A stretch of 64,000 nucleotides of DNA from an uncultured Thermoleophilia bacterium (lineage in GTDB: Bacteria > Actinomycetota > Thermoleophilia > UBA2241). The notes under the pieces are model-generated. The model ran no database searches, was not told the origin of the DNA, and saw only the letters and a list, made by a program, of their open reading frames with translations. The number at the start of each line of letters is the position of its first letter. Within the stretch, counting starts at the first letter, position 1. The stretch lies in contig CAVQSP010000011.1 in assembly GCA_963715985.1 (NCBI GenBank), positions 1 through 64,000 on the forward strand. Reading direction: 5' to 3'. The position numbers and the translations under genes are program-made. Below are positions 1-64,000 of this stretch, in pieces.

Positions 1-196
1 GGGGAAGGTGAGCGGCTGCACCACGTGGCTGTCGGTGGTGAAGGCGATGCGGCCGCCGGTGGCGAGCTCGGCCGCATCGTCCAGACGCTCGAGCACCGGA
101 TTGGCGAAGGCACGTACAAAGACGTCCCGGACGAGGTCGCGGTACAGCCTTCCGCCACTGCCGTGACCCAGGAGGACACAGCCACCAGTGAGTCAT
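1..196 (-). CDS. hypE: Hydrogenase maturation protein HypE, N-terminal part (runs off window; indel near start)
   Basis: Manual translation VLLGHGSGGRLYRDLV...DDAAEL...IAFTTDSHVVQPLTFP is the typical HypE N-terminus; follows hypD. Confidence 0.9.
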   Translation of the reverse strand, partial: MTHWWLCPPGSRQWRKAVPRPRPGRLCTCLRQSGARASGRCGRARHRRPHRLHHRQPRGAAAHLP

Positions 197-1251
197 CGAT
201 GCCGCGGAAGCGATAGCGGGCCGCGCAGGCACCCTCGCTGCTGACCATGCAGGCGCCCACGGGCGCCTGCGGCGTACAGCGAGTACCGAACAGCGCGCAG
301 GCCGCCGGGTCCAGCACACCGCGCAGGACCTCGCCGCAGCGGCAGCCTGCCGGCTCCTGCGGCGAGCCGGCGTCCACGGCGAAGCGGCGCCCCGCGTCCA
401 TGTCTTCGAACTCCCGGCTCAGCGCGAGCCCGGACCCCGGGATCACGCCCAGCCCGCGCCAGTCGGCGTCGGCCGGCTCGAACACCCGCTCGAGCAGCTG
501 CTGCGCCACGACGTTGCCCTCGGGACGCACCGCGCGGGTGTACTCGATCTCCACTGCCGGCCGAGTCTGGCGTACGATCCTCAGCAGCGCCCGGAGGATG
601 TCCCCCGGCTCGAAGCCCGCCACAACGCCAGCCACGCGATACTCGCCGGCCAGGAACTCGTAGCAGGCAGTGCCGGTGATCACGCTGACGTGGCCGGGCA
701 GCAGGAACCCGCCGATAGGCGTCTCTCCGAGGTCGAGCAGCGCCCGCAGGGCGAGCGGCATTGTCTTGTGCATGCTGAGCACGGAGAAGTTGTGCACCCC
801 GGTCTCGCGCGCCTCCAGAAGGGCCGCGGCGATGGTGGGCGCCATGGTCTCGAAGCCGATGCCGGCGAAGACGACCTCACGGTGCGGCTCCGCGGCGGCC
901 AGGGCGACGGCGTCCCGCGCCGAGTACACGACGCGCACGTCGGCGCCGGCGGCGCGCTCAGCCGCCAGCGTGGTCGCCGAGGCGGGCACGCGGATGAGGT
1001 CGCCGAAGGTCGCGAGCGTCACCTCGGGCAGGCGCGCGAGGGCGACGACCTCTGTCGAGATCGGCCACCGGCGTGACGCACACCGGGCAGCCCGGCCCGG
1101 AGACAGCCGCAGGCCGGCCGGGAGCAGCTCGCGCAGTCCGTACGTGCGACGGCCATGGTGTGCGTGCCGCACACCTCCATGACGGTGAGCGCCGAAGGCG
1201 CCTCGGCCTGCAGCTCGGCGGCGAGGCGCCGGAGGTCTCAGGCTCGCCCAT
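193..1251 (-). CDS. hypD: Hydrogenase maturation protein HypD (frameshifted)
   Basis: Motifs MEVCGTHT, SGPGCPVCVTP, GFETMAP, PGHVSVI and C-terminal CxLFGTRCTP..PVGACMVSSEGACAA spread over several frames. Confidence 0.9.
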
Positions 1252-1497
1252 CGGCCGCGTCCTCGTCCGCCGCCGGGGCGAGCTCGTCCAGGGCGCCGAT
1301 CTCGCGCAGCAGCTCGTAGGTCTCGCGCGCCTCCTCCTCTTCGTGACGCTGAGCGCGTAGCCGGCGTGGACGAGCACGTAGTCGCCGACTCGGCCTCGGG
1401 GACGAGGAGCACGCTGCACCGCTGCTCGAGCCCGGCGCGGCGATGGTCGCCAGCGTGCCATCGAGAGGAGGATACGCATGGGGAGTGCGAGGCACAT
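1238..1497 (-). CDS. hypC: Hydrogenase chaperone HypC/HupF (frameshifted)
   Basis: MCLALP N-terminus, VGDYVLVHAGYAL and EEEARETYELL; lies between hypF and hypD; end approximate. Confidence 0.9.
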
Positions 1498-1539
1498 ACG
1501 GACGTCCTGGCTCGGGAGGGACGGGCCGGGGCGAGGTGC

Positions 1540-4162
1540 TCAGGCGAGCTCGCCGCGCCGTCCAGCAGTATAGCCCGCGACCGCGGCCTGCCCCAGTGAG
1601 ATGCCGCCGTCGTTGACCGGCACGAGAAGCGCATCGAGCACCTCGAAGCCGTCGCCCTCGAGGCGCGCGCGCAGAGATCGCCACCAGACGGTTCTGGAAG
1701 ACGCCGCCGGCGAGGGCCACCGCCCGCGGGCCGCCGGCGTCCCTGACGCGGCGGCAAGGTCGAGCACGAGGGCGGCCACGGTGGCGTGGAGGCGCGCGCC
1801 CACGGCGCCGGCGGACGGCGCCGGCCTCGAGGTCGTCCAGCACCGCGCCGAGCAGCGGGGCGAGGCGCACGACGGCGGGCGCGGGCGGGCGGCGCGGCGC
1901 GTGGTCGGCGTGCGCCGCGGCCCACTCGGCAGCGCCGCGACGCGGCCCCGCGGACGCGGCCGCCACATCCCCGTCGACGGCGAACGGGTAGGCCTCCCCG
2001 GCGCCGGAGGAGCGCATCTCCAGCTCGATGGCCGCCTGGCCCTCGTAGGTGATCTCGTGACGCACGCCGGCGAGCGCGGCCACGGCGTCGAACAGGCGGC
2101 CGCAGCTCGTGGTGAGCGGCGCGTTGACGCGGCGCTCCACCTGACGGGCCAGCGCAAGAGCCTCCTCCTCGGTGGGCGCGTGCAGGCCGCAGCCGTCCGC
2201 ACCGCCCGCAGCGGATCCGCAGCGGCGGCGTTGCGCCGCAGCAGACGCAGGGCGCGCTCGAGCCCGGCCTCGCCGAGCAGCTCCAGGCACCAGCCCGCGG
2301 CCGTCCTCCACGGACGCTCGATGGCCGCGGCGCCGCCGGGCAGCGGCAGCTCCTCGAGGTGCGCGACGCGCCGATAGCCGAGCAGGTCGCAGACCAGCAC
2401 CTCCCCTCCCCACAGCACGCCGTCGTCGCCGTAGCCGAGGCCGTCCATGCTGACCCCGACGACGGGGTCTTCGCGCCCGTGCTCCACCATCCGCGCCGCG
2501 ATGTGCGCGTGGTGGTGCTGCACGGCGACCTTCTCGTCCAGGGCGAGCCCGAGCGCGTACTTGGTGGCCAGGTACTCGGGATGCAGGTCGTAGGCCGCGA
2601 CCTCCGGCTCGAGCCGGAACAGGTGACGGTACACGGCGATGGACGCCTCGAAGTGCTCCAGCGTCTCCAGGTTCTCGAGGTCGCCGATGTGCTGGCTGAC
2701 GAAGGCGTCGGCCTCGCGCGTGAGGCAGAAGGTGTTCTTGAGCTCGGCGCCGCAGGCCAGGACCTGGGGCAGGCGGCGCGGCAGAGCGCACCGGGAACGG
2801 GGCGTAGCCCCGCGAGCGGCGCACCGGCCGCGCCCGGCCCTCGCGCACCTGCACCACGGAGTCGTCGTAGCGCACGGCGATCTCGCGGTCGTGGACCAGG
2901 CAGGCGTCGGCGATGGGCGCGAGCCTGCCGATCTCCGCCAGGTCCTTGACGATGGGCTCCTCGGCCAGGTTGCCGCTGGTCATGACCAGCGGCCGGCCGG
3001 CCTCGCGCAGCAGGAGGATGTGCAGCGGCGTGTACGGCAGCATGGCGCCGAGGTACCGCTGTCCGGTGGCCACGTCGGCGACCACCGGGAGCGCCTCACC
3101 AGCCGCCCGGCGCTCCGGCGCGCCGGCGCCACCCAGCTCCGCCCCGACCGTGCCGTCGGCGCCGACCTCGCGCCACGGCAGCAGGACGATGGGGTGCTCG
3201 CGCGGACGTGAGCACCTCCGTCGGCGTCGTCCACGAGGCAGTGCCGGCGCAGCTGGGCGAGGTCCCGGAACATCACGGCGAGCGCCTTGTGAGGCCGGCG
3301 CTTGCGCAGCTTCAGGCGCCTCACCACCGCGCCGTCGGTGGCGTCGCACGCCAGGTGGAAGCCGCCGAGGCCCTTGAGCGCCAGGATCTCGCCGCCCCGC
3401 AGCAGCGCGGCGGCGGCGCGTGCCGGCCCCGCGGGGTCGGCGGCGGTGCCTTCGGCGAGCGTCGCCGCCGGCCGGCCGTCGTCCCCGAGCCGCAGGAGGG
3501 TCAGGTGCGGTCCGCAGACCGGGCACGCGTTGGGCTCGGCGTGAAAGCGCCGGTCGCCCGGGTCCTCGTACTCCGCGCGGCAGGCCGGGCACAGGGGGAA
3601 GTGCCGCATCGTGGTGCGCTCGCGGTCGTAGGGAAGGTCCTCGATGATGGTGAACCGCGGTCCGCAGTTGGTGCAGTTGGTGAACGGGTAGCCGAAGCGC
3701 CGGTCGGCCGGGTCGAGCAGCTCGCGGCGGCAGTCGTCGCAGGTGGCGATATCGGGGGACACGAGCTGGTAGGCGTGCGGGTCGGCGGCGCTCTCGAGGA
3801 TGACGAACGCGTCGCCGGGCGCGGGGCCGTCGGCGGCCGCGCCGGGCGCCACCTTCCGGCCACGTGCGGAACGCGGCGATGTGGCTGCGCGGCGGTGCCT
3901 CGCCGGGCAGGGCGGCGGCAAAGGCCTCCACGGCGGCCGCCGCTCCCTGCGCGAGGATCTCCACGCCGGCCGAGGTGTTGCGCACCCAGCCCACCAGGCC
4001 GTGCCTCAGGGCGAGTCCGTAGACGAAGGGCCGGAAGCCGACGCCCTGCACGACCCCGCGGACGCTGAGCCTCAGCGCGGCCGCGCCGGGCGACCCGGTG
4101 GGCCTCCCGGCACCCTGCGGCACGGAGGTGTCGTCGGTCAAAGCGGCCTCCTCCCCGGTCAC
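1540..4162 (-). CDS. hypF: Carbamoyltransferase HypF (frameshifted)
   Basis: Acylphosphatase GVVQGVGFRPFVY; Zn fingers CDDC...CTNCGPR and CPAC...CPVCGP; KGLGGFHLAC, MTSGN, QHHHAH, TTSCGRLFDA, NDGGISLGQ. Confidence 0.95.
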
Positions 4163-4564
4163 CCCGGACAGCTGAACTGGTAGTCGTCCTTGTAGTGGAG
4201 CTCGTTGCAGTCGGGGCAGCGGAGCTCGTACCAGTAGCCGATCGCCACCTGGTGGCGCTCACAGAAGCGGATGCGCGCCGCCAGCACCTCGAGCTCGTTG
4301 TTGCCGCAGGCCATGCAGGTGAGCAGCACGTCGTCGCCGAGCTCGTAGGCCTGCTCCAGACGCTGCATGGCGCCGGTCGCGCCCTGGTGCGCGGGCAGGT
4401 CGGCCTCGTGCGCGCAGGCGTCCTGAGCCGTCGGCACCTCGGCCACGGAGAGTGCCGTGACCACGCCGGGCAAGTAGGCCAGCCTGCGCCCCTCGGTCGA
4501 GCAGGTAGCGCTGAAAGGCGCAGCGCCGTTCTCGCTCGCCCATGAGGCGGCACTCGTGGCTCAC
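4159..4564 (-). CDS. Small Cys-rich putative metal-binding (Zn-ribbon) protein, one frameshift
   Basis: CMAC...C...CPDC cluster; stop overlaps hypF start (GTGA); N-terminus joined from ORF 4259..4564. Confidence 0.55.
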
Positions 4565-5121
4565 CAGAGTCGCGGCGCGTCACGAAACAGCGCATGTCGA
4601 GATGGTCGACGGTGACCGGCTCCACGTGCACCGTGCGCGGACGCCCGCGACCGCGGTGGTAGTCGTACGGCGGCAAGAGCGAGAGGCAGCCGATGCCGGG
4701 TCGGCCTCGAGCGCCGCGATGGAGCGCTCCAGCCATCCCGGCTGGAACTCCAGGGTGTCGTCGACGCGCACCAGGTAGTCGCCGTCGACCATGTGGAAGG
4801 CCCGGTCGAGGCCGCAGTGCGAGCCGTGACGGTCACCGTTCTCGAGCTGCACGGCGTCGATGCGGCCGCGCAGGTACTGGCGCACGAGGTACGTGGCCAG
4901 CGCTCGGGGGCGTCGTCGGCGAAGACCACGACGTCCGGCGGGCGGTCCACCGTCTCCTTGAGGCCGCGGAGCACCGCCCGCAGGGCGGGCACGCCGCGGC
5001 TGGCGAACACGACGAGGCTGGCGCGGCTCACCGCGACCCCAGCTCGTCGCGCATCAGGTCCACCACGCGCTCGGCCGCCGCCGTACCGGCGGCGAGACCT
5101 CGTGCGCCGACGTCTCGATCG
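4561..5121 (-). CDS. Glycosyltransferase family 2-like protein (frameshifted)
   Basis: Fragments DVVVFADD and GDYLVRVDD (DxD-like) in successive frames; ends approximate. Confidence 0.4.
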   Translation of the reverse strand, partial: RSRRRRTRSRRRYGGGRARGGPDARRAGVAVSRASLVVFASRGVPALRAVLRGLKETVDRPPDVVVFADDAPERWPRTSCASTCAAASTPCSSRTVTVTARTAASTGPSTWSTATTWCASTTPWSSSRDGWSAPSRRSRPTRHRLPLALAAVRLPPRSRASAHGARGAGHRRPSRHALFRDAPRLW

Positions 5122-5413
5122 TGTGCCTCTCCGGCGAACACCACGACCTCCTCGGGCATCTACGCGGCCCGCGTCCCCACGCTCCAGCGCCTGCGAAGGG
5201 CCGATCGAGCGGACGACCCGGAGCGGGGGCCGCCCGGGCGCCCCGCCGCACGACCCGGCGGCATCGCGCATGTACAGCGGGCACCCTTCTACCCCGCTGC
5301 ATCCATAATTATCTCACGGGTGAATCCGCGCACAAGTCCCCGGGGCGACTGTCGGGGTCTCAGAGGTCGTGTGGCAACAGGTGCCGGCGCGCCGCGCGGG
5401 AAGCCGCACGCGT

Positions 5414-6082
5414 CTAGTCGAGCCCGACCAGGCCCTCCTTGATGGCGTACTTCACCAGGTCGGTGACCTTGTGAAGCTTCAGCTTCTCCATGATGTTGCC
5501 GCGGTGAGTCTCCACGGTCTTGCGGCTCAGACACAGCAGGTCGGCGATGTCCTGGTTGCTGTTGCCCTCGGCGATGAGCTTGAGCACCTCGCGCTCGCGG
5601 GCGGTGAGCTCCTCCGCCGGCCGGTGCGCGAGGGGGTCGTGGACGCGCGCCAGGTAGTCGTGCAGCACGGCCTCGAGGGCCTGTGGCTGCAGCACCTGCG
5701 TGCCGCCCATCACGGCGCGTACGGCGGAGACGAGCTCGTCGGTGCACACCGTCTTGAGCAGGTAGCCGGAGGCGCCCGCCTGGACGAGGCGGAGCACGCA
5801 GTCCTTGCGGTCGTTGCGGGTGAGGGCCAGCACCTTGATGTGCGGGTACCGGCGCAGCACCTGACCGGTGAGCTCGAGGCCGTTCATGCGCGGCATGATC
5901 GTCTCGGTGACGATGACGTCCGGGTGAGTGGTGCCGACGAGCGGGAGCGCCTCGAGACCGTCGGGAGCTTCGCCGACGACCGTCATGTCCGGCTGGGTGT
6001 CGAGCAGGGCGCGCACGCCCTGGCGCTCGATGGCGTGATCGTCAACGAGCAGAATGCGGATCACGGCTCCCGGGCCGTTCAC
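5414..6082 (-). CDS. NarL/FixJ-family response regulator (REC + LuxR HTH), orphan
   Basis: IRILLVDDH...GASGYLLK...LTAREREVLKLIAEG.SNQDIA..L.LS.KTVETHR. Confidence 0.93.
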   Translation of the reverse strand: MNGPGAVIRILLVDDHAIERQGVRALLDTQPDMTVVGEAPDGLEALPLVGTTHPDVIVTETIMPRMNGLELTGQVLRRYPHIKVLALTRNDRKDCVLRLVQAGASGYLLKTVCTDELVSAVRAVMGGTQVLQPQALEAVLHDYLARVHDPLAHRPAEELTAREREVLKLIAEGNSNQDIADLLCLSRKTVETHRGNIMEKLKLHKVTDLVKYAIKEGLVGLD

Positions 6083-6374
6083 GTTGCCCCTCCCGGCGCG
6101 CCGCGCTCGGCCCCTCCGGCCGCGACGCGGTAGTTCACACTATGTGATTCTAGGTGCAAACCCCGATGCCGGGCAAGGGTCGACCCACTCACCTGGTCAG
6201 GGTACCGCCCCAACGGTGGACGCAGCGGCCGCCGGCGCGAGCCCGGCCGGGACGTTTCGGCCCGCTTGGAGGGTCGGCGGCGCCCGGAGCATCGCCGCGC
6301 CGGGCCCGTACGCGCGACGGGCGGGCGGCCCTGCGGCCGCCCGCCCGTCGTCGCCAGCTCTCCGCGAGGCGGAT

Positions 6375-6778
6375 TCAGTTGACGGTGACCTTCTTCGCCG
6401 CGGACGTGCTTGACGTCGAGAGGTGCGCGACCCGCACGCGCAGCTTGTACGCGCCCTTGGCGGACGGGGCCTTCCAGGTCAGCGAGTACGCGCCGTTGGA
6501 CAGGTTCGCGGACGGTCCGTTCTTCCACGCGGACGCCGTGGGGAGCTTGTACTGCAGCGTGGCCTTCACGGCGTGGGACGGGGGTCCGGCCCTCGGCGCC
6601 CGTGACCTTGATCGTCTTGCCCGCCTTGACGGACGCCGGTGCGGAGATGGACAGCTTGGTCGAGTGGCACAGCGACGGCGTGGCGCCGGAGCGCGCCGTG
6701 ACGACGACCGCGAACACCATCACGGCGGCCGTCAACACCAGGGCGACGACGGTCAGACTGGTCAACGTCTTCTTCATG
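6375..6778 (-). CDS. Secreted protein with Ig-like C-terminal domain (frameshifted)
   Basis: MKKTLTSLTVVALV signal peptide; continues in ORF 6375..6569. Confidence 0.55.
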
Positions 6779-7103
6779 CTCCCCCTTAGGGAATCAGCTT
6801 CCGGCGCGGGCCGATCCCGCGCCGCAGGTCGAGTGGAACTCCGCCGGCGGCTTGATGAAGGGAGCCTCGTCATAGCCCTTTCCACTACCGCCAGCGTACT
6901 TTGCAGACTCTAGAGCGCGAAAAGGTAGTGCGCGTTGCGGATTGTTGCATCCAGTGGATGGGCGCGTGACGGCGCGGGGGCACGCTGCCGCGGTCGCTCA
7001 GGCCGGTTGCGACGCAGCCTCGGAAAGGCGCGTCGTACGGACTCGGGCGGGGACGTTTTGCGCCCGCGCCCGCGTTGTCCTAGAATCCCTAGGCTTCTTC
7101 AGG

Positions 7104-7179
7104 GCCGACGTAGCTCAGCTGGCAGAGCACATCACTCGTAATGATGGGGTCCGGGGTTCGATTCCCCGCGTCGGCTCCA
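7104..7179 (+). tRNA. tRNA-Thr(CGT)
   Basis: GCCGACG acceptor stem, TAGCTCAG D arm, CATCA-CTCGTAA-TGATG anticodon arm, GTTCGATT T loop, encoded CCA. Confidence 0.97.
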
Positions 7180-7328
7180 CAAACTCGCTGGAAACCGCAG
7201 GTTTGACCATCCCACCCTTGCCAGTGATGCACGTTTGTCAAAGGGTGATGCTCAGGCGCGGGAAGACGCGGGAAGACGGTTGTCTTGTATCACCGGGTGC
7301 CTCGGGAGCGCAGCCGCCGCTCCTCCGT

Positions 7329-7416
7329 GACCGGCCACCGTTTCGGGGACTAGGCCCACACGCACAGAACGTCCGATCAGGCAGGACTGTAGGCGTCGCC
7401 CCGGTCAACCTGCAAG
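7329..7416 (+). repeat. 88-bp dispersed repeat, copy 1
   Basis: GACCGGCCACCG...GGACT..GCCCACACGCACA...CGTCCG.TCAGG...GT.AACCTGCAAG shared with 8528..8615 and the reverse strand of 10100..10187. Confidence 0.8.
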
Positions 7417-7435
7417 GGTCACAGGAGCTTAGAGC

Positions 7436-7502
<67 letters not shown>

Positions 7503-7567
7503 GCGCCGACCGAACACGACGGCGCCGGGTGGTGTCCGTCCCGTGGGTGCCGCTGCATCCGCTACCC

Positions 7568-7816
7568 TCAACCCTCCGGCACGGCTGGGGCGGGATGCTC
7601 CGGCTCGGCGGTTGCCTGCCGCTGGAGCAGATCGAGGATCCGGTCGGTGTTCGCTCGGATCGCCGTGACGTTGTCGAAGATCCACTTCGGCGGAGCGCTG
7701 TCCGGCATCGCCGCGATCCGCGACGCGAAGTCGAACCGGCCGACGCGCGGTCCCAGCAGCTTCGCCAGCAGTACGGCGACGACAACGATGGGTATGAGCA
7801 CTGCGATGCGCTTCAT
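7568..7816 (-). CDS. Small membrane-anchored hypothetical protein
   Basis: MKRIAVLIPIVVVAVLLAKLL hydrophobic N-terminus; GGGGA RBS-like sequence upstream. Confidence 0.6.
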   Translation of the reverse strand: MKRIAVLIPIVVVAVLLAKLLGPRVGRFDFASRIAAMPDSAPPKWIFDNVTAIRANTDRILDLLQRQATAEPEHPAPAVPEG

Positions 7817-8527
7817 GCGTTCCCCCTGTCGGACGTTTGCCCGTACCGCCGGAGCCGGCGTGAGCACGAACTCTCTCCCGAGACTACACGCGGACCCACA
7901 GGCGTACAAGAGGTCCATACGAGACTCCTGGCGTGACCGACGACAGCTTCGACGTGTACGTGGAGTGACGCTCCCCTCGGCTTGCAGCCGGGACTGGGAC
8001 GCTCGCCTCGCGCGAAGGCCCGCCGCCCGTGAAGGCAGCGGGGACCCTTGACTGAACGGTGGGAGACAACGCTTGCAGAACCCCCTGACGGCGCAGAGTA
8101 TGGGGGTGCCCGTCGCAGATGTTCGGCGTAATAGCGAGGCGTGGCACGACAGGGTTCACGACCTTGGCGTGGCACGCTCGGGAGCGTCAAGGTAGGCACG
8201 TCTTGGACGGCTGCCCTGTCTGCGTTCTCCCAAGCTGCGGCGGGTATCTCCATGCTCAGGTGGGAGGCCCGCAACCTGTGAGGGCAGCGGGCCTCTTTCG
8301 CGCCGGAGACGCTTGGGATCGCTTGAGACAGGAGAAAGCCGGTGAGACCTGTGCCTCGGTCGGCGGCAGGGGGACCGGCTGGAGGATAGAGTGCGCCGCT
8401 ACGGCCGTCCTTGCCAGTCACAGCGCACGTATCTGTTGCCGAGGGTGACGACGCGCCGGGGCAAGGGTGACACACGCAGAAGAGCCCGCCGAACGCTTCA
8501 GCGGGCTCCCCGTAGCTGCGAAGAAGC

Positions 8528-8615
8528 GACCGGCCACCGTGTCGGGGACTTCGCCCACACGCACAGATCGTCCGGTCAGGATCGACACTGGGCGGCCTTC
8601 CGGTGAACCTGCAAG
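8528..8615 (+). repeat. 88-bp dispersed repeat, copy 2
   Basis: Same core and same length as copy 1. Confidence 0.8.
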
Positions 8616-8877
8616 GGCGACGATGGGGCGGCGCGGGTGACGATGCCGGAGCATCCATCCCAACGGGACTGCACATCGGCGAGACGGGCACCCTCAAAGG
8701 GTACGCGACTCCTGATATGAGCGATGCTCAAGACGGGAGGCTGTGATCCGCTGAACGCAGCACTGCGGCCACCGCAGTCCGGCGGGGAGCCACTGGTGAG
8801 ACCGGCCCGCGAGGCCGGTCTTCGTGCATGTGGGATCGGCCCATGGGGAGCCGAGGGGCCGACGGGAAGGGGAAGGC

Positions 8878-9837
8878 ATGGAGAGGTCGTGGAAACCTAG
8901 ATCAGGAGCGTGCATGGCACTCGTGCTCCTCGCGGTGATCGGCGTGGTGGCCTTGGCGGCCTGCGGCGACTCGAACACCTCGGCGTCGACATCGCCGAGT
9001 GCCACGAGCGCGGCGCCGTCGACGTCGCCCAGCATCGTCCCGGCGGCCGAGCCGGTGTCGCAGTGGGACAAGCCCGGCTCGGCCTCGCTGGCGCAGACGC
9101 AGGTGGTCTCGCGCCGCTACGCCGCGCTGCTGCACGCCGAGAAGATCCCGAGCGCCGGGCTCTACACCTCGGCCTCCACCTGGGACTACTGGCCGAGCGA
9201 TGCGCACGTCCGGGGCACCAAGGAGATCGAGGGCATCATGCGGGACGCCGGCCCCTATATCGACTGGTCGAAGCTGAGCCACCTCTTGGCCGCCCCTGGC
9301 GTGGGTGTCTACGAGGGTATGATGAAGAACTTCGATGCCTACCCGGTCGCCGCGACGCCGAGTCTCGTCCTGCTCGCCGTGGACGGCAACAAGGTCGCAC
9401 ACGAGGAGGTCTTCCTCAACGAGGGCGACGTGAGTCCGGTGGCGTATGGCACCTCGACGCCGGGGCCGAAGGACACCGCGCAGGTCGCGGCCAAGGTGTG
9501 CGCCGCTGTCGGCGAGGCCTTCGCGACCGGTGACCGAGGCGCGATGCAGGCGCTCGTCGCACCCGACATCCTGTTCCGCGACACCGCGCAGAAGCGTGGC
9601 GTGCGCGGCCGGGACGCCTTCCTCGCCTGGTGGGACAAGACCCCGACGGTCGAGGTCCAGAACAAGACGCCGATCTCGGGACCGGGCTGGGCGGTAGGGC
9701 GCTGGACCTTGCGGCAGGTCTTCTCGACGGGGGCCGAGGTGGCCATGCCGGGGGCGACGGTCATGGAGGTGCGAGACGGCGAGGTCGTCCGCATGACGCT
9801 CTACTACGATTCGAAGGTGATGCGCTTGCAGACGTGA
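8878..9837 (+). CDS. Lipoprotein with SnoaL/NTF2-like domain(s)
   Basis: Lipobox LAAC, Ser/Thr/Pro linker, C-terminal pattern GATVMEVRDGEVVRMTLYYD. Confidence 0.75.
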   Translation: MERSWKPRSGACMALVLLAVIGVVALAACGDSNTSASTSPSATSAAPSTSPSIVPAAEPVSQWDKPGSASLAQTQVVSRRYAALLHAEKIPSAGLYTSASTWDYWPSDAHVRGTKEIEGIMRDAGPYIDWSKLSHLLAAPGVGVYEGMMKNFDAYPVAATPSLVLLAVDGNKVAHEEVFLNEGDVSPVAYGTSTPGPKDTAQVAAKVCAAVGEAFATGDRGAMQALVAPDILFRDTAQKRGVRGRDAFLAWWDKTPTVEVQNKTPISGPGWAVGRWTLRQVFSTGAEVAMPGATVMEVRDGEVVRMTLYYDSKVMRLQT

Positions 9838-10099
9838 GCGCGCGGCCGGGCTGCCTCTCGCGGCTTCTGGGCTGTGATGGATGAACGGGCCAGAGACGAC
9901 AACGGTGGGTGACGCCAGAGGCCGGCCGCGGGTCTTGTACGTCAGCGGCTCGATCCGGCCTCGGGAATGGCACTGCCCGCACCCAGAGGACGGGGGTCTG
10001 CTCAGCCTGCGCGAGCTCCCGCATCGCTCGTACCAGGAGTCTCGTATCTGCTTCTTCTACCCGCCAGAGAGGGGGGTACGCCGTTCGGGTACTGTCAAG

Positions 10100-10187
10100 C
10101 TTGCAGGTTGACCAGAGGGTCTTCCGCAATGAGTCCTGAACGGACGCTGTGTGCGTGTGGGCGAAGTCCTCGAGGCGGTGGCCGGTC
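10100..10187 (-). repeat. 88-bp dispersed repeat, copy 3 (inverted)
   Basis: Reverse complement matches copies 1 and 2. Confidence 0.8.
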
Positions 10188-10550
10188 GCGTCACGGAGAA
10201 CAAAGACCATGAAGAACTACGCTCTCGGGCGCCGGACAGGCTAGTGGAATCCGGGGTTCGATTCCCCGCGTCGGCTCCAGTATCTCGCCGCATCTCGCGG
10301 CCCCCCTTCCCCACCGTGGCCAGCTGCGACCCGCTGGCCGACATCTGCCGACACGCCGTCCCGGATCGGATGTGCGATCCCGGCACACCGTTTGCACCGT
10401 GGCTCCGCCGGGTGCGTGACACTCCGGGACGCGGCTCCCGCTCCCGGGCGACGTGCACGAGGCCATGGCGCTGGTCATTGGGCCCGGCCGCGAAAGACGG
10501 CTGGGCTCACGCCGGACGGGTGGGTCCGCCATCTACCACTCACCCGATCA

Positions 10551-11282
10551 TCACGGCATGAGCTCAGGACGGAAGTCGTGCAGTGTCAGCTCGTGGCCGG
10601 GAGGGGCGATCACGAAACCGTCGTCCCAAGCGTCCGCCACGAGCGCGTCGAGGATACGCGTGGAGCCTCGGACGTGCTCCACGACAAGGCCGAAGCGGTT
10701 CGCGAACTCAGCGACTGAAGCGTGGTGTGGACCCAGGTCGTGGCGGCCCATGTCGATGATCGCGATGCGCGTGTAGTGCTGGAGCAGCAGCCGCATCATC
10801 CGGTCCGCGCGTTCAAGGCCGCGCTTCTCGATCAGGGCCGCATGGTCGCTGAGGATCGTGTCGCACTCCTCGAGATAGGCCTTGGCCAGGAAGTACGTGC
10901 CGCGGGCCTTCTCGGATTCCGCCTCAAACGCCGCGTTGGAGCCGAGGAACATGGCGATGCAGTCATCCACTCGTGGCACAACGAGCAGTCGCGTGCTCCG
11001 TCTTGAGGCCGAGGACCGCATTGGAGCACATGCCGTAGCCGAGGACGATCGTGGCGCCGGGTCTGTCGGCGGCCGCGACGGCGGTGGCCAAGGCCTCCTT
11101 GAGGCGCTTCGGGCTGAGATGCAGCTGGGCTTCCAGCTTCTGGCAATCGACCCCGTCGGTAGCGCCTTGCGCCAGCTCGCCGAGAACGGCCGGGCAGGCG
11201 ATGAGGGTCAGGGAGCGAGGCTCATCACCGCTGACGTGCTCGTGGGACTGGCCTTGGCTCTTCACGATCCCCCTCGCATCAT
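10551..11282 (-). CDS. DUF1638-family protein (frameshift near 11000)
   Basis: LIACPAV..EL, LHLSPKRLKEAL, IVLGYGMCS, VPRVDDCIAMFLGS, GTYFL; sits next to a corrinoid protein as is usual for this family; start approximate. Confidence 0.75.
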
Positions 11283-11512
11283 GGCCTGTGCACCGCTCCA
11301 GGGAGCTCTCTTGTCGTCGCGATCCTCTCGTCGCTGCGGGCCTCGGGCGCAGTCCGCGTGTGACGGAAGAAGGGGCCGGTGGGGTCGCCTGCATCGGGGC
11401 CGGCGGCATCGCCGCGACCTCACGGACGTTCGCGGCGATACCGCCGGCCCCACCTCGTCTCCGAACCTGCAGGCACACCGACCGCTCGCCCTGGGCCGGG
11501 GCGCTGAACGTT

Positions 11513-12169
11513 TCAGCCTACGGAGACCCCCATGAGCTCTTCCGCCACGCGTGCTGCCTCGACCGCGTTCTCGGCGTAGCCGTGGGCGCCCCACTCGTCG
11601 GCCAGGCGCTGGCTGATCGGCGCGCCACCGATCATGATCCTCGTGCTCGGCAGGGCCTCCTTGATCTGCGGCATGTAGTCCTTCATCGCCTTCATCGTGG
11701 TGGTCATCAACGAGGACATGCAGAGCAGGTCCGCATCACAGCTCTGGCCCTCCTCGATGAACTGCTCCATGGGTACGTCCCGACCCAGGTCGTGGATCTC
11801 GAAGCCGGCGACCTCGAGCATGAGCTTCACGAGGTTCTTGCCGATGTCGTGAACGTCACCTTGTACAGCACCGATGACGACGACGCCCTTGCCGCGCTTG
11901 CCTTCGGCGGAAGCCTTGACGAGCGGCTGAAGCACTGCCAGGCCCGCGTACAACGCTTCGGCGGCGATGACCAGCTCAGGCACGTAGCACTCTCCGACCT
12001 CGTACTGCCGGCCGAGTTCGACCATGCCCGGCACGAGGCCCTCGAGAATGGCCTTCTGCGGATCGATGCCCGCCGCAACGGCCTGCTCGGCGGCGCTCGC
12101 GGCCACGTCTTCATCGCCGTCCTCCACGGCCTTCCTCATCTGCGCCAGAATCGCCTGCTCATCGCTCAT
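11513..12169 (-). CDS. Corrinoid (B12-binding) protein, MtbC/MttC type
   Basis: GDVHDIGKNLV (DxHxxG), SSLMTTT, IMIGGAP. Confidence 0.95.
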   Translation of the reverse strand: MSDEQAILAQMRKAVEDGDEDVAASAAEQAVAAGIDPQKAILEGLVPGMVELGRQYEVGECYVPELVIAAEALYAGLAVLQPLVKASAEGKRGKGVVVIGAVQGDVHDIGKNLVKLMLEVAGFEIHDLGRDVPMEQFIEEGQSCDADLLCMSSLMTTTMKAMKDYMPQIKEALPSTRIMIGGAPISQRLADEWGAHGYAENAVEAARVAEELMGVSVG

Positions 12170-12247
12170 CGCTCGTCTCCCTTCGTACACTCGTTCGTCC
12201 CGTCTCCTCAGAGGCGGTCGGAAGCGCTCAGCTGTCCCCGACGCGGT

Positions 12248-13306
12248 CTAGTACTGGCCGAACTCGCGGCACGCCTTCACCATCTGGAAGACGTTGACGG
12301 GCGGCGCCTGCGGCGGCACTTCACACCCGGTCATGAGGGCGTAGCCCGCCGCGTGGTCCTTGCCCTCCAGCACACACGCCTTGCAGAGCTCCATGACCTG
12401 CTCGGGCGAGCCCTCCTGCATCGTGATGGGGTCGACGTTGCCCATCACGACGTTCTTGGGGAACGCCTCCCGAGCCGACGTCAGCGACACTTCACGGCCC
12501 ACACTCACGAACCCACGCTTGCCGAACTGGAGCTGAGACCAGTACGGCAGGTTCTTGTTCTGCTCGCCGCAGATGTGGCTGGCGACGATGGCGACGTCCA
12601 TCTCGGTGACCTTCGCGTGGATCTCCTTGAGGTAGGGGAAGGCGAAGGTCTCGAACTGCTTGGGCGAGTACAGGACGTTGGTCTCGATGCAGAGGTCGAA
12701 CGCCATGATCCTCTCGGGCCCGAACTCCTTCACCCAGTAGCCGGCTTTCGCAAGGATGAAGTCCGTGATCACGCGCAGGACGTGGTGCACCAGATCGGGC
12801 TTCTTCATCATCCAGCGCATGAGCCGCTCCTCGCCGCACACCGAGCCCGCCCATGTGAGGGGAGAACCGATCTGGATCGTGACGTTCATCCCGGCCTCGT
12901 ACTGCAGCCGCGAGAACTCGAGGGCGATGGGGATGGTGCCGACGTTGGTGATGTCCTCCGGCACGCGAAGGGCCCAGGCGTCGTCCTCGTTCTGCACCGG
13001 GTTCTTCTTCATCATCGGGGCGCCGGTGTACTTGCGGTACGGGTACTCGATCTCACCGCCGAACTCGGCCCCTCCGGCGTTCGCCCAGCCGTGCAGCACC
13101 AGCCCGTCGTAGCCGTACATCTCCATGGCATTGCGCTGACAGGCAAGGCTCATCCGGGCATCGTCGTAGACCTTGGCGATCGGCTGCCCGCTCACCACGG
13201 CCGTGTGGCCGAGGATGAACTGCAGGCATGGCACCCGGTCCAGGGCGTCGCCGCGCACGAGCGCATCCCAACGCTCCTGCGAAGTCATCTGGTCACGTGT
13301 TGTCAC
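12248..13306 (-). CDS. UroD-family methylcobamide methyltransferase (MtbA/MtaA-like)
   Basis: DRVP, SPKQFETFAFPY, HICG, MGNVDP, GCEVP. Confidence 0.85.
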   Translation of the reverse strand: MTTRDQMTSQERWDALVRGDALDRVPCLQFILGHTAVVSGQPIAKVYDDARMSLACQRNAMEMYGYDGLVLHGWANAGGAEFGGEIEYPYRKYTGAPMMKKNPVQNEDDAWALRVPEDITNVGTIPIALEFSRLQYEAGMNVTIQIGSPLTWAGSVCGEERLMRWMMKKPDLVHHVLRVITDFILAKAGYWVKEFGPERIMAFDLCIETNVLYSPKQFETFAFPYLKEIHAKVTEMDVAIVASHICGEQNKNLPYWSQLQFGKRGFVSVGREVSLTSAREAFPKNVVMGNVDPITMQEGSPEQVMELCKACVLEGKDHAAGYALMTGCEVPPQAPPVNVFQMVKACREFGQY

Positions 13307-13421
13307 GCTTCTCCCCTCCTTGTCGTGCCTCGGAATGCCGAGGCATGTGGGAATCCCGGTGCGGTCATATGAGTGGCAGGAGTACCGACGCAGGCGCGCC
13401 CCGTTGCGTCGCAGACGGTCA

Positions 13422-14477
13422 TCAGTACGTAGCCTCGTGGCCGACGTCGATCATCGTCCTGATGTTCTCGATCGGGGTCTCGACGCTGAGGTCGCAACCG
13501 GCTCCGAGCACGTAGCCGCCACCGGCCATGCATGCGTCGAGGCACTTCAGCGCGGCTTCCGTGACGGTGTCGACGTCCGCGAGCAGGGTGTCTGCGGGGT
13601 CCAGGTTGCCCAGCAGACAGACGGAGTCGCCGATCGCCTCCTTGGCCGCAGCGGGGTCGACGGCGTGGTCGAAGCTCAAGGCTGACGGAGCCAGGTCGGC
13701 GACCATCGGGAGGATCTTGGTGGTGTTCCCACAGATGTGCAGGATCGTCGGCAGGCCGAGCTCGTGCACGGCCTCGATCACCCGCCGTGTGTAGGGGGCG
13801 ACAAAGGCTTCGAAGTGGCGTGGGGACAGGAGATTCCCGGAGGCGGACGGATCGCAGATGAAGAAGCCATCGACATCCAGCGCCGCGTACAGCTTCAGGT
13901 GCTCGAGGATGACCTGCGTCGAGTAGTCGAGCAGCTGATGTGCCTGTTCGGCACGCTTCATGATGTCGCTCATGAGATGAGCCGCGTCCCGGAGATGACC
14001 GGCCAGGGTGAACGGAAGGGGGATCGTGGCGTAGCAGAAGTACTCGTCCTTGAACTCCTTCAGGAGCGCCTCCGCGGCGACGATGGACGCCTTGACACGC
14101 TCGTCGCCGCTCGTGTCCACGGGCTGAAGGTCCGCCACCTGATCTATCGAGGTGAGCGGGTTCTCAAGGACGATGGGGCTGCCCGCGTCGGCGATGCCCG
14201 ACTTGCAGCCCAGGACGTCCAGAAAGGCGAACCAGTCCCACACGACCTCCATGGCGTCGAAGGGGCACGCCGCCTGAGCCTTGGAGATCGCCGCGATCGC
14301 CTTCTTGGGCTCCGCGATCGACTCCGGCACGGTCACGCCGAACGCGTCGAGTGCCCAGTAACCCTGGAAGGGCGGGGCGACGGGCACCCGGTCAGGGAGC
14401 TCGGCCAGACTCAGTGCCCTTGCGAACCTCTCTTTGCCATTCATTCCTGTCCTCACCTTCGGCTGTCTAGAGCTCAC
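13422..14477 (-). CDS. Second UroD-family methylcobamide methyltransferase (MtbA/MtaA-like)
   Basis: DRVPV, DPSASG.LLSP..FE.FVAPY, LHICG, LGNLDP, GCDL. Confidence 0.85.
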   Translation of the reverse strand: MSSRQPKVRTGMNGKERFARALSLAELPDRVPVAPPFQGYWALDAFGVTVPESIAEPKKAIAAISKAQAACPFDAMEVVWDWFAFLDVLGCKSGIADAGSPIVLENPLTSIDQVADLQPVDTSGDERVKASIVAAEALLKEFKDEYFCYATIPLPFTLAGHLRDAAHLMSDIMKRAEQAHQLLDYSTQVILEHLKLYAALDVDGFFICDPSASGNLLSPRHFEAFVAPYTRRVIEAVHELGLPTILHICGNTTKILPMVADLAPSALSFDHAVDPAAAKEAIGDSVCLLGNLDPADTLLADVDTVTEAALKCLDACMAGGGYVLGAGCDLSVETPIENIRTMIDVGHEATY

Positions 14478-15273
14478 TGGATAGGTCGCTCAGGAATCGT
14501 CGGACGACTTCGGTGAAGCTGGGCGGATCCTCGACGTACGGCATGTGGCCGGCACCCTCGAACACGTGCAGCTCGGCGCGAGGTATCAGGTCGGCCAGCT
14601 CCTCTGCGAATCGCCGGGGCGTGCAGATGTCGAGCGAACCCACGGTCACCAACGTGGGGCACGAGATCTGGTGGAGCCTGTCCCGCGTGTCGTGACTGCA
14701 GAGCGCTTCCGCGGAGCGGCAGAACCCGTCGACGCTCTGCGGATAGGGGTTCTCCTCCGCCGCGGATGCCCACGCCTCGATCGTCCCGTCGTTGTAGATG
14801 TAGGGCGCCACGAACCACACGTTCACGGCCAGGAAGAAGTCGCGCAGGGAGGGGGCGCTACGCGCGAGCAGCTGCCAGCTGCGGACCTCCTCCCGGAAGT
14901 AGCGGTCGGCCGCGCACCACGTGCCGTGGAGCACGAGGCTCTTCACCAGCTCAGGGTGCCGCAGCGTCAGTTCCTGGGCGATCGCCCCGCCCATGGACGA
15001 TCCGACGACGTGTGCGCTCGCGATACCCAAGGCATCCATGAGTGCGGCCGTGTCGTCCGCGAAGTCGACGATGCTGTAGTCGCCGTCCGGAGTGGACGAG
15101 CGGCCGACGGCGCGGTTGTCGAAGGTCGTGACGCGATACGCATCGCAGAGGTCCGCCGCCTGAGCTGCCCAGCACGAGCCCTCGTCCGCAAGGCCGGCGA
15201 TGAAGAGCACGTCGTCGCCCCGGCCGACCTGATCGACCCAAAGGTCCACTCCCCCGGCGGAGACATGGCTCAC
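14467..15273 (-). CDS. Alpha/beta hydrolase (PcaD/RutD-like)
   Basis: FDNR.VGRS, GSSMGG nucleophile elbow, GAGH. Confidence 0.9.
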   Translation of the reverse strand: MSHVSAGGVDLWVDQVGRGDDVLFIAGLADEGSCWAAQAADLCDAYRVTTFDNRAVGRSSTPDGDYSIVDFADDTAALMDALGIASAHVVGSSMGGAIAQELTLRHPELVKSLVLHGTWCAADRYFREEVRSWQLLARSAPSLRDFFLAVNVWFVAPYIYNDGTIEAWASAAEENPYPQSVDGFCRSAEALCSHDTRDRLHQISCPTLVTVGSLDICTPRRFAEELADLIPRAELHVFEGAGHMPYVEDPPSFTEVVRRFLSDLSSEL

Positions 15274-15427
15274 TCGCGACCCCCCACCAGATCGCCATGC
15301 ACGTGCGCCTCGCAGGCCAGACGGTACCCCTCGGCCCTCCGACCGGGGGCGAGGATCCGGTCCTCGCTCGGCGTGCGACAGAAGCTGTGCCGAGGCGAGG
15401 AGACGACGGCATGCGACCGCACCTCGC

Positions 15428-16171
15428 TCAAGCGGAGTCTCCCCTCGTCTCGCCTTCGCCTGCCAGGATCTCGGCGAGATCGAGGACCGTGAAGGCTTCG
15501 CCTCTGTCCTTCGCGCCGTCGGACAGCATGGTCATGCAGTACGGGCACGCCGTGACGAGCGTGTGCACCGCGGCGCCGATCGCTTCGTCGGTCCTCATGT
15601 GATTGATGCGCTCGCCTTCGGGCTCTTCCAGGAACACCCGGCCCCCGCCGCCGCCACAGCAGAACGAATCGGCCTTGCTGCGTCCCAGTTCCGTCAGCCG
15701 CAGGCCGGGGATCGAGCGGAGCGCCTCCCTCGGCTCCTGGTAGATGTCCTCGTAGCGACCCAGATAGCACGAGTCGTGGTAGGCGGTGCGGCCGTACTCC
15801 CGCGGCCCGGACGACGGCGCCAACCGTCCGTCAGAGAGGAGCCGGGCAAGGAGCTCGGTGTGATGGAGGATCTCGTGCTGCGGGAGCTCGTACTCGCGTT
15901 TGAGCACTCGGTAGCAGTGCGGGCACGTGGTCACGACATGCGTCGTCTCTGCGGCCAGGATAGCCGCCGTGTTCTCCTCGGCCAGAGACTGGAACAGGAA
16001 GTCATTGCCGAGACGACGAGCGGGATCGCCGCAGCACTTCTCGGCGGTGCCCAGCGTGATGAACGGCACCTCCGCCTCGTCGAGCAGGGCGGTGAAGGCG
16101 CGGGCCACCCGCTGATTCCTCTGGTCGAAGGCGCCGGCGCAGCCCACCCAGTACAGCCACGTCTCGGTCAT
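15428..16171 (-). CDS. CCG-domain Fe-S protein (HdrD/GlpC-like, C-terminal half of a FadF-type oxidoreductase)
   Basis: EKCCGD, TCPHC, YHDSCYLGR, CCGGGGG, ACPYC. Confidence 0.9.
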   Translation of the reverse strand: MTETWLYWVGCAGAFDQRNQRVARAFTALLDEAEVPFITLGTAEKCCGDPARRLGNDFLFQSLAEENTAAILAAETTHVVTTCPHCYRVLKREYELPQHEILHHTELLARLLSDGRLAPSSGPREYGRTAYHDSCYLGRYEDIYQEPREALRSIPGLRLTELGRSKADSFCCGGGGGRVFLEEPEGERINHMRTDEAIGAAVHTLVTACPYCMTMLSDGAKDRGEAFTVLDLAEILAGEGETRGDSA

Positions 16172-17502
16172 GACGCCTCCCCTTCAGGTGTCAGGGCGGG
16201 AGCGCCATCGTGGCCCTCGGTGACGACCGCGGCCCTGGCCGACCAGGCCGCGCGGTCTGCCCAGCCGATACCCCACGGGTTGTAGTTCGTCTCGATGTTG
16301 CGCAAAGCGAGCTGGCCTTCGGAAGGAATGGCTCCTTCGATCATCACGAGGTACTGACGAAGCTCCACGAGCAGTGGGGCGTGCTCGATACGGACGGGGC
16401 ACACCTGCGCACAGGCGCCGCAGGTCGTGCAGGCCCAGATGACGTTGTGCTCGATCGAGCTCGGGCCAGATGCTGCCCCGTCAGTCTGGCCCGATTCGCC
16501 CGAGGCCTGGGACCCGGCACCTCCCGCACGCGACCCGAGCCGCCAGGTCAACTGCGCGTCCTCCAGCCAGCGGCGCAGGTCGAGGATCACCTGCTTCGGC
16601 GTCAGTGCCTTGCCGGACGCGAAGGCCGGGCAGACGTCCTGGCAGCGGCCGCACCGCGTACACGCTTCGAGCGCCAGCCGCGCGCGCCTGTCGAGCTCCG
16701 CGACGTCGCCCAACCCGTAGAGCTCCTTGCTCTCGTCGGTGAAATCGATCTCCCGCAGCCGGCCCTTGCTCGTGCGGTCGGCCGCGCTCATCTGGTTGGC
16801 CGGAGCCGTGACGATGTGCAGGAGCTTGGTGAAGGGGATCGCGGCGATGAGGGCGCAGGCGGTGAGGAGATGGAACCACCACAGTACCTGGTACGTGGTC
16901 TCGAGGGCCCCGGCCGACATGCCGGAGAACATGGCGGACGTGGCCCACCCGACGGGGCTCCACTGCTCCCACTGGTCGGGCAAAGCAGCCATGCGCAGTC
17001 CCTCGAGGATGAACCCGACCACGAGCACGACCAGCAGGCCGCCGAGGACGAGCAGGTCCTCACTGCGGTTGTCGAGCCGGCGCGGCCGAAGCACGTAGCG
17101 GCGCACCAGAGCCATGACGACTCCGACGACGGCCGCCAGGCCCAGCGCGTCGAGGGCCAGCGAAAGCCACAGGTAGAAGCCGCCCTGGAACACCGGCACG
17201 CCGAGGTCGGCCTTCAGCAACACCATGGCCGTGCCGAAGGCCAGGGTCAACATGCCCCAGAGGATGAAGAGGTGCATCAGGCTGGCGTACAGGTCGCTCC
17301 AGAACCGCCGCTGCAGGAAGCCATCCATGATGAGAGCGCCGATCCGCCCGACGCCTGAAGACGCCAGCGACCCCTTCGGCCCGACGCGGATCAGGCGCAG
17401 ACGAGCCCACATCCCGTAGATGAAGAGGGCGGTCGCCACCGCGGCGGGCAGGTACAGCCACTCGTGTCCAGGTATGGCCCAGTAGACCTCTCGCGTGACC
17501 AA
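16168..17502 (-). CDS. Membrane (NarI/cytochrome b-like) plus 2x[4Fe-4S] oxidoreductase subunit, FadF/HdrF-like
   Basis: TM helices with His residues; CTRCGRCQDVCP and CTTCGACAQVCP; TTG start after GGAGGAGG. Confidence 0.88.
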   Translation of the reverse strand: MVTREVYWAIPGHEWLYLPAAVATALFIYGMWARLRLIRVGPKGSLASSGVGRIGALIMDGFLQRRFWSDLYASLMHLFILWGMLTLAFGTAMVLLKADLGVPVFQGGFYLWLSLALDALGLAAVVGVVMALVRRYVLRPRRLDNRSEDLLVLGGLLVVLVVGFILEGLRMAALPDQWEQWSPVGWATSAMFSGMSAGALETTYQVLWWFHLLTACALIAAIPFTKLLHIVTAPANQMSAADRTSKGRLREIDFTDESKELYGLGDVAELDRRARLALEACTRCGRCQDVCPAFASGKALTPKQVILDLRRWLEDAQLTWRLGSRAGGAGSQASGESGQTDGAASGPSSIEHNVIWACTTCGACAQVCPVRIEHAPLLVELRQYLVMIEGAIPSEGQLALRNIETNYNPWGIGWADRAAWSARAAVVTEGHDGAPALTPEGEAS

Positions 17503-17525
17503 GGCGTCGCCCTCCTCCCCAGCGC

Positions 17526-18512
17526 CTAGCTCTCGTCGCTCATGCGCCGCAGCTCGGCAGCCAGCGCCGGAGCGAGCTTGTACAGATCGCCGACCAGCGT
17601 GTAGTCGGCCGCCTCGCACATGGGGCAATCGGGGTCCTTGTTGATGGCCACGATCACCCGGGATGACCCCATGCCGGCAAAGTGCTGGATGGCGCCCGAG
17701 ATGCCGCAGGCGACGTACAGGTTCGGGGAGACGGCCTTGCCGGTCTGCCCCACCTGGTGATCCACGCTGATCCACCCCGAGTCCACGGCGACGCGGGACG
17801 CCCCGACGGCTCCGCCAAGGGCGTCCGCCAGGTCCTCGATCACGGCGAAGCCCTGGGCATCACCGAGGCCGCGACCACCGGACACGATGATCTCGGCCTC
17901 CTGGAGGCTCACGCGGCTGCCTGTCTTGACCGCGGTCTCCACCACGACCGACCGCGGTTCCGCCTCGTCCAGAACGATCTCTACCGACTGTTCGGTCGGC
18001 GTGGTCGCCGGCACCTCGACGAACCCGAGGGCGTTGGGCCGGAACGTGACGACCGCCGGCGAGCCGGACGCGGTCGTGACCCGCGACATGAGCTTGCTCC
18101 CGTAGACCGGCCGGACCAGATGCAACCCGTCGTCCTGGCACGTCATCGCGACGCAGTCGCCGACGAACGCGGCGCCGGTGCCTTCTGCCACACGAGGGGC
18201 GACGGTCCTGGCCAGCGGCGTGTTGCCGAAGGCCACCAGTGAGGGAGCTGAGTCTCTCACGAAGGTCGTGAGGACGGCCGCAAGAGCTTCCGGCCCGCCC
18301 GACAGCTGCGGACTGGTCAGGTGGAACACGGCATCGGCACCCCATTCCGAGAGCCGGGGCAGCTCGTCGGTCGCCAACTCCCCGACGACGACGGCGCCGA
18401 GAGGCTGATGCCAGGCGTCGGCGACGCTTCTCAGCTGCGTGAGCAGCTCTCCACAGACCCTGCGAAACGAGCCGTCGCGCGTCTCGCAGAACACGACTAT
18501 GCCACCGCTCAT
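17526..18512 (-). CDS. etfA: Electron transfer flavoprotein alpha subunit
   Basis: [29 protein letters not shown]. Confidence 0.95.
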
Positions 18513-18523
18513 GTCACTCCCCC

Positions 18524-19312
18524 TCACAGGACCTTGGCTTCATCACGCAGAAGGCGGGCGAGCTCACGCGCCGCCTCCTCGGGCGAATCAGCCTCGATGA
18601 CGCGACCAGCCCCCCTCGCGGGCGGGACCTCGAGCGCATCGACGTGCTTCCGGCTGGCAGCTCTGACCTGATCGGGATCCAGGCCGAGGCCCTGCAGCGA
18701 CTGCACGTCGATGGCCATCCTGCGCGCCTTCATGATGGCGGGAATGGCGGGGTAGCGCGGCTCGTTGAGGCCCTTCTGCGCTGTGACGAGGGCCGGCAGC
18801 CGCAGCTGGACCACCTGGCTGCCGCCCTCGACCTCGCACCTCGCCAGCGCCGAGCCGTCCTGGACGGACAGCTCCGTGACGGCGTTCGCGTGCGGAAGCC
18901 CCAGTCGAGAGGCCAGTCGCAGCGGCACTTCGCCCATGGCGTCGTCGATGGCGATGCGACCGCACAGGATCAGGTCGCAGCCGATGCGTCTCGCCACGGC
19001 ATCCAGCACGACGGCGACAGCAGCGCCGTCCACGCCGTCCAGGGCCTCATCCCACACGCGAATGGCCGAGTCGGCGCCCATCGCGAGTCCGAGTCGCAGC
19101 GCGTCGTCCGCCCGCGGCGGCCCGACGGTGACCAACGCGATCGCAGCGTCCCCACCCGATTCCTTGATACGGACTGCCGCCTCGACCGCGAACTCGTCGT
19201 AGGGGTTCATGATGAACGTGATGTCACGCTCACTGATCGAGACGCCGTCCTCGGCGACCACGACCTTCGCCTCGGTATCCGGCACCTGTTTCACACACAC
19301 AAGGATCTGCAC
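18524..19312 (-). CDS. etfB: Electron transfer flavoprotein beta subunit
   Basis: VCVKQVPDT, NPYDEFAVE, NEPRY. Confidence 0.95.
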   Translation of the reverse strand: MQILVCVKQVPDTEAKVVVAEDGVSISERDITFIMNPYDEFAVEAAVRIKESGGDAAIALVTVGPPRADDALRLGLAMGADSAIRVWDEALDGVDGAAVAVVLDAVARRIGCDLILCGRIAIDDAMGEVPLRLASRLGLPHANAVTELSVQDGSALARCEVEGGSQVVQLRLPALVTAQKGLNEPRYPAIPAIMKARRMAIDVQSLQGLGLDPDQVRAASRKHVDALEVPPARGAGRVIEADSPEEAARELARLLRDEAKVL

Positions 19313-19441
19313 CTGGGCTCCCTTTCGCTGCAGGTGACGAGCGACGGGCCTCTGCCGGCACGACGTCGGGGGGACAACGCCTCCCGCCGAGGCCCGCGCT
19401 CGCGGTTCGTCACCGGTGATGCCTCACGCGAGACAAGCCGT

Positions 19442-20765
19442 TCACTTCCTGGTTGACGGCTCCCACTTCGGTCCGGCCCACTCGTAGTCGTAGTAGTCCA
19501 GCATCACGTCCATCTGGGTGCGGAAGCGTCCGCCGAGCCAGAGCTCGGCCTGCTTGACGTCGCGCATGTACTTCTCCACGTGATACTCGGGCGCCGATCC
19601 GTAGGAGCCCATGAGGTCCATGATCGTCTGGAGGCTCTGGCGCACGCCCATCATGGTCACCTGGTCGACGGCCGCCGCCTTCGAGTAGATGAACTTCTCC
19701 CACGGCATGCCGTACTTCTCGGGGTGATCGAACTGGTAACACGCCTCCATGTAGGCGGCGCGGGCACGTCGTCCACTGCGTGAGGATGCCGCCGAGGGCG
19801 TGGACGAACACCGAATGCTCGCGCATCGGCTTGCCGGCCACGATCCGGTCCCTGGAGAAGTCGAGGAGGATCTCGATGCACGTCTGTACACAGCCGTTGA
19901 CGTACCCGGGGGTCGTGATCTTGTCCTCTACGGCCAGCTCCTTGAACAGGTCGCCGTCACGCACGTCGGTTCCCCAGGTGACGGCGTACTCCAGCGGCAC
20001 GCGCACGTTGTCGTAGAAGATCTCGGTGTTGGTGTCGGTGCAGCACATGCCGAAGGTGTCGATCGGCTTGCCGAACGTCATGCCCTTGGCGTCAGCCGGG
20101 ACGACGATGAACTTGATCCCGTCTTCGCCGAGATTGGGGTCCGTGGTGCAGAGCGTCATGTAGCCGATGTCGCTCCTGCTGGCGCCGCTCGGCCAGATCT
20201 TCTGCCCGTTGATGACCCATTCGTCGCCCTCGCGCCTGGCGATCGTCCTGATCGTGCGCCCGTGCTGCGTGGTGTCGTCGATGTTGGTGCCACCGGCCGG
20301 CTCGGTGAGGGACATCGTCGCCCGATGGTGCTTGCCGTCGAGCAGCGGCTTGCCGAACAGCTCCAGAAGGTCCATGCGGCCGGCGAACTTGATCGGCGAG
20401 TAGAACCAGTAGAGGAGGCTGACGTCCAGGGCGATGCCCGCGTCGGCGCGCCCGAGCTCCTCGATCAGCATGGCGTAGGTGACCGTGCTGTCCATCACCC
20501 CGCCGGGACCGCCCAGCTCCTCCGGGAGAATGGCCATCGGCCAGCCGAAGTCGTAGACGGCCTGCATGGCCTTGGCGATGGCCACGTCCGCCAGCGCCTG
20601 GTCGTGCCCGAAGCCACCGTCGAGATCGCGACGCAGAGGCATGATGACGTCGTCCACGACTTCGTGGAACCGATCCACGATGTCGTAGACCTCTTCCGCG
20701 GGCTCGGGAAGATACACCTCGCAGAACTTCTTGCGCACGTCGAAGTTGGGATGGTAGTACGGCAT
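19442..20765 (-). CDS. Acyl-CoA dehydrogenase family protein (frameshift near 19770)
   Basis: LPEELGG, LTEPAGG, WVINGQKIW, GSYG...VEKYMRD. Confidence 0.88.
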
Positions 20766-20867
20766 GTCCAGCGACCTCCTGGTCTGTTCGGGGCACCCGG
20801 CTCGCGACCCGTGCGACTCAAGGCGACGCCCAAGGTCCGTTCGGGGAACCCAATACCCTCACTCAAA

Positions 20868-20903
20868 GAGGGGCGGCCGGCCGAGAGCGAACGGCCGCCC
20901 CTC
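20868..20903. terminator. GC-rich hairpin between permease and acyl-CoA dehydrogenase
   Basis: GAGGGGCGGCCG / CGGCCGCCCCTC inverted repeat. Confidence 0.5.
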
Positions 20904-20911
20904 GCGACGGG

Positions 20912-22306
20912 CTACTCAGCAGCTGCCGCTGCGCGGGCAGCCTCCAAGTCGGCCTCGGTGAGCACTCCCTGCTCCGCAGGGATGTCGTACTCGGCGGGGT
21001 CTCGTGAAGCCTGCACGATCATGATGATCCAGATGACCGCGCCCAGGACGCAGTAGATGGCGAACACCTCCCACATCAGGCGTGTGAGGTACTTGGCGCT
21101 GTAGTAGAAGATGCCGAATGACGCCGCCACAGCCAGCACGCCGATGAGGTAGCCGACCGGCAGCTTGAAGGGCCGCGCCCACTCAGGATGCTTGCGGCGC
21201 AGCTGGATGAAGGCGACGGACGACATGAAGTACGCGACCCCGAGCCCGACGGACATGAGCGCCAGCAGCGCAGCCAGCCAGTTGGTACCCGAGGCGACCA
21301 TGAAGAAGATGCAGACGCCAAGGATGACGAGGGCGGCGTGGGTGGGCACCTTCTTGTCGTTGAGGTTGTCGAACCACTTCGGGAGGATCCTCGCCTTGCC
21401 CATGCTGTAGAGGATCCGGGAGCTGGCCAGCCAGAAGCCGTTCAGGGTGGTGATGATGGCCAGGAGCGCGGCGACCATGATGATGTACTGGAACCAGCGC
21501 CCGAAGGACTGGCCGGCGATCGTGGCGTCCACCATGAGGTAGCCCGTGATCGTGTCCCAGGGCGCCATGCCGGAGTCGACGAGCGGCAGGATCGAGTAGA
21601 ACACGAGGGTGAAGAGCAGGGACCCGATGATGATCTTCCAGAACTTGCGTGCGGGGTAGTTGCACTCCTGGACGAACTGAGGCACGAGCTCGAAGCCGAA
21701 GTACATGGTCACCATGAGGGCAGTGCCGGTCAGGAAGCCGCTTCTGCCGGTCGGGAAGAACGGGTGCCAGTTCGCCGTGTCGAACCGGCTGCTGGTCACG
21801 AACGCGAAGACCACGCCGGCTGCCACGATGATCATGACCACGGTCATGTAGAACTGGGCCCGGGAGCTGAACTCGATGGACCGCGTGGCGAGCAACCAGA
21901 CCACGACCGCCACGATGATGCCGAGGATCACCAGCTGGGTCTGCGACATGCCGGGCCACCACAGATACTGGACGATCTGGATCACGCACATGATCAGGAA
22001 GCCGAGCACCGAGAGGTAGGCGAGCAACAGCATCCAGGTGGACCAGAACGCTACGTGCTTACCGAAGGCGGTATGCGTGTACTGGAACGGGCCGCCGGTG
22101 ACCGGCAGCATGGCGGTCATCTCTCCGTACACCAAGGCGATGGGGATGCACAGCACCCCCAGGAGCGCGAACGCGAGACTCATCGATGGCCCGCTCAGCT
22201 GGAGCCACCACTGCATCATGACCACCCAGGGGCCGATCATCGCCCCGATGGCCATGGCCAGGAGATACCACGGGCTGAATTGCTTCACTGTAGTGAGTTC
22301 GGGCAT
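20912..22306 (-). CDS. APC-family amino acid/amine permease
   Basis: About 12 TM helices, GAMIG, YGEM...P.TGG, YFGFE, RPFKLP. Confidence 0.92.
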   Translation of the reverse strand: MPELTTVKQFSPWYLLAMAIGAMIGPWVVMMQWWLQLSGPSMSLAFALLGVLCIPIALVYGEMTAMLPVTGGPFQYTHTAFGKHVAFWSTWMLLLAYLSVLGFLIMCVIQIVQYLWWPGMSQTQLVILGIIVAVVVWLLATRSIEFSSRAQFYMTVVMIIVAAGVVFAFVTSSRFDTANWHPFFPTGRSGFLTGTALMVTMYFGFELVPQFVQECNYPARKFWKIIIGSLLFTLVFYSILPLVDSGMAPWDTITGYLMVDATIAGQSFGRWFQYIIMVAALLAIITTLNGFWLASSRILYSMGKARILPKWFDNLNDKKVPTHAALVILGVCIFFMVASGTNWLAALLALMSVGLGVAYFMSSVAFIQLRRKHPEWARPFKLPVGYLIGVLAVAASFGIFYYSAKYLTRLMWEVFAIYCVLGAVIWIIMIVQASRDPAEYDIPAEQGVLTEADLEAARAAAAAE

Positions 22307-22509
22307 GGGCTGCCTCCCCCAGGCAAATACGCATTCGAATGTCACCCCGGGCCCTGACTGCCCGTACTGCCCAACTGGTCAAGGTCAAGACTCAGGTAGC
22401 GTCGAGTGACGGTGCGTACTGATGTCCCCTGTCGGCCCCCCTTCACAAAAGGCCCGATACCCGGCTGGCGCCGCGGCTGATCGAGACCGATAGTCCACCG
22501 ACGTGCCAC

Positions 22510-22582
22510 GTTAGTCAGGTTAGTCAGTTCTGACTAACTAACTTGATGGCGATGATACTCCCGAGGGACGCATCGGTGTCAA
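22510..22582 (-). promoter_or_regulatory. Promoter (TTGACA-19-TATCAT) followed by palindromic operator GTTAGTCAG-TT-CTGACTAAC
   Basis: Palindrome 22519..22538 plus an extra half-site at 22510; adjacent TetR gene; spacer is long. Confidence 0.65.
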
Positions 22583-22606
22583 GGGGTCGAGAGCGGAAGC
22601 TTGGCG

Positions 22607-23362
22607 CTAGGTGACGGGAGAGCCCAGGGCAGGCTGGGAGGAGGCGGAGCGCGCAGGGGTCGAGGACCGCGCCACCTGCTCCATCATCTCGTCGAACACG
22701 GCCATGATGGTGTCGAGATCGATGCCCTCAGGATCGGCGAGGTACTGCATGGCGAGCCCATCGGAGAAGGCGACCACGACCGCAGACAGCGCGTCGGCGC
22801 GCTGGCGTGAGCCGCCGTTCGACGTCGTCTCAAGGGCTTCGAGAATGAGCCGTCGTTGACCCACGAATGAATCGGCAAGCTTGGGGCGCAGATCGTCATC
22901 ATGCATAGCCGCAACGACCAGGTCGAGGTAGAGGCGATACGACGGCGCATCGTGGAAGAGCTGGCGCAGACCGAGCGTCATCACCCTGAGCCGGCCCTCC
23001 GAGTCCTCCGGCGGCAGGGACGTCATGCCCTTGTGCATCGCCATGTACGTCTCGTACAGGAGCCAGTCGATCAGCACGCCGACGAGCCCCGCCTTGCTCC
23101 CGAAGTGATACCGGATCAATGAGTGCGCCAGACCGGCCTCCCGCGAGATCGCCTCCAGCCGGAGTCCTGCGTAGCCCTTTTCTTCCAGGACCCTGCGCGC
23201 CGCCTCCAGCAACCGCTTGGGCGTAGAGGGAAGGTCGACAGGGGTCGTCGGCAGCTCACCCGAGCTCCATTTGGGACGGACCGGCACCGGGCGCCGTGCC
23301 ACGCTCGCGAGCTGGTCCCGCCGAGCGTCGCCCGTCTTCTCTCGGTCGTTGGATCCCGGCAT
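22607..23362 (-). CDS. TetR/AcrR-family regulator
   Basis: LLEAARRVL..KGY..L.LE.I..EAG....LIRYHFGSK. Confidence 0.92.
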   Translation of the reverse strand: MPGSNDREKTGDARRDQLASVARRPVPVRPKWSSGELPTTPVDLPSTPKRLLEAARRVLEEKGYAGLRLEAISREAGLAHSLIRYHFGSKAGLVGVLIDWLLYETYMAMHKGMTSLPPEDSEGRLRVMTLGLRQLFHDAPSYRLYLDLVVAAMHDDDLRPKLADSFVGQRRLILEALETTSNGGSRQRADALSAVVVAFSDGLAMQYLADPEGIDLDTIMAVFDEMMEQVARSSTPARSASSQPALGSPVT

Positions 23363-24121
23363 CAGCCCTCCCTCGCCGCCGCGCCAAGAGTACACCACGA
23401 CCGGAGCACGACCAGTGGAGGCGTAGGTGTGGCTCGAGGGGGAGCGTGCCCGTGCCCCAGTCGAATGGCGTTCTCTCGTTGGCTCAGGAGGTGACGTCCG
23501 CCCTGCAGCCAACGAGGAGCGTTCCAAAGGATGCGTGTACACGTTTCCCCCGCCCGGCTTCGCCAATAGAAGTAATGCTATACCCTAACTCGGTATTGAG
23601 GAAGTCCCGGGTCGGCCCGACCCCGGGCGCAGGGAAGTGAGGAGTCGGACGACCTGGGTTCCGGCAGAAGACGTGCTCGAGAATGGTAGACCGGCCGGTG
23701 ATGCTGCAGCCTGACTTGAGACGGATCCGTGGTCCTCCAGGATGAAGGCATCACCTCGCGAGTGATCTTCCTGCCGACCCACCCGGTACGCGGTCCAAAC
23801 GTCGCGACGAGCGTGGCCCCCACCACGAGACACGCACCGGGATCTCCGCGGGTGGGCCTCCGTGTGTCATCGACACCACTTGGAGTCGCCGGCAACGCCT
23901 TCGTGGGCTCCCAACTTGCGCCGACTACACCGGCGCGCACCTTGCCACCCATCCCGGGACGCCACGACGTTGTGGACGGCGACAACGTTGACCCTCACAA
24001 GGTCGAACCATAGGCTCAATGCCGGTTGACGCGGGCGAGACTCGGTGTCATCTCTGCGTTTCGCCCTCGTCCGCAGGGGCGGTGGGCATGTCGCCCGCCG
24101 CGGGGCGCGAAGGGGGTACAC

Positions 24122-25681
24122 ATGAGACGCAGGGTCTTCCTCATTCCGGTGTTCGTGGTCGCGGTGCTCTTGCTGTTATCGCCGGCGGCGTCGGCAGTGG
24201 TGCCCGCCGGCTGGTCCACCGCACCCGTCGCGATCGCCACCGGCGGTATCGGCGACAACCCGACCTCCTGGCAGAACTCCTACCCTTGGTCGATGTGCAT
24301 GTTCAACGGCGACCTGTACGTGGCCACCGGGCGCCTGGGCTGCACGTCGGCGGTCATGTCGCTGATGAGCGGGCCGATGGCCGGCGGAGGCGGCGTGCCG
24401 ATGCCGGGCGGCACGGCGCCGCCGAAGCTGAACCAGTTCCTGAGTGCCGATGGCAAGAGCGTCACCGACGCCGACAAGTTCAACGCGTTCAACCTCGCCT
24501 CACGCGCCGAGATCTGGCGCTACCACAATGGCACCTGGCGGCGCGTGTTCTGGGCTCCGCTGATCGACTCCTACATGATGAAGCCGCCGCTGACGGCGCA
24601 ATCGCAACCGACGCCCTATCAGGCCGCGGCCATCACCGGCTTCCGCGGCATCGCCGTCATGACCGACAAGAAGGGTGAGCGCGCACTCTACGCGGCCGCC
24701 GGCGGGTTCACGTTCGCCGCAAAGCAGCCGCTGATGATGCGCTCGACCAACGGCGTCACGTGGACGCCGGTCTACGCCCCGGCGACGATGGGCCGCGAGA
24801 GTCGCGCCCTGTTCGCGCATCACGGCAAGCTCTACGTGGGTGTCGGCTACAGCGGCCTCGGCGCTCCGGTCGCGGCGGGCGCCTGGGCGAGTAGCCAGCC
24901 CACCGACCCATCAAGCTGGACCAAGGTCATCGACTTCCCCACCCTCGATCCGACGAACACCAACACCGTCTCGTTCGCGACCTTCTCCGGTCACCTGTAC
25001 GCGGGCACCGAGAACAAGACCGGCTTCCAGGTGTGGCGCAGCACGACCATCGACCCGATGGGCAACGCGGACTGGCAGAAGGTCGTGACCGGCGGTGCCG
25101 GCGTGTCGATGAACGAGTGGGCCGGCACGATGAAGGTATTTGACGGCCGGCTGTACGTCGGGTCCATGCACGTCCCCGGCATCTCCGGGTCGACAGAGGT
25201 CAAGGGCTTCGACCTCATCCGCATCTCGCCGCAGGACAGCTGGGAGCTCGTGATCGGCAACACACGCACCGCGGCTGCGCCTTCGGGAGCGCGCACGATG
25301 GCGCCCACCAGCGGTCAGCCGTCGGGCATGGGCAACCCGCTGAACCTCTACTGCTGGAGCCTCGCGGTCCAGAACGGTCGTCTCTACCTCGGCACCTTCG
25401 ACCTGACCACGATGCTGAAGCTCGCCGACCCCAGCGGCCAGCAGATCGCGGCGATGCTCAAGCTCCCGCTGGAGCAGGTGCAGGCACTCTTCGCCACCGC
25501 CGGCGGCGATCTCTATGCGACGAGCGACGGCGACTCATGGCGGATGCTCACCCAGACCGGGTTCGGCAACCAGTACGACTACGGGTTCCGCAACATGGTG
25601 GCGACCCCGTCCGGGCTGTACTTCGGCATGTCGGACCCGTTCTATGGCTGCGAGGTCTGGCGGGCGAGGACGCACCGGTAG
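24122..25681 (+). CDS. Secreted protein, probably beta-propeller
   Basis: Signal peptide ending ASA; repeated F.G.LY.G blade motifs. Confidence 0.75.
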   Translation: MRRRVFLIPVFVVAVLLLLSPAASAVVPAGWSTAPVAIATGGIGDNPTSWQNSYPWSMCMFNGDLYVATGRLGCTSAVMSLMSGPMAGGGGVPMPGGTAPPKLNQFLSADGKSVTDADKFNAFNLASRAEIWRYHNGTWRRVFWAPLIDSYMMKPPLTAQSQPTPYQAAAITGFRGIAVMTDKKGERALYAAAGGFTFAAKQPLMMRSTNGVTWTPVYAPATMGRESRALFAHHGKLYVGVGYSGLGAPVAAGAWASSQPTDPSSWTKVIDFPTLDPTNTNTVSFATFSGHLYAGTENKTGFQVWRSTTIDPMGNADWQKVVTGGAGVSMNEWAGTMKVFDGRLYVGSMHVPGISGSTEVKGFDLIRISPQDSWELVIGNTRTAAAPSGARTMAPTSGQPSGMGNPLNLYCWSLAVQNGRLYLGTFDLTTMLKLADPSGQQIAAMLKLPLEQVQALFATAGGDLYATSDGDSWRMLTQTGFGNQYDYGFRNMVATPSGLYFGMSDPFYGCEVWRARTHR

Positions 25682-25949
25682 TCAGCCCATGTGCGGAAGG
25701 CAGGGGGCGCCAAGAGCTCCGACGGCCCCCTGCCTCCTGCCGCATCGCTGCAGGATCTCGACGCACATCGCAGGCTCCCCCTCTCCCCCGCGCTTCGACG
25801 CGCGTGCCACCCGCCGCCAGCCCTCGGCTGCCGTCGTTTGCTGCGTCCCGACAGGCGCGCGGTTGAGACCAGTATCTCGCCGGGAAGAACAGCGGCGTGC
25901 TGGAGGTCCCCCAAGGCTCACACGCGCGGGCGGGACCGCGGCTCGAGGT

Positions 25950-26310
25950 GCACGTGACACGGCACAGGCTCGAGGCGTTCAGCGACGGCGCCTCGTGCCG
26001 TTCGGCACCGCCTGGATAGGAGAGAACGACTACCCGCCCACGCCGACCGCGCTCTACGGGGTGATCCTGCTCCTCTGCGCCGCCGCCTACTAAAACCTCC
26101 AGTGGGGCGAGGGCTCTCTGCTGCGACGGGCGGTCGGCGAGGATCTCAAAGGCAAGGTATTGCTGGTGCTGTACGCGATCGCCATCCCGTCGGCGTTCGT
26201 GGAGCCGTGGATCTCGTTCGCCCTCTCCATGGCGGTCGCCGCCATCTGGCTGATCCCGGACCGGCGCATGGAGCGGGCGATGGCGGCGGAGGAGGCCCGG
26301 CGAGCGGCGC
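25950..26310 (+). pseudogene. TMEM175/DUF1211-like channel remnant with internal deletion and stop
   Basis: RLEAFSDG fused directly to LVPF.TAW.GEN...ALYG, then stop, then ...IWLIPDRR.E. Confidence 0.6.
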
Positions 26311-26313
26311 GCC

Positions 26314-27856
26314 CTACCGCTTCACCGTGAACCGCTTGGCATTGCTCTTGCCCATCGCCGTGGTGACCGTGACCTTCACCTTGCCGAGCTTGGCCTTCGC
26401 AGGCACTCGGCACGTGACGCGAGTCTCGCTCCACGACACGTACTTCGTGCACTTCTTCGCGCCGAACCGCACGTAGCCCACGGTCCGCGACGAGCCGAAC
26501 CGTATGCCGCTGATCGACACCAGGGCGCCGCGCCTCCCGGCCACTGGTGACAGCTTCTTGATGGCCGGCTTGGGAGGGTCCCCCCCGGTGGTGGTGGTGA
26601 GGATGAGGCCGCCGCCGCCCACCACCCAGCCATGCGTGGCGTCGGAGAAGGTGACGCCGCGCAGGTCGCCGCCCGACCCCGAGCTCTGCGGCTTCCACAG
26701 CATGCCGCCGTTGCCGGTGACCAGGATGGTGCCGCCGAGACCCACCGCCCAGCCGTGACCGACGCCGGCGGACGTCACCGAGGTCAGGTCGGTCCTGCTC
26801 CCGGAACTCTGCTCGGTCCACGTCGAGCCACCGTTCTCCGTAGCGAGGATGGTGCCGCTGTCTCCGACCGCCCAGCCGTGACCGCCGCCGGAGAGCGTGA
26901 CGGAGGTGAGGTCTGCACGCGTGCCCGAGCTCTGGCCCGTCCACGTGGCGCCACCGTTCTGGGTCGCGACGATAGTGCCGCCGTCGCCGGCGGCCCACGC
27001 GTGCGTGCCGTCGGTGCAGGTGACCGACGTGAGGTCTGCAGTGGTCCCCGAGTCCTGCACGGCCCATCTCGCGCCGCCGTCATGGGTGACGAGGATGGTG
27101 CCGCCTGCGCCCACCGCCCATCCGGCGGAGCCCGACGAGGTCACAGAGGTCAGGTGGGCGGCCGTCCCCGAGACCCGGGGTCGCCACGTCGAGCCTCCAT
27201 CGGTGGTGGCGAGGATGGTGCCGCCACTCCCCACCGCCCAGCCCGAAGCAGCGCCCTCGAACGTGACGGCGAGCAGGTCGGCCGTTGTGCCGGAGGTCTG
27301 CGCTGTCCAGACGCTGCCGCCGTTGCCGGTGACGAGGATGGTTCCGCCGTCACCCACCGCCCAGCTGCGCTGGGCGTCGACGGGCGCGGCGGCACGAAGG
27401 GTCTGCGCCGTCCCCGATTGCTGTGCGGCCCAGCCGCCGCCGCCCGACGACGGCGTGACGGTGAAGCTGCCGGCGCTCGTCGCCGTGCCGGCGTACGTGG
27501 TCACCGTGATCGGGCCTGCTGGTGGCACCGGTCGGCACCTGGCACTCGAGCTCCATGAGCGACGAGACGTGCACGTTCGGCGCCCGGGTACCGTTGAAGC
27601 GCACCTCGGAGGTGCTGGCGAAGGCGGCGCCGTCGATGCTCACCAGCGTGCCCACCGGTCCTGACGTCGGCGAGAAGCCGTAGATCGCCGGCGGAGGCAG
27701 CGGTACGCCACCGAGGGCGGACGAGCCGCCGGCGCGCAGCGCCGGCGCGCCGGGGGTCGCCGCGAGCGCGATCGCCAGCAGGGCGATCGCCGCGGCGGCG
27801 GCCGTGCGGCCTCGGCGCCGTGAACGCGGACGAAGTGATGATGCGAACTGCCCCAT
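26314..27856 (-). CDS. Secreted protein: IPT/TIG domains flanking YCF48-like propeller repeats (frameshift near 27525)
   Basis: Seven ~40-aa repeats WAVG.GGTIL.T.DGG.TW..Q.SGT; FSPTSGPVGT IPT motif. Confidence 0.85.
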
Positions 27857-28021
27857 GAGCTCCCCCTCCTACGCGAAGCTGTGCACGACGCGTACGACAC
27901 GCACCGCGGCGGTCCTCTCCGACCTTCCTCTCCGCCAAAGGCCAGGCGTCAAACGCGGCGCGGCGTTGTGTCCGCGCGGACGAGCAGGGCCCGGCGGGTG
28001 CCCGGGCCGAGCCTTTGCCGG

Positions 28022-28450
28022 TCAGGCCCGTGCGTCGCCGGGCCTCAGCACGAGCTTCTCCGCGACGGCGTCCACGCGCACCAGGTCGCCGTCGCGCACG
28101 GTCTCGTAGAACGCCGGGTCGGCGCGGTCGACCAGCGGCAGGTCCATGACGATGGCGCCGGAGACCAGCACGGTGTCCGGCTGCGCGACGATGATGGCGG
28201 CCGGCGCCTTGTCGTGCTTCATCAGCTTGAACAGGCCGTCGGCCTGCACCACGGAGCTGCCCTTGCCCGACGGCATCACGAGGATCTTGCCGGCGATGTT
28301 GCGGCCGTTGATGTCGTGCGGGTGCTCCACCACGACCCCCGTCTCGTACTCGACGAGATAGAAGCACACGGCGTCCCTGGAGATGATGACCTCGCCCTCG
28401 GCCACTCCTTCGGAGAGCGAGCGGCAGCTGAACTCACGGCGGCTGTTCAC
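28022..28450 (-). CDS. Aconitase X swivel subunit (DUF126)
   Basis: GVAEGE...HPH..G.NIAGKILVMPSGKGSSV; start overlaps stop of catalytic subunit. Confidence 0.85.
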   Translation of the reverse strand: MNSRREFSCRSLSEGVAEGEVIISRDAVCFYLVEYETGVVVEHPHDINGRNIAGKILVMPSGKGSSVVQADGLFKLMKHDKAPAAIIVAQPDTVLVSGAIVMDLPLVDRADPAFYETVRDGDLVRVDAVAEKLVLRPGDARA

Positions 28451-29664
28451 GTGGTCACCTCCCCCTTGATCGCGGCTTCGATGGCCTCCGTGAGCGGCCG
28501 GATCATGAAGTCGGTCTTGTTGATCTGGTGGTAGTAGGCGCACTTGGGCGAGTCGGTGACCCCGGTCTTGCCGTAGTACGGCCCCCAGCACGGAGGCACG
28601 TCGATACAGGTGTCGGCGACGACGTGCCCGCCGGCGCGCTGGATGACGCTCAGGTAGCCCATGCGCTCCGCCAGCTCCTTCGTGAGGGAGCTGGTGAGGA
28701 TCCAGGCCGGCACGGCGAAGTGCCTGCCGTCCACCACAGCGGCGATCTCCGCGACCTGGCGGATGGAGAGGTGAGGGCAGCCGAACATGGCAAAGTCGAT
28801 GGCGCCCGGCCGACCGCAGACGGCCTCGCGGGCGGCGTCCAGGTCGTCGTCGGTGAGCACGATGCGCTCGAGCACCTCGTGGCCTCCGAACGCCGCCTCC
28901 ACCGTAGGCGCCTCCGGCGTGATCCCGACGATGTGGTACATGGAGACGCAGCCGGAGGTGTTGAGCTCGGCGCCGAAGTTGAGAAAGCCCTCCGGCGTCG
29001 GCCGCTCCCCGATCCCGGTGAACACCGGCGTCTCGAGGCCCTTGTACTTCATCGGGTAGGCCCAACCCAGCAGGCTGTAGTCGAAGTCGTCGCGCACGTC
29101 TGCCTGCACATCCACGAGGATCTGCCCCTTGCGCTCCTCGTCGAGCAGCAGGCCGTACTCGGGCACGCGGCCGGTGACGGCGGCGCACAGGGCGCTGTGC
29201 GCGGACTCGCGGTTGGTGCGCGCGCCCAGCACCGAGTTCACGTACGGCGTCGCGCTGGACTCCGAGAAGGCGATGACCTCGCCGAAGGCGGGGACGTTCT
29301 TCTCCAGCCCCGGCGCGCAGTCGAGCGTCATGGTGGCGCCGATGCGCGTGTACGCCGCGTTGGTCGCCGCCACGATCTCCTTGCCGGCCGGCGGCACCTC
29401 CCACAGGTGCTCGTCCAGGTAGGCGATGTCGATGCTCGGATTCACGGTGGGCGAGACCGCGCAGTGCGCCCCGCCGTCCACCAGCTTGCTCACGAACCAC
29501 AGGTCGGCGTCCTGCGCGCTCAGGGCGACATGGGCGCGCGTGATGGGCACCATGCGCTCCGCGTCGAAGGCCTTGCCCACGCCCACCTGGACCCGCATCG
29601 CCAGGGCGACGCCTTCTCCGGACTCGCCCTCCAGCATGCGGCGCTCGTGGTCTGTCAATTGCAC
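28447..29664 (-). CDS. Aconitase X catalytic subunit (DUF521)
   Basis: LT..E..ML.GE.G, ESSA...NSVLGARTNRE, GCPHLS, DTC, TDSPKC. Confidence 0.9.
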   Translation of the reverse strand: MQLTDHERRMLEGESGEGVALAMRVQVGVGKAFDAERMVPITRAHVALSAQDADLWFVSKLVDGGAHCAVSPTVNPSIDIAYLDEHLWEVPPAGKEIVAATNAAYTRIGATMTLDCAPGLEKNVPAFGEVIAFSESSATPYVNSVLGARTNRESAHSALCAAVTGRVPEYGLLLDEERKGQILVDVQADVRDDFDYSLLGWAYPMKYKGLETPVFTGIGERPTPEGFLNFGAELNTSGCVSMYHIVGITPEAPTVEAAFGGHEVLERIVLTDDDLDAAREAVCGRPGAIDFAMFGCPHLSIRQVAEIAAVVDGRHFAVPAWILTSSLTKELAERMGYLSVIQRAGGHVVADTCIDVPPCWGPYYGKTGVTDSPKCAYYHQINKTDFMIRPLTEAIEAAIKGEVTT

Positions 29665-30000
29665 GTGAGGCTCCCTTCGCGCGACGCTCTCGTCTGCGTC
29701 GTCCATCATCCCCCGGCCACAGGGACCGTCAAGGGCCGCGGACCGCGAAGTCCCAAGCGCTGGACGACGATGCGCCTCCGCTGCGGAGTGCGCAGCGTGC
29801 CTCCAGCCGCAATATGTGTCCTCTATGTGGCACTGCGCCGTCCTTCCCCTTGCCTCTGGCATAGACCAGAGTGTTTACTTCGGCGATATGGAAGGGCCGA
29901 CGGCTCCGTACCGCTCGCGCCTTGCGGCAGTCACATCAGTCGAAGCCGGTGATCCGCCGCAAGACCTTCCGATCTGGTCGCGTCGCACGAAGGGGGCTTC

Positions 30001-31626
30001 ATGGCACACGATGAATCCAATCCGACCGATGGGATCCTGAAGGGACCGTTCACGAGGCGCCAGGTCCTGGGCGGTGCCGCCGCTCTGGTGGGCGCGTCCG
30101 CGCTCGGCCCGGTGCTGTCGGCGTGCGGCGGCAGCAGCTCCGGCGAGAGCTCGAGCAGCCCCAGCGCCGCCGCCAGCAGCGGCCCGAAGAAGGGCGGCGC
30201 GCTCACCGCCGGCATCTACACGGGGTCGGCCAAGGACTCTTACGACCCGCACCGCCTCGCGTACGAGCCTGAGATCGTCGCCGGCTATCAGCTCTACAAC
30301 GGCCTCTGCGGTTTCACGCCCGACTACAAGATCGAGAACGTCCTGGCCGAGGAGGTCACCCCGAGCACGGACGCCAAGACGTGGACGGTGAAGCTCAGGA
30401 CGGACGTCACGTTCTCGGACGGACGGCCCGTGACGGCCGACGACGTCGTGTGGAGCGTCAACCGCATCATCGACCCCAAGTTCCCCGGCAACAGCGCCGA
30501 GATGTTCGTCGGCCTCTCGCCGAGCGGCATCCAGAAGGTCGACGACACCACCGTGCAGTTCAATCTGGACACGCCCAACGCCGTGTTCACCGAGGCGCTC
30601 GCCTCCCGGGAGAGCAACATCGTGCCGTCGGACTGGAACAAGGAGAACCCGATCGGCAGCGGCCCGTTCACGCTCAAGAGCTGGACGGCCGGCCAGCAGA
30701 TGGAGTTCCTCGCCAGGACGGACTACTGGGGCGAGGGCCCGTACGTCGATTCCCTCACCGTCATCGAGTACGCCGAGCCCACGGCCCGCCTCAACGCGTT
30801 GCTCAGCGGGCAGATCGCCTGGGCCGGCTACATGGACGGCGCCCAGCTCCAGACGATCACGGCCACGCCCGGGTACGCCGCGTGGCAGACCAAGAACGGT
30901 GGCTGGTTCCCGTTCACCATGCGCATCGACGCGGCGCCCTTCGACGACGTGCGCGTGCGTCAGGCGTTCCGCCTCATGGTCGACCGCGACCAGATGATCA
31001 CGCAGGCCTACGACGACCTGGGCTGGCCGGGCAACGACATGTACGCCGTGTACGACCCCGGCTACCCCGCCGACCTCCCCCAGCGCACGCAGGACCTCGA
31101 GCAGGCCAAGTCGCTGCTCAAGCAGGCCGGCCAGGAGGGCCTGACGGTCGAGCTCGTCTGCTCCGACGGCGTGGGTGCCGGCACGGTGAACGCGGCCGCG
31201 GTGCTCGCTCAGCAAGCCAAGGGCGCCGGCGCAAACGTCAAGGTCAAGAAGGTCGACAGCAGCATCATGTACGGCGACGAGTACACCAAGTGGCCCTTCG
31301 CCATGGACTACTGGGGCACCAGGAACTACTTGCCCCAGACGTCGATGGGCAGCACGAAATCGGCGCCGTACAACGAGACGCACTGGCCCGGCGACAACAC
31401 CAAGTGGCTGGACCTCGTCAACGAGGCCTGGAAGACCACCGACGAGGCCAAGCGCAACGAGCTCGTCACCGAGGCATCGACCATCGAGTACAACGAAGGC
31501 GGCTACATCCTGTGGTCGTACAACGTGGCCTCGGACGGGTACCAGGACACGGTCGGCGGCATGGTCCACGACGTGTTCGGCGGCTCGGCCATCGGCTACC
31601 GCTTCCACCTGCTCTACTTCAAGTGA
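30001..31626 (+). CDS. ABC substrate-binding protein, family 5, Tat-exported lipoprotein (orphan)
   Basis: TRRQVL Tat motif, LSAC lipobox, FSDGRPVTADDV, GSGPF, FDDVRVRQA. Confidence 0.92.
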   Translation: MAHDESNPTDGILKGPFTRRQVLGGAAALVGASALGPVLSACGGSSSGESSSSPSAAASSGPKKGGALTAGIYTGSAKDSYDPHRLAYEPEIVAGYQLYNGLCGFTPDYKIENVLAEEVTPSTDAKTWTVKLRTDVTFSDGRPVTADDVVWSVNRIIDPKFPGNSAEMFVGLSPSGIQKVDDTTVQFNLDTPNAVFTEALASRESNIVPSDWNKENPIGSGPFTLKSWTAGQQMEFLARTDYWGEGPYVDSLTVIEYAEPTARLNALLSGQIAWAGYMDGAQLQTITATPGYAAWQTKNGGWFPFTMRIDAAPFDDVRVRQAFRLMVDRDQMITQAYDDLGWPGNDMYAVYDPGYPADLPQRTQDLEQAKSLLKQAGQEGLTVELVCSDGVGAGTVNAAAVLAQQAKGAGANVKVKKVDSSIMYGDEYTKWPFAMDYWGTRNYLPQTSMGSTKSAPYNETHWPGDNTKWLDLVNEAWKTTDEAKRNELVTEASTIEYNEGGYILWSYNVASDGYQDTVGGMVHDVFGGSAIGYRFHLLYFK

Positions 31627-31775
31627 TCTGAGATCCGAGCGGTCCTCGCGGCCCGGGCGCCCGCCACATGCGGCGGGCGCCCGGGCCGTTCGCGTTTCTG
31701 GTCGCTTGCGGCCAAGCAGGCGCGGGCGGTTGCGCCGGCGAGGAGATAGCGTCCCGGGGCCGCGCAGGCCCCGCG

Positions 31776-32556
31776 TCAGAGGAGGCCGCGCACGGCGTCG
31801 GCCACGCGGCGCGCCACCAGCCCGTATCCCGCCGGCGTCAGGTGCACCGTGTCGCGGTAGTAGGCCGTGTCGAGCTCGGCGCCGTCGGGCCCCACCGTGG
31901 GATCGGCGGCCACGTCTGCGAGCGCGTCGGCGAAGCCGGGCCAGCCGGCGCGGAGCCGCTCGTTGAGGTCGCTCCGCGCCGCGTCGAACGCGGCCGACCC
32001 CTCGCGCGGCAGCACCGTGCAGACCACGACCTGGAAGCCCGCCCGGCGTCGTGCCCGGCAGTACCGAGCCAGGTTCCGGTAGGCCTCAGCGGCGTCGAGT
32101 GGCGGCGAGGTGCCGTAGGCGAGGTCGTTGGTGCCCTCCCACACCACGAGGATGTCGTGCGCACGCCGCGGCGAGGCGAGCGGATCGACCTGGTCGGCGG
32201 CGTCCGCCGCCATCATGCCGGTGGTCTGCCCGGGGACGCCGAGATTCAGCATCTCGAGCCCGCCAGGCAGCAGGGCCATCGTCTGGTCCGGCATCATGTC
32301 CGCGACGGCAAGACCCGAGTCGTACACCAGAGAGCAGCCGTCGAAGACGATCAGGCCGCGGTCGGCGCCTGGCGCGGCCGTCGTCGCTGTGCCCGGCGAG
32401 GTGGGGCCGGGACTGGTGGGCGCGGGCGAAGCGGCTTGAGGGCCGCACGCGGCGAGGGTCACCGCCGCGGCGATCACGCGCCAGAAGCGCGAGCGTACGA
32501 GCGGCGCCGGCGCGTGCCGCGCCCGGCCACCGGTTGGCGCGGGCCGCGAGCGTCAT
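31776..32556 (-). CDS. SGNH/GDSL hydrolase lipoprotein (frameshift near 32480)
   Basis: FDGCSL, GTND, DTVH, LAAC. Confidence 0.75.
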
Positions 32557-32632
32557 GGGCGCCGCCCCGGACGGTCGCCGCAGGAGCGGTGGGCGCGGCG
32601 CGACGGCGTCGTGCCGCCGCGCCCGCCGAGCG

Positions 32633-33078
32633 TCACTGGACGGCGTCCGCCGCCTCCTGGGCGCCCTGCGTCTCCATCGTCAGCTTGGCGTCGGAGGTGT
32701 CTGAAGGTGGCCACTCCGTGTAGTTCTGCGCGACGTCGTTGACGGCCCACACCATGCCGCCGGCGTCGAGGTACTGGGTAGCCCACACGCCGACCTGCTC
32801 GCCCTCGGGGCCAGTGAACTTCATCGCCACGAAGTAGTAGTCGGGAGATTCCTTGGACTGCACTGCCGCAGCCTTGACGAGCGTCATGGTGCCGGCGTCG
32901 AACTCGCCCTTGATGATGGCGCGCTCATGGCCTTGGAGACCGCCAGCGGAATGCCGGGAGCAGCGGAACGTCGGGGCACGCCGAGGACGAGCCGGACGAC
33001 CCGCAGCCGGCGAGCAGGACGAGGACGGCGACGAACAGCGCGGTGCATGCGAGCGCGCGGGCAGAGCGGGAGGTCATG
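32633..33078 (-). CDS. Hypothetical lipoprotein (frameshifted)
   Basis: LAGC lipobox in N-terminal frame; C-terminal ORF 32633..32887. Confidence 0.55.
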
Positions 33079-33207
33079 CGGTGAGGTCCTTCCGATCGGG
33101 GAGCGGAGAAACCGGCCGGACGACCGGCCGGCGCAAGGAGAGCGGCACCGCCGGCGGCCGGCGCCGCCTTGAGCGACGCCGGCGCCGCGGATCCGCGGCC
33201 GAGTGAA

Positions 33208-33510
33208 TCAGCGCGGGCGACGCCCGCCCTTCTCGATGCCCTTGGCCTCGGAGACGTAGGGCAGAAGCGCCATCTCGCGGGCGCGCTTGATGGCCGTGGC
33301 CAGCTGGCGCTGGTGGCGGCGGCACGTGCCCGTGACGCGCGGCGACTTGATCTTGCCGCGGTCGCTGACGAAGCGCCGCAGGCCGGTGGCGTCCTTGTAA
33401 TCGACCTCGTCGATCTTCTCTTTGCAGAAGTGACAGAAGCGGCGGCGCGAGGGATCGAAGGGCCTGCCCCGCTTCTTGTCGGTCCGCGTCCTGGTCTTGG
33501 TCGCTGGCAT
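33208..33510 (-). CDS. rpsR: 30S ribosomal protein S18 (stand-alone, Cys-containing)
   Basis: RRRFCHFC...[41 protein letters not shown]. Confidence 0.96.
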
Positions 33511-33717
33511 GTACGTTCCTTTCCCGGCCGCCCCGCCCGGGCGCGACCTGTGCACTGAACCGTAGATGATGCCGGGATATACGCCTCCGGTGCAAGCCGG
33601 AGTGCCGCGGCGAGTCGCAACAGAGGGGCGGGCGGCGGGCCGTGCCGGCCCGCCGCCCGCCCCTCGACCTCCCGCGGACCGCCGTCCGCGACAGGCCCGG
33701 TGACACGGGTCAGCGCG

Positions 33718-34382
33718 TCACTTCACGCGGAAGGCGCGCGTCGGGGACTTGGAACCCTGGTAGTCGTCGGTGGCCACGATGGTCGCGGTCATGCGGTAGC
33801 TGCCCTTCTTGGCGGGCTTGTATGAGAAGCTTGTGCTGCCGAGGTTGTTGAGCGGTGGCCGCGCCGGCCTTGGCCGTCTTCCACGCCTGTCCGACCTTCA
33901 TCTCAGCCTTGAGCGCGACCCAGCCGACGGCTTGTCTGCCGGCGTGACCGTGCCCGAGGCCGTGACGGTCTTCTTGATCTTGAAGATGTCGGCGCGACGT
34001 TCGAGGGAGACGGCTGTGGCTGCGGGGGCGACGTACGCCGTGACAGCCGTCGGTGGTGCCGCAGTTTCGCGGCACGCGGCGCTGGCCGCGAGATGGGGCT
34101 CGCACCGTGGCAGCTCGCGCATGCGCTCGGCAATGGCGGCGTGCGGTTTCTCGGTGGCACACGTTGCACGCCTGTGAGGACGTGGTGCGAGTCGGTCACG
34201 GCCGTCATGATTGGCGTGCGTAGCTGTCTGGGCCCGATGGCAGTAGCGCAGCCGTGTTGAACGTCTGCAGGGCGAGCGCCTGCTGCGCGGCGATGCCGAA
34301 CACGGCGACCAGCGCCAGAGCCAGGAGCAGCACGACCAGTGCGCGGCTGCGTCCCCGTATCCTTGGCAGTCTCTCGATGCAT
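33718..34382 (-). CDS. Secreted multiheme c-type cytochrome-like protein with Ig-like C-terminus (heavily frameshifted)
   Basis: Hydrophobic leader; CNVCH at 34168..34154 and CASCH at 34121..34107 in different frames, plus CGTTDGCH. Confidence 0.5.
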
Positions 34383-34502
34383 GGGACCTCCTTGGTTCGC
34401 TTTCACAAAGGGTCTTGTTGGACAGTGTGGCGGCTCACGTGAGCCGGCGCAACCGACACTCGCCGTCTGACGCGAGACCAGAGTATCAGGGAGACGGCCG
34501 GA

Positions 34503-35441
34503 TCAGTTCGGGTTCGGCCGTCCGCCATGGCCCCCGCCGGAGCCCGGCCGGACCAGCGGGCCGTAGGCGCCGGGGCGCCGCCAGGGGCCGCCCCACACCT
34601 CACGGCGGCGCCACTCCCGCAGCGCCGCGAGGTCGAGGCGGGCCACCAGGACGTCCTCCCCGGCGCCCGCCTCGACGATGCACGTGTCGCGGCTGACGCC
34701 CGCCCCATCGAACGCGATGGGGTCGTAGACCACGGAGTGGCCGTTCTGCGCGGGAGCAGGGTAATTGGCCAGGGCCACCGCCACCATGTTCTCGAAGGCT
34801 CGCGCCCGCAGCTGGCCGAGCCTGTTGCTCTCCATCTCGCAGGCATTGGGCACGAGCACGAGCTCGGCGCCTTCGAGCGCGAGCACTCGCGCCGCCTCGG
34901 GGAACTCGCGGTCGAAGCAGATCATCGCGCCGACGGCGACGCTTCCGGCGGCCGTCTCCAGCGGCGCGACCACGAACCGGTCCCCGGGCTCCAGCATGGC
35001 CTCCGGGCTGTCGAAGCCGCAGGTGTGCACCTTCGCGTAAGTGAGCACCTCGCGGCCGCGCCGGTCGAAGAGGGTGAGCGTGTTGCGCGGAGCGCCGTCA
35101 CGGCGTTCGAGGTACGTGACGGCGATGGCCATCTGCAGCTCGGCGGCCAGGGCGGCGAAACTCCGCACGAAGCTCCCGTCACGAGGCACCGCCTGCGCCC
35201 GCCAGCGCTCGATGTCGCCGTCTTCGAAGGCGTAGCCGACGTTCCACAGCTCGGGGAAGAGGGCGATGTCGGCGCCCTGGGAGGCGGCGCGACGGCAGGC
35301 GGCGACGCCGCTCTCCAGGTTCGCCGCCTGGTCGTAGCCCGCCGCCGCGATCTGCAGCAGCGCGATGGCCAGCAGCTCTCCGGAGGCTGGGGTACCCGCG
35401 ATACCCGACCCGGCCGAAGGCTCCGGCACAGACACGTCCAT
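34503..35441 (-). CDS. Carbon-nitrogen hydrolase (nitrilase superfamily)
   Basis: LFPELW, YAKVH, ICFDREFPE (E-K-C triad). Confidence 0.92.
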   Translation of the reverse strand: MDVSVPEPSAGSGIAGTPASGELLAIALLQIAAAGYDQAANLESGVAACRRAASQGADIALFPELWNVGYAFEDGDIERWRAQAVPRDGSFVRSFAALAAELQMAIAVTYLERRDGAPRNTLTLFDRRGREVLTYAKVHTCGFDSPEAMLEPGDRFVVAPLETAAGSVAVGAMICFDREFPEAARVLALEGAELVLVPNACEMESNRLGQLRARAFENMVAVALANYPAPAQNGHSVVYDPIAFDGAGVSRDTCIVEAGAGEDVLVARLDLAALREWRRREVWGGPWRRPGAYGPLVRPGSGGGHGGRPNPN

Positions 35442-35442
35442 T

Positions 35443-36240
35443 TCAGCCCCCGGCCGAGCGCGTGCGCCACGACCGTGGTCGCCTGGCCCGGCTCCAGCAC
35501 GCGCACGTCCACGCCGGGCGCCAGATGGGCCGCGTACCGCACGAAGGCGCGCGGCCACTCGCCGAACTTCGCGTTGATGGCCGGCGGCAGCCAGGGCGCG
35601 TACATCGTCCCCCAGTGGATGGGCACCGCCACCGCCGGCCGCAGCAGGCCGAGCGCCTTGGCCGCCGTGAGCGGGTTCAGGTGGTCGTCGGGCAGGCGCG
35701 GGCCCCAGCCGCCGACGGGCAGCAGGGCGACGTCCAGGCCGACGGCCAGATCCCTCCATCTCGTCGAACAGACCCGTGTCGCCGGCGAAGTACGCCGAGA
35801 GACTCCCCCGCACGATGAATCCGAGCGGGTCTCCCTCCGTCGCGAACGGATGACGCGTACCGCCGTGCCGAGCCGGCGTGGCCGTCGACGCTCACCCCGG
35901 CCAGGTCGCGGCTCTGCCCCGCCTCCATCTCCGTGACGTCCACGAAGCCGAGGCGCCGCAGGAGCCGCTCCGTCGCCGGCGGCGCCAGCACCGGCGTCGT
36001 CTTGGCCACGAGCCGCAGCGAGGGCACATCCAGGTGGTCGATGTGGGCGTGCGAGATGACGACGGCGTCGAGGTCCCGGTAGACGCCGACGGGGGGCGCA
36101 GGTCCCTTGCGTATCAGCGGGCCGGCACGGCGGCGCAGCAGGGGATCTGTGAGCACGCGCCGCCCGTCCATCTCGAGCAGCACGGTGGAGTGGCCTACGA
36201 AGGTCAGGGTGAGGGTCGGTGCACTCGCGTCCGCGCTCAT
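35443..36240 (-). CDS. MBL-fold metallo-hydrolase (frameshifted)
   Basis: GHST, LTDP, SHAHIDHLD, FAGDT, PIHWGT. Confidence 0.85.
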
Positions 36241-36376
36241 GGCGTCACCTTACCCCTCAGGGCGCCTTGAGACGCGGCGTGTGGCAAGAGAGCGCCACGG
36301 GTCCCACGCTCGCTGCCGCGGCGGATTCGATAGAATCCTCCGCAGCGGATCCCCAACCCCCTGAAGGAGACCTTCC

Positions 36377-37658
36377 ATGGCGTACGCAGAGGATTTCGAG
36401 AATGCCCTCCAGGTGGGCCGTCCTCCCAACATCAAGTCCCTGTTCCCGAACTCCAAGGCGCTGATCGTCAGCGGCAAGGTCGTCGACAGGGCGATGCGGG
36501 CGAAGGGCAAGGCCGTCGCGATGGCCGCGAACGGGCGCAACTCCTTCGTCATCCGGGGGGCGCTCCGGGCCGCCCAGCGGGCCAACGCCGCCATCATCAT
36601 CGAGATCGCCAAGTCCGAAGGCGGGCAGAAGGCCTACTGCGCGGTCAACTACTGGAACATGGCGCGCATCGTCGACGCCCTCTGCAACGAGATGGGCATC
36701 ACGATCCCCGTCGCCATCCACGCCGACCACTACGGGATGAAGAACGACAAGGACCTCGCGCAAGCGTTGGTCGAGATCCCCACCATGTTCGAGGCGGGCA
36801 TCACGTCCATCGCCATCGATGCTTCGCACCAGCCCAACGACCAGAACCTTCTGGCCAACCTCGCCGTCAACTCGAAGATCCCGGCATGGGCCGGGCTGGA
36901 GACCGAGATCGGCGAGATCAAGGGCTCCACCGGGCTCTCCACGCCGGATGAGGCCCTGTTCCTCATCCAGGGGCTCAACGCGCACGACATCTTCGCCGAC
37001 TGGATCGCCCTGAACAACGGCACCACGCACGGGATCGAGGCGTCCGACGCCGGCATCCAGGTCGGGCTGACCGCCAAGGTCCACGAGGCCCTCGCGCCCT
37101 ACAACGTCAGCGGCGCCCAGCACGGCACGTCGGGCAACAGCTCTGAACGCCTCCGCGAGATCGCGAACAAGACCCACACCACCAAGGCCAACGTGGCCAC
37201 CGCCCTCCAGATGATCTCCTGGGGGCTCGAGGTGAACGACTACGGCAACGCGCAGCTCGACGCCGACGGCAACTTCATCAAGGTCGAGGGCGAGGGCGTG
37301 ACCGAGGAGATGTGGGCCGAGGTGGTCGCCTACGCCGACGACAAGGGCTGGAAGAAGGGCGACTACAAGAACCTCAACCTCCCGTTCGAGAGCAAGTTCC
37401 TCGCCCAGCCCGCGGAGATCCGCGAGCGGATGTCCCAGCGGGTCGAGGACTTCGTCTACAAGATGCTGACCGAGGTCCTCAACACGGCGGACACGGCGCC
37501 CCTCGCCGTCGAGGCGATCCTCGCCGCCGGGTCCTACGACCTCGGGGCCAAAGGTGGGACGCCTCGAGGATCCCGCCGACTGGACCGACGCGAAGATCGT
37601 CGAGCGCGCGAAGACCCTGGATCACGACAAGGGCGAGGCGGGCAACTTCGACGACTAA
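36377..37658 (+). CDS. fba: Class II fructose-bisphosphate aldolase (frameshift near 37560)
   Basis: HADH, IDAS, ETEIGEI, NNGTTHG, AQHGTSG, KANVAT; likely true C-terminus ...GNFDD*. Confidence 0.9.
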
Positions 37659-37871
37659 TGCCCGTAGACGGCGGAGCCGCCGTAGCGCTATTGAGCGGCT
37701 CGCGGCCCGTCAGGGCTCCGCGCGAGACGGATTGACCCACGGAAGAGGGGTCAACGTGGGGGGCGCCGTAAGGCGCACCGCACACTGAACGACGGCTTCC
37801 CCCACAAGAGTGACCTACGGGGCCCGATGCACCTGGCGAGCATCGGGCCCCGTCGCCTTCTCCGGCCGGCC

Positions 37872-37934
37872 TTGACCCCGCGCCACCGCGCCGGTATCGT
37901 CCCGACGACGAGTGTTAGTTATGTGAGTAACTAA
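37872..37934 (+). promoter_or_regulatory. Sigma70-type promoter (TTGACC-17-TATCGT) with operator GTTAGTTATGTGAGTAACTAA
   Basis: Operator 37914..37934 is 20/21 identical to 41786..41806. Confidence 0.75.
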
Positions 37935-37968
37935 ATCCCCGCCGCGCCGCGGGGGGACCGGAGGGGCC

Positions 37969-39360
37969 ATGGCATCGCGTATCCCGACGAGACTCGGCGA
38001 CGGTTCGCTGGTCGAGATGACCCGGGCGGAGATCGAGGCGGACCTCAACGCCGGCTCGGAGGTCGCCGTCAAACGGGCCAAGGTCGAGCCTCTTCCCCAG
38101 GACGACATCGACCACCTGCTCGACATCTTCACCTCCCCGGCCAAGTTCAGCGCCGTGGACTACGGCGACGAGGTGGTCCTCAGCTTCGACGGCTCCGGCA
38201 ACGCGGACATCGGCGCGCCGGTGCTCGAGCAGATCGTCTACCAGAACCACCACGGCGCCGACATGATCGAGCTCTGGCACCACGACTACTCGTACAAGGC
38301 CGTGCGCACCGTGCTCTCCTTCCAGACGCAGCTGCTCAAGGACGCGCAGCAGCAGACCGTGATCCCTCTCAACTACGGGGCGATGCCGGACCTGGGCCGC
38401 TACTCCATGCCGGACGGCCCGGCGAGGAACTGGTCGGAGCTGCTGCCGCTGGGCAAGGTCGACGAGGCCCGCGAGGCCCAGCTGGAGGCCGTGGAGCACC
38501 TCGAGAAGGACATGTGGTACGTGATCGAGGCCATGGTGGCGGCCGGCGTGGACGGCATCGACTTCGACACCGCCGGCGCCGCCGGGGACGCCGACCTGCT
38601 GGCCACGCTGCGCACGGCGCGCAAGCTGCGCGACACGTGGCCGGACATCGGCGTCGAGATCGGCCAGGCCTCCGAGCTCGTGCTCGGCATGCACGGGCAG
38701 CTCGAGTACGAGGGTACCCGGCTGGCCGGCCAGTGGCCGCTCGGCCAGCTCCGCGCCTGCACGGCCGCCGGCGCCACCATCTTCGGGCCGGCGGTGAACG
38801 TGAACACCACCAAGTCGCTGGCCTGGAACACCGCCCGCGCCTGTGCCCTGGTGAAGCCCGTCACCGCCGAGGCCAGCATCCCCGTGCACATGAACGCGGG
38901 CATGGGCGTCGGCGGCGTGCCCATGACCCCGTATCCGCCGGTGGACGCCACGTCGCGCGCCTCACGCGCGCTCGTCGACATCTGCAAGATCGACGGCTTG
39001 TAGGTCGGGGTCGGGGATCCCCTCGGGATGGCCTCGACACACGCGCTCGCCTCGGGCATGGGCGGGATGCGGACCGCCGGAGATCTGGTGGCCCGCATGC
39101 AGATGACCCGAGGCCTACGCCTTCCGCAGGCCAAGCAGTACGTGGCGGACAAGCTCGGCTGCTCCGTCGCCGACCTCGGCGACACCGTGGCGATGCACGA
39201 CATCCGCCGCGACCTCGGTCTCGGCCGCATCCAGGTGCAGGACCTCACCTACGCCGACCATCCGGGGGCCATGGAGGCCAAGTTCCACGTCGCCGAGGTG
39301 CTGGACATCCCCATCAACTCGGTGGAGCGCTTCAAGGCGCACGCCGGACTCGTGCTCATG
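37969..39360 (+). CDS. mtbB: Dimethylamine:corrinoid methyltransferase MtbB paralog 1; in-frame TAG at 39001..39003 (predicted Pyl345); reads in frame into the downstream MttB homolog
   Basis: TRLGDG, DYSYK, YGAMPDLG, FDTAGAAGDAD, E.VLGMHG, GMGVGGVPM, then DGL*VGVGDPLGM..HALASGMGG.R.AGDLVARMQ continuing MtbB homology after the amber. Confidence 0.92.
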
Positions 39361-40830
39361 AGCCCCTCACAGCTCGACCTGACGAGCCGCCAGCCGCTCC
39401 TGCCGCTGGGCTCGGACTTCCGCGTCACCTTCTACGACGCCGCCAAGCTGGAGCGTTACCGCGAGGCGGTCCTCGCGGTGCTGGAGCGCACCGGGGTGAA
39501 GTTCGGTTCACCCAAGGCGCTCGCGGTCCTCGAGGAGCACGGCGCCAACGTCGACCGCGCGTCCGGCGTCGTGCGCTTCCCGCCCGACCTCGTCGCGCGC
39601 GCTCTCGCGAGCGCCCCGCGCACCTTCTGGCTGGGCTCGCGCGACGGCACCCTCGACCTGGACCTCGCGAGCGGCGACACCTTCAACACGACGAACGGCT
39701 GCGGCACCGAGGTCGTGGACTGGCACACGGGCGAGCGACGCGCGCCGACCAAAGACGACCTCGCGGCCATCACGCGGATGATCGACTATCTGGGCTCCGT
39801 CCAGTTCTGGTGGCCCAACGTGGCCGCGGCGGACTGCGGCGACACCCACACCCTGCACGAGCTGGACGCCGCCTGGAACAACACGGCCAAGCACCTGCAG
39901 GGCATGGTGCAGGGCGAGCGCGAGGCCAGGTACGCGGTGGAGATGGCGATGGTGATCGCCGGCGGCGCGGAGCAGCTTCGCCGCCGTCCCCCGATGAGCA
40001 ACCTCATCGGCACGGTGCAGCCGCTCATCAACGACAAGGACGGCATCGAGGCGGCGCTGGTGTTCGCGGAGGCCGGCGTGCCCGTGTGTTTCGTCACGAT
40101 GCCCACGTATGGCACGACGGCGCCGGCAACGAAGGCCGGCGCCTACGTGATGGGCTTCGCCGAGCTCATCAGCGCCGCGGTGTGCGTACAGCTGGCGCAC
40201 CCCGGCGCCCCGGTGATCCTGTTCCCCCTGCCGGTGCACGCCGACCCGCGCACGGCGGCGCTCACGACGGCGCCGCTGAACCACCGCGGCCTCTTCCTGC
40301 CCGGCGAGCTGGTACACCACTTCGGCCTTCCGGCGATGACCGGGTACGCCGGCACCGACGACGACCTGCCGGGCACATGGCTGGCGGCCGCGGAGACGGC
40401 GCACACGGTGATGCTCGCCGGCATCGTGGGCTCGGAGCTGATGACCACCATCGGCCTCACCAACCGCTACCAGCTGTTCACGCCCGAGCACATGATGCTC
40501 GACGACGACCTCTACCGCCGCGCCGCCAACGCCTTCCGCGACCTCGAGCTCGACGAGGAGACGCTGGCTCTGGACGTCATCGACGCCGTCGGTCCGGGAG
40601 GTCACTTCCTCGGCCAGCCGCACACGCGCCGCCACATGAAGGAGACGGTGGAGCGCTCCATCGGCCAGGAGATCGGCCCGGACGGCACGCACCTGAGGAA
40701 CGCCGTGGAGGTCGCGCGCGAGCGCGGCCTCGACATCCTCGAGCACTACGTGCCGGAGCCGCTCGACGAAGCCAAAGCGGCGGAGCTGGCGCGCGTCATC
40801 GCCGCCGCCGACGCCGAGCTGCTCGGGTAG
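39358..40830 (+). CDS. MttB-superfamily methyltransferase without Pyl (in frame with mtbB1)
   Basis: LE.TGV, GTTAP.T.AG, HPGAP, LALDVI..VGPGGHFL..PHT; no internal TAG. Confidence 0.88.
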   Translation: MSPSQLDLTSRQPLLPLGSDFRVTFYDAAKLERYREAVLAVLERTGVKFGSPKALAVLEEHGANVDRASGVVRFPPDLVARALASAPRTFWLGSRDGTLDLDLASGDTFNTTNGCGTEVVDWHTGERRAPTKDDLAAITRMIDYLGSVQFWWPNVAAADCGDTHTLHELDAAWNNTAKHLQGMVQGEREARYAVEMAMVIAGGAEQLRRRPPMSNLIGTVQPLINDKDGIEAALVFAEAGVPVCFVTMPTYGTTAPATKAGAYVMGFAELISAAVCVQLAHPGAPVILFPLPVHADPRTAALTTAPLNHRGLFLPGELVHHFGLPAMTGYAGTDDDLPGTWLAAAETAHTVMLAGIVGSELMTTIGLTNRYQLFTPEHMMLDDDLYRRAANAFRDLELDEETLALDVIDAVGPGGHFLGQPHTRRHMKETVERSIGQEIGPDGTHLRNAVEVARERGLDILEHYVPEPLDEAKAAELARVIAAADAELLG

Positions 40831-41053
40831 GCCCGGCCGGGGCGACCGCCAGGAGCGGTCCGCCGCCGCGCTCGGCAGCGCTGCAGGGCGGCGTTCGGTG
40901 TCGCGGCGGTCCCCGTACCCCGACACCGGTGGCAGCGAACGGCGCTTCGGCCGTGATAGCCCGGAAGCCATCGCGGCCGAGTCGTGAGAAGGGGTCTCCA
41001 CACGAGCGCACCGCCGACGGCCCGGCAGAGGGACGGCTCAGCCCGAAACGCGC

Positions 41054-41704
41054 TCAGCCGTCGTCAGGCGAAGGCTCAGCAGCCTCCTGCTGTGAGGCGC
41101 CGCACTCGTCGCGGCCCAGCACGAGGCGCCGCCAGAGCTCGAACGCGGGGGTCAAGTCGAGGTCCGGGTCGGAGAGGGCCTGGAGCGCAAGGCCGTCGGT
41201 CATCGCGACCGTGAGCACGGCCAGCGGCTCGCTCTGGGCCTGGTGCACGCTCTCGCCTGCGTCGTCCAGGGCCCATGTGTCCAGGCGCCGGTACCACTCG
41301 AAGAGTTGGCGCAGGTGGGGCTCCAGCTGCTCGTCGCGCAGCACGTGCGGGATGATGTCGTAGAACATCTTGTACGAATCCCGGTCCACCGACATCTCCT
41401 GGTGGATGCGGAGCAGCGTCTCTCGCCGTTCCTCCCCGCCGGGGACGGCGGTCAGCTGTTCGATGAGGTCCACAGCCTCCTGGTAGAGCACCGAGTCCAC
41501 CAGCGCCGTCAGCAGACCGGCCTTGCTCCCGAAGTGGTAACGGATCAGAGCCGGGTTCTCGCCGGCCTCGCGAGCGATGGTCTCGAAGGTGAGGGCGCGG
41601 AACCCGTCGCGATAGAGGACGCGCTTGGCCGCCTCGAGGATGCGCAGGGCGGTCGGCGACAGGTCCGGCGTTGGATCGTCTATCGGCAGCTCGTACTTGG
41701 CCAT
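41054..41704 (-). CDS. TetR/AcrR-family regulator, divergent from mtbB2; paralog of 22607..23362
   Basis: DLSPT..RILEAA.RVL...EAG...LIRYHFGSKAGL, DGLA.Q.L.DP. Confidence 0.92.
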   Translation of the reverse strand: MAKYELPIDDPTPDLSPTALRILEAAKRVLYRDGFRALTFETIAREAGENPALIRYHFGSKAGLLTALVDSVLYQEAVDLIEQLTAVPGGEERRETLLRIHQEMSVDRDSYKMFYDIIPHVLRDEQLEPHLRQLFEWYRRLDTWALDDAGESVHQAQSEPLAVLTVAMTDGLALQALSDPDLDLTPAFELWRRLVLGRDECGASQQEAAEPSPDDG

Positions 41705-41748
41705 GATGCTCGTCTCCCCCTCTTGTCCGGCACCGCTCTCGTCCCGCC

Positions 41749-41806
41749 TTGACAGCGTCACGCCGTCTGCTAGTGTACCGCATCAGTTAGTTATGTGACT
41801 AACTAA
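41749..41806 (+). promoter_or_regulatory. Sigma70-type promoter (TTGACA-16-TAGTGT, extended -10) with operator GTTAGTTATGTGACTAACTAA
   Basis: Operator at 41786..41806. Confidence 0.75.
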
Positions 41807-41839
41807 TCCTTCTCCACAGGTCGATCCGGGGGTGTCAAC

Positions 41840-43246
41840 GTGGAGCACAAGATCCGCACGAGGCTCGGCGACGGCTCGCTCGTGGAGATGACGGCGGCCG
41901 AGATCCGCGCCGACCTGGAGGCCGGCACCGAGCTCGGCGCGCGGCGCTCCAAGGCCCCCCAGCTCTCCCCCGCCGAGCTCGACCACCTGCTCGACATCTT
42001 CGCCAGCGAGGCCAAGTTCAGCGCCGTCGACATGGGCGACGAGGTGGTGCTCAGCTTCGACGGCTCCGGCAACCTCGACTGCGGCACACGCGTCGACGAG
42101 CTGTACAGCTACCAGAGCCATCGCGGCGCCGACATGCTCGAGCTGTTCGGCATCGACTACTCGTACAAGGCCGTCAAGACCATCCTGAGCTTCGAGGCGC
42201 AGTGGATGAAGACGGCCCAGCTCAACCTCATCGCGCCGCTGCAGTACGGCGCGATGCCCGACCTGGGCCGCTACTCCATGCCCGACGGGCCCATCCCCAA
42301 CTGGTCGGAGCTCATGCCGCTCGGCAGGATCGCCGAGGCCCGCGACGCGCAGGTGGCCGCCATCGAGCACGCCGTGGCCGACATGGTGTACGTGGCCGAG
42401 GGCATGTGGGAGGCCGGCGCCGACGGCCTCGACTTCGACACGGCCGGGGCCGCCGGCGACGGCGACTTCCTGGCGGCCCTCACGGCGATCGAGACCATCA
42501 AGGGCCGCTACCCGGACTGCGGCATCGAGCTCGGCATGGCCAGCGAGTACGTGCTCGGCATGCACGGCGAGCTCACCTACAAGGGCCGCCGGCTCGCCGG
42601 GATGTGGCCCGTCGAGCAGCTCAAGGTCGCGCAGGAGGCCGGCGCCACCATGTTCGGGCCGGCCGTCAACGTGAACACCACGAAGAGCGTGGCCTGGAAC
42701 GTGGCCCGCGCCTGCACCATCATCAAGCCCTGCATGGACGTCGCCGAGATCCCCGTGCACCCCAACGTGGGCATGGGCGTGGGCGGCGTGCCGATGAGCC
42801 CCTACCCCCCTGCCGATGCCGTCTCGCGCGTCTCGCGGGCCCTCGTGGACATCCTCGGCTGCGACGGCTTGTAGGTGGGCGTGGGCGACCCTCTGGGCAT
42901 GGCGTGCACGCACGCGCTGGCCTCGGGCATGGGTGGCATGCGGACCGCCGGAGATCTGGTGGGCCGCATGCAGATGACCCGGGGCATGCGCCTCAAGGAC
43001 GCCAAAGCCCACGTGGCGGGCAAGCTCGGCTGCGCCGTGGCCGACCTCGCCGACCCTATCGCCATGCACGACCTGCGCCGCGACTTCGGCCTCGGCCGCA
43101 TCACGGTGCAGGAGCTCACGTACCCCGGCCACGCGGGGGCCATGGAGGCCAAGTTCCGCATCGCCGAGGTGCTCGACGTACCGATCAACAGCGTGGACCG
43201 CTTCGCGGCCCACGCCGGCTTGACCCCGACGGGAGGACGAGAGTGA
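41840..43246 (+). CDS. mtbB: MtbB paralog 2; in-frame TAG at 42872..42874 (predicted Pyl345), 468 aa on read-through
   Basis: ORFs 41840..42874 and 42875..43246 are contiguous in frame: DGL*VGVGDPLGM. Confidence 0.93.
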
Positions 43247-44713
43247 AACGCAACCTGCAGGCAGGCGGCCTGCGCAGCCGCGGGCTCAGCGTCAACGTGT
43301 TCACGGAGGCGGAGCTCGACGACATCCACCTCGCCACCCTCGAGGTGCTGGAGCGCACCGGCATCTTCGTGGAGGCCGACGAGGCGCTGGACATCTTCAA
43401 GGACGGCGGCTGCCTCGTCGACCGCGAGCAGCGCGTGGTGCGCATCCCGCCGCACATCGTGGAGGACGCCATCCGCTCCGCGCCCAGCAAGTACGTGCTC
43501 GCCGGGCGCGACCCGAAGAACGACTTCGTCATGGAGCCGGGCCGCGTGGCCTTCACCAACTTCAGCGAGGGCATCAGCGTCATCGACACGGAGACCGGCG
43601 AGCACCGCGACTCCACGCTGGCCGACGTGGCCGACATCGCCCGCCTCAACGACTACCTGCCGCAGTTCGACACGCACGAGATCGCCGTGGGCGCCACGTG
43701 ACGTGCCGCCGGCCACCGCCGCCGTGCACAACACCGAGGCGCAGCTGCTCAACACCACCAAGCCCATCGGCATCGGCCCGCTCTCGGGCCTCGAGTGCCG
43801 GGCCATCCTGCGCATGTGCGCGGAGGTGGCGGGCGGTGACGACGAGCTCCGCGCCCGCCCCATCGTGTACGGCGGCGTATGCCCGGTGAGCCCGCTCAAG
43901 CTGCCGCGCGACGCCACCGAGGTCATCATCGAGTGCTCGCGCTGGTGGATCCCGGACAACATCCTCAGCATGGCCATGTCCGGCGGGTCCAGCCCGGTGA
44001 CGCTGGCCGGCACGCTCGTGGTGCACAACGCCGAGGTGCTCAGCGGCATCGTGCTGGCGCAGCTCACCGAGCGCGGCTGCCCGATGATGTACGGCAGCTC
44101 GACCACGGCCATGGACCTCAAGCTCGCGGCGGCCAGCGTCGGCTCGCCGGAGATCTGCCTGATCAGCGCCGCGGTGGCGCAGATGGCGCGGCGCTACTCG
44201 ATCCCGAGCTTCGTGGCCGGCTTGTAGGCGGACGGCAAGCTCGGTGACGCGCAGACCGGTCACGAGAAGACCCTCACCGGACTCACGGCAGCGTTGGCAG
44301 GGGCCAACCTGATCTACGGTGCGGGGATGATCGAGTCGGGCGTCACCTTCGACTGTGCCCAGTTCGTCATGGACAACGAGATCGCGCGCATGATCAAGAT
44401 GGTCGTGGGCGGCATCCGCGTGGACGACGAGAGCCTGGCCGTGGACGACATCCACGCCGTGGGCCCCTTCGGCGACTTCCTCTCGCTGGACTCCACGTAC
44501 AAGCATATGCGCGACCTCAGCCAGCCGGAGATCCTGGACCGGCGCACGCGTGAAGACTGGGAGGCGCGCGGCTCCACCGACCTGTACACGCAGGCGAGAG
44601 AGAAGGCGCGGGACATCCTGCGCGAGCACCACCCGGAGCCGCTGCCGGACGACGTCGCGGCGCGCATCCATGCCATCGTCGAGGAGACCGACCGCGCCGC
44701 CGGCGTGGCCTGA
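43243..44713 (+). CDS. mttB: Trimethylamine:corrinoid methyltransferase MttB; in-frame TAG at 44225..44227 (predicted Pyl); 1-bp insertion near 43697
   Basis: PVSPL, SMAMSGGSSPVTLAGTLVVHNAEVLSGIVLAQL, YGSSTT.MD, then PSFVAGL*ADGKLGDAQTGHEKT...GAN.IYGAGM. Confidence 0.93.
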
Positions 44714-44726
44714 GGAGGTCGCACGC

Positions 44727-46341
44727 ATGTCCACTGAGGCACAGGTCCAGGCTGCCGCGAGCAGCCACGCGCTCGACCTCGAGCGCAAGAAGCTCAAGAA
44801 GGTGCTGCACCGCTTCGACCTCGTCTTCTTCACGATCGCCGCCTTCATCAGCCTCGACACCATCGCGGTCACCGCGGCGTACGGCGTCGGCGAGACGTTC
44901 TTCTGGCTGGCCTTCCTGATCATCGTCTACCTGATCCCCTACGGTATGATCATCGCCGAGATGGGCTCGGCCTTCCCGGTCGAAGGTGGGCCCTACGCGT
45001 GGGTCCGCATGGCCTTCGGGCGCCTGGCCGGCCTCGTACACTGCGGTCATCTACTGGGGCTCGAACCCCGTGTGGATCGGCGGCACGCTGGCGGCGACCT
45101 CAGTGGCGGCCATCAACAGCCTGATCGTCCTCGACGATCCGATGAGCACGCGGCTGGTCCATCGTCGTCGGTCTCGCCGTCGTCTGGGTGACGGTCATGC
45201 TGTCGATGATCGAGATGAAGTACGGCAAGTGGACCGGCATCATCGGCACCATCGTCCGCCTGCTCACCCTGTTCATCTTCCTCGCCCTCGTCGTCGTCTT
45301 CCTCGTGCAGCACGGCAAGCCCGAGGGGACGATCACGGTCGCCAGCCTGAAGCCGACACTCCTGGGGTTCCTGGCCGTCATCGGCCTGCTGCAGTTCATG
45401 TTCGTCGGCTTCGAGCTGTCCAGCGGCGCGGCCGAGGAGATGACGAATCCTCAGAAGGACGTCCCCAAGATGATCCTCCGCTCGGGCCTGATCGCCGCCG
45501 CCATCACCGGCTCGATGATCCTCGGGGTGCTGCTCGTCATGAACGGCGACGCGCTCTCGAGCGTGGCCGGCTTCACCGACGCCTACAACTCGGTGGCCAG
45601 CGTGCTGGGCGGCGCCCAGACGGCGTTCAACTGGTTCATCTGCGCGCTCATCATCCTCACCATCATCAGCGCCGGCGGCGTGTGGCAGCAGGGCGGCGTG
45701 CGCATCCAGGCCATGGCCGGCCTGGACGGCGCGGCGCCTCTGTGGTTCGGCAAGTTCAGCAAGCAGGGCACGCCGCTCACCATGAACATCCTCTCGGCGA
45801 TCATCGGCTCCATCTTCGTGGTGCTCGTGTTCCTCGTCGCCGAGGGCAGCCTCGCGACCTTCTTCGCCATCATGGTCTCGGTGATCATCTCGCTCACGGC
45901 AATGATGTACATCTTCCAGTTCCCGGCGGTGATCATGCTGCGCAAGAAGTACCCGGACCATCCGCGGCCGTTCCGCGTTCCCGGCGGGCCGGGTTCCTGT
46001 GGCTCTGCGTCATCGGCGCCGAGACCATCGTCATCATCACCATCATCACGCTGCTGTGGCCGGGCCTGCTCGACAACGCCCTCGGGCAGCCGTACAGCAT
46101 CAGGACTACTGGTGGGGCGTGTCCCGCGCCTACTTCGAGACCGTCGACGCTGGGCATCGTCGGGCTTCTTCCTGCTGATGGCGGTCGTCGTTCTGGGCCA
46201 TCGGCAAGCGCAACATCAGGAAGGGGCTGGTAGGCGAGTACGACCTGCTGGCGATCGACAGCGAAGCGGTGGCCGAGGAGCGCAAGTACGAGGCCAGACG
46301 CATCCTCACCATCATCACGAGCCGAGGGGGAGAAGGCGTGA
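44727..46341 (+). CDS. APC-family amine/amino acid permease (several frameshifts)
   Basis: LKKVL.RFD, AEMGSAFP.EGG.Y.WV, FVGFE...AAEE..NPQKD.P, RPFRVPGG; end inferred from GTGA overlap. Confidence 0.85.
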
Positions 46342-47800
46342 GCGGTCCGCAGCGCCAGGCCTCTGGCACCCATCCGCTCCGACTTCGCGTGGCAGTTCCA
46401 CGACGAGGCGCAGCTCGCGCCGCTGCACGACGCCACCCTGCGGCTGCTGGAGACGACCGGCATGCGCTTCGAGTCGCCGAAGGCGCTCGAGATCCTCAAG
46501 AAGTGCCGGCGCGCCAGGCGGACGAGGGCGCTGACCGCGTCCGTCTCCCTCGCCGGCTCGTCGAGGAGACGCTCGCCCAGGCGCCGCGGCAGTTCACGCT
46601 CGGCGCCCGGCGACGCCTCCTGCGACCTGCAGGTCGGCTCCGGCTTCACCTACGGCACCACCGACGGCTGCGGCGTCGAGGTCGTCGACTGGCGCACCGG
46701 CGAGCGCCGCTCGTCGACCAAGGCCGACCTCGAGGCGGTCACGCGCATGCAGGACTGCCTCGGCTCGATCAGCTACTGGTGGCCGACGGTCAGCGCCGGC
46801 GACTGCGGTGAGACGGCGCAGCTGCACGAGATCGAGGCGGGCTGGAACAACACGAGCAAGCACCTGATGGGGATGGTGCAGGGCGAGACGCTCGCCCGCG
46901 CGGCCGTCGAGATGGCGACGCGCGGTGGCCGGCGGGGCCGAAGAGCTCCGCCGCCGGCCGGTCATGAGCGACCTCATCGGCACCGTGTCACCGCTGCTGC
47001 ACGACAGGGACGGCATCGAGGCCGGCCTGGTCTTCGCCGAGGCCGGCATCCCTGTCTGCTATGTCACGATGCCGAACCTCGGCACGACCGCTCCGGCCAC
47101 CAAGGCCGGCGCCTTCGTGCTCGGCGCCGCCGAGATCGTCGCCGCCGCGGTGCTGCACGAGCTCGCCGCTCCGGGCAGCCCGGTCATCGGCTCCGTCATG
47201 CAGATCTACGCCGACCCGCGCACGGCGCTCACCATGACGTCGCCGCTCGACGACCGCTGCCGCTTTCTCGCGACAGAGCTGCTGCACAGCTTCGGGCTGC
47301 CGGCGCTCGGCCCCTTCGGCGGCACCGACGCGGACATGCCGGGCACCTGGCTCGCCGGGGTCGAGACGATGCTGCAGCTGCTGCAGCTCCCGCTCGACGG
47401 CTGCGAGCTCTACACCGGCATCGGACTCACCAACACGTACCAGCTGTTCACCCCCGAGAACCTCATCCTCGACGACGACCTCTACCATCGCGCCAGGCAC
47501 GCGTTCCTCGACATCCCGATGGACGAGGAAGCGCTCGCGCTCGACGTGATCGACGCCGTCGGCCCCGGCGGGCACTTCCTCGCCCAGCCGCACACACGCC
47601 GCCACATGCGCGACGCGGTCGTGCGCGCGGTCAGCCAGGAGATCGCGGAGGACGGGCAGCACTACCGGGATCCCGTGGAAGTGGCGCGCGAGCGCGCCCT
47701 CGACATCCTCGCCAACTACACGCCCGAGCCGCTGGACGACGACGTGCGCCAGGAACTGCGAAGCATCGTGGACGCCGTGGACAGCGAGGCGCGCGCGTAA
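46338..47800 (+). CDS. MttB-superfamily methyltransferase without Pyl (frameshifted); close paralog of 39358..40830
   Basis: GCG.EVVDW.TGERR, WWP.V.A.DCG, AWNNT.KHL-like, GTTAPATKAGA, VGPGGHFL. Confidence 0.85.
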
Positions 47801-47886
47801 CTGCCGGGTGACGCGCGCCCCACAGGCCGCGAGATCCGTACGCGCGACGGGCGGGGCGGCCCATGGCCGCCCCGCCCGTCGCGCTC

Positions 47887-48696
47887 CTACTCCAGGAGCA
47901 TGCGGTCGACGGCGAACGCCTCGCCGGCGACCTCGTGGAACTTCTCGATGAGGTCGCCCACCTGCAGGCGACCCTTCTGCTCGTCGTCGAGGTCGAGGAC
48001 GATGCGGCCGGCGTGCATCATGATGAGGCGGTCGCCGAAGCGCAGGGCCAGCTCCATGTTGTGCGTGACCATGAGCGTCGTGAGCCCGCGCTCGATGACG
48101 ATGGTGGCGGTGAGGTCCATGATGGTGGCCGCCACCTTGGGGTCCAGCGCGGCCGTGTGCTCGTCGAGGAGCAGCAGGCTCGGCTCGGCGACCGTGGCCA
48201 TGAGCAGCGACATCGCCTGGCGCTGCCCGCCGGAGAGCTTGTTGACGTGCGTCTTGAGGCGGCCCTCCAGCCCCATCCCCAGCCTCGACAGCTGCCCGCG
48301 CATGACCTCGCGTCGCTTGTTGGTGACGCCCAGGCGCAGCCCGCTGCGCTTGCTGCGCAGCAGCGACAGCGCGAGGTTCTCCTCGATGGTCATGTCCGGC
48401 GCGGTGCCGGCGCGCGGGTCCTGAAAGACGCGGCCGACGGTGCGGCTGCGGACGTACTCGCGCTGCTTCGTCACGTCGGTGGAGCCCAGGATCACACTGC
48501 CGTTCGTGACCGGGAAGGTGCCGGCGACGGCGTTGAGCAGTGTGGACTTGCCAGAACCGTTCGAGCCGATGATGCTCACGAACTGGCCGGCCGGCACCTC
48601 GAGGTCGATGCCGCCCAGAGCGACCACCTCGTTGGCGGTGCCGGGATAGAAGACCTTGCGCAGGCCACGCAGTTCCAGCGGGGCCGGGACGCTCAC
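47887..48696 (-). CDS. ABC transporter ATP-binding protein
   Basis: GSNGSGKST, LSGGQRQ, LLLLDEH. Confidence 0.93.
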   Translation of the reverse strand: MSVPAPLELRGLRKVFYPGTANEVVALGGIDLEVPAGQFVSIIGSNGSGKSTLLNAVAGTFPVTNGSVILGSTDVTKQREYVRSRTVGRVFQDPRAGTAPDMTIEENLALSLLRSKRSGLRLGVTNKRREVMRGQLSRLGMGLEGRLKTHVNKLSGGQRQAMSLLMATVAEPSLLLLDEHTAALDPKVAATIMDLTATIVIERGLTTLMVTHNMELALRFGDRLIMMHAGRIVLDLDDEQKGRLQVGDLIEKFHEVAGEAFAVDRMLLE

Positions 48697-49592
48697 GTCC
48701 GCACCACCTTCTGGCGGATCGTCGGCACCGAGAGCGCGACCACCACGAGCGCCGCGGTGAGCAGCTTGAGGTCGGTGGGGGCGATGCCGAAACGCAGGCT
48801 CACGGCGATCAGCAGGCGGTAGACGATAGAGCCGCCGATGACGCTGAACAGCACCCAGCTGATGCTGCGCGCGCCGAAGATGACCTCGCCCATGATGACG
48901 CCGGCGAGCCCGGCCACGATGGTGCCGATGCCCATGCCGATGTCGGCGAACCCTTGCTGCTGCGCCACCAGCGAGCCGGTCAGCGCCACGAGGGCGTTGG
49001 CGAGGCCGAGGCCGATGATGCGCGTCAGCTGTGTGTTGGTGCCCATGGCGCGGATCATCTGCTCGTTGTCGCCGGTCGCCTGCAACGTGAGCCCGAACTC
49101 GGTGTGCAAGAACCAGTCGAGCAGGTACTTGATGATCAGGGCGAGCGCCGCCAAAGCGAGGATGAGGTTCCACGAGATCATCGTGGCCGAGAGAAAGTCC
49201 CCGACCTTCTCGAACACGCCGTCCACGCCCAGCAGCGGGATGTTGCTGCGCCCCATGATGCGCAGGTTGACGGTGTAGAGGGCCGTCATCGTGAGGATGC
49301 CGGCGAGAAGCTTCGGGCCGTAGTTGGAGTCCGAGTTGCCCGACTTGAGCAGGAAGTGCAGGAAGCCCGTGACGCAGCCCGCGCAGAGTCCGGCAAGCAC
49401 GCCTGCGGCAGTCGCGGCGAACGGCGAGTAGCCGTTGGTGATGAGGGTGGCCGTGACGGCCGCCCCCAGCGGCAGGCTGCCGTCCACGGTGAGGTCGGGG
49501 AAGTCGAGCACGCGGAACGTGAGGAAGACGCCGAGGACCATGAAGCCGTACAACAGGCCCTGCTCCAGAGCGCTGGTGACTATCACTTGCAC
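48693..49592 (-). CDS. ABC transporter permease (TrpY-like)
   Basis: FRVLDFPDLTVDGS.PLG, G.GTIV.GLA. Confidence 0.92.
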   Translation of the reverse strand: MQVIVTSALEQGLLYGFMVLGVFLTFRVLDFPDLTVDGSLPLGAAVTATLITNGYSPFAATAAGVLAGLCAGCVTGFLHFLLKSGNSDSNYGPKLLAGILTMTALYTVNLRIMGRSNIPLLGVDGVFEKVGDFLSATMISWNLILALAALALIIKYLLDWFLHTEFGLTLQATGDNEQMIRAMGTNTQLTRIIGLGLANALVALTGSLVAQQQGFADIGMGIGTIVAGLAGVIMGEVIFGARSISWVLFSVIGGSIVYRLLIAVSLRFGIAPTDLKLLTAALVVVALSVPTIRQKVVRT

Positions 49593-49687
49593 GTGCCGTC
49601 TCTCCTTGTGTCCGGGGCCGGGACCGCTGGTGCGGTCCCGGCCCCGGGAAGTCTATCGCGCCCGCGGCGGGCGCTGCCAGCCGCGGC

Positions 49688-50707
49688 TCAGTACTTGTTG
49701 ACGGCCTTGTCGATGAGGTCCTGCGGGATGGTGACGCCCTGCGCGGCTGCAGCCTTCTCGTTGATCGAGAGCTGCAGGTTCTGGGCGAACTCCACCGGGA
49801 TCTCGGCGATGGGCGTGCCGCTGAGGATCTTGCCGACGATGGCGCCGGTCTGCTTGCCGAGGTCGTAGTAGTCGAAGCCGTAGCAGGCGACGGCGCCGCG
49901 CTTGACGCTGTCGGGGTCGCCGGCCAGCAGCGGGATCTTGTTCTGATTGCACACCTTGATGATGGACTCGAGCGCCGAGACGGCGGTGTTGTCGCCGATC
50001 ACGGCGATGGCGTCGACGCGACCGATCAGGGACTGGGCCGCAGCCTGCACCTCGGCCGAGGTGCCGGCCGGCGCCTTGACGATCGTGAGGCCCATGGAGG
50101 CGGCGTCCTTCTCGGCCTGTGTGACGAGGAAGACCGAGTTCGACTCGCCGGCGTTGTACACCATGCCCACGTTCTTGGCGTCGGGGCGGAACGTCGTGGC
50201 GAGCTCGAGGATGGGCTTGACCGGCTGCATGTCGCTGACGCCGGTGATGTTGCCCGACGGCGCATTGACATCGGTGACGAGGCCGGCGCCGACCGGGTCG
50301 GTGACGGCGGTGAACACGATGGGCCTGTCCGTGATGGCCTTGGCGAGAGCCTGGGAGGTCGGCGTCGCGACGCCGATGGCGATGTCGAGGTCATCGCCGG
50401 CGAACTTCTGCGCGATGCTGGCGGTGGTCGCCATGTCGCCCTCGGCGTTCTGCAGATCGTACGAGATGTTGGTGAAGCCTTCAGCGGTGAGCTCGTCCTT
50501 GATGCCGTTGACGGTCGCGTCCAGGGCGGGGTGCGTGACGATCTGGCTGATGCCGACGTTGAACGCCTGGGCCTTGTCGACCGCGGTGGGGCTGGGACTT
50601 GTCGAGGTCTCTGAGGTGCTCTCCTCGCTGCCACAGGCGGCCAGGGCGAAGGCGGCAAGCGCGACCACGAGTGCGAGCACCGCGAGCGTTCTGAAATGGC
50701 GGAGCAT
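49688..50707 (-). CDS. ABC substrate-binding lipoprotein (ABC_sub_bind, aromatic amino acid-binding type)
   Basis: LAAC, QIVTHPALD, FTAVTDPV.AGLV, GNITGVSD. Confidence 0.92.
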   Translation of the reverse strand: MLRHFRTLAVLALVVALAAFALAACGSEESTSETSTSPSPTAVDKAQAFNVGISQIVTHPALDATVNGIKDELTAEGFTNISYDLQNAEGDMATTASIAQKFAGDDLDIAIGVATPTSQALAKAITDRPIVFTAVTDPVGAGLVTDVNAPSGNITGVSDMQPVKPILELATTFRPDAKNVGMVYNAGESNSVFLVTQAEKDAASMGLTIVKAPAGTSAEVQAAAQSLIGRVDAIAVIGDNTAVSALESIIKVCNQNKIPLLAGDPDSVKRGAVACYGFDYYDLGKQTGAIVGKILSGTPIAEIPVEFAQNLQLSINEKAAAAQGVTIPQDLIDKAVNKY

Positions 50708-50876
50708 CTTTCTCCTTTCGAGTGCGAAGTAAGTGGAGCATTCTAGTTCTCACTACGGCGGAGTGACAAGCGCGAGTTCCGCAACGGCGTCCCCGTTTGC
50801 CCACGCGGTGTTCCGGGCCACCACAGGTGCGAGAGCTTTTGATACGACGCGCGGGAGCTGGGGGAAGGGGGCTGTT

Positions 50877-51800
50877 ATGGACATCGACCCGGTGTTCGTG
50901 GCCGAGCGCATCGAGACGTTCATCCGCGAAAGCGTGGACGAGTTCCAGCGAGATGGAGTCGTCATCGGCATGAGCGGCGGCATCGACTCGGCCGTGGTGG
51001 GCACGCTCCTCACGCGTGCCCTCGGGCCGGACCGCGTGCTCGCGCTGCTCCTGCCCGAGCGCGACTCGAGCCCGCGCAGCAAGACCGACGCCCTCCGCGA
51101 GATCGAGCGCCTGGGCCTTGCCTGGCGCGAGATCGACCTCACGCCGATGCTCACCGCGGCAGGCATCTACGACCTCCTGCCGCTCAGGCTGCTCGGTACG
51201 CGCCGTATCAAGGAGAGCGTGGTGCGGTGGGAGCTCCGCACGCGGACCAAGGCGATGGGCGAGACACCGTTTCGCCGGGCTCTGCTGGGCACCAGAGGCC
51301 TGGGCAAGGAGCAGCGCATCGTCGATGCGGGTCACGCCTATGCGCGTGTCAAGCACCGCGCTCGCATGCTGGAGCTGTACTACGTGGCCGACCTCGAGAA
51401 CCGCCTCGTGGTCGGTACGACGAACCGTAGCGAAGCCATGACCGGGTTCGTCGTGAAGTGGGGCGACAACGTCGCCGACATCGAGCCCCTCGTCCCGCTG
51501 TACAAGACGCAGGTCAGGCAGCTCGCCGCATACCTCGGCGTGTCCGACGAGCTCATCCGCAAGCCGCCCACCCCGGACCTGTTGCCCGGCATAGACGACG
51601 AGGACGCGCTCGGCATCGACTACGAGACGCTGGACATCATCCTCGAACGTCTCGAGCTCGGGTGGGACGCCGCACGCGTGGTGCAGGAGTGCGGCGTCTC
51701 CGCCTCCCAGGTCGACCACGTCGCGGAGATGGTGCGCCGCTCGCGGCACCTGCGTGAGCTCCCGCCGCATCCGGACCTCGAGACGGGCAGGCCCGTCTGA
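50877..51800 (+). CDS. nadE: NH3-dependent NAD+ synthetase
   Basis: SGGIDS, GTTNRSE, KWGD, LYKTQV, KPPTPDL. Confidence 0.92.
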   Translation: MDIDPVFVAERIETFIRESVDEFQRDGVVIGMSGGIDSAVVGTLLTRALGPDRVLALLLPERDSSPRSKTDALREIERLGLAWREIDLTPMLTAAGIYDLLPLRLLGTRRIKESVVRWELRTRTKAMGETPFRRALLGTRGLGKEQRIVDAGHAYARVKHRARMLELYYVADLENRLVVGTTNRSEAMTGFVVKWGDNVADIEPLVPLYKTQVRQLAAYLGVSDELIRKPPTPDLLPGIDDEDALGIDYETLDIILERLELGWDAARVVQECGVSASQVDHVAEMVRRSRHLRELPPHPDLETGRPV

Positions 51801-51813
51801 GCCGCCGCGTACG

Positions 51814-51855
51814 CGACGGGGGCGGGCGCCGCTCCTGCGGCGCCCGCCCCCGTCG
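51814..51855. terminator. Strong hairpin between convergent nadE and mtbB3
   Basis: CGACGGGGGCGGGCGCCGC / GCGGCGCCCGCCCCCGTCG. Confidence 0.7.
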
Positions 51856-51878
51856 GGCCGAACCGGTGTCTCGAGATG

Positions 51879-53270
51879 CTACAGCTGCGCACGCTCCTTG
51901 AAGAGCTCCACGCAGTTGATGGGGATGTCGAGCGTGCGCGCGATGTTGAACTTGGCCTCCATCATGCCGGCCTCGGACGGGTGCGCCGTCGAGGTCATGG
52001 CGATGACGCCGAGACCCTTGTCGCGGCGGATGGTCTCCATCGCCACGGGGTCGCTGAGGTCGCGCGTGGTGCAGCCGAGCTTGCCGGCCACGTACTGCTT
52101 GGCTTCCTTGAGTCGCATGCGCCTGGTCATCTGCATGCGGGCCACCAGATCTCCGGCTGCCCGCATCCCGCCCATGCCGGACGCTTGCGCGTGGGCACCC
52201 TCCATACCGAGAGGGTCGCCCGTACCCGCCTAGAACCCGTCGATCTTGAGGATCTCGACGAAGGCTTTGGATGCCCGGCTGGTGGCGTCGGCCGGCGGGT
52301 AGACGCAGTTCGGCACGCCGCCGACGCCCATGCCCACGTTGACGTGCACGGGGATCTCGGCGATCTCCATGGCCGGCTTGATGAACGTGATGGCGCGGGC
52401 GATGTTCCACGCCGTCGAGCGCCCTGAATTGATGTTGACGGCCGGCCCGTAGACGCTGGCGCCGGCCTGCTGGACCATGCGCAGCTGGTCCTTGGGCCAC
52501 ATGCCGGCCAGACGGTCACCGTCGTACGTGAGCTGTCCGTGCATGCCCAGCACGAACTCGCTGGCCATGCCGATCTCGATACCTAGCCAGGGGTACTTGT
52601 CACGGAGCGTGCGGCAGGCGGTGAGGGCGGCCAGGAAGTCGGCGTCGCCGGCCGCCCCGGTGGTGTCCATGTCCACGCCGTCAGTGCCGGCCGCCACCAT
52701 GTGGTCCGCCACGTAGCCGATGTCGTCGACGAGCATCGCCATGGCCGCCTCCTGGGCGCCACGGGCCTCGTCGATCTTGTTCAGCGGCAGGAGCTCGGAC
52801 CAGTTGGGGATCGGGCCGTCGGGCATGGAGTAACGCCCCAGGTCGGGCATCGCGCCGTACTGGATCGGGTTGGTGAGCAGGCTCTGGGCGATCTTCATGC
52901 TCTGGCCCTCGTGCGCCACGTTCACCTTGATGGCCTTGTACGAGTAGTCGATCTGCCAGAGCTCGACCATGTCCACGCCGATGAGCGTCTCGTAGGACTG
53001 CAGGTCCTGCACGCGGTTGCCGATGTGCTTGGTGCCGGTGCCGTCGTTGCTCATCACGACCTCGTCGCCGATGTCCACAGCCGTGAACCGGGCCGGCGAG
53101 GCGTAGATGTCGAGCAGGTGCTCGAGCTCGTCCTGCGTGAGCATCGGGACCTTGGCTCGCTTGGCCGCGAGCTGGGTGCCGTCCTCGAGATCGGCCCTGA
53201 TCTCGGAGCGGGTCATCTCGACCAGCGACCCGTCACCCATGCGCGTGGGGATCTTGGGCTCCACCGCCAT
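51879..53270 (-). CDS. mtbB: MtbB paralog 3; in-frame TAG at 52232..52230 (predicted Pyl347); final stop is also TAG
   Basis: [36 protein letters not shown]. Confidence 0.93.
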
Positions 53271-53487
53271 CACCTCCTGCGTCGTCCGGACCTTCGAGCC
53301 GGTGGCGTCGCGAGTGAGCCAGGTCGCCCGGTAGCGGGCGCGCGTCGGGGCCACACGTGGTCCGGGGATCCTCCGCGGGCAACTGTACAGCAGAGCCCGA
53401 CGGGCGTGCCACCGTGGGCGGCGGCGCCGGGGCGGACGCAGAGGCAGGCCCTGGCAGCCGTAAGCCGGCGACCAGGTGACGGACGGC

Positions 53488-54936
53488 TTAGCGTGCCGCC
53501 GCCTGCCGAGCGTCCGGCACGGCGACGTCCTCCGGCATTGTCACCGGTACATCGACGAAGGGCAGCGCCGGCAGCGCCCACTGCGAGTCCTCCGTGGGCA
53601 CGGCGCAGCCCGCGGCCTCACGGCCGCTGCCGAGGGACACGGTGAGTGGTCCCATCGTCGCCGAGGGCTGGTAGAGCGCAACGGTGTCGGCCGCGGTGAC
53701 GGACGCGTTCTGGAACCCGACCTGCCCGCCGTCAGGCGTCCGCAGCACGAGCCCCCCCACGGCGCCCGGACGGAGCGCTCCCCCGCCACAGTCGAAACGC
53801 AGCGTCACGGTCCCCGCGCCGTCGTAGGAGGCTTCGAGGAGCGTCGGCCCCGACGGCACGTCCAGGTGCTCCACCCCGGCGAGGATTGCGGCAGCCCATC
53901 GGCGCGCCGCCTCGTCCAGCTCCGACGGCAGTGTGAAGTGCACGCGGCCGTGCAGGTCGACGTCGTACAGCACCGGGCCGGGCACGACCTCGCCCTGCGT
54001 CCACACGTCCTGCTGGGCGAGCCGGATGCGGTTCACGCTTTCGGCCTCATACCGCATGTCGAAGTCGCCGATCTGCGCAGCCACCAGCGGCGCCCCGCAG
54101 TCCTGTTCCACCTGCGCGGCGAGAAGGCGGAGCGCCCCTTCGTAGTCCTCACGTGGCAGACCCGTGCGCGCGTCGGCCTCACCCTGCCAGAACAGTACGG
54201 CGCGCACGGTGCCGCCCACGGCACGGATGCGCCTCATCATCGAGCCGTACAGTGAGGCGCGCGAGTATGACCTGCGTGCGTCCCTGAGCCAGCTGAAGAT
54301 GCTCGTCGTACCGCGCGCGCAGGGCACGAACGCCACCGGCACCGGGTCTGCCGCCACCAGGCGGGTGGCCACCAGCGGCCACACCGATCCGGCGGCGTGG
54401 ACATCGAGGCTCACCTTGTCGACCTGCCCGGCGGGCGAGTCGACGGGGTCGCGCAGATCCTTCCAGCGGTCGTCGTTGCCGAACAGGCCGGCGCGCAGCA
54501 GCGGCGCGGAGTACCGGCTCGGCTGCCAGCCACGGCCGCTGGCGTTGCTCTGGCCCGCGACGACGAAGATGTCACCGACGCCCACGTAGGGGATCCAGCG
54601 GGAGACAGAGGGCCGAGCCGCGGAGCGCACCTCCAGGGTGGCCTGGCCGCCCGGGCAGTCGCGCAGACGGACGGCGAAGGAGCCGTCGCCCGACACTCCG
54701 CCGGTGGACCAGGATCCGCCGGCCCAGCGCGCCTGCACGCGGCCGCCCAGACCTCTGCTCACCCCACGGACGACGATGTCGGCACGGCCGTCGGCGCCCC
54801 GCTGGACGACCTGGAAGGCCTGCGGCGAGGTGACGCGCAAGGCGGGTGCAGAGGCCTCGGCCGGGCAGGTCACGAGCGCCGCGAGAGCGGCCGCCACGAC
54901 GAGACCTGCCAGAGCTGTGAGGACACGGTAGCGCAT
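53488..54936 (-). CDS. Secreted sialate O-acetylesterase-like (SASA/CE6) protein
   Basis: GQSNA, WQGEAD, VHF; signal peptide. Confidence 0.82.
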   Translation of the reverse strand: MRYRVLTALAGLVVAAALAALVTCPAEASAPALRVTSPQAFQVVQRGADGRADIVVRGVSRGLGGRVQARWAGGSWSTGGVSGDGSFAVRLRDCPGGQATLEVRSAARPSVSRWIPYVGVGDIFVVAGQSNASGRGWQPSRYSAPLLRAGLFGNDDRWKDLRDPVDSPAGQVDKVSLDVHAAGSVWPLVATRLVAADPVPVAFVPCARGTTSIFSWLRDARRSYSRASLYGSMMRRIRAVGGTVRAVLFWQGEADARTGLPREDYEGALRLLAAQVEQDCGAPLVAAQIGDFDMRYEAESVNRIRLAQQDVWTQGEVVPGPVLYDVDLHGRVHFTLPSELDEAARRWAAAILAGVEHLDVPSGPTLLEASYDGAGTVTLRFDCGGGALRPGAVGGLVLRTPDGGQVGFQNASVTAADTVALYQPSATMGPLTVSLGSGREAAGCAVPTEDSQWALPALPFVDVPVTMPEDVAVPDARQAAAR

Positions 54937-54986
54937 GAGCTTCCTTCGGAGACCCCTCTTTCGGCGGCGGCGCCGTGTCATCCTGC

Positions 54987-55062
54987 TGGAGCCGGCGGGC
55001 GGGGTCGAACCGCCGACCTGCCGCTTACAAGGCGGCTGCTCTGCCAACTGAGCTACGCCGGC
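54987..55062 (-). tRNA. tRNA-Thr(TGT)
   Basis: GCCGGCG-TAGCTCAGTTGGCAGAGC...CCGC-CTTGTAA-GCGG...GGTTCGACCCC...CCA. Confidence 0.96.
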
Positions 55063-55145
55063 CCGGCGCACACGGTACACGCGCCTCCAGTGTACAGAAG
55101 CCGTGTGCCGGTCTCGAACCGCGGCCGCGCGGCTATACTCGATAC

Positions 55146-56339
55146 ATGGCGCGCAAACCCCTCTCCGGCGATCTCGGCGGCCCCCGCGGGTGGGGCGCAG
55201 GTTCGCTGGCGCTGGCCGCGCTCCTGGCCGCGGCGGCTGCCCTCGCCGTGATGCTGCTGCCCGGCCACGAGCGGCCCGCGCCCGTCACCACGCCCGTACG
55301 GACGCACGCGGCGCCGCACGTGCGCGCCTGGTCCGCCGTGGTCATGGACCCGGCCACCGGCGTCATCCTCTACGCGAAGGCGCCCGACCGGCGCCTGCCC
55401 ATGGCGTCGCTCACCAAGATCATGACCGCGAGCCTCGTGCTCGAGCGGATGCAGGACCTGGAGGCATACGTCACCGTCCCGGCCACCGCCATCGGGCAGC
55501 CGGGCGCCAAGCTGGGCCTCAGCGCCGGCGACCAGATCACGGTGCGCCAGCTGCTGTTGGGACTCATGGTGAGGAGCGCCACCGACTGCGCCATCACCCT
55601 GGCGACGGCCGTGGCCGGCGACGAGACGCACTTCGTCCAGCTCATGAACCGGCGCGCGGCCGCGCTTGGCCTCGCCAACACCCACTTCGTCAACGCCTCG
55701 GGCGTCAACGTGCGCGGCCACTACTCCAGCGCGCGCGACCTCTCCACCCTCACCCGCACGGCCGTGCGCGACCCGCGCTTCCGCCTGCTCGCGCGGCGGG
55801 TGTGGGCCACGGTCACGTGGCCGCCGGCGCACGAGGTGCGCCTGCATTCGCACAACAGGCTGAACGAGCTCTACGACTGGGTGGACGGCGTCAAGACCGG
55901 CTTCACCGAGGGCACCGGCGCCTGCCTCGTGGCGACCGGCAAGTATGGGGCGCGGCGCCTCATCGTCACCACGCTGCACCAGCCCTCGCGCGACCAGGAG
56001 GTGCGCGACGCGCTCAGGCTCTTCGCGTACGGCGCGTCGCGCTTCGCACGCAAGCGCATCGTGCGGGCCGGCGAGCGCGTCGGCGAGCTGCCTCTCGAGA
56101 TCGGCGGACGAGCCGCGGCGCTCACCGCCGGGGCCGGGCTGGCCCGCGTGGTGCGCAAGGGCGCCCCCGTGACCACGCGCCTCAGCGTCCCGGGGACGCT
56201 CCAGGCGGCGCCGGCAAGGGACGAGGTGGTCGGCTACGCCACGTTCTGGTCCGACGGCGTGCTGCTGGGATCGGTCCCGGTGCGTGCCGAGGCGGCCCAG
56301 GCGGTGTCGCTCAGCGCGACGCCGCCCGCGACGCCGTGA
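55146..56339 (+). CDS. D-alanyl-D-alanine carboxypeptidase (peptidase S11)
   Basis: ASLTKIMT (SxxK) and GVKTGFT; SAT in place of SxN. Confidence 0.88.
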   Translation: MARKPLSGDLGGPRGWGAGSLALAALLAAAAALAVMLLPGHERPAPVTTPVRTHAAPHVRAWSAVVMDPATGVILYAKAPDRRLPMASLTKIMTASLVLERMQDLEAYVTVPATAIGQPGAKLGLSAGDQITVRQLLLGLMVRSATDCAITLATAVAGDETHFVQLMNRRAAALGLANTHFVNASGVNVRGHYSSARDLSTLTRTAVRDPRFRLLARRVWATVTWPPAHEVRLHSHNRLNELYDWVDGVKTGFTEGTGACLVATGKYGARRLIVTTLHQPSRDQEVRDALRLFAYGASRFARKRIVRAGERVGELPLEIGGRAAALTAGAGLARVVRKGAPVTTRLSVPGTLQAAPARDEVVGYATFWSDGVLLGSVPVRAEAAQAVSLSATPPATP

Positions 56340-57714
56340 CCTCGCGAAAGCGCTGGACGGAGTTGATCGGGATGTCGAGCAGCTCCGCTATGTGCACCTT
56401 TGCCTCCAGCCCGAGCGGCTCGCCCACGTAGGTGACCTCGCCGGCCTCGGTCATGGACCCGAGTCCGCGCTCCTTGCGCACCTCGAGCATGACGACCGGA
56501 TCGCTGAGGTCGTCCTCGGACACTCCGAGCCGCCCGGCTACATAGGCCTTGGCCTCGGTGAGTCGCATCCCCCGGGTCATCTGCATCCGCGCCACCAGGT
56601 CTCCGGCGGTGCGGACGCCTCCCATGCCCGAGGCGACGACGTGGCTCACGGCCTGGCCGTAGACGTCGCCGGCGCCTACCTACAAGCCGTCCAGCCGCAG
56701 CAGGTCCACGGCGGCGCGCGAGGCCCGCGACGTCGCGTCTCCCGGCGGCAGGATGTGCATGGGCACGCCCCCCACCCCCATGCCGCCGTTGAGGTGGACG
56801 GGGATGGTGGCCTGCTCGCAGCACGGCTTGCAGATCGCGATCGTGCGCGCCACGTTCCAGGCCACCGACTTGCCGGTGTTCACGTTGATCGCCGGCCCGT
56901 AGATGGTGGCGCCGGCCTTGGCCGCCAGCTTCATCTGCTCGAGGGGCCAGAGACCGGCCAGCCGCACGCCCTCGTACTCGAGCTCGCCGTGCATGCCGAG
57001 CACGAACTCGCTGGCCATGCCGATCTGGATGCCCAGATCGGGGTGCCGTGCGCGGATGCGCTCGATAGCCACGAGGGCCGCCAGGAAGTCGGCGTCGCCG
57101 GCGGCCCCCGACGTGTCCAGGTCGATGAAGTCGGCGCCCGCCTCGGCGAGGCCGTCCGCCACGTACACGATGTCGGCGGCGGCCTGCTCCACGGCCGCTT
57201 CCTGCGCCTCCCGCGCCTCGGCGTACCTGCCGAGCGGCAGCAACTGGGCCCAGTTGGGCAACGGCCCATCCGGCACCGTGTACAGACCCAGGTCCGGCAT
57301 GGCGCCGTACCCGCACGGCGTGGTGAGCAGGTACTGCGCCTGCCGCATGATCGTCTGCTCGTAGGGAACGACGGCCTTGGCAGGCTTGAACGAGTAGTCC
57401 TGATGGTAGAGCTCGACCGAGTCGGCGCAGAGGAACTGCTCGTAGTACTGCAGGTCGTGCACGCGCGTGCCGATGTCGTGGGCTCCGCTGCCGTCGTAGG
57501 TGAGGACGACCTCGTCGCCGATGTCCACGGCGCTGAAACGAGCCGCCGACGCGAAGATGTCCACCAGGTGCAGGATCTCATCGTCGGTGAGCGGCGGCAC
57601 TTTGGCGCGCTTCACCGCCGCCTCCACCCCGGCCCGCACCTCCTGCTCGATCTCCGCCCGGGTCATGCGCACCAGCGACCCGTCGCCCATGCGCGTCGGG
57701 ATGGATCGGTCCAC
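56311..57714 (-). CDS. mtbB: MtbB paralog 4; in-frame TAG at 56682..56680 (predicted Pyl345)
   Basis: [36 protein letters not shown]. Confidence 0.92.
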
Positions 57715-57925
57715 AGGTCTCCCCCTGCTCACTCGTCACGAAGGCCGGCGGCGTCCGCCGCCGGCCCCTTCCACCATGCGCAGCAGAGCGTACAGGGGCG
57801 TTCCGCCGCTGTCATCGTGCCATCGTTCGGCAAACTTAGCGGGCACGGCGGCGGCGAACATGGATGAAGCGCGGATGCCCGGCCGGGCTCGCCCGCCCTC
57901 GACGGCATGCGGCCGGCTGCGGCCG

Positions 57926-58480
57926 TCAGCGCGCGAGGGCCTTGCCGGCTTCGTAGGCGCGGATCTTCAGCTCTGCATCGCGTTCCGCACGCTCGGGGTC
58001 GTTCGCGCCCGTGCACACGATGTGGTCCACCAGCTCGAACCCGAACGACGGGAAGACCGCCGCCGTGTACTCGAAGTAGGAGTCGTAGGTGTGCTCGTCG
58101 TCCATGCCGTGCGAGTACACCGTGATCATCTTCTTCACACCGAATCTGGGCCTCCCTTGGAGGTCCATCAGCGGGAAGAACCTGTCGTACAGGTTCTTGA
58201 CGGGACCGGTCATCTGCATCATGTAGATCGGCGAGCCGATCACGACCGCGTCCGCCGACTTCACCTTCTGCAACGCTTCGTGGAGCTCGTCGTTGATGAC
58301 GCAGTCGTCCTTCATGCGACAGGCGAAGCAGCTCTGGCAGGCCATGAACTTCATCTTGAACAGCGTGTAGAACTTGACCTCCGCCCCGGCGTCTCGTGCA
58401 CCCTGGGCGATGAGGTCCAGGAGCGTCACGGTATTGCCGTCCCTGCGAGGACTGCCGTTGAACACGACGATTTCCTTCAT
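57926..58480 (-). CDS. Iron-sulfur flavoprotein / flavodoxin family
   Basis: GSPRRDGNT, CQSCFAC.....C, GSPIY. Confidence 0.9.
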   Translation of the reverse strand: MKEIVVFNGSPRRDGNTVTLLDLIAQGARDAGAEVKFYTLFKMKFMACQSCFACRMKDDCVINDELHEALQKVKSADAVVIGSPIYMMQMTGPVKNLYDRFFPLMDLQGRPRFGVKKMITVYSHGMDDEHTYDSYFEYTAAVFPSFGFELVDHIVCTGANDPERAERDAELKIRAYEAGKALAR

Positions 58481-58599
58481 CGTCTGGAGCTGCCTTTCCG
58501 CGAGCTGCCGTGGCGGTCCGCAACGCACTGAGGAGGAGAGGGAGGGCCCGAAAGGCCCTCCCTCTTCCGGCTGCTTCTTGAGGGGACCCGGTGCCGAGA

Positions 58600-59481
58600 C
58601 TACAGCTCGATGAACCCCAGGTTCTGAGACTCGTTGTCGATGCAGACCGCGGTCGAGTACTTTCTGCCGTCCGCGTCCACCTCGAGCACGTACTCGCCGT
58701 TCTCCAGCCCGTCGAACTTGAACTCGCCGAAGAAGTTGGTGGTCCGGGTCGCGAGCGTCGATGAGTCGTGGCAATCGGCGACACCGGCGCCGGAGAGGTT
58801 GCAGACGATGCCGCCCTCCTTCGAGTGCAGCGTGACGGTGGCGCCCTCGCAGCAGTCCCCGTCGACCAGCACGCCCGCCGTGACGAAGTTCTTGGTGAAC
58901 CTGTAGAGGTTCTTGTAGAGCGTGCGCGGCTTGGTACCCAGCTCAGGCAGATAGGCCTCGAGATCCTCGGCCTCGATCATCCTCTGCATCTCCTCCGGCT
59001 CGACGAGGTAGGTGGCCATGGCCTCGGTCGGGCAGGAATGCGTGCAGCGAGTGGTGTGCGGCGTCCAGCTCGGATCGTCGATCAAGTGGGCGCAGAAGAT
59101 GCACTTCTGCGCGATGTCGGCCTCTTCGTTCCACCAGATGGCGCCGTAGGGGCAGGAGTCGACCAGGGCCTTGTCGCCCTTGGCCTTCACCATGTCGATC
59201 ATCACGATGCCGTCGGGACGACGAGTGATCGCGCCGTTCGACGCCTCCATGCACGGCGCGTTCTCGCACTGCTGACACGGCACCGGGAGATACGCCACGT
59301 CGTTGCGGGCGTACTGCCCGCGCTCGCGCCGCAGGATGTCCACCCAACGGTGGCCGTGACGGGGCTGGGCGGCGGTGTAGCCGGGCCAATCGTTGCCGAC
59401 GAACTCGTCCTTGTCGGCCATAAAGCAGTTGTTGCAGTCGTGGCACTTGGCCACGTCGATGACTTTGTACCATTGCTTCAC
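58600..59481 (-). CDS. bthL: Pyrogallol-phloroglucinol transhydroxylase beta (Fe-S) subunit
   Basis: IDVAKCHDCNNCFM..KDE, CQQCENAPC, CPYG, CIFCAH, C-terminal TNFFGEFKFD.L domain. Confidence 0.88.
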   Translation of the reverse strand: MKQWYKVIDVAKCHDCNNCFMADKDEFVGNDWPGYTAAQPRHGHRWVDILRRERGQYARNDVAYLPVPCQQCENAPCMEASNGAITRRPDGIVMIDMVKAKGDKALVDSCPYGAIWWNEEADIAQKCIFCAHLIDDPSWTPHTTRCTHSCPTEAMATYLVEPEEMQRMIEAEDLEAYLPELGTKPRTLYKNLYRFTKNFVTAGVLVDGDCCEGATVTLHSKEGGIVCNLSGAGVADCHDSSTLATRTTNFFGEFKFDGLENGEYVLEVDADGRKYSTAVCIDNESQNLGFIEL

Positions 59482-59527
59482 GTCGCTGACTCCTTCTCAG
59501 TCGTGCACGAGCGGACGGTGTCCTGGC

Positions 59528-62129
59528 TCACTCGGTCTCGTAGGTGCCGCCGTCCCACTTCTCGACCTCGATCTGCGCGGTGTTGGGAGCCATGCCCGAG
59601 GCGTACTTGGACATGTAGCGATCGGGCGAGAGGATGTTCATGCAGCCGCCGCGATCGGCGGACTTGCCGGGCGTGCCCAGCGGGTCGTACTCGGCGCACG
59701 ACTCATAGGTGTGCACGGTGCCGGGCTGCGTACGCTCGCCCACCTGCGCGCACACGATGACGGAGCCGCGATCGTTGAAGGCGCGGACCAGGTCGCCGCT
59801 CTCGATGCCGCGGGCGGCCGCGTCGACGCGGTTGATGCGGATGATCCAGTAGTAGTGACCGTCCACCAGGACGCGATGGTCCTTGATGTCGTTCATGAAG
59901 CTGTCCTTGCCGTCACCCATGGTGTGGAAGGAGAAGCGGGGATGCGGGGACAGCATCCCGAGCGGGTACTTCTTGGCGAGCTCGCAGCGCGGACCCTCCC
60001 ACGCGGGCACGTAGGTGTGCATGGAGGGACGGTACTCGTCCACGAAGCCCTGGTCCTCGAAGTTCTTGAGGCTGGTGGCGATGAACTCGACCTTGCCGGT
60101 GCTCGTCTGCAGGCCCTTGCGGCCGACCTGGTTGTTCAGACGCGGGCCCCAGTCGGGCGTGTCCTTCTCGCGGTCCTCGGCGAACCAGCGGAGCGCCGGC
60201 GTCTTCTTGCGCTCCGGGTTGTCGGGCACGATGAAGTAGCCCTTCTCCTTGAACTCCGCGAAGGTCATGTGCTTCGGCATGTCGGTGGCGTTGTAGTACT
60301 GCTCGACCCAGGCCAGCTCGTCCTTGCCCTCCGTGAACATCGGGCCGATGCCCAGCTTCTCGGCGATCATCGCGTAGATCTCGTAGTCCGACTTGGACTC
60401 GCCGACCGGCTCGATGCACTTGGCCTGCATCGAGATCACGCGGTGGTTGCACTGGCCGTAGGTGTCGGGGATGTAGCCCGAGCAATTGGCGAACTCGGAG
60501 ATGTCCCAGCGCTCGAAGTTGGTGCAGGCCGGCAGGATGATGTCGGCGAACTGCACTTCACCCTCGAACCAGATGGACTGGCTGACGACGAACTCCAGAC
60601 TCTCGTGCGAGTACATCCTGGCGTAGCGGTTGGTCGCGGTCATGGTCCCGATCCATGGACCGCCGTACTTCCACAGCATCTTGATCTTGGGATAGCCGGG
60701 CGCCGGATACTGGTACTGGTGCATCTGATGCTGGATGTCGCCGCCGGCGAAGCCCTTGCCGGCCCACTGCGAACTTGCCGTCCATGATGCACTCGGGCAC
60801 CTTGAGGCGCGGGATGTGCTGGCCGGCCGAGGTGTTGATGTTCGACGGCGACGGGAAGGTGGTCTTGCCGTCGAACATGCGCCAGGCGAACTTGAAGCCC
60901 GCCGCCGAGTTCTCGCAGTCGCCGGAGATGCCGCCCTCGGCGTAGCCGGGGAAGTAGAAGTCGTAGTCGACGGGCGTGCCTTGCGTGGTCGACCAGATGT
61001 TGGAGCCCGGCTTGCCCATGCCCTGCATCGTGGCGAGCGCGATCATGCCGCGGGCCCACTCGATGCCGTGTGAGGCGCGGCAGGCGCCGCCCCAGCCACC
61101 GAGGCCGCCGGCGGCGAGGAAGGTGTTCTTCTTCGCCCACTCGCGGGCCAGGGCGCGGATCTCGCAGGCCGGCACGCCCGACTCCTCCTCGGCCCACTCG
61201 CAGGTCTTGGGCACGCCGTCGGTCTTGCCCAGCACGTACTCGGCCCACTCGTCGAAGCCGTGAGCGTGCGTGGCCACGTACTCCTTGTCGTAGGTGCCCT
61301 CGGTCAGCCACGTGTAGGCGATGGCGAAGGAGAGCGCGTGGTCGGTGCCGATCTTGGGAGAGAACCACTTGTCGCCGATGAGCCCGGCGGTGTGGTTGTA
61401 GAACGGGTCGATGAAGACCATCTTGACGCCGAGTTCCTTCAGCCAGTAGCGGCGGATGGTGGACTCGTGGGCGGCGTAGATGCCGGTGTTGGTCTCCGGG
61501 TCGGACGACCAGAAGACGACCATCTCGGCGTTCTGCAGGCCGTCCTCGAGCAGGTCGTACTGCTCGGGGTTGCCGAGGCGCCAGCTGAAGCCCCACATGT
61601 GCATGCCGCCCCAGTGCCAGCCTTCCCAGCTGTCGGGGTTATGGTCGGCGTAGGTGAAGCCCATCATGTTCATGAAGCGGAAGTACGTGCTGTGGCGGTA
61701 GCCCACGTTGCCCCACATGTGGTGGGAGCTGGGGCTGGAGAGGATCGCCGCGGGACCGGCCTCGCGCTTCACGCGATCGATCTCGTTGACCACGATGTCG
61801 GTGGCCTCGTCCCAGGAGATCGGCTCGTAGCCGGAGATGCCGCGGTTCTGGATGTTGCGCTCGCCGTTGGGATCGAAGTCCACGCGCTTCATCGGGGTCT
61901 TGATCCGCCTGTCCGAGTAGATCATGGACTTGAAGCCGGCCGTGTACACCGAATACGTCGTCTTGCGCGGGGGAGCGAAGGTCCTGCCCCTCGCTTCGAT
62001 CTTCCAGGACGGCGCGTCGACCTCGTCGTCGAGATCCATGGGGGTGATGCGGACGATCTTGCCGTCCTTCACGTAGACGAAGACCGGCCCACCGGTCGAG
62101 GAATTCGTCAGGCGGACTGTTTCTCCCAT
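59528..62129 (-). CDS. athL: Pyrogallol-phloroglucinol transhydroxylase alpha (Mo-bisMGD) subunit (frameshift near 60770)
   Basis: MGE.VRLTNSSTGGPVFVYVKDGKI, SSHHMWGNVGYRHS, HNPDSWEGWHWG, ANCSGY resemble the Pelobacter acidigallici enzyme as recalled. Confidence 0.9.
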
Positions 62130-62432
62130 CGAGGCATCTCCTTCGTTCTGCAGGCGTTTGACCTGGGTCCGACAGCTGCCCAGGCCTCGTTGAGACTCCT
62201 GCCGTCGGCAGGACGCGCGCCATGAGCGGACGGACGGGGGATCCGGCCGAAGTCCGCAGGCGGGCAGTGAGACTCGTTGCTCGCCGTGACGGCGTCGAGC
62301 CGGCGGAGCGGGACGACACGGCCGTTCATGGGCACCATGCGTGCTCCACACCCGACGGCAAGGCCCGACGATGCAGGAAGGCCCGGCCACGTCGGCCGCC
62401 GGCGCTCGCTGATGAAGGCGGACATGGCCTCA

Positions 62433-62496
62433 GCTCACAATGTGGACATCATGCTCACAATGCGGACATCGTAGGTCCGCGGCATCGCCCTGTCAA
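62433..62496 (-). promoter_or_regulatory. athL promoter (TTGACA-17-TACGAT) overlapped by tandem 18-bp operator repeats
   Basis: GCTCACAATGYGGACATC at 62433..62450 and 62453..62470. Confidence 0.7.
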
Positions 62497-62720
62497 GAGT
62501 ATGCGCATGCCGTCCCGGTCGCTCCCGGCTCCACGCCACGCCTGCGCCGGCCGAAGGCGCACGTGATGCGCTTCGACCGCCCCCGAGGGCACGCGTACCG
62601 TCCGCAGCATGCAGTGTCCCTGCGTACGGCCACCCACGGGCGCTCCGTGAGCCGATCGTCGGCGCAGGTCCGGCCTGGGGAGCCCGTGGCGACCCACCGA
62701 CGACCGTTGCCGCAGAGGGT

Positions 62721-63113
62721 AGAGGCCCCGCGGGGAGACGGGGCCTCTGCAAGGGCCTTGGGGGAAGCCCTTGGCTTGGGGGGTATTTCGTTGACCGCAA
62801 GGGGGCGAGTCAAAGGATGCCCCGCCGATGTTGCGTCTCCGTGAAGCCACGCGTAGTGCGGCGCTTCCGGGATCGCCGCGCCGCAAACGCGAAGGCGCGG
62901 ATCCGGGGGTGAACTGGATCCACGCCTTCGATCTTGTGGCCTGAGGCCGGGAGCTCCCGCATTGGGGGGCGGAGGCCACTCCGACCTGCAGACCGTGGTT
63001 CGCCCGGGGCCGGGGCGAACCAAAAGAAGATAGGAGGTACCAGCTCTTGGCGCTGGCAGCGGGCTTCTCGGAGACGGGAAGCGTCGCACAACGACCCTAC
63101 GGTCGCCGTGCGA
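62721..63113. ncRNA. Candidate structured RNA: nine consecutive hairpins
   Basis: Back-to-back inverted repeats identified by eye; no convincing long CDS. Confidence 0.4.
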
Positions 63114-63238
63114 AGAAGTTGTTAACCAGATATTGAGAGATATGAAGCGCGCAGCCTGGAAGACCTGCCTTGCCGCGCAGAACTACCGGTAAGTTCACGA
63201 AGGTATTGAGCCGGACGGAGGCGTCGACGTCGACGCGG

Positions 63239-64000
63239 TCAGCCGAGCGGAAGCTGGTCTTCGGCGGGGCCGGCGGGCGCCGTCTCGCCGGCCGCCAGAA
63301 GCTCACGCAGTGCGCCCTCGTCCAGCGTCTGCACGCCGAGCGTTCGCGCCTTCTCGAGCTTCGAGCCGGCGTCTTCTCCCACGACGACGAAGTCCGTGGC
63401 CCTGGACACGGAACCGCTTACGCGCCCACCCTGCGCTTCGATGAGCGCTTGCGCCTCGCCGCGGGTCAGCGCAGGCAGCTTGCCGGTAAGGACGAACGTG
63501 CGTCCCGAGAGCGGGCCCTCGGCCCGCGCGGGACGCTCCTCGAGCAGGCGGACGCCGGCGGCTCTGAGCTTCTCGATCGTGCCGCGGTTGTGCTCGTCTG
63601 CGAGGTGCTGCGCCACGGCCTCCGCGACCACCGGGCCGACTCCGGGCACGGCGGCGAGCTCCTCGACCCCGGCGCCCATGAGCGCGTCGATGCCGGGGAA
63701 CCCCTCGACGAGAGCCTGTGCGGTGACCGCGCCCACGTGCCGGATGCCGAGCGCGAAAAGGACGCGGGCGAACGGACGGCCCTTGGATCCGACGAGAGAA
63801 GCCAGCACGCGGTCAGCGCGTCTGGCCTCCCCCGTCTTGCGGTCCAGCGCGAAGCCCTCCAGGCCGACGAGGTCGTCCCGGGTCAGCGCGTAGAGGTCGG
63901 CCACATCGCGCACGAGGTCCTCCGCGTACAGGTCCTCCACGAGCCTCTCCCCCACCCCGTCGATGTCCATCGCGCCCTTGCTCACGAAGTGCTTGATGCT
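63239..64000 (-). CDS. ligA: NAD-dependent DNA ligase, C-terminal part (HhH + BRCT)
   Basis: MDIDGVG, ALGIRHVG, TFVLTG.L, GSVS..TD.VV.G..AGSKL.KA. Confidence 0.95.
   Translation of the reverse strand, partial: SIKHFVSKGAMDIDGVGERLVEDLYAEDLVRDVADLYALTRDDLVGLEGFALDRKTGEARRADRVLASLVGSKGRPFARVLFALGIRHVGAVTAQALVEGFPGIDALMGAGVEELAAVPGVGPVVAEAVAQHLADEHNRGTIEKLRAAGVRLLEERPARAEGPLSGRTFVLTGKLPALTRGEAQALIEAQGGRVSGSVSRATDFVVVGEDAGSKLEKARTLGVQTLDEGALRELLAAGETAPAGPAEDQLPLG

Follow-up and report, generated by a model that had tools for sequence, protein, structure and literature searches.

A hairpin under RNA-level selection downstream of the pyrrolysine UAG codon in mtbB genes of an uncultured Thermoleophilia bacterium

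Genes and hairpins at the mtbB locus

The window, a stretch of 64,000 nucleotides, is part of a 4.35-Mb metagenome-assembled genome (G+C 70%), and in public data the mtbB genes most closely related to its own come from uncultured Thermoleophilia. The window carries four genes for dimethylamine methyltransferase (mtbB, Pfam PF09505), and in each of them a single in-frame TAG occupies the pyrrolysine (Pyl) position. The genome encodes a tRNA-Pyl with the anticodon CUA and a PylS catalytic domain that scores 316 bits against a cut-off of 178. Its set of methyltransferases for methylated amines is unusually large: the 15 mtbB matches, fragments among them, amount to about a dozen copies, the MttB family is matched 89 times, mostly by TAG-free sequences, and MtmB is matched eight times, by two sequences with a TAG and six without (two of these six are adjacent pieces of one gene). 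Contigs C11, C3 and C14 are among those with methyltransferases. Across the phylum, mtbB is present in 2 of 301 sampled genomes. Actinobacteriota MAGs from Stordalen Mire are reported to express Pyl-encoding mttB and mtbB (PMC10805028), and the use of Pyl in the Actinobacteriota group is therefore already in print.

The features of the four genes are listed below, with codons numbered from the Pyl TAG.

37969-39357, + strand: mtbB1, with an in-frame TAG and without a stop of its own, running in frame into an MttB-superfamily ORF
38998-39003, + strand: TTG (Leu, codon -1) followed by the Pyl TAG (39001-39003) of mtbB1
39001-39100, + strand: PYLIS_2 match in mtbB1 (RF02509, 65.3 bits)
39067-39098, + strand: mtbB1 hairpin of six pairs, an A.C mismatch, seven pairs and the loop AGAU, codons +22.1 to +32.2
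41840-43246, + strand: mtbB2, Pyl TAG at 42872-42874, TTG at -1, TGA stop
42938-42969, + strand: mtbB2 hairpin, loop AGAU, -21.2 kcal/mol, within a PYLIS_2 match at 42872-42971 (65.3 bits)
51879-53270, - strand: mtbB3, Pyl TAG at 52230-52232, TTC at -1, terminal TAG at 51879-51881 after CTG
52135-52166, - strand: mtbB3 hairpin, loop AGAU, -22.5 kcal/mol, within a PYLIS_2 match at 52133-52232 (63.7 bits)
56311-57732, - strand: mtbB4, Pyl TAG at 56680-56682, TTG at -1, TGA stop
56585-56616, - strand: mtbB4 hairpin, loop AGAC, -22.7 kcal/mol, within a PYLIS_2 match at 56583-56682 (53.0 bits)

The frame of mtbB1 continues into a TAG-free gene of the MttB superfamily (window 39340-40830, + strand), which has its ATG at 39358 and ends in a TAG near 40828. 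The joint open frame is 967 aa long, and orthologues in relatives have open frames of mostly 473-477 aa; the joint frame is either a true fusion or an assembly error. The Pyl-type mttB that adjoins mtbB2 (window 43261-44700, + strand) has MTTB matches in two frames, 43261-43674 and 43691-44686, and a second MttB-like gene (window 46324-47800, + strand) is likewise in two pieces, 46324-46920 and 46928-47773. These splits reflect either frameshifts or assembly indels. Two other elements were seen in the same genome. A c-di-GMP-II-GAG riboswitch aptamer (RF03169) is matched at window positions 8727-8816 (+ strand) with 58.9 bits against a gathering score of 40, and a tRNA-Sec (anticodon UCA) is called by ARAGORN at C13:139538-139635. 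Given the latter, the organism may use both selenocysteine and pyrrolysine.

The mtbB hairpin has 13 pairs and an AGAY loop in all four copies, and starts 63 nt downstream of the in-frame TAG, counted from the G. Its sites at 39067 (+), 42938 (+), 52166 (-) and 56616 (-) are those given in the first-pass annotation of this DNA. Folded alone, each copy adopts ((((((.(((((((....))))))).)))))) or a close variant, with a minimum free energy (MFE) of -21.2 to -22.7 kcal/mol compared with about -10 kcal/mol for dinucleotide shuffles (z of -4.25 to -4.70); between 0 and 1 of 200 shuffles fold as well. The stem codes for M-R-T-A-G-D-L-V-A-R-M. Nine of its 14 positions pair through protein-fixed first and second codon positions, one is the A.C mismatch, and four pair through third positions, which are the only ones free to vary. 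The alignment of the copies bears out the codon GGA in all four and GAT in three, as well as the compensated form GTCCGC...GCGGAT of mtbB4, with two G-C pairs swapped to C-G and one A-U changed to G-U. The fixed distance from the TAG, also pointed out earlier, holds at 63 nt in 148 of 148 mtbB genes, but it carries little information because the protein stretch contains no indel.

The hairpin belongs to a family that is already catalogued. RF02509 (PYLIS_2, pyrrolysine insertion sequence mtbB) matches the four genes with 65.3, 65.3, 63.7 and 53.0 bits against a gathering score of 36, and the matches begin at the TAG codons (39001, 42872, 52232 on the - strand and 56682 on the - strand). The 3' stem-loop of the model (consensus ..CcgCuGGaGAcCUuGugG..) is the core of the window hairpin. 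It lies at model positions 73-92 and forms in this lineage, with pairs 74/91 to 80/85 standard in 140-148 of the 148 mtbB genes and with covariation. Model pair 73/92 is standard in only 56 of 148 and corresponds to the A.C mismatch. The Thermoleophilia lineage differs from the model in having six further outer pairs, 13 in total, and in position 78/87, which is unpaired in the model and a standard pair in 147 of 148 lineage genes. The 5' stem-loop (model 7-38) fares differently, since 5 of its 11 pairs are standard in less than 60% of the 148 genes; these are 10/35, 11/34, 12/33, 14/31 and 17/27, with counts such as 46/148 and 5/148, and cmscan flags several of the 5' pairs as non-standard in the window copy.

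The first-pass annotation had proposed a candidate bacterial PYLIS-like element. The element is real and selected at the RNA level, but it is not new, being the 3' stem-loop of the curated RF02509. The window hairpin is thus a lineage member of a catalogued family with a predicted function. The family itself is a computational prediction, and a literature search found no functional test of the mtbB element. One paper states that the 100 nt following the mtbB UAG allow a "relatively canonical" consensus structure; that structure is said to be unlike the mtmB PYLIS, and mttB to be without sign of a common structure (PMC3639795). A 2007 survey is on record as finding no common structure in bacterial Pyl genes (PMC1976440).

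Selection on the mtbB hairpin

The mtbB comparison comprises 186 full-length tblastn matches, which reduce to 148 distinct genes. They were drawn from this genome, from 24 genomes of its genus, from one genome that belongs to a different family of the class, and from contigs of public MAGs. Genes were included if they covered query residues from 15 or earlier to 440 or later in one piece and free of N; fragmentary and frameshifted copies were left out. Synonymous resampling of the 148 genes with family codon usage shows how much of the pairing the protein could produce by itself. Resampled genes have 10.76 of 14 stem pairs and a mean MFE of -14.0 kcal/mol, compared with 12.57 pairs and -18.6 kcal/mol observed. 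For the third-position pairs the expectation is 1.90 of 4, and 3.61 of 4 are seen. The earlier caveat was that some pairing is likely by chance; the pairing observed exceeds this level.

Covariation at the four third-position pairs was followed on a tree of the mtbB gene without codons -2 to +45. The 148 genes provide 24 phylogenetically independent contrasts (4, 12, 4 and 4 per pair), of which on average 21.8 are compensatory (3.4, 10.4, 4.0 and 4.0), 2.2 are unchanged and none goes in the opposite direction. Pair 5/26 alone has 10.4 of 12 compensatory contrasts (sign test p of about 0.002). Among the mis-partnered controls listed (2/26, 8/20 and 11/23), only 0.1-0.4 contrasts change in the same direction and most show no change. 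Across the alignment of the 148 sequences, 93.4% of cells are paired compared with 85.0% after shuffling, and double-change cells number 106 compared with 28.3; neither value is reached by any of 500 shuffles. When the 3' partner is slid by 1-3 columns, only 31-44% of cells pair.

It is very improbable that the pairing is a by-product of a partly palindromic peptide with GC-rich third positions, or of gene conversion among the paralogs. The peptide does supply the nine protein-fixed pairs, and resampling alone reaches 10.76 of 14 pairs and -14.0 kcal/mol. However, the third-position excess and the one-sided direction of the contrasts are not expected from it, the codons used are the rare GGA, GAT and GCT and not the biased ones, and the same pattern recurs among the metagenome matches listed, at a G+C of 0.48-0.72. 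Gene conversion would yield identity, not compensatory double changes. Maintenance of the mtbB hairpin by RNA-level selection is thus strongly supported, as the first-pass annotation had suspected: about 22 compensatory contrasts, an invariant GGA and synonymous anomalies clustered near the TAG all point the same way. It had proposed setting many related mtbB genes against synonymous controls; in the 148 genes, pairing exceeds that of synonymous resampling and double changes exceed those of the shuffled alignments.

The synonymous anomalies come from a gene-wide scan of 90 mtbB genes for columns in which the choice among synonymous codons deviates from that of the family. The strongest anomalies of the entire gene lie at codon -1 and at codons +14 to +40. 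At the top is Gly +26, which is GGA in 90 of 90 genes (148 of 148 in the larger set) with a family usage of 6%. The Leu at -1 is TTG in 70 of 75 cases, with a family usage of 5%, and Asp +27 is GAT in 58 of 90, with a family usage of 9%. Codon +28 (CTG) follows, and then +21, +14, +36, +25, +23 and +17. The invariant A of this GGA is the first base of the loop. Swapping it shifts the predicted MFE by at most 0.9 kcal/mol, and stability therefore does not account for its conservation.

Several other uses of the loop region were considered and set aside. As for an internal restart codon, the GTG found 5 nt after GGAG is not conserved in the 90 genes (GTG 65, GTC 19, GTA 5, GTT 1). Shine-Dalgarno-like pairing was dropped as well; GGAG in mtbB and AGG in mttB could base-pair over a few positions with the 16S 3' end, but in different registers, and the fourth loop base of mttB is free. 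The loops are complementary to tRNA-Pyl over no more than 4 nt. Outer helices joining codons +16 to +19 with +34 to +37 appear in RNAalifold with 87-89 sequences, where the pair +18.3/+34.3 is standard in 94%, but with 135 distinct sequences they are gone and only the inner stem is left. Mutual information over codons -20 to +70 is mostly subfamily signal, and it coincides with pairing only at the hairpin pairs.

A scan of metagenomes with the peptide pattern A-G-D-L-V-[AG]-R-M-Q, third codon positions being free and other peptides lying outside the sample, returned at least 120 stretches. The matches listed number 83 in 80 loci, 79 of them with enough flank, and in 77 of these 79 a TAG lies exactly 25 codons upstream; 75 are distinct, with a local G+C of 0.48-0.72. 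Among the matches listed, GGA is found in 72 of the 75 and TTG at -1 in 65. The three sequences with GGC look archaeal, have a weaker stem and are the only archaeal mtbB DNA in the comparison, so the constraint on the hairpin may not be universal. Pair 11/20 is standard in 73 of the 75 listed and pair 8/23 in 62, the latter with five standard pair types, whereas for the outer pairs the counts fall to 49 (2/29) and 50 (5/26). The seven-pair core is thus widespread among the matches listed, and the long stem is particular to the Thermoleophilia lineage.

Two uses of UAG and a second hairpin in mttB

TAG ends 415 of 2154 long coding-like ORFs in the genome, about 19%, which agrees with the first-pass statement that the genome also uses UAG as a stop. 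Even mtbB3 ends in TAG. This terminal codon (51879-51881, - strand) lies 117 codons past the Pyl TAG, with 466 more codons before another in-frame stop; UAG must therefore be read once as Pyl and once as a stop in the same mRNA. A terminal TAG is present in 36 of the 109 mtbB genes with a readable end. The codon for Leu differs between the two kinds of site. Before the Pyl TAG it is TTG in 123 of 148 mtbB genes, while Leu before the terminal mtbB TAG is encoded by CTG 20 times, by CTA once and by TTG never, with many orthologues among these cases. Genome-wide, Leu at -1 is TTG in 1 of 33 cases at ordinary TAG stops and in 12 of 14 at read-through-like TAGs. This contrast of UUG before the Pyl TAG and CUG before the terminal TAG goes beyond the Rfam entry.

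Hairpins with an AG-type loop, searched for 66-86 nt downstream, are similarly distributed. Of 69 read-through-like TAGs, 19 are followed by one, and 16 of the 19 are mtbB or mttB. The corresponding counts are 2 among 344 ordinary TAG stops, 28 among 1675 TGA stops and 14 among 1232 in-ORF positions.

The mttB gene that adjoins mtbB2 has both elements:

44222-44227, + strand: TTG followed by the Pyl TAG (44225-44227)
44293-44308, + strand: mttB hairpin GUUGGC-AGGG-GCCAAC, built with the rare codons TTG and GCA, starting 65 nt after the TAG, -7.7 kcal/mol

Pyl-type mttB is not homologous to mtbB, but it has anomalies of the same kind. In 41 full-length genes, +24 is GCA and +23 is TTG in every case, and the Leu at -1 is TTG in 28 of 29. 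The rare codons build the hairpin GUUGGC-AGGN-GCCAAC, again starting 65 nt after the TAG, which is present in most of 61 distinct TAG-type mttB sequences. Compensatory variants include CTG..AGC, CTG..GGC, TTA..GCT AAT and GGA..CTC, a few of which also alter the amino acid. The loop starts 77 nt after the TAG in mtbB and 71 nt after it in mttB, and these offsets are similar but unequal; in one mttB copy a one-codon insertion moves the loop to 74 nt. None of 24 TAG-free MttB paralogs has the hairpin, including one that is 69% identical and has the same peptide. As Pyl-type mttB is a single subfamily, this presence and absence is partly one phylogenetic contrast. The Rfam model for mttB, RF02510 (PYLIS_3), matches 44225-44324 with 73.8 bits and spans the hairpin stretch, but its consensus structure does not contain the hairpin. 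The AGGN hairpin of mttB and the share of about 19% of genes that end in TAG also go beyond the RF02509 entry. Overall, the structure is confined to UAG sites of the Pyl type, in two gene families that are not related.

The third methyltransferase gene gives a partial parallel. The mtmB sample consists of eight closely related TAG-type genes from 41 genomes of the genus. All eight have UUG at -1 and no comparable hairpin is seen in them, with sequences too alike for a structure test. They also keep the rare codons AAT, TTG, CAT and TCT 30-50 codons downstream of the TAG. No match to RF01982 at the gathering score was found in the window or at the mtmB locus of the genome.

The hairpin could have a role unrelated to UAG, either as a regulator binding site common to methylamine-utilisation mRNAs or in slowing translation, in a programmed way, so that the active-site region can fold. 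Selection at the RNA level is what has been established, and mtbB and mttB act in the same pathway and could share a regulator. GGA and GAT are also rare in the genome (6% and 9%), as a slow-down would have it. However, the strongest constraints lie at codons -1 and +22 to +28 in two non-homologous genes, which would have to be a coincidence, and the TAG-free MttB paralogs encode the same peptide without the hairpin. Among the metagenome matches listed, GGA is kept at a G+C of 0.48-0.6, where it is not rare. A role of this kind is accordingly unlikely.

A possible role in UAG decoding

The reading favoured here, with a probability of roughly one half, is that the hairpin and the UUG at -1 favour productive Pyl decoding at the internal UAG. 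The hairpin and the UUG directly before the UAG would together form a two-part context by which the internal UAG is marked for pyrrolysine. Such a mark would matter because the organism also stops at UAG, sometimes in the same mRNA. The first-pass suggestion that the hairpin promotes UAG read-through is plausible on evidence that is circumstantial in kind.

At 63 nt downstream, the hairpin lies out of reach of a ribosome whose A site is at the UAG, and action at the mRNA entrance in the manner of SECIS or PYLIS is therefore unlikely. Most likely the loop is recognised by a partner, either a protein or another RNA, and does not serve as a steric block at the mRNA entrance. Recognition by a partner is suggested by the loop A, which is invariant though the predicted thermodynamics do not need it. 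The partner is putative, and so is any influence on whether Pyl-tRNA or release factor prevails at the UAG.

The bacterial SECIS offers a close analogy, as it is likewise a stem-loop in coding sequence that follows a stop codon decoded as a rare amino acid, with a loop that is read by a partner. SECIS acts through a dedicated elongation factor, and we know of no dedicated factor for the pyrrolysine hairpin. To our knowledge, a distance of 63 nt fits no known bacterial recoding stimulator. The placement also differs, since SECIS is described as lying immediately downstream of UGA (PMC1976440), whereas the mtbB hairpin follows a UAG, at a distance of 63 nt. The mtmB PYLIS (RF01982 according to PMC3639795) is likewise a proposed mRNA structure within 100 nt after the Pyl UAG of a methylamine methyltransferase, but it belongs to another gene, has another structure and is placed immediately downstream of the UAG (bioRxiv 10.1101/2024.09.30.615893), unlike the mtbB hairpin.

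Published work on other organisms and elements weighs against a role in decoding. The effect of the mtmB PYLIS on read-through is presented as debated, and the element as not essential for Pyl insertion (PMC3639795; bioRxiv 10.1101/2024.09.30.615893); its being dispensable counts against a decoding role of the mtbB hairpin. In a ribosome profiling report on M. acetivorans (2026), neither mtbB nor mttB is described as having a distinct pause at its UAG (PMC13663744), which also argues against such a role.

The hairpin might instead be linked to UAG without an effect on the decoding choice, by handling the consequences of slow UAG decoding, by transcription coupling or by mRNA protection. It might hold RNA polymerase, or shield the ribosome-free RNA ahead of a ribosome waiting at the UAG from termination factors or nucleases; the 3' part of the mRNA would then be transcribed and preserved in step with successful read-through. 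The site, about 50 nt ahead of the front of a ribosome positioned on the UAG, would suit action on naked RNA, and the mtbB stem is stable (-21 to -23 kcal/mol) and placed specifically at UAG in two gene families. On the other hand, no U run follows the stem, the mttB stem with its six pairs and -7.7 kcal/mol is weak for a block, and a purely structural block would not require the A that is invariant in 148 of 148 loops and unneeded for stability. This alternative therefore appears unlikely, to about the same degree as a role unrelated to UAG.

If the preferred reading, Pyl decoding favoured by UUG and hairpin, is taken one step further, bacteria with a dual UAG might mark their Pyl sites by a shared UUG in the P site together with a hairpin that has an A-G-purine-N tetraloop some 65-80 nt downstream, of independent origin in mtbB and mttB and read by the putative partner. 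This generalisation is tentative and distinctly less probable than the decoding role itself. If it is true, UUG and the hairpin would be a cis signal for a UAG of dual meaning, which is now said in the field not to exist.

The problem of telling a Pyl UAG from a stop UAG is sharp in this lineage, where about one-fifth of the genes end in TAG and about one-third of the mtbB genes have a Pyl TAG and a terminal TAG in one mRNA. The mtbB hairpin is already catalogued; worth bench work are its counterpart in mttB and the use of UUG ahead of a Pyl UAG but CUG ahead of a terminal one. The compensatory changes in the stem, the invariant loop base, the placement in mttB and the UUG/CUG contrast together make a predicted Rfam family experimentally addressable, and the results could aid the calling of Pyl genes in metagenomes.

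Follow-up and report, generated by a model that had tools for sequence, protein, structure and literature searches.

The stretch of DNA analyzed here (the window, 64,000 nucleotides) belongs to a wetland Thermoleophilia metagenome-assembled genome (MAG) with 70% GC and carries four copies of mtbB, predicted to encode dimethylamine:corrinoid methyltransferase, together with a Pyl-type mttB (Table 1). One of these copies, mtbB3, contains two TAG codons. With TAG translated as O (pyrrolysine, Pyl), the gene comprises 464 codons, of which two are TAG, namely codon 347 and the final one. The product matches the Pfam family Dimeth_Pyl over residues 8 to 459 (E = 4.5e-165), a full-length match covering profile positions 4 to 462 of 463 (550 bits), and the gene has a codon score of +213 and a GC3 of 0.94. 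In alignments, the internal TAG falls on the TAG of each of the other three mtbB copies of the window and on a TAG in 78 of 79 related loci, with only L070, which is frame-shifted, differing; the loci nearest to mtbB3 come from Thermoleophilia or Actinomycetota MAGs. These observations confirm the initial annotation in its claim that mtbB3 carries TAG both inside the gene and as its end and, together with the stop counts given below, that this genome uses UAG to encode Pyl and, commonly, as a stop, even in one and the same gene.

Table 1. Features of the window around the Pyl-type methyltransferase genes (TAG=O, translation with TAG read as O).
Feature	Coordinates	Strand	Description
mtbB1 plus MttB-superfamily gene	37969..40830	plus	One TAG=O frame; Dimeth_Pyl 6-457, MTTB 487-949; Pyl TAG of mtbB1 at 39001-39003; frame ends in TAG
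TetR-family regulator, BetI-type C-terminal domain	41054..41704	minus	Pfam TetR_N, TetR_C_6; divergent from mtbB2-mttB-permease genes
mtbB2	41840..43246	plus	Pyl TAG 42872-42874 (TTG TAG GTG); stop TGA; PYLIS_2 65.3 bits
Pyl-type mttB	43243..44713	plus	TAG 44225-44227 (TTG TAG GCG); stop TGA; PYLIS_3 73.8 bits
nadE (NAD synthase gene)	50877..51800	plus	Convergent with mtbB3
G+C-rich 19-bp hairpin	51814-51855	minus	24 nt 3' of terminal TAG of mtbB3, between convergent mtbB3 and nadE
mtbB3, predicted dimethylamine:corrinoid methyltransferase gene	51879..53270	minus	463 residues plus stop; TAG=O translation, Pfam PF09505
mtbB3 terminal TAG	51879-51881	minus	Genuine stop; context CAG CTG TAG CAT
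mtbB3 internal TAG	52230-52232	minus	Pyl codon 347; context GGG TTC TAG GCG
PYLIS_2 match in mtbB3	52133..52232	minus	RF02509, "pyrrolysine insertion sequence mtbB"; starts at Pyl TAG; 63.7 bits (gathering threshold 36)
Conserved structured stretch	52120..52183	minus	+49 to +112 nt after Pyl TAG; no other part of the gene has a strong consensus fold
Core 7-bp hairpin	52142-52159	minus	+73 to +90; over codons for A-A-G-D-L-V
mtbB4	56311..57714	minus	Pyl TAG 56680-56682 (TTG TAG GTA); stop TGA; PYLIS_2 53 bits

The terminal TAG of mtbB3 could in principle be a second Pyl codon, with the protein running on downstream, as the frame past it stays open for 465 more codons. However, this extension would run antisense to nadE, has a codon score of -80 and shows GC contents of 0.87/0.51/0.67 by codon position, which is an antisense pattern. 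Furthermore, the 47 orthologues of mtbB3 are terminated at this codon or very close to it, with TAG in 16, TAA in 6 and TGA in 25, so that 31 of them stop at this place with a codon other than TAG. The strong hairpin that had been reported after the stop also stands against an extension, and folding against shuffled sequences bears out its 19-bp stem: the 91-nt stretch that contains it reaches -62.4 kcal/mol (z = -5.0), a value equaled by none of 200 shuffles. The hairpin is followed by no T tract and a scan for canonical terminators made no call there; it is probably a factor-independent 3' end or a stability element. Taken together, the reading of the terminal TAG as a second Pyl codon is close to refuted.

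In-frame TAGs at the conserved Pyl position are found in all four mtbB copies of the window and in all 11 mtbB loci of the genome. Family searches across the genome returned 11 mtbB, 10 mttB and 2 mtmB matches with one in-frame TAG each (23 in total). This inventory replaced a search for new Pyl genes by the coding potential of the 40 codons that follow each TAG, which missed known mtbB genes and flagged operon neighbors. Of 26 called open reading frames (ORFs) of the window that were compared with Pfam, 25 matched a family. The mtbB1 frame continues, as previously described, through an MttB-superfamily gene to a TAG at 40830 as one open TAG=O frame, and the fused MttB-superfamily part has no TAG of its own; in four relatives the two genes are separate, the first one stopping ahead of the second ATG or in overlap with it. 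The TetR/BetI-type regulator encoded divergently from the mtbB2 genes is a candidate for a substrate-responsive switch of the methylamine genes.

The genome also encodes the machinery to read UAG in both ways. It carries pylT, pylSn, pylSc, pylC and pylD, along with a pylB that has a frame break. A single genomic copy of tRNA-Pyl(cta), with anticodon CUA, was located by ARAGORN at C13:555126-555198. The synthetase is split, the catalytic subunit PylSc (TIGR02367, 316 bits, cut-off 178) and PylSn (TIGR03912, 124.9 bits, cut-off 51) being encoded separately, and PylC (317.9 bits, cut-off 248.3) and PylD (199.5 bits, cut-off 150) also score above their cut-offs. The pyl locus includes an MtbC-like corrinoid protein whose match to TIGR02370 (173 bits) falls under the cut-off of 215. 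These genes lie on a different contig from the window, do not form a single uninterrupted operon and include a pylD that itself stops at TAG. Release factor RF1 (480 bits, cut-off 423), tmRNA and a tRNA-Sec are encoded as well.

Several broken genes might suggest that this Pyl system is decaying, so that UAG would act only as a stop and the TAG-containing genes would be relics. The pylB gene (C13, about 552.6 kb) scores 305.4 bits where 348.2 is the cut-off, since its last ~95 residues are separated off by a +1 frame break; 3 of the 11 mtbB and 2 of the 10 mttB genes are in pieces, and the window's mttB is interrupted near 43697-43701 by a break in the frame. Nevertheless, when the window was compared with four wetland DNA runs, other metagenome contigs had one base fewer at 43697 (two runs) and at about 46920 (four runs), precisely at the points where frames of the window are broken, so that these breaks look like assembly indels. 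In addition, eight of the mtbB copies are unbroken and show a strong codon bias, and PylS is retained in 22 of the 25 other genomes of the family. We consider decay of the system very unlikely.

TAG is also a regular stop codon in this genome. The 12 genes of the window that had been listed as ending in TAG all coincide with the ends of ORFs called from codon usage. Genome-wide, TAG closes 694 of 3,833 called genes (18.1%), and 582 of 3,391 (17.2%) once the Pyl genes are removed, the share being put at 17.2 to 17.6% for the comparison with relatives; TAG is thus not a rare stop here. Its share was 18.3 to 37.6% in five Pyl-positive relatives and 21.8 to 47.9% in five Pyl-free relatives, based on samples of 200 to 400 kb per genome and our own codon-usage gene caller. 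TAG stops are therefore not depleted relative to Pyl-free relatives, and the two ranges overlap. There is likewise no sign that TAG stops are arranged to contain read-through. The next in-frame stop lies at a median of 60 codons after TAG versus 56 after TGA, and another stop comes within 10 codons for 10.4% of TAG and 12.4% of TGA stops, with no enrichment of back-up stops after TAG. The TAG share within 10 kb of Pyl genes (14.8%) does not differ significantly from that elsewhere (17.3%, p = 0.40), and across codon-bias classes it ranges from 15.9% to 20.0%, without avoidance.

Sense and stop TAGs differ in the codon that precedes them. When the residue before a Pyl TAG is leucine, it is encoded by the rare TTG or TTA (TTR) in 58 of 59 cases from three unrelated enzyme families (29 of 30 in mtbB, 24 of 24 in mttB and 5 of 5 in mtmB), although these sequences are related by descent, and what is independent are three families of genes plus a small number of deep paralogue lines rather than 59 sequences. 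Among the other leucine codons, TTR accounts for only 4.2% in mtbB (99 of 2,371) and 6.4% in mttB (62 of 971). Since the choice is synonymous, protein constraint cannot account for it. Some sense sites depart from the pattern: mttB also uses GCG, GCC and ACC at this position, and other copies of the genome use ATG and CAG. In the archaeal counterparts of the three methyltransferase families, Val or Ser is found there. Where a gene with a genuine TAG stop ends in leucine, TTR was found in 0 of 47 cases; the stop of mtbB3 itself reads CTG TAG C, and all 10 of its orthologues that end in Leu-TAG use CTN. The shortage of TTR-TAG among real stops does not reach significance (0 of 47 versus 7 of 144 at TGA). 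In the samples of relatives, apparent genuine TTR-TAG stops numbered about 1 of 28 in Pyl-positive and 3 of 28 in Pyl-free genomes, which is too few to test. Most TTG-TAG cases in the Pyl-positive samples resemble internal Pyl sites of the mtbB type, and one was seen in a second Pyl-positive family (G010, G100). Among the papers returned by full-text literature searches, none was found to describe a 5' codon rule at natural Pyl sites.

On the 3' side, a purine at position +4 follows the TAG in all 81 distinct mtbB sequences and in all 23 Pyl sites of this genome, and after 53% of genuine TAG stops. This G or A is, however, forced by the next residue, which is Val, Ala, Gly, Thr or Ile.

The sense TAGs are further set apart by the sequence downstream. 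In the window, all five sense TAGs carry a match to the Rfam family PYLIS_2 (RF02509) or PYLIS_3 (RF02510), whereas none of the 13 stop TAGs does, and all four mtbB copies and mttB exceed the gathering thresholds, with 53 to 65.3 bits for the three mtbB copies other than mtbB3. These scores partly express protein conservation, as the matches overlie a strongly conserved peptide. The two helices of the PYLIS_2 model behave differently in this clade. Helix 1 (model positions 7 to 38) is not conserved, with 56.7% of cells paired and eight non-standard pairs in the mtbB3 copy. Conversely, helix 2 (model positions 73 to 92) is paired in 92.2% of cells across 81 distinct sequences and two of its pairs show changes on both sides; it coincides with a hairpin found independently in the consensus fold of mtbB, 72 to 91 nt 3' of the Pyl TAG.

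The stretch from +49 to +112 folds to -17.3 by alifold (mean -1.6, sd 3.5), and 97.3% of the cells of the hairpin stretch are paired versus 89.5% in shuffles, a level reached by 0 of 500. Two pairs of synonymous third-codon positions covary, as CG (39) and GC (33) and as CG (40), GC (29) and UG (9), with all four combinations of the two present on the tree, while the mtbB3 copy of the hairpin contains one A.G mismatch. The stem pairs also rank 1st and 7th of 42,485 variable column pairs by excess complementarity. By itself this ranking is no evidence, because clade-defining substitutions yield many high-scoring pairs, and the case for covariation is based on the tree pattern and the shuffle controls. 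With its core 73 nt from the UAG, the hairpin is too far away to touch a ribosome decoding that codon.

Considering these results, we find it slightly more probable than its alternatives combined that UAG is ambiguous in this organism, being sorted by local context at the Pyl sites and probably by a regulated supply of Pyl-tRNA. RF1 would compete at every UAG with Pyl-tRNA(CUA), presumably charged by the split PylSn/PylSc with pyrrolysine from PylBCD. Given that TAG stops have not been purged from the genome, most of the sorting would have to come from context and supply. At the approximately 23 methyltransferase sites, the context may favor the tRNA through a U-initial preceding codon (the rare leucine codons UUG and UUA, or UAC and UUC), and further through the +4 purine and the PYLIS_2/3-type structure downstream. 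Ordinary stops that do not have these features, such as the CUG UAG C of mtbB3, would mostly terminate. The Pyl-tRNA supply would be limited and is probably switched on together with the methylamine genes, and residual read-through at real stops might yield short-lived extended or non-stop products, dealt with by the next in-frame stop, the 3' hairpin or tmRNA. An effect of context on decoding efficiency, a regulated supply and such handling of leakage are what we infer from the parts list, the stop statistics and the context differences described above.

A simpler alternative is that every UAG has the same read-through probability, set by the ratio of Pyl-tRNA to RF1, with extensions tolerated and the context features due to protein constraints, mRNA stability or codon history. 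According to the available portions of the sources, such a model has been proposed for Methanosarcina acetivorans, in which a Pyl gene gives long and short forms (PMC12626013), and a cis element is not needed for Pyl insertion in Escherichia coli (PMC8211752) or Methanosarcina (PMC12626013). The distance of the hairpin from the UAG, the unconserved helix 1 and the protein constraint on +4 are also in line with it. However, TAG makes up 17 to 38% of stops and is not backed up by further stops. Reading all of these through alike would lengthen hundreds of proteins, with a median extension of 60 codons, and archaea that live with uniform ambiguity are described as having brought their TAG share down to a median of 5% (PMC12626013). 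Moreover, the rare TTG or TTA before the Pyl codon has been kept in three unrelated families in which 94 to 96% of the other leucine codons are CTN. We consider uniform read-through the less likely reading, though still a serious rival.

The reading in which context and supply both contribute bears on the proposal, made in the initial annotation, that this organism needs conditional or context-dependent decoding, a proposal that is partly supported. The part concerning context gains support at the sequence level, from PYLIS_2/3 matches at sense TAGs only, a covarying hairpin, TTG or TTA at the preceding codon and a purine at +4. The word "needs" is too strong, because M. acetivorans, as presented in the available text of PMC12626013, tolerates an ambiguous UAG with no known cis signal.

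Dual use of UAG is already known from Methanosarcina and Acetohalobium. A close parallel is Acetohalobium arabaticum, for which the available text of later papers reports a Pyl supply tuned to the substrate (Prat 2012, as cited in PMC8211752 and PMC11467909). As described there, it is like our host a bacterium with split PylSn/PylSc, Pyl-type methyltransferases and TAG still in use as a stop, so that in both, what UAG means would have to vary with conditions. Unlike it, our host is an actinobacterium of 70% GC, has about 23 Pyl genes and does not keep its pyl genes in a single uninterrupted operon. In M. acetivorans, the portions of PMC12626013 and PMC13663744 available to us likewise describe a tuned Pyl supply and a UAG that is both stop and Pyl codon, with Pyl-tRNA set against the release factor; in both organisms a TAG is found in a gene for Pyl biosynthesis (in pylB there, as the stop of pylD here). 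The release factor differs, being bacterial RF1 in our host and aRF1 in Methanosarcina. Stop usage differs as well: in archaea, TAG is reported at a median of 5% (range, 1 to 27%) in Pyl-positive versus 22% in Pyl-free genomes (PMC12626013, available text), in contrast to the 17 to 38% of the Pyl-positive genomes here, which overlap the Pyl-free ones. Consequently, this genome is not of the TAG-depleted Methanosarcina type.

PYLIS elements have been cataloged as RF01982 (PYLIS) for mtmB1, RF02509 (PYLIS_2) for mtbB and RF02510 (PYLIS_3) for mttB (Have et al. 2013, PMC3639795), and in the available text of that source function was assayed only for the mtmB1 element. Compared with the Rfam model of PYLIS_2, the clade studied here has an unconserved helix 1 and a helix 2 with compensatory synonymous changes, for which no earlier report was found in the accessible portions of the literature searched. 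Selenocysteine insertion (SECIS and SelB) resembles the Pyl sites described here in that an in-gene stop is recoded with an mRNA structure downstream. Nonetheless, it relies on an elongation factor of its own and on a structure that is indispensable, whereas Pyl-tRNA is described in the available parts of PMC12626013 and PMC13663744 as using the normal factor and no element. Pyl genes are also known from Actinobacteriota MAGs: in a thawing permafrost mire, organisms of the same kind were reported to express the same Pyl-encoding mttB and mtbB genes (Ellenbogen et al. 2023, PMC10805028), and in the available text of that study we found no treatment of stop-codon usage or UAG context.

What is new here are the sequence signs of context around sense as opposed to stop UAGs. 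How cells keep Pyl-tRNA from rewriting all amber stops is called unsettled in the consulted sections of PMC8211752, PMC12626013 and PMC13663744, and high-GC Thermoleophilia offer a useful natural experiment on how UAGs are sorted. Because codon bias is very strong in this group, retained TTG or TTA codons and complementary third positions signal selection on mRNA rather than on protein. For annotators of wetland MAGs, the results indicate that methyltransferase genes split by a TAG are real, and that, in this bacterial class, Pyl use cannot be recognized from TAG depletion. More tentatively, and with the balance still somewhat against it, the ribosome of high-GC bacteria may separate Pyl UAGs from stop UAGs partly by cis context, through a preceding-codon rule (U-initial codons, with leucine confined to the otherwise nearly unused UUG and UUA) and the covarying hairpin, the rule having arisen convergently in three unrelated methyltransferase families. 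The differences between sense and stop UAGs are open to bench tests. If this wider reading is true, Pyl decoding would not be a purely context-free competition, and the preceding codon would be an easy and transferable means of adjusting how strongly tRNAPyl suppresses amber codons.

Read with TAG as a residue (pyrrolysine, Pyl), the dimethylamine methyltransferase gene mtbB3 is one frame of 464 codon steps in which two are TAG, codon 347 and the last one, and it covers profile positions 4-462 of 463 in the Pfam family Dimeth_Pyl (E 4.5e-165). The internal TAG lies in the motif D-G-(L/F/Y)-O-(V/A)-G and is aligned with a TAG in the other three mtbB copies of the window; among 79 related loci taken from public genomes, 78 have an aligned TAG, and the remaining one (L070) is frame-shifted. 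The terminal TAG is a true stop. Past it, 465 codons remain open, but they are the antisense of nadE and have a codon score of -80, versus +213 for mtbB3. Among the 47 orthologues with a readable end (identity at least 70%; left out were the frame-shifted L020, L046 and L070, and L039, which meets a contig end), the gene stops at the codon of mtbB3 or very close to it, with TAG in 16, TAA in 6 and TGA in 25; of 28 paralogues, one has a TAG end. Since so many orthologues end in TAG, the dual use of UAG inside one gene is common in this group and not a one-off. Behind the mtbB3 stop stands a G+C stem of 19 bp, and the 91-nt stretch that contains it folds at -62.4 kcal/mol (z = -5.0; equalled by 0 of 200 shuffles); a consensus scan called no terminator at this hairpin because the T tract is missing. 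Translation, Pfam and folding thus all agree with the initial annotation, which had described an internal TAG, a TAG end and a hairpin beyond it. The 12 TAG gene ends it listed are likewise all ends of ORFs chosen by a codon-usage gene caller built for this 70% GC genome, and 25 of the 26 called ORFs submitted matched a Pfam family. Elsewhere in the window, a c-di-GMP-II-GAG riboswitch (RF03169) was matched upstream of an ORF with 58.9 bits (gathering score 40).

Positions of the genes, RNA elements and frame breaks discussed (L006, pyl locus; C13, the contig with the pyl genes; G000, the present genome)
Feature	Position	Remarks
mtbB3	window 51879..53270 (-)	
Stem behind mtbB3 stop	window 51814-51855	
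Other mtbB copies	window 37969.., 41840.., 56311..57714	
mtbB1-MttB joint frame	window 37969-40830 (+)	954 residues; junction near 39350-39360
Gly at -2, mtbB and mttB	window 52233-52238, 44219-44224	
Riboswitch RF03169	window 8727-8816 (+)	
ORF downstream of riboswitch	window 8914-9837	
Frame breaks	window ~43697, ~45190, ~46920, ~50838, ~37548	first three sites: mttB; amino-acid permease; before MTTB fragment 
One base fewer in other runs	window 43697, 46918/46921, 50838/50840, 37548/37550	contigs of 2-4 other wetland metagenome runs
pyl locus	C13:552-560 kb	other contig than the window; pylB-pylC-pylD-pylT-pylSn, radical-SAM gene, MtbC-like corrinoid protein, pylSc
pylB frame break	L006 ~6670-6680	+1
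pylD stop	L006 9054-9056	TAG; G000:C13:555053-555198 spans stop through pylT
pylT	L006 9127-9199	tRNA, anticodon CUA; 70 nt past pylD
pylSc	C13, pyl locus	strand opposite to the rest

The initial annotation proposed a genome-wide count of stop codons, and in that count TAG is common, at 17.2-18.1% of genes: it ends 694 of 3833 called genes (18.1%), 609 of 3456 under a stricter calling threshold, and 582 of 3391 (17.2%) once Pyl genes are excluded, with TGA at 79% and TAA at 3.5%. The same gene caller was applied to 200-400 kb sampled from each of ten related genomes. TAG made up 37.6% (G008), 33.5% (G140), 30.1% (G100), 28.6% (G032) and 18.3% (G056) of stops in genomes with the Pyl system, and 47.9% (G016), 29.1% (G007), 27.1% (G015), 25.4% (G014) and 21.8% (G002) in those without it, G014 and G002 being small, near-complete and congeneric with the present genome. 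The two ranges overlap, with the present genome at the low end. In archaea, the available text of PMC12626013 gives a median TAG share of 5% (range 1-27%) with Pyl and 22% without; given the overlap, there is no sign here of such a purge. Across the class, the share runs from 17% to 48% and is unusually high in some genomes (G016, G008, G140), with no tie to Pyl. Furthermore, TAG stops show no enrichment of back-up stops: the next in-frame stop lies a median of 60 codons past TAG and 56 past TGA, and a stop occurs within 10 codons in 10.4% and 12.4% of cases, respectively. TAG is avoided neither near Pyl genes (14.8% vs 17.3% elsewhere, p = 0.40) nor in strongly codon-biased genes, and it ends 4 of the 23 Pyl genes themselves.

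The machinery for decoding is encoded in the same genome. PylSc, PylSn, PylC and PylD pass their NCBIfam cut-offs; PylB reaches 305 bits against a cut-off of 348, because a frame break splits off its last third. In frame beyond the pylD stop, a second TAG follows 17 codons on, and then a TAA within the tRNA gene. RF1 scores above its cut-off (480 bits), and tmRNA, tRNA-Pyl and tRNA-Sec are present in single copies. RF2 (prfB) was not found in the assembly, although TGA ends most genes; as it was found in 17 of 20 relatives, its absence probably reflects incompleteness, the gene lying in the missing ~11%. Family searches with stops read through recovered one in-frame TAG apiece in 11 mtbB, 10 mttB and 2 mtmB loci, alongside TAG-free homologues (~45 further genes of the MttB superfamily and 5 MtmB-like ones). 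Matches to the MttB superfamily are very numerous, 72 including some fragments, and only ~10 of them have a Pyl TAG; this number, together with the five TAG-free MtmB homologues, suggests an organism specialised on methylated amines. Within the family, PylSc occurs in 22 of 25 genomes besides this one; a second family has it in 2 of 25, and no searched genome from the remaining families of the class yielded it.

The assembly (4.35 Mb, 22 contigs, 70% GC) has a rated completeness of 88.8% and a contamination of 7.3%, and the window opens a 698-kb contig; the closest relatives of mtbB3 (identity up to 88%) all belong to MAGs that carry the label Thermoleophilia, Actinomycetes or Actinomycetota. 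Several frames in the window are broken, and elsewhere in the genome 3 of 11 mtbB and 2 of 10 mttB are pieces rather than whole genes. The truncated pylB could suggest that the Pyl system of this genome is decaying, yet this reading is weakened by contigs from other wetland runs, 95-99% alike to the window, which have one base less at sites matching the window breaks. Since they are shorter by one base at four sites, the window breaks look like single-base insertions, either of the assembly or of the strain. In addition, mtbB1 lacks a stop codon, and its reading frame carries on into a gene of the MttB superfamily that contains no TAG. Four related loci have two distinct genes there, the mtbB stop lying just before or overlapping the second ATG; the joint frame is either a real fusion or a further single-base assembly error.

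Sense and stop TAGs differ in the preceding (-1) codon. In mtbB, this codon is TAC in 45 sequences, TTG in 29, TTC in 2 and CTC in 1, so TTG supplies 29 of 30 Leu; in 38 other Leu-rich columns of the alignment, TTG/TTA amounts to 99 of 2371 (4.2%). Only one other Leu column exceeds 9%; it lies at the extreme gene start, where the TTG probably serves as start codon. The 31 Pyl-type mttB of the family have TTG 22, TTA 2, GCG 5, GCC 1 and ACC 1, against 62 TTG/TTA among 971 Leu codons elsewhere in these genes (6.4%), and a TAG-free paralogue carries CTG at the equivalent position; the five Pyl-type mtmB have TTG 4 and TTA 1. Genome-wide, TTG is 2.6% and TTA 0.0% of Leu codons. Genuine TAG stops with a final Leu have TTG/TTA in 0 of 47 cases (CTG 25, CTC 20), and TGA stops in 7 of 144. 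The mtbB3 stop itself reads CTG TAG C, and a CTN codon precedes all 10 Leu-TAG ends among its orthologues. In Leu-stop orthologues, TTG stands ahead of TAA in 2 of 5 (L007, L033) and ahead of TAG in 0 of 10; the numbers are tiny, and the pattern would be expected were TTG-TAG prone to read-through. The three families share no sequence similarity, and as Methanosarcina barkeri has G-V-O in MtmB and G-S-O in MttB, both the Leu and the rare codon used for it are acquisitions of this bacterial lineage in each of the three. A Gly (GGN) at -2 is found in mtbB, mttB and mtmB here and in relatives, and in M. barkeri MtmB and MttB, either as a structural need or as a nascent-peptide effect. The base after TAG (+4) is a purine at 81 of 81 mtbB and 23 of 23 Pyl sites of the genome because the next residue forces it, and at 53% of stop TAGs.

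Rfam models separate the two kinds of TAG as well. Over the whole window, PYLIS matches begin exactly at the five sense TAGs and nowhere else (0 of 13 stop TAGs): PYLIS_2 (RF02509) at the four mtbB copies (53-65 bits, gathering score 36) and PYLIS_3 (RF02510) at mttB (73.8 bits, gathering score 38), although the conserved peptide must account for part of the score. Independently of the Rfam family, RNAalifold slid over a codon alignment of 77 mtbB (73 loci and the four window copies) gave a sole outlier along the gene, +49..+112 past the TAG (-17.3 vs mean -1.6, sd 3.5), and the 7 bp at its core (+73..+90) are helix 2 of PYLIS_2. Over 81 distinct sequences, pairing holds in 97.3% of cells versus 89.5% after shuffling, and covariation scores 0.191 versus 0.069 (0 of 500 equal in both), for a structure derived from the same, related sequences; slid controls reach 29-44%. 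Two of the pairs connect third codon positions and exchange CG for GC (39/33; 40/29 plus 9 UG), with all four combinations seen across clades plus a few mismatch intermediates, one of them (A.G) the mtbB3 of the window. In a gene-wide ranking of complementary column pairs, clade splits inflate the scores. Rfam helix 1, adjoining the UAG, is not conserved here (56.7% paired).

According to the available text of PMC8211752, PMC12626013 and PMC13663744, Pyl-tRNA uses the ordinary elongation factor in competition with release factor, no cis element is obligatory for Pyl insertion, and Pyl supply is tuned by substrate in both systems studied. RF1 and Pyl-tRNA would thus contest every UAG. As hundreds of unprotected TAG stops are kept, we infer little read-through at ordinary stops; Pyl-tRNA is likely scarce except during methylamine use, and context at the methyltransferase sites likely tips the balance toward Pyl. 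The -1 rule hints at an effect of the tRNA in the P site or of the base at -3. Speculatively, it may stem from a bulky modification at base 37, adjoining the A site, on tRNAs for U-initial codons. With its core at +73, the mtbB hairpin is too distant to touch a ribosome on the UAG; a role in decoding would be indirect, for example through ribosome spacing, or it may instead affect mRNA stability. Ribosomes reading through the mtbB3 stop would meet the stem behind it, presumably at or near the mRNA end, and the leaked products could conceivably pass to the tmRNA system.

The observation that UAG is both sense and stop, even within mtbB3, is correct; for the most part the phenomenon was known already, and the host group is one recognised recently. 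Dual UAG meaning, conditional control and the PYLIS models are already published, and the available text of PMC10805028 reports that Actinobacteriota MAGs express Pyl-type mttB and mtbB. Three points were not found in the literature searched, which included the available text of PMC3639795, PMC12626013 and PMC13663744: non-depletion of TAG in a Pyl-using bacterial clade relative to congeners without Pyl, compensatory synonymous changes in the mtbB hairpin, and a rule for the codon at -1 of naturally occurring Pyl sites. Judged from sequence, sense and stop UAGs in this organism are marked differently, by Rfam matches, hairpin and -1 codon. Consequently, context-dependent decoding becomes testable at the bench.
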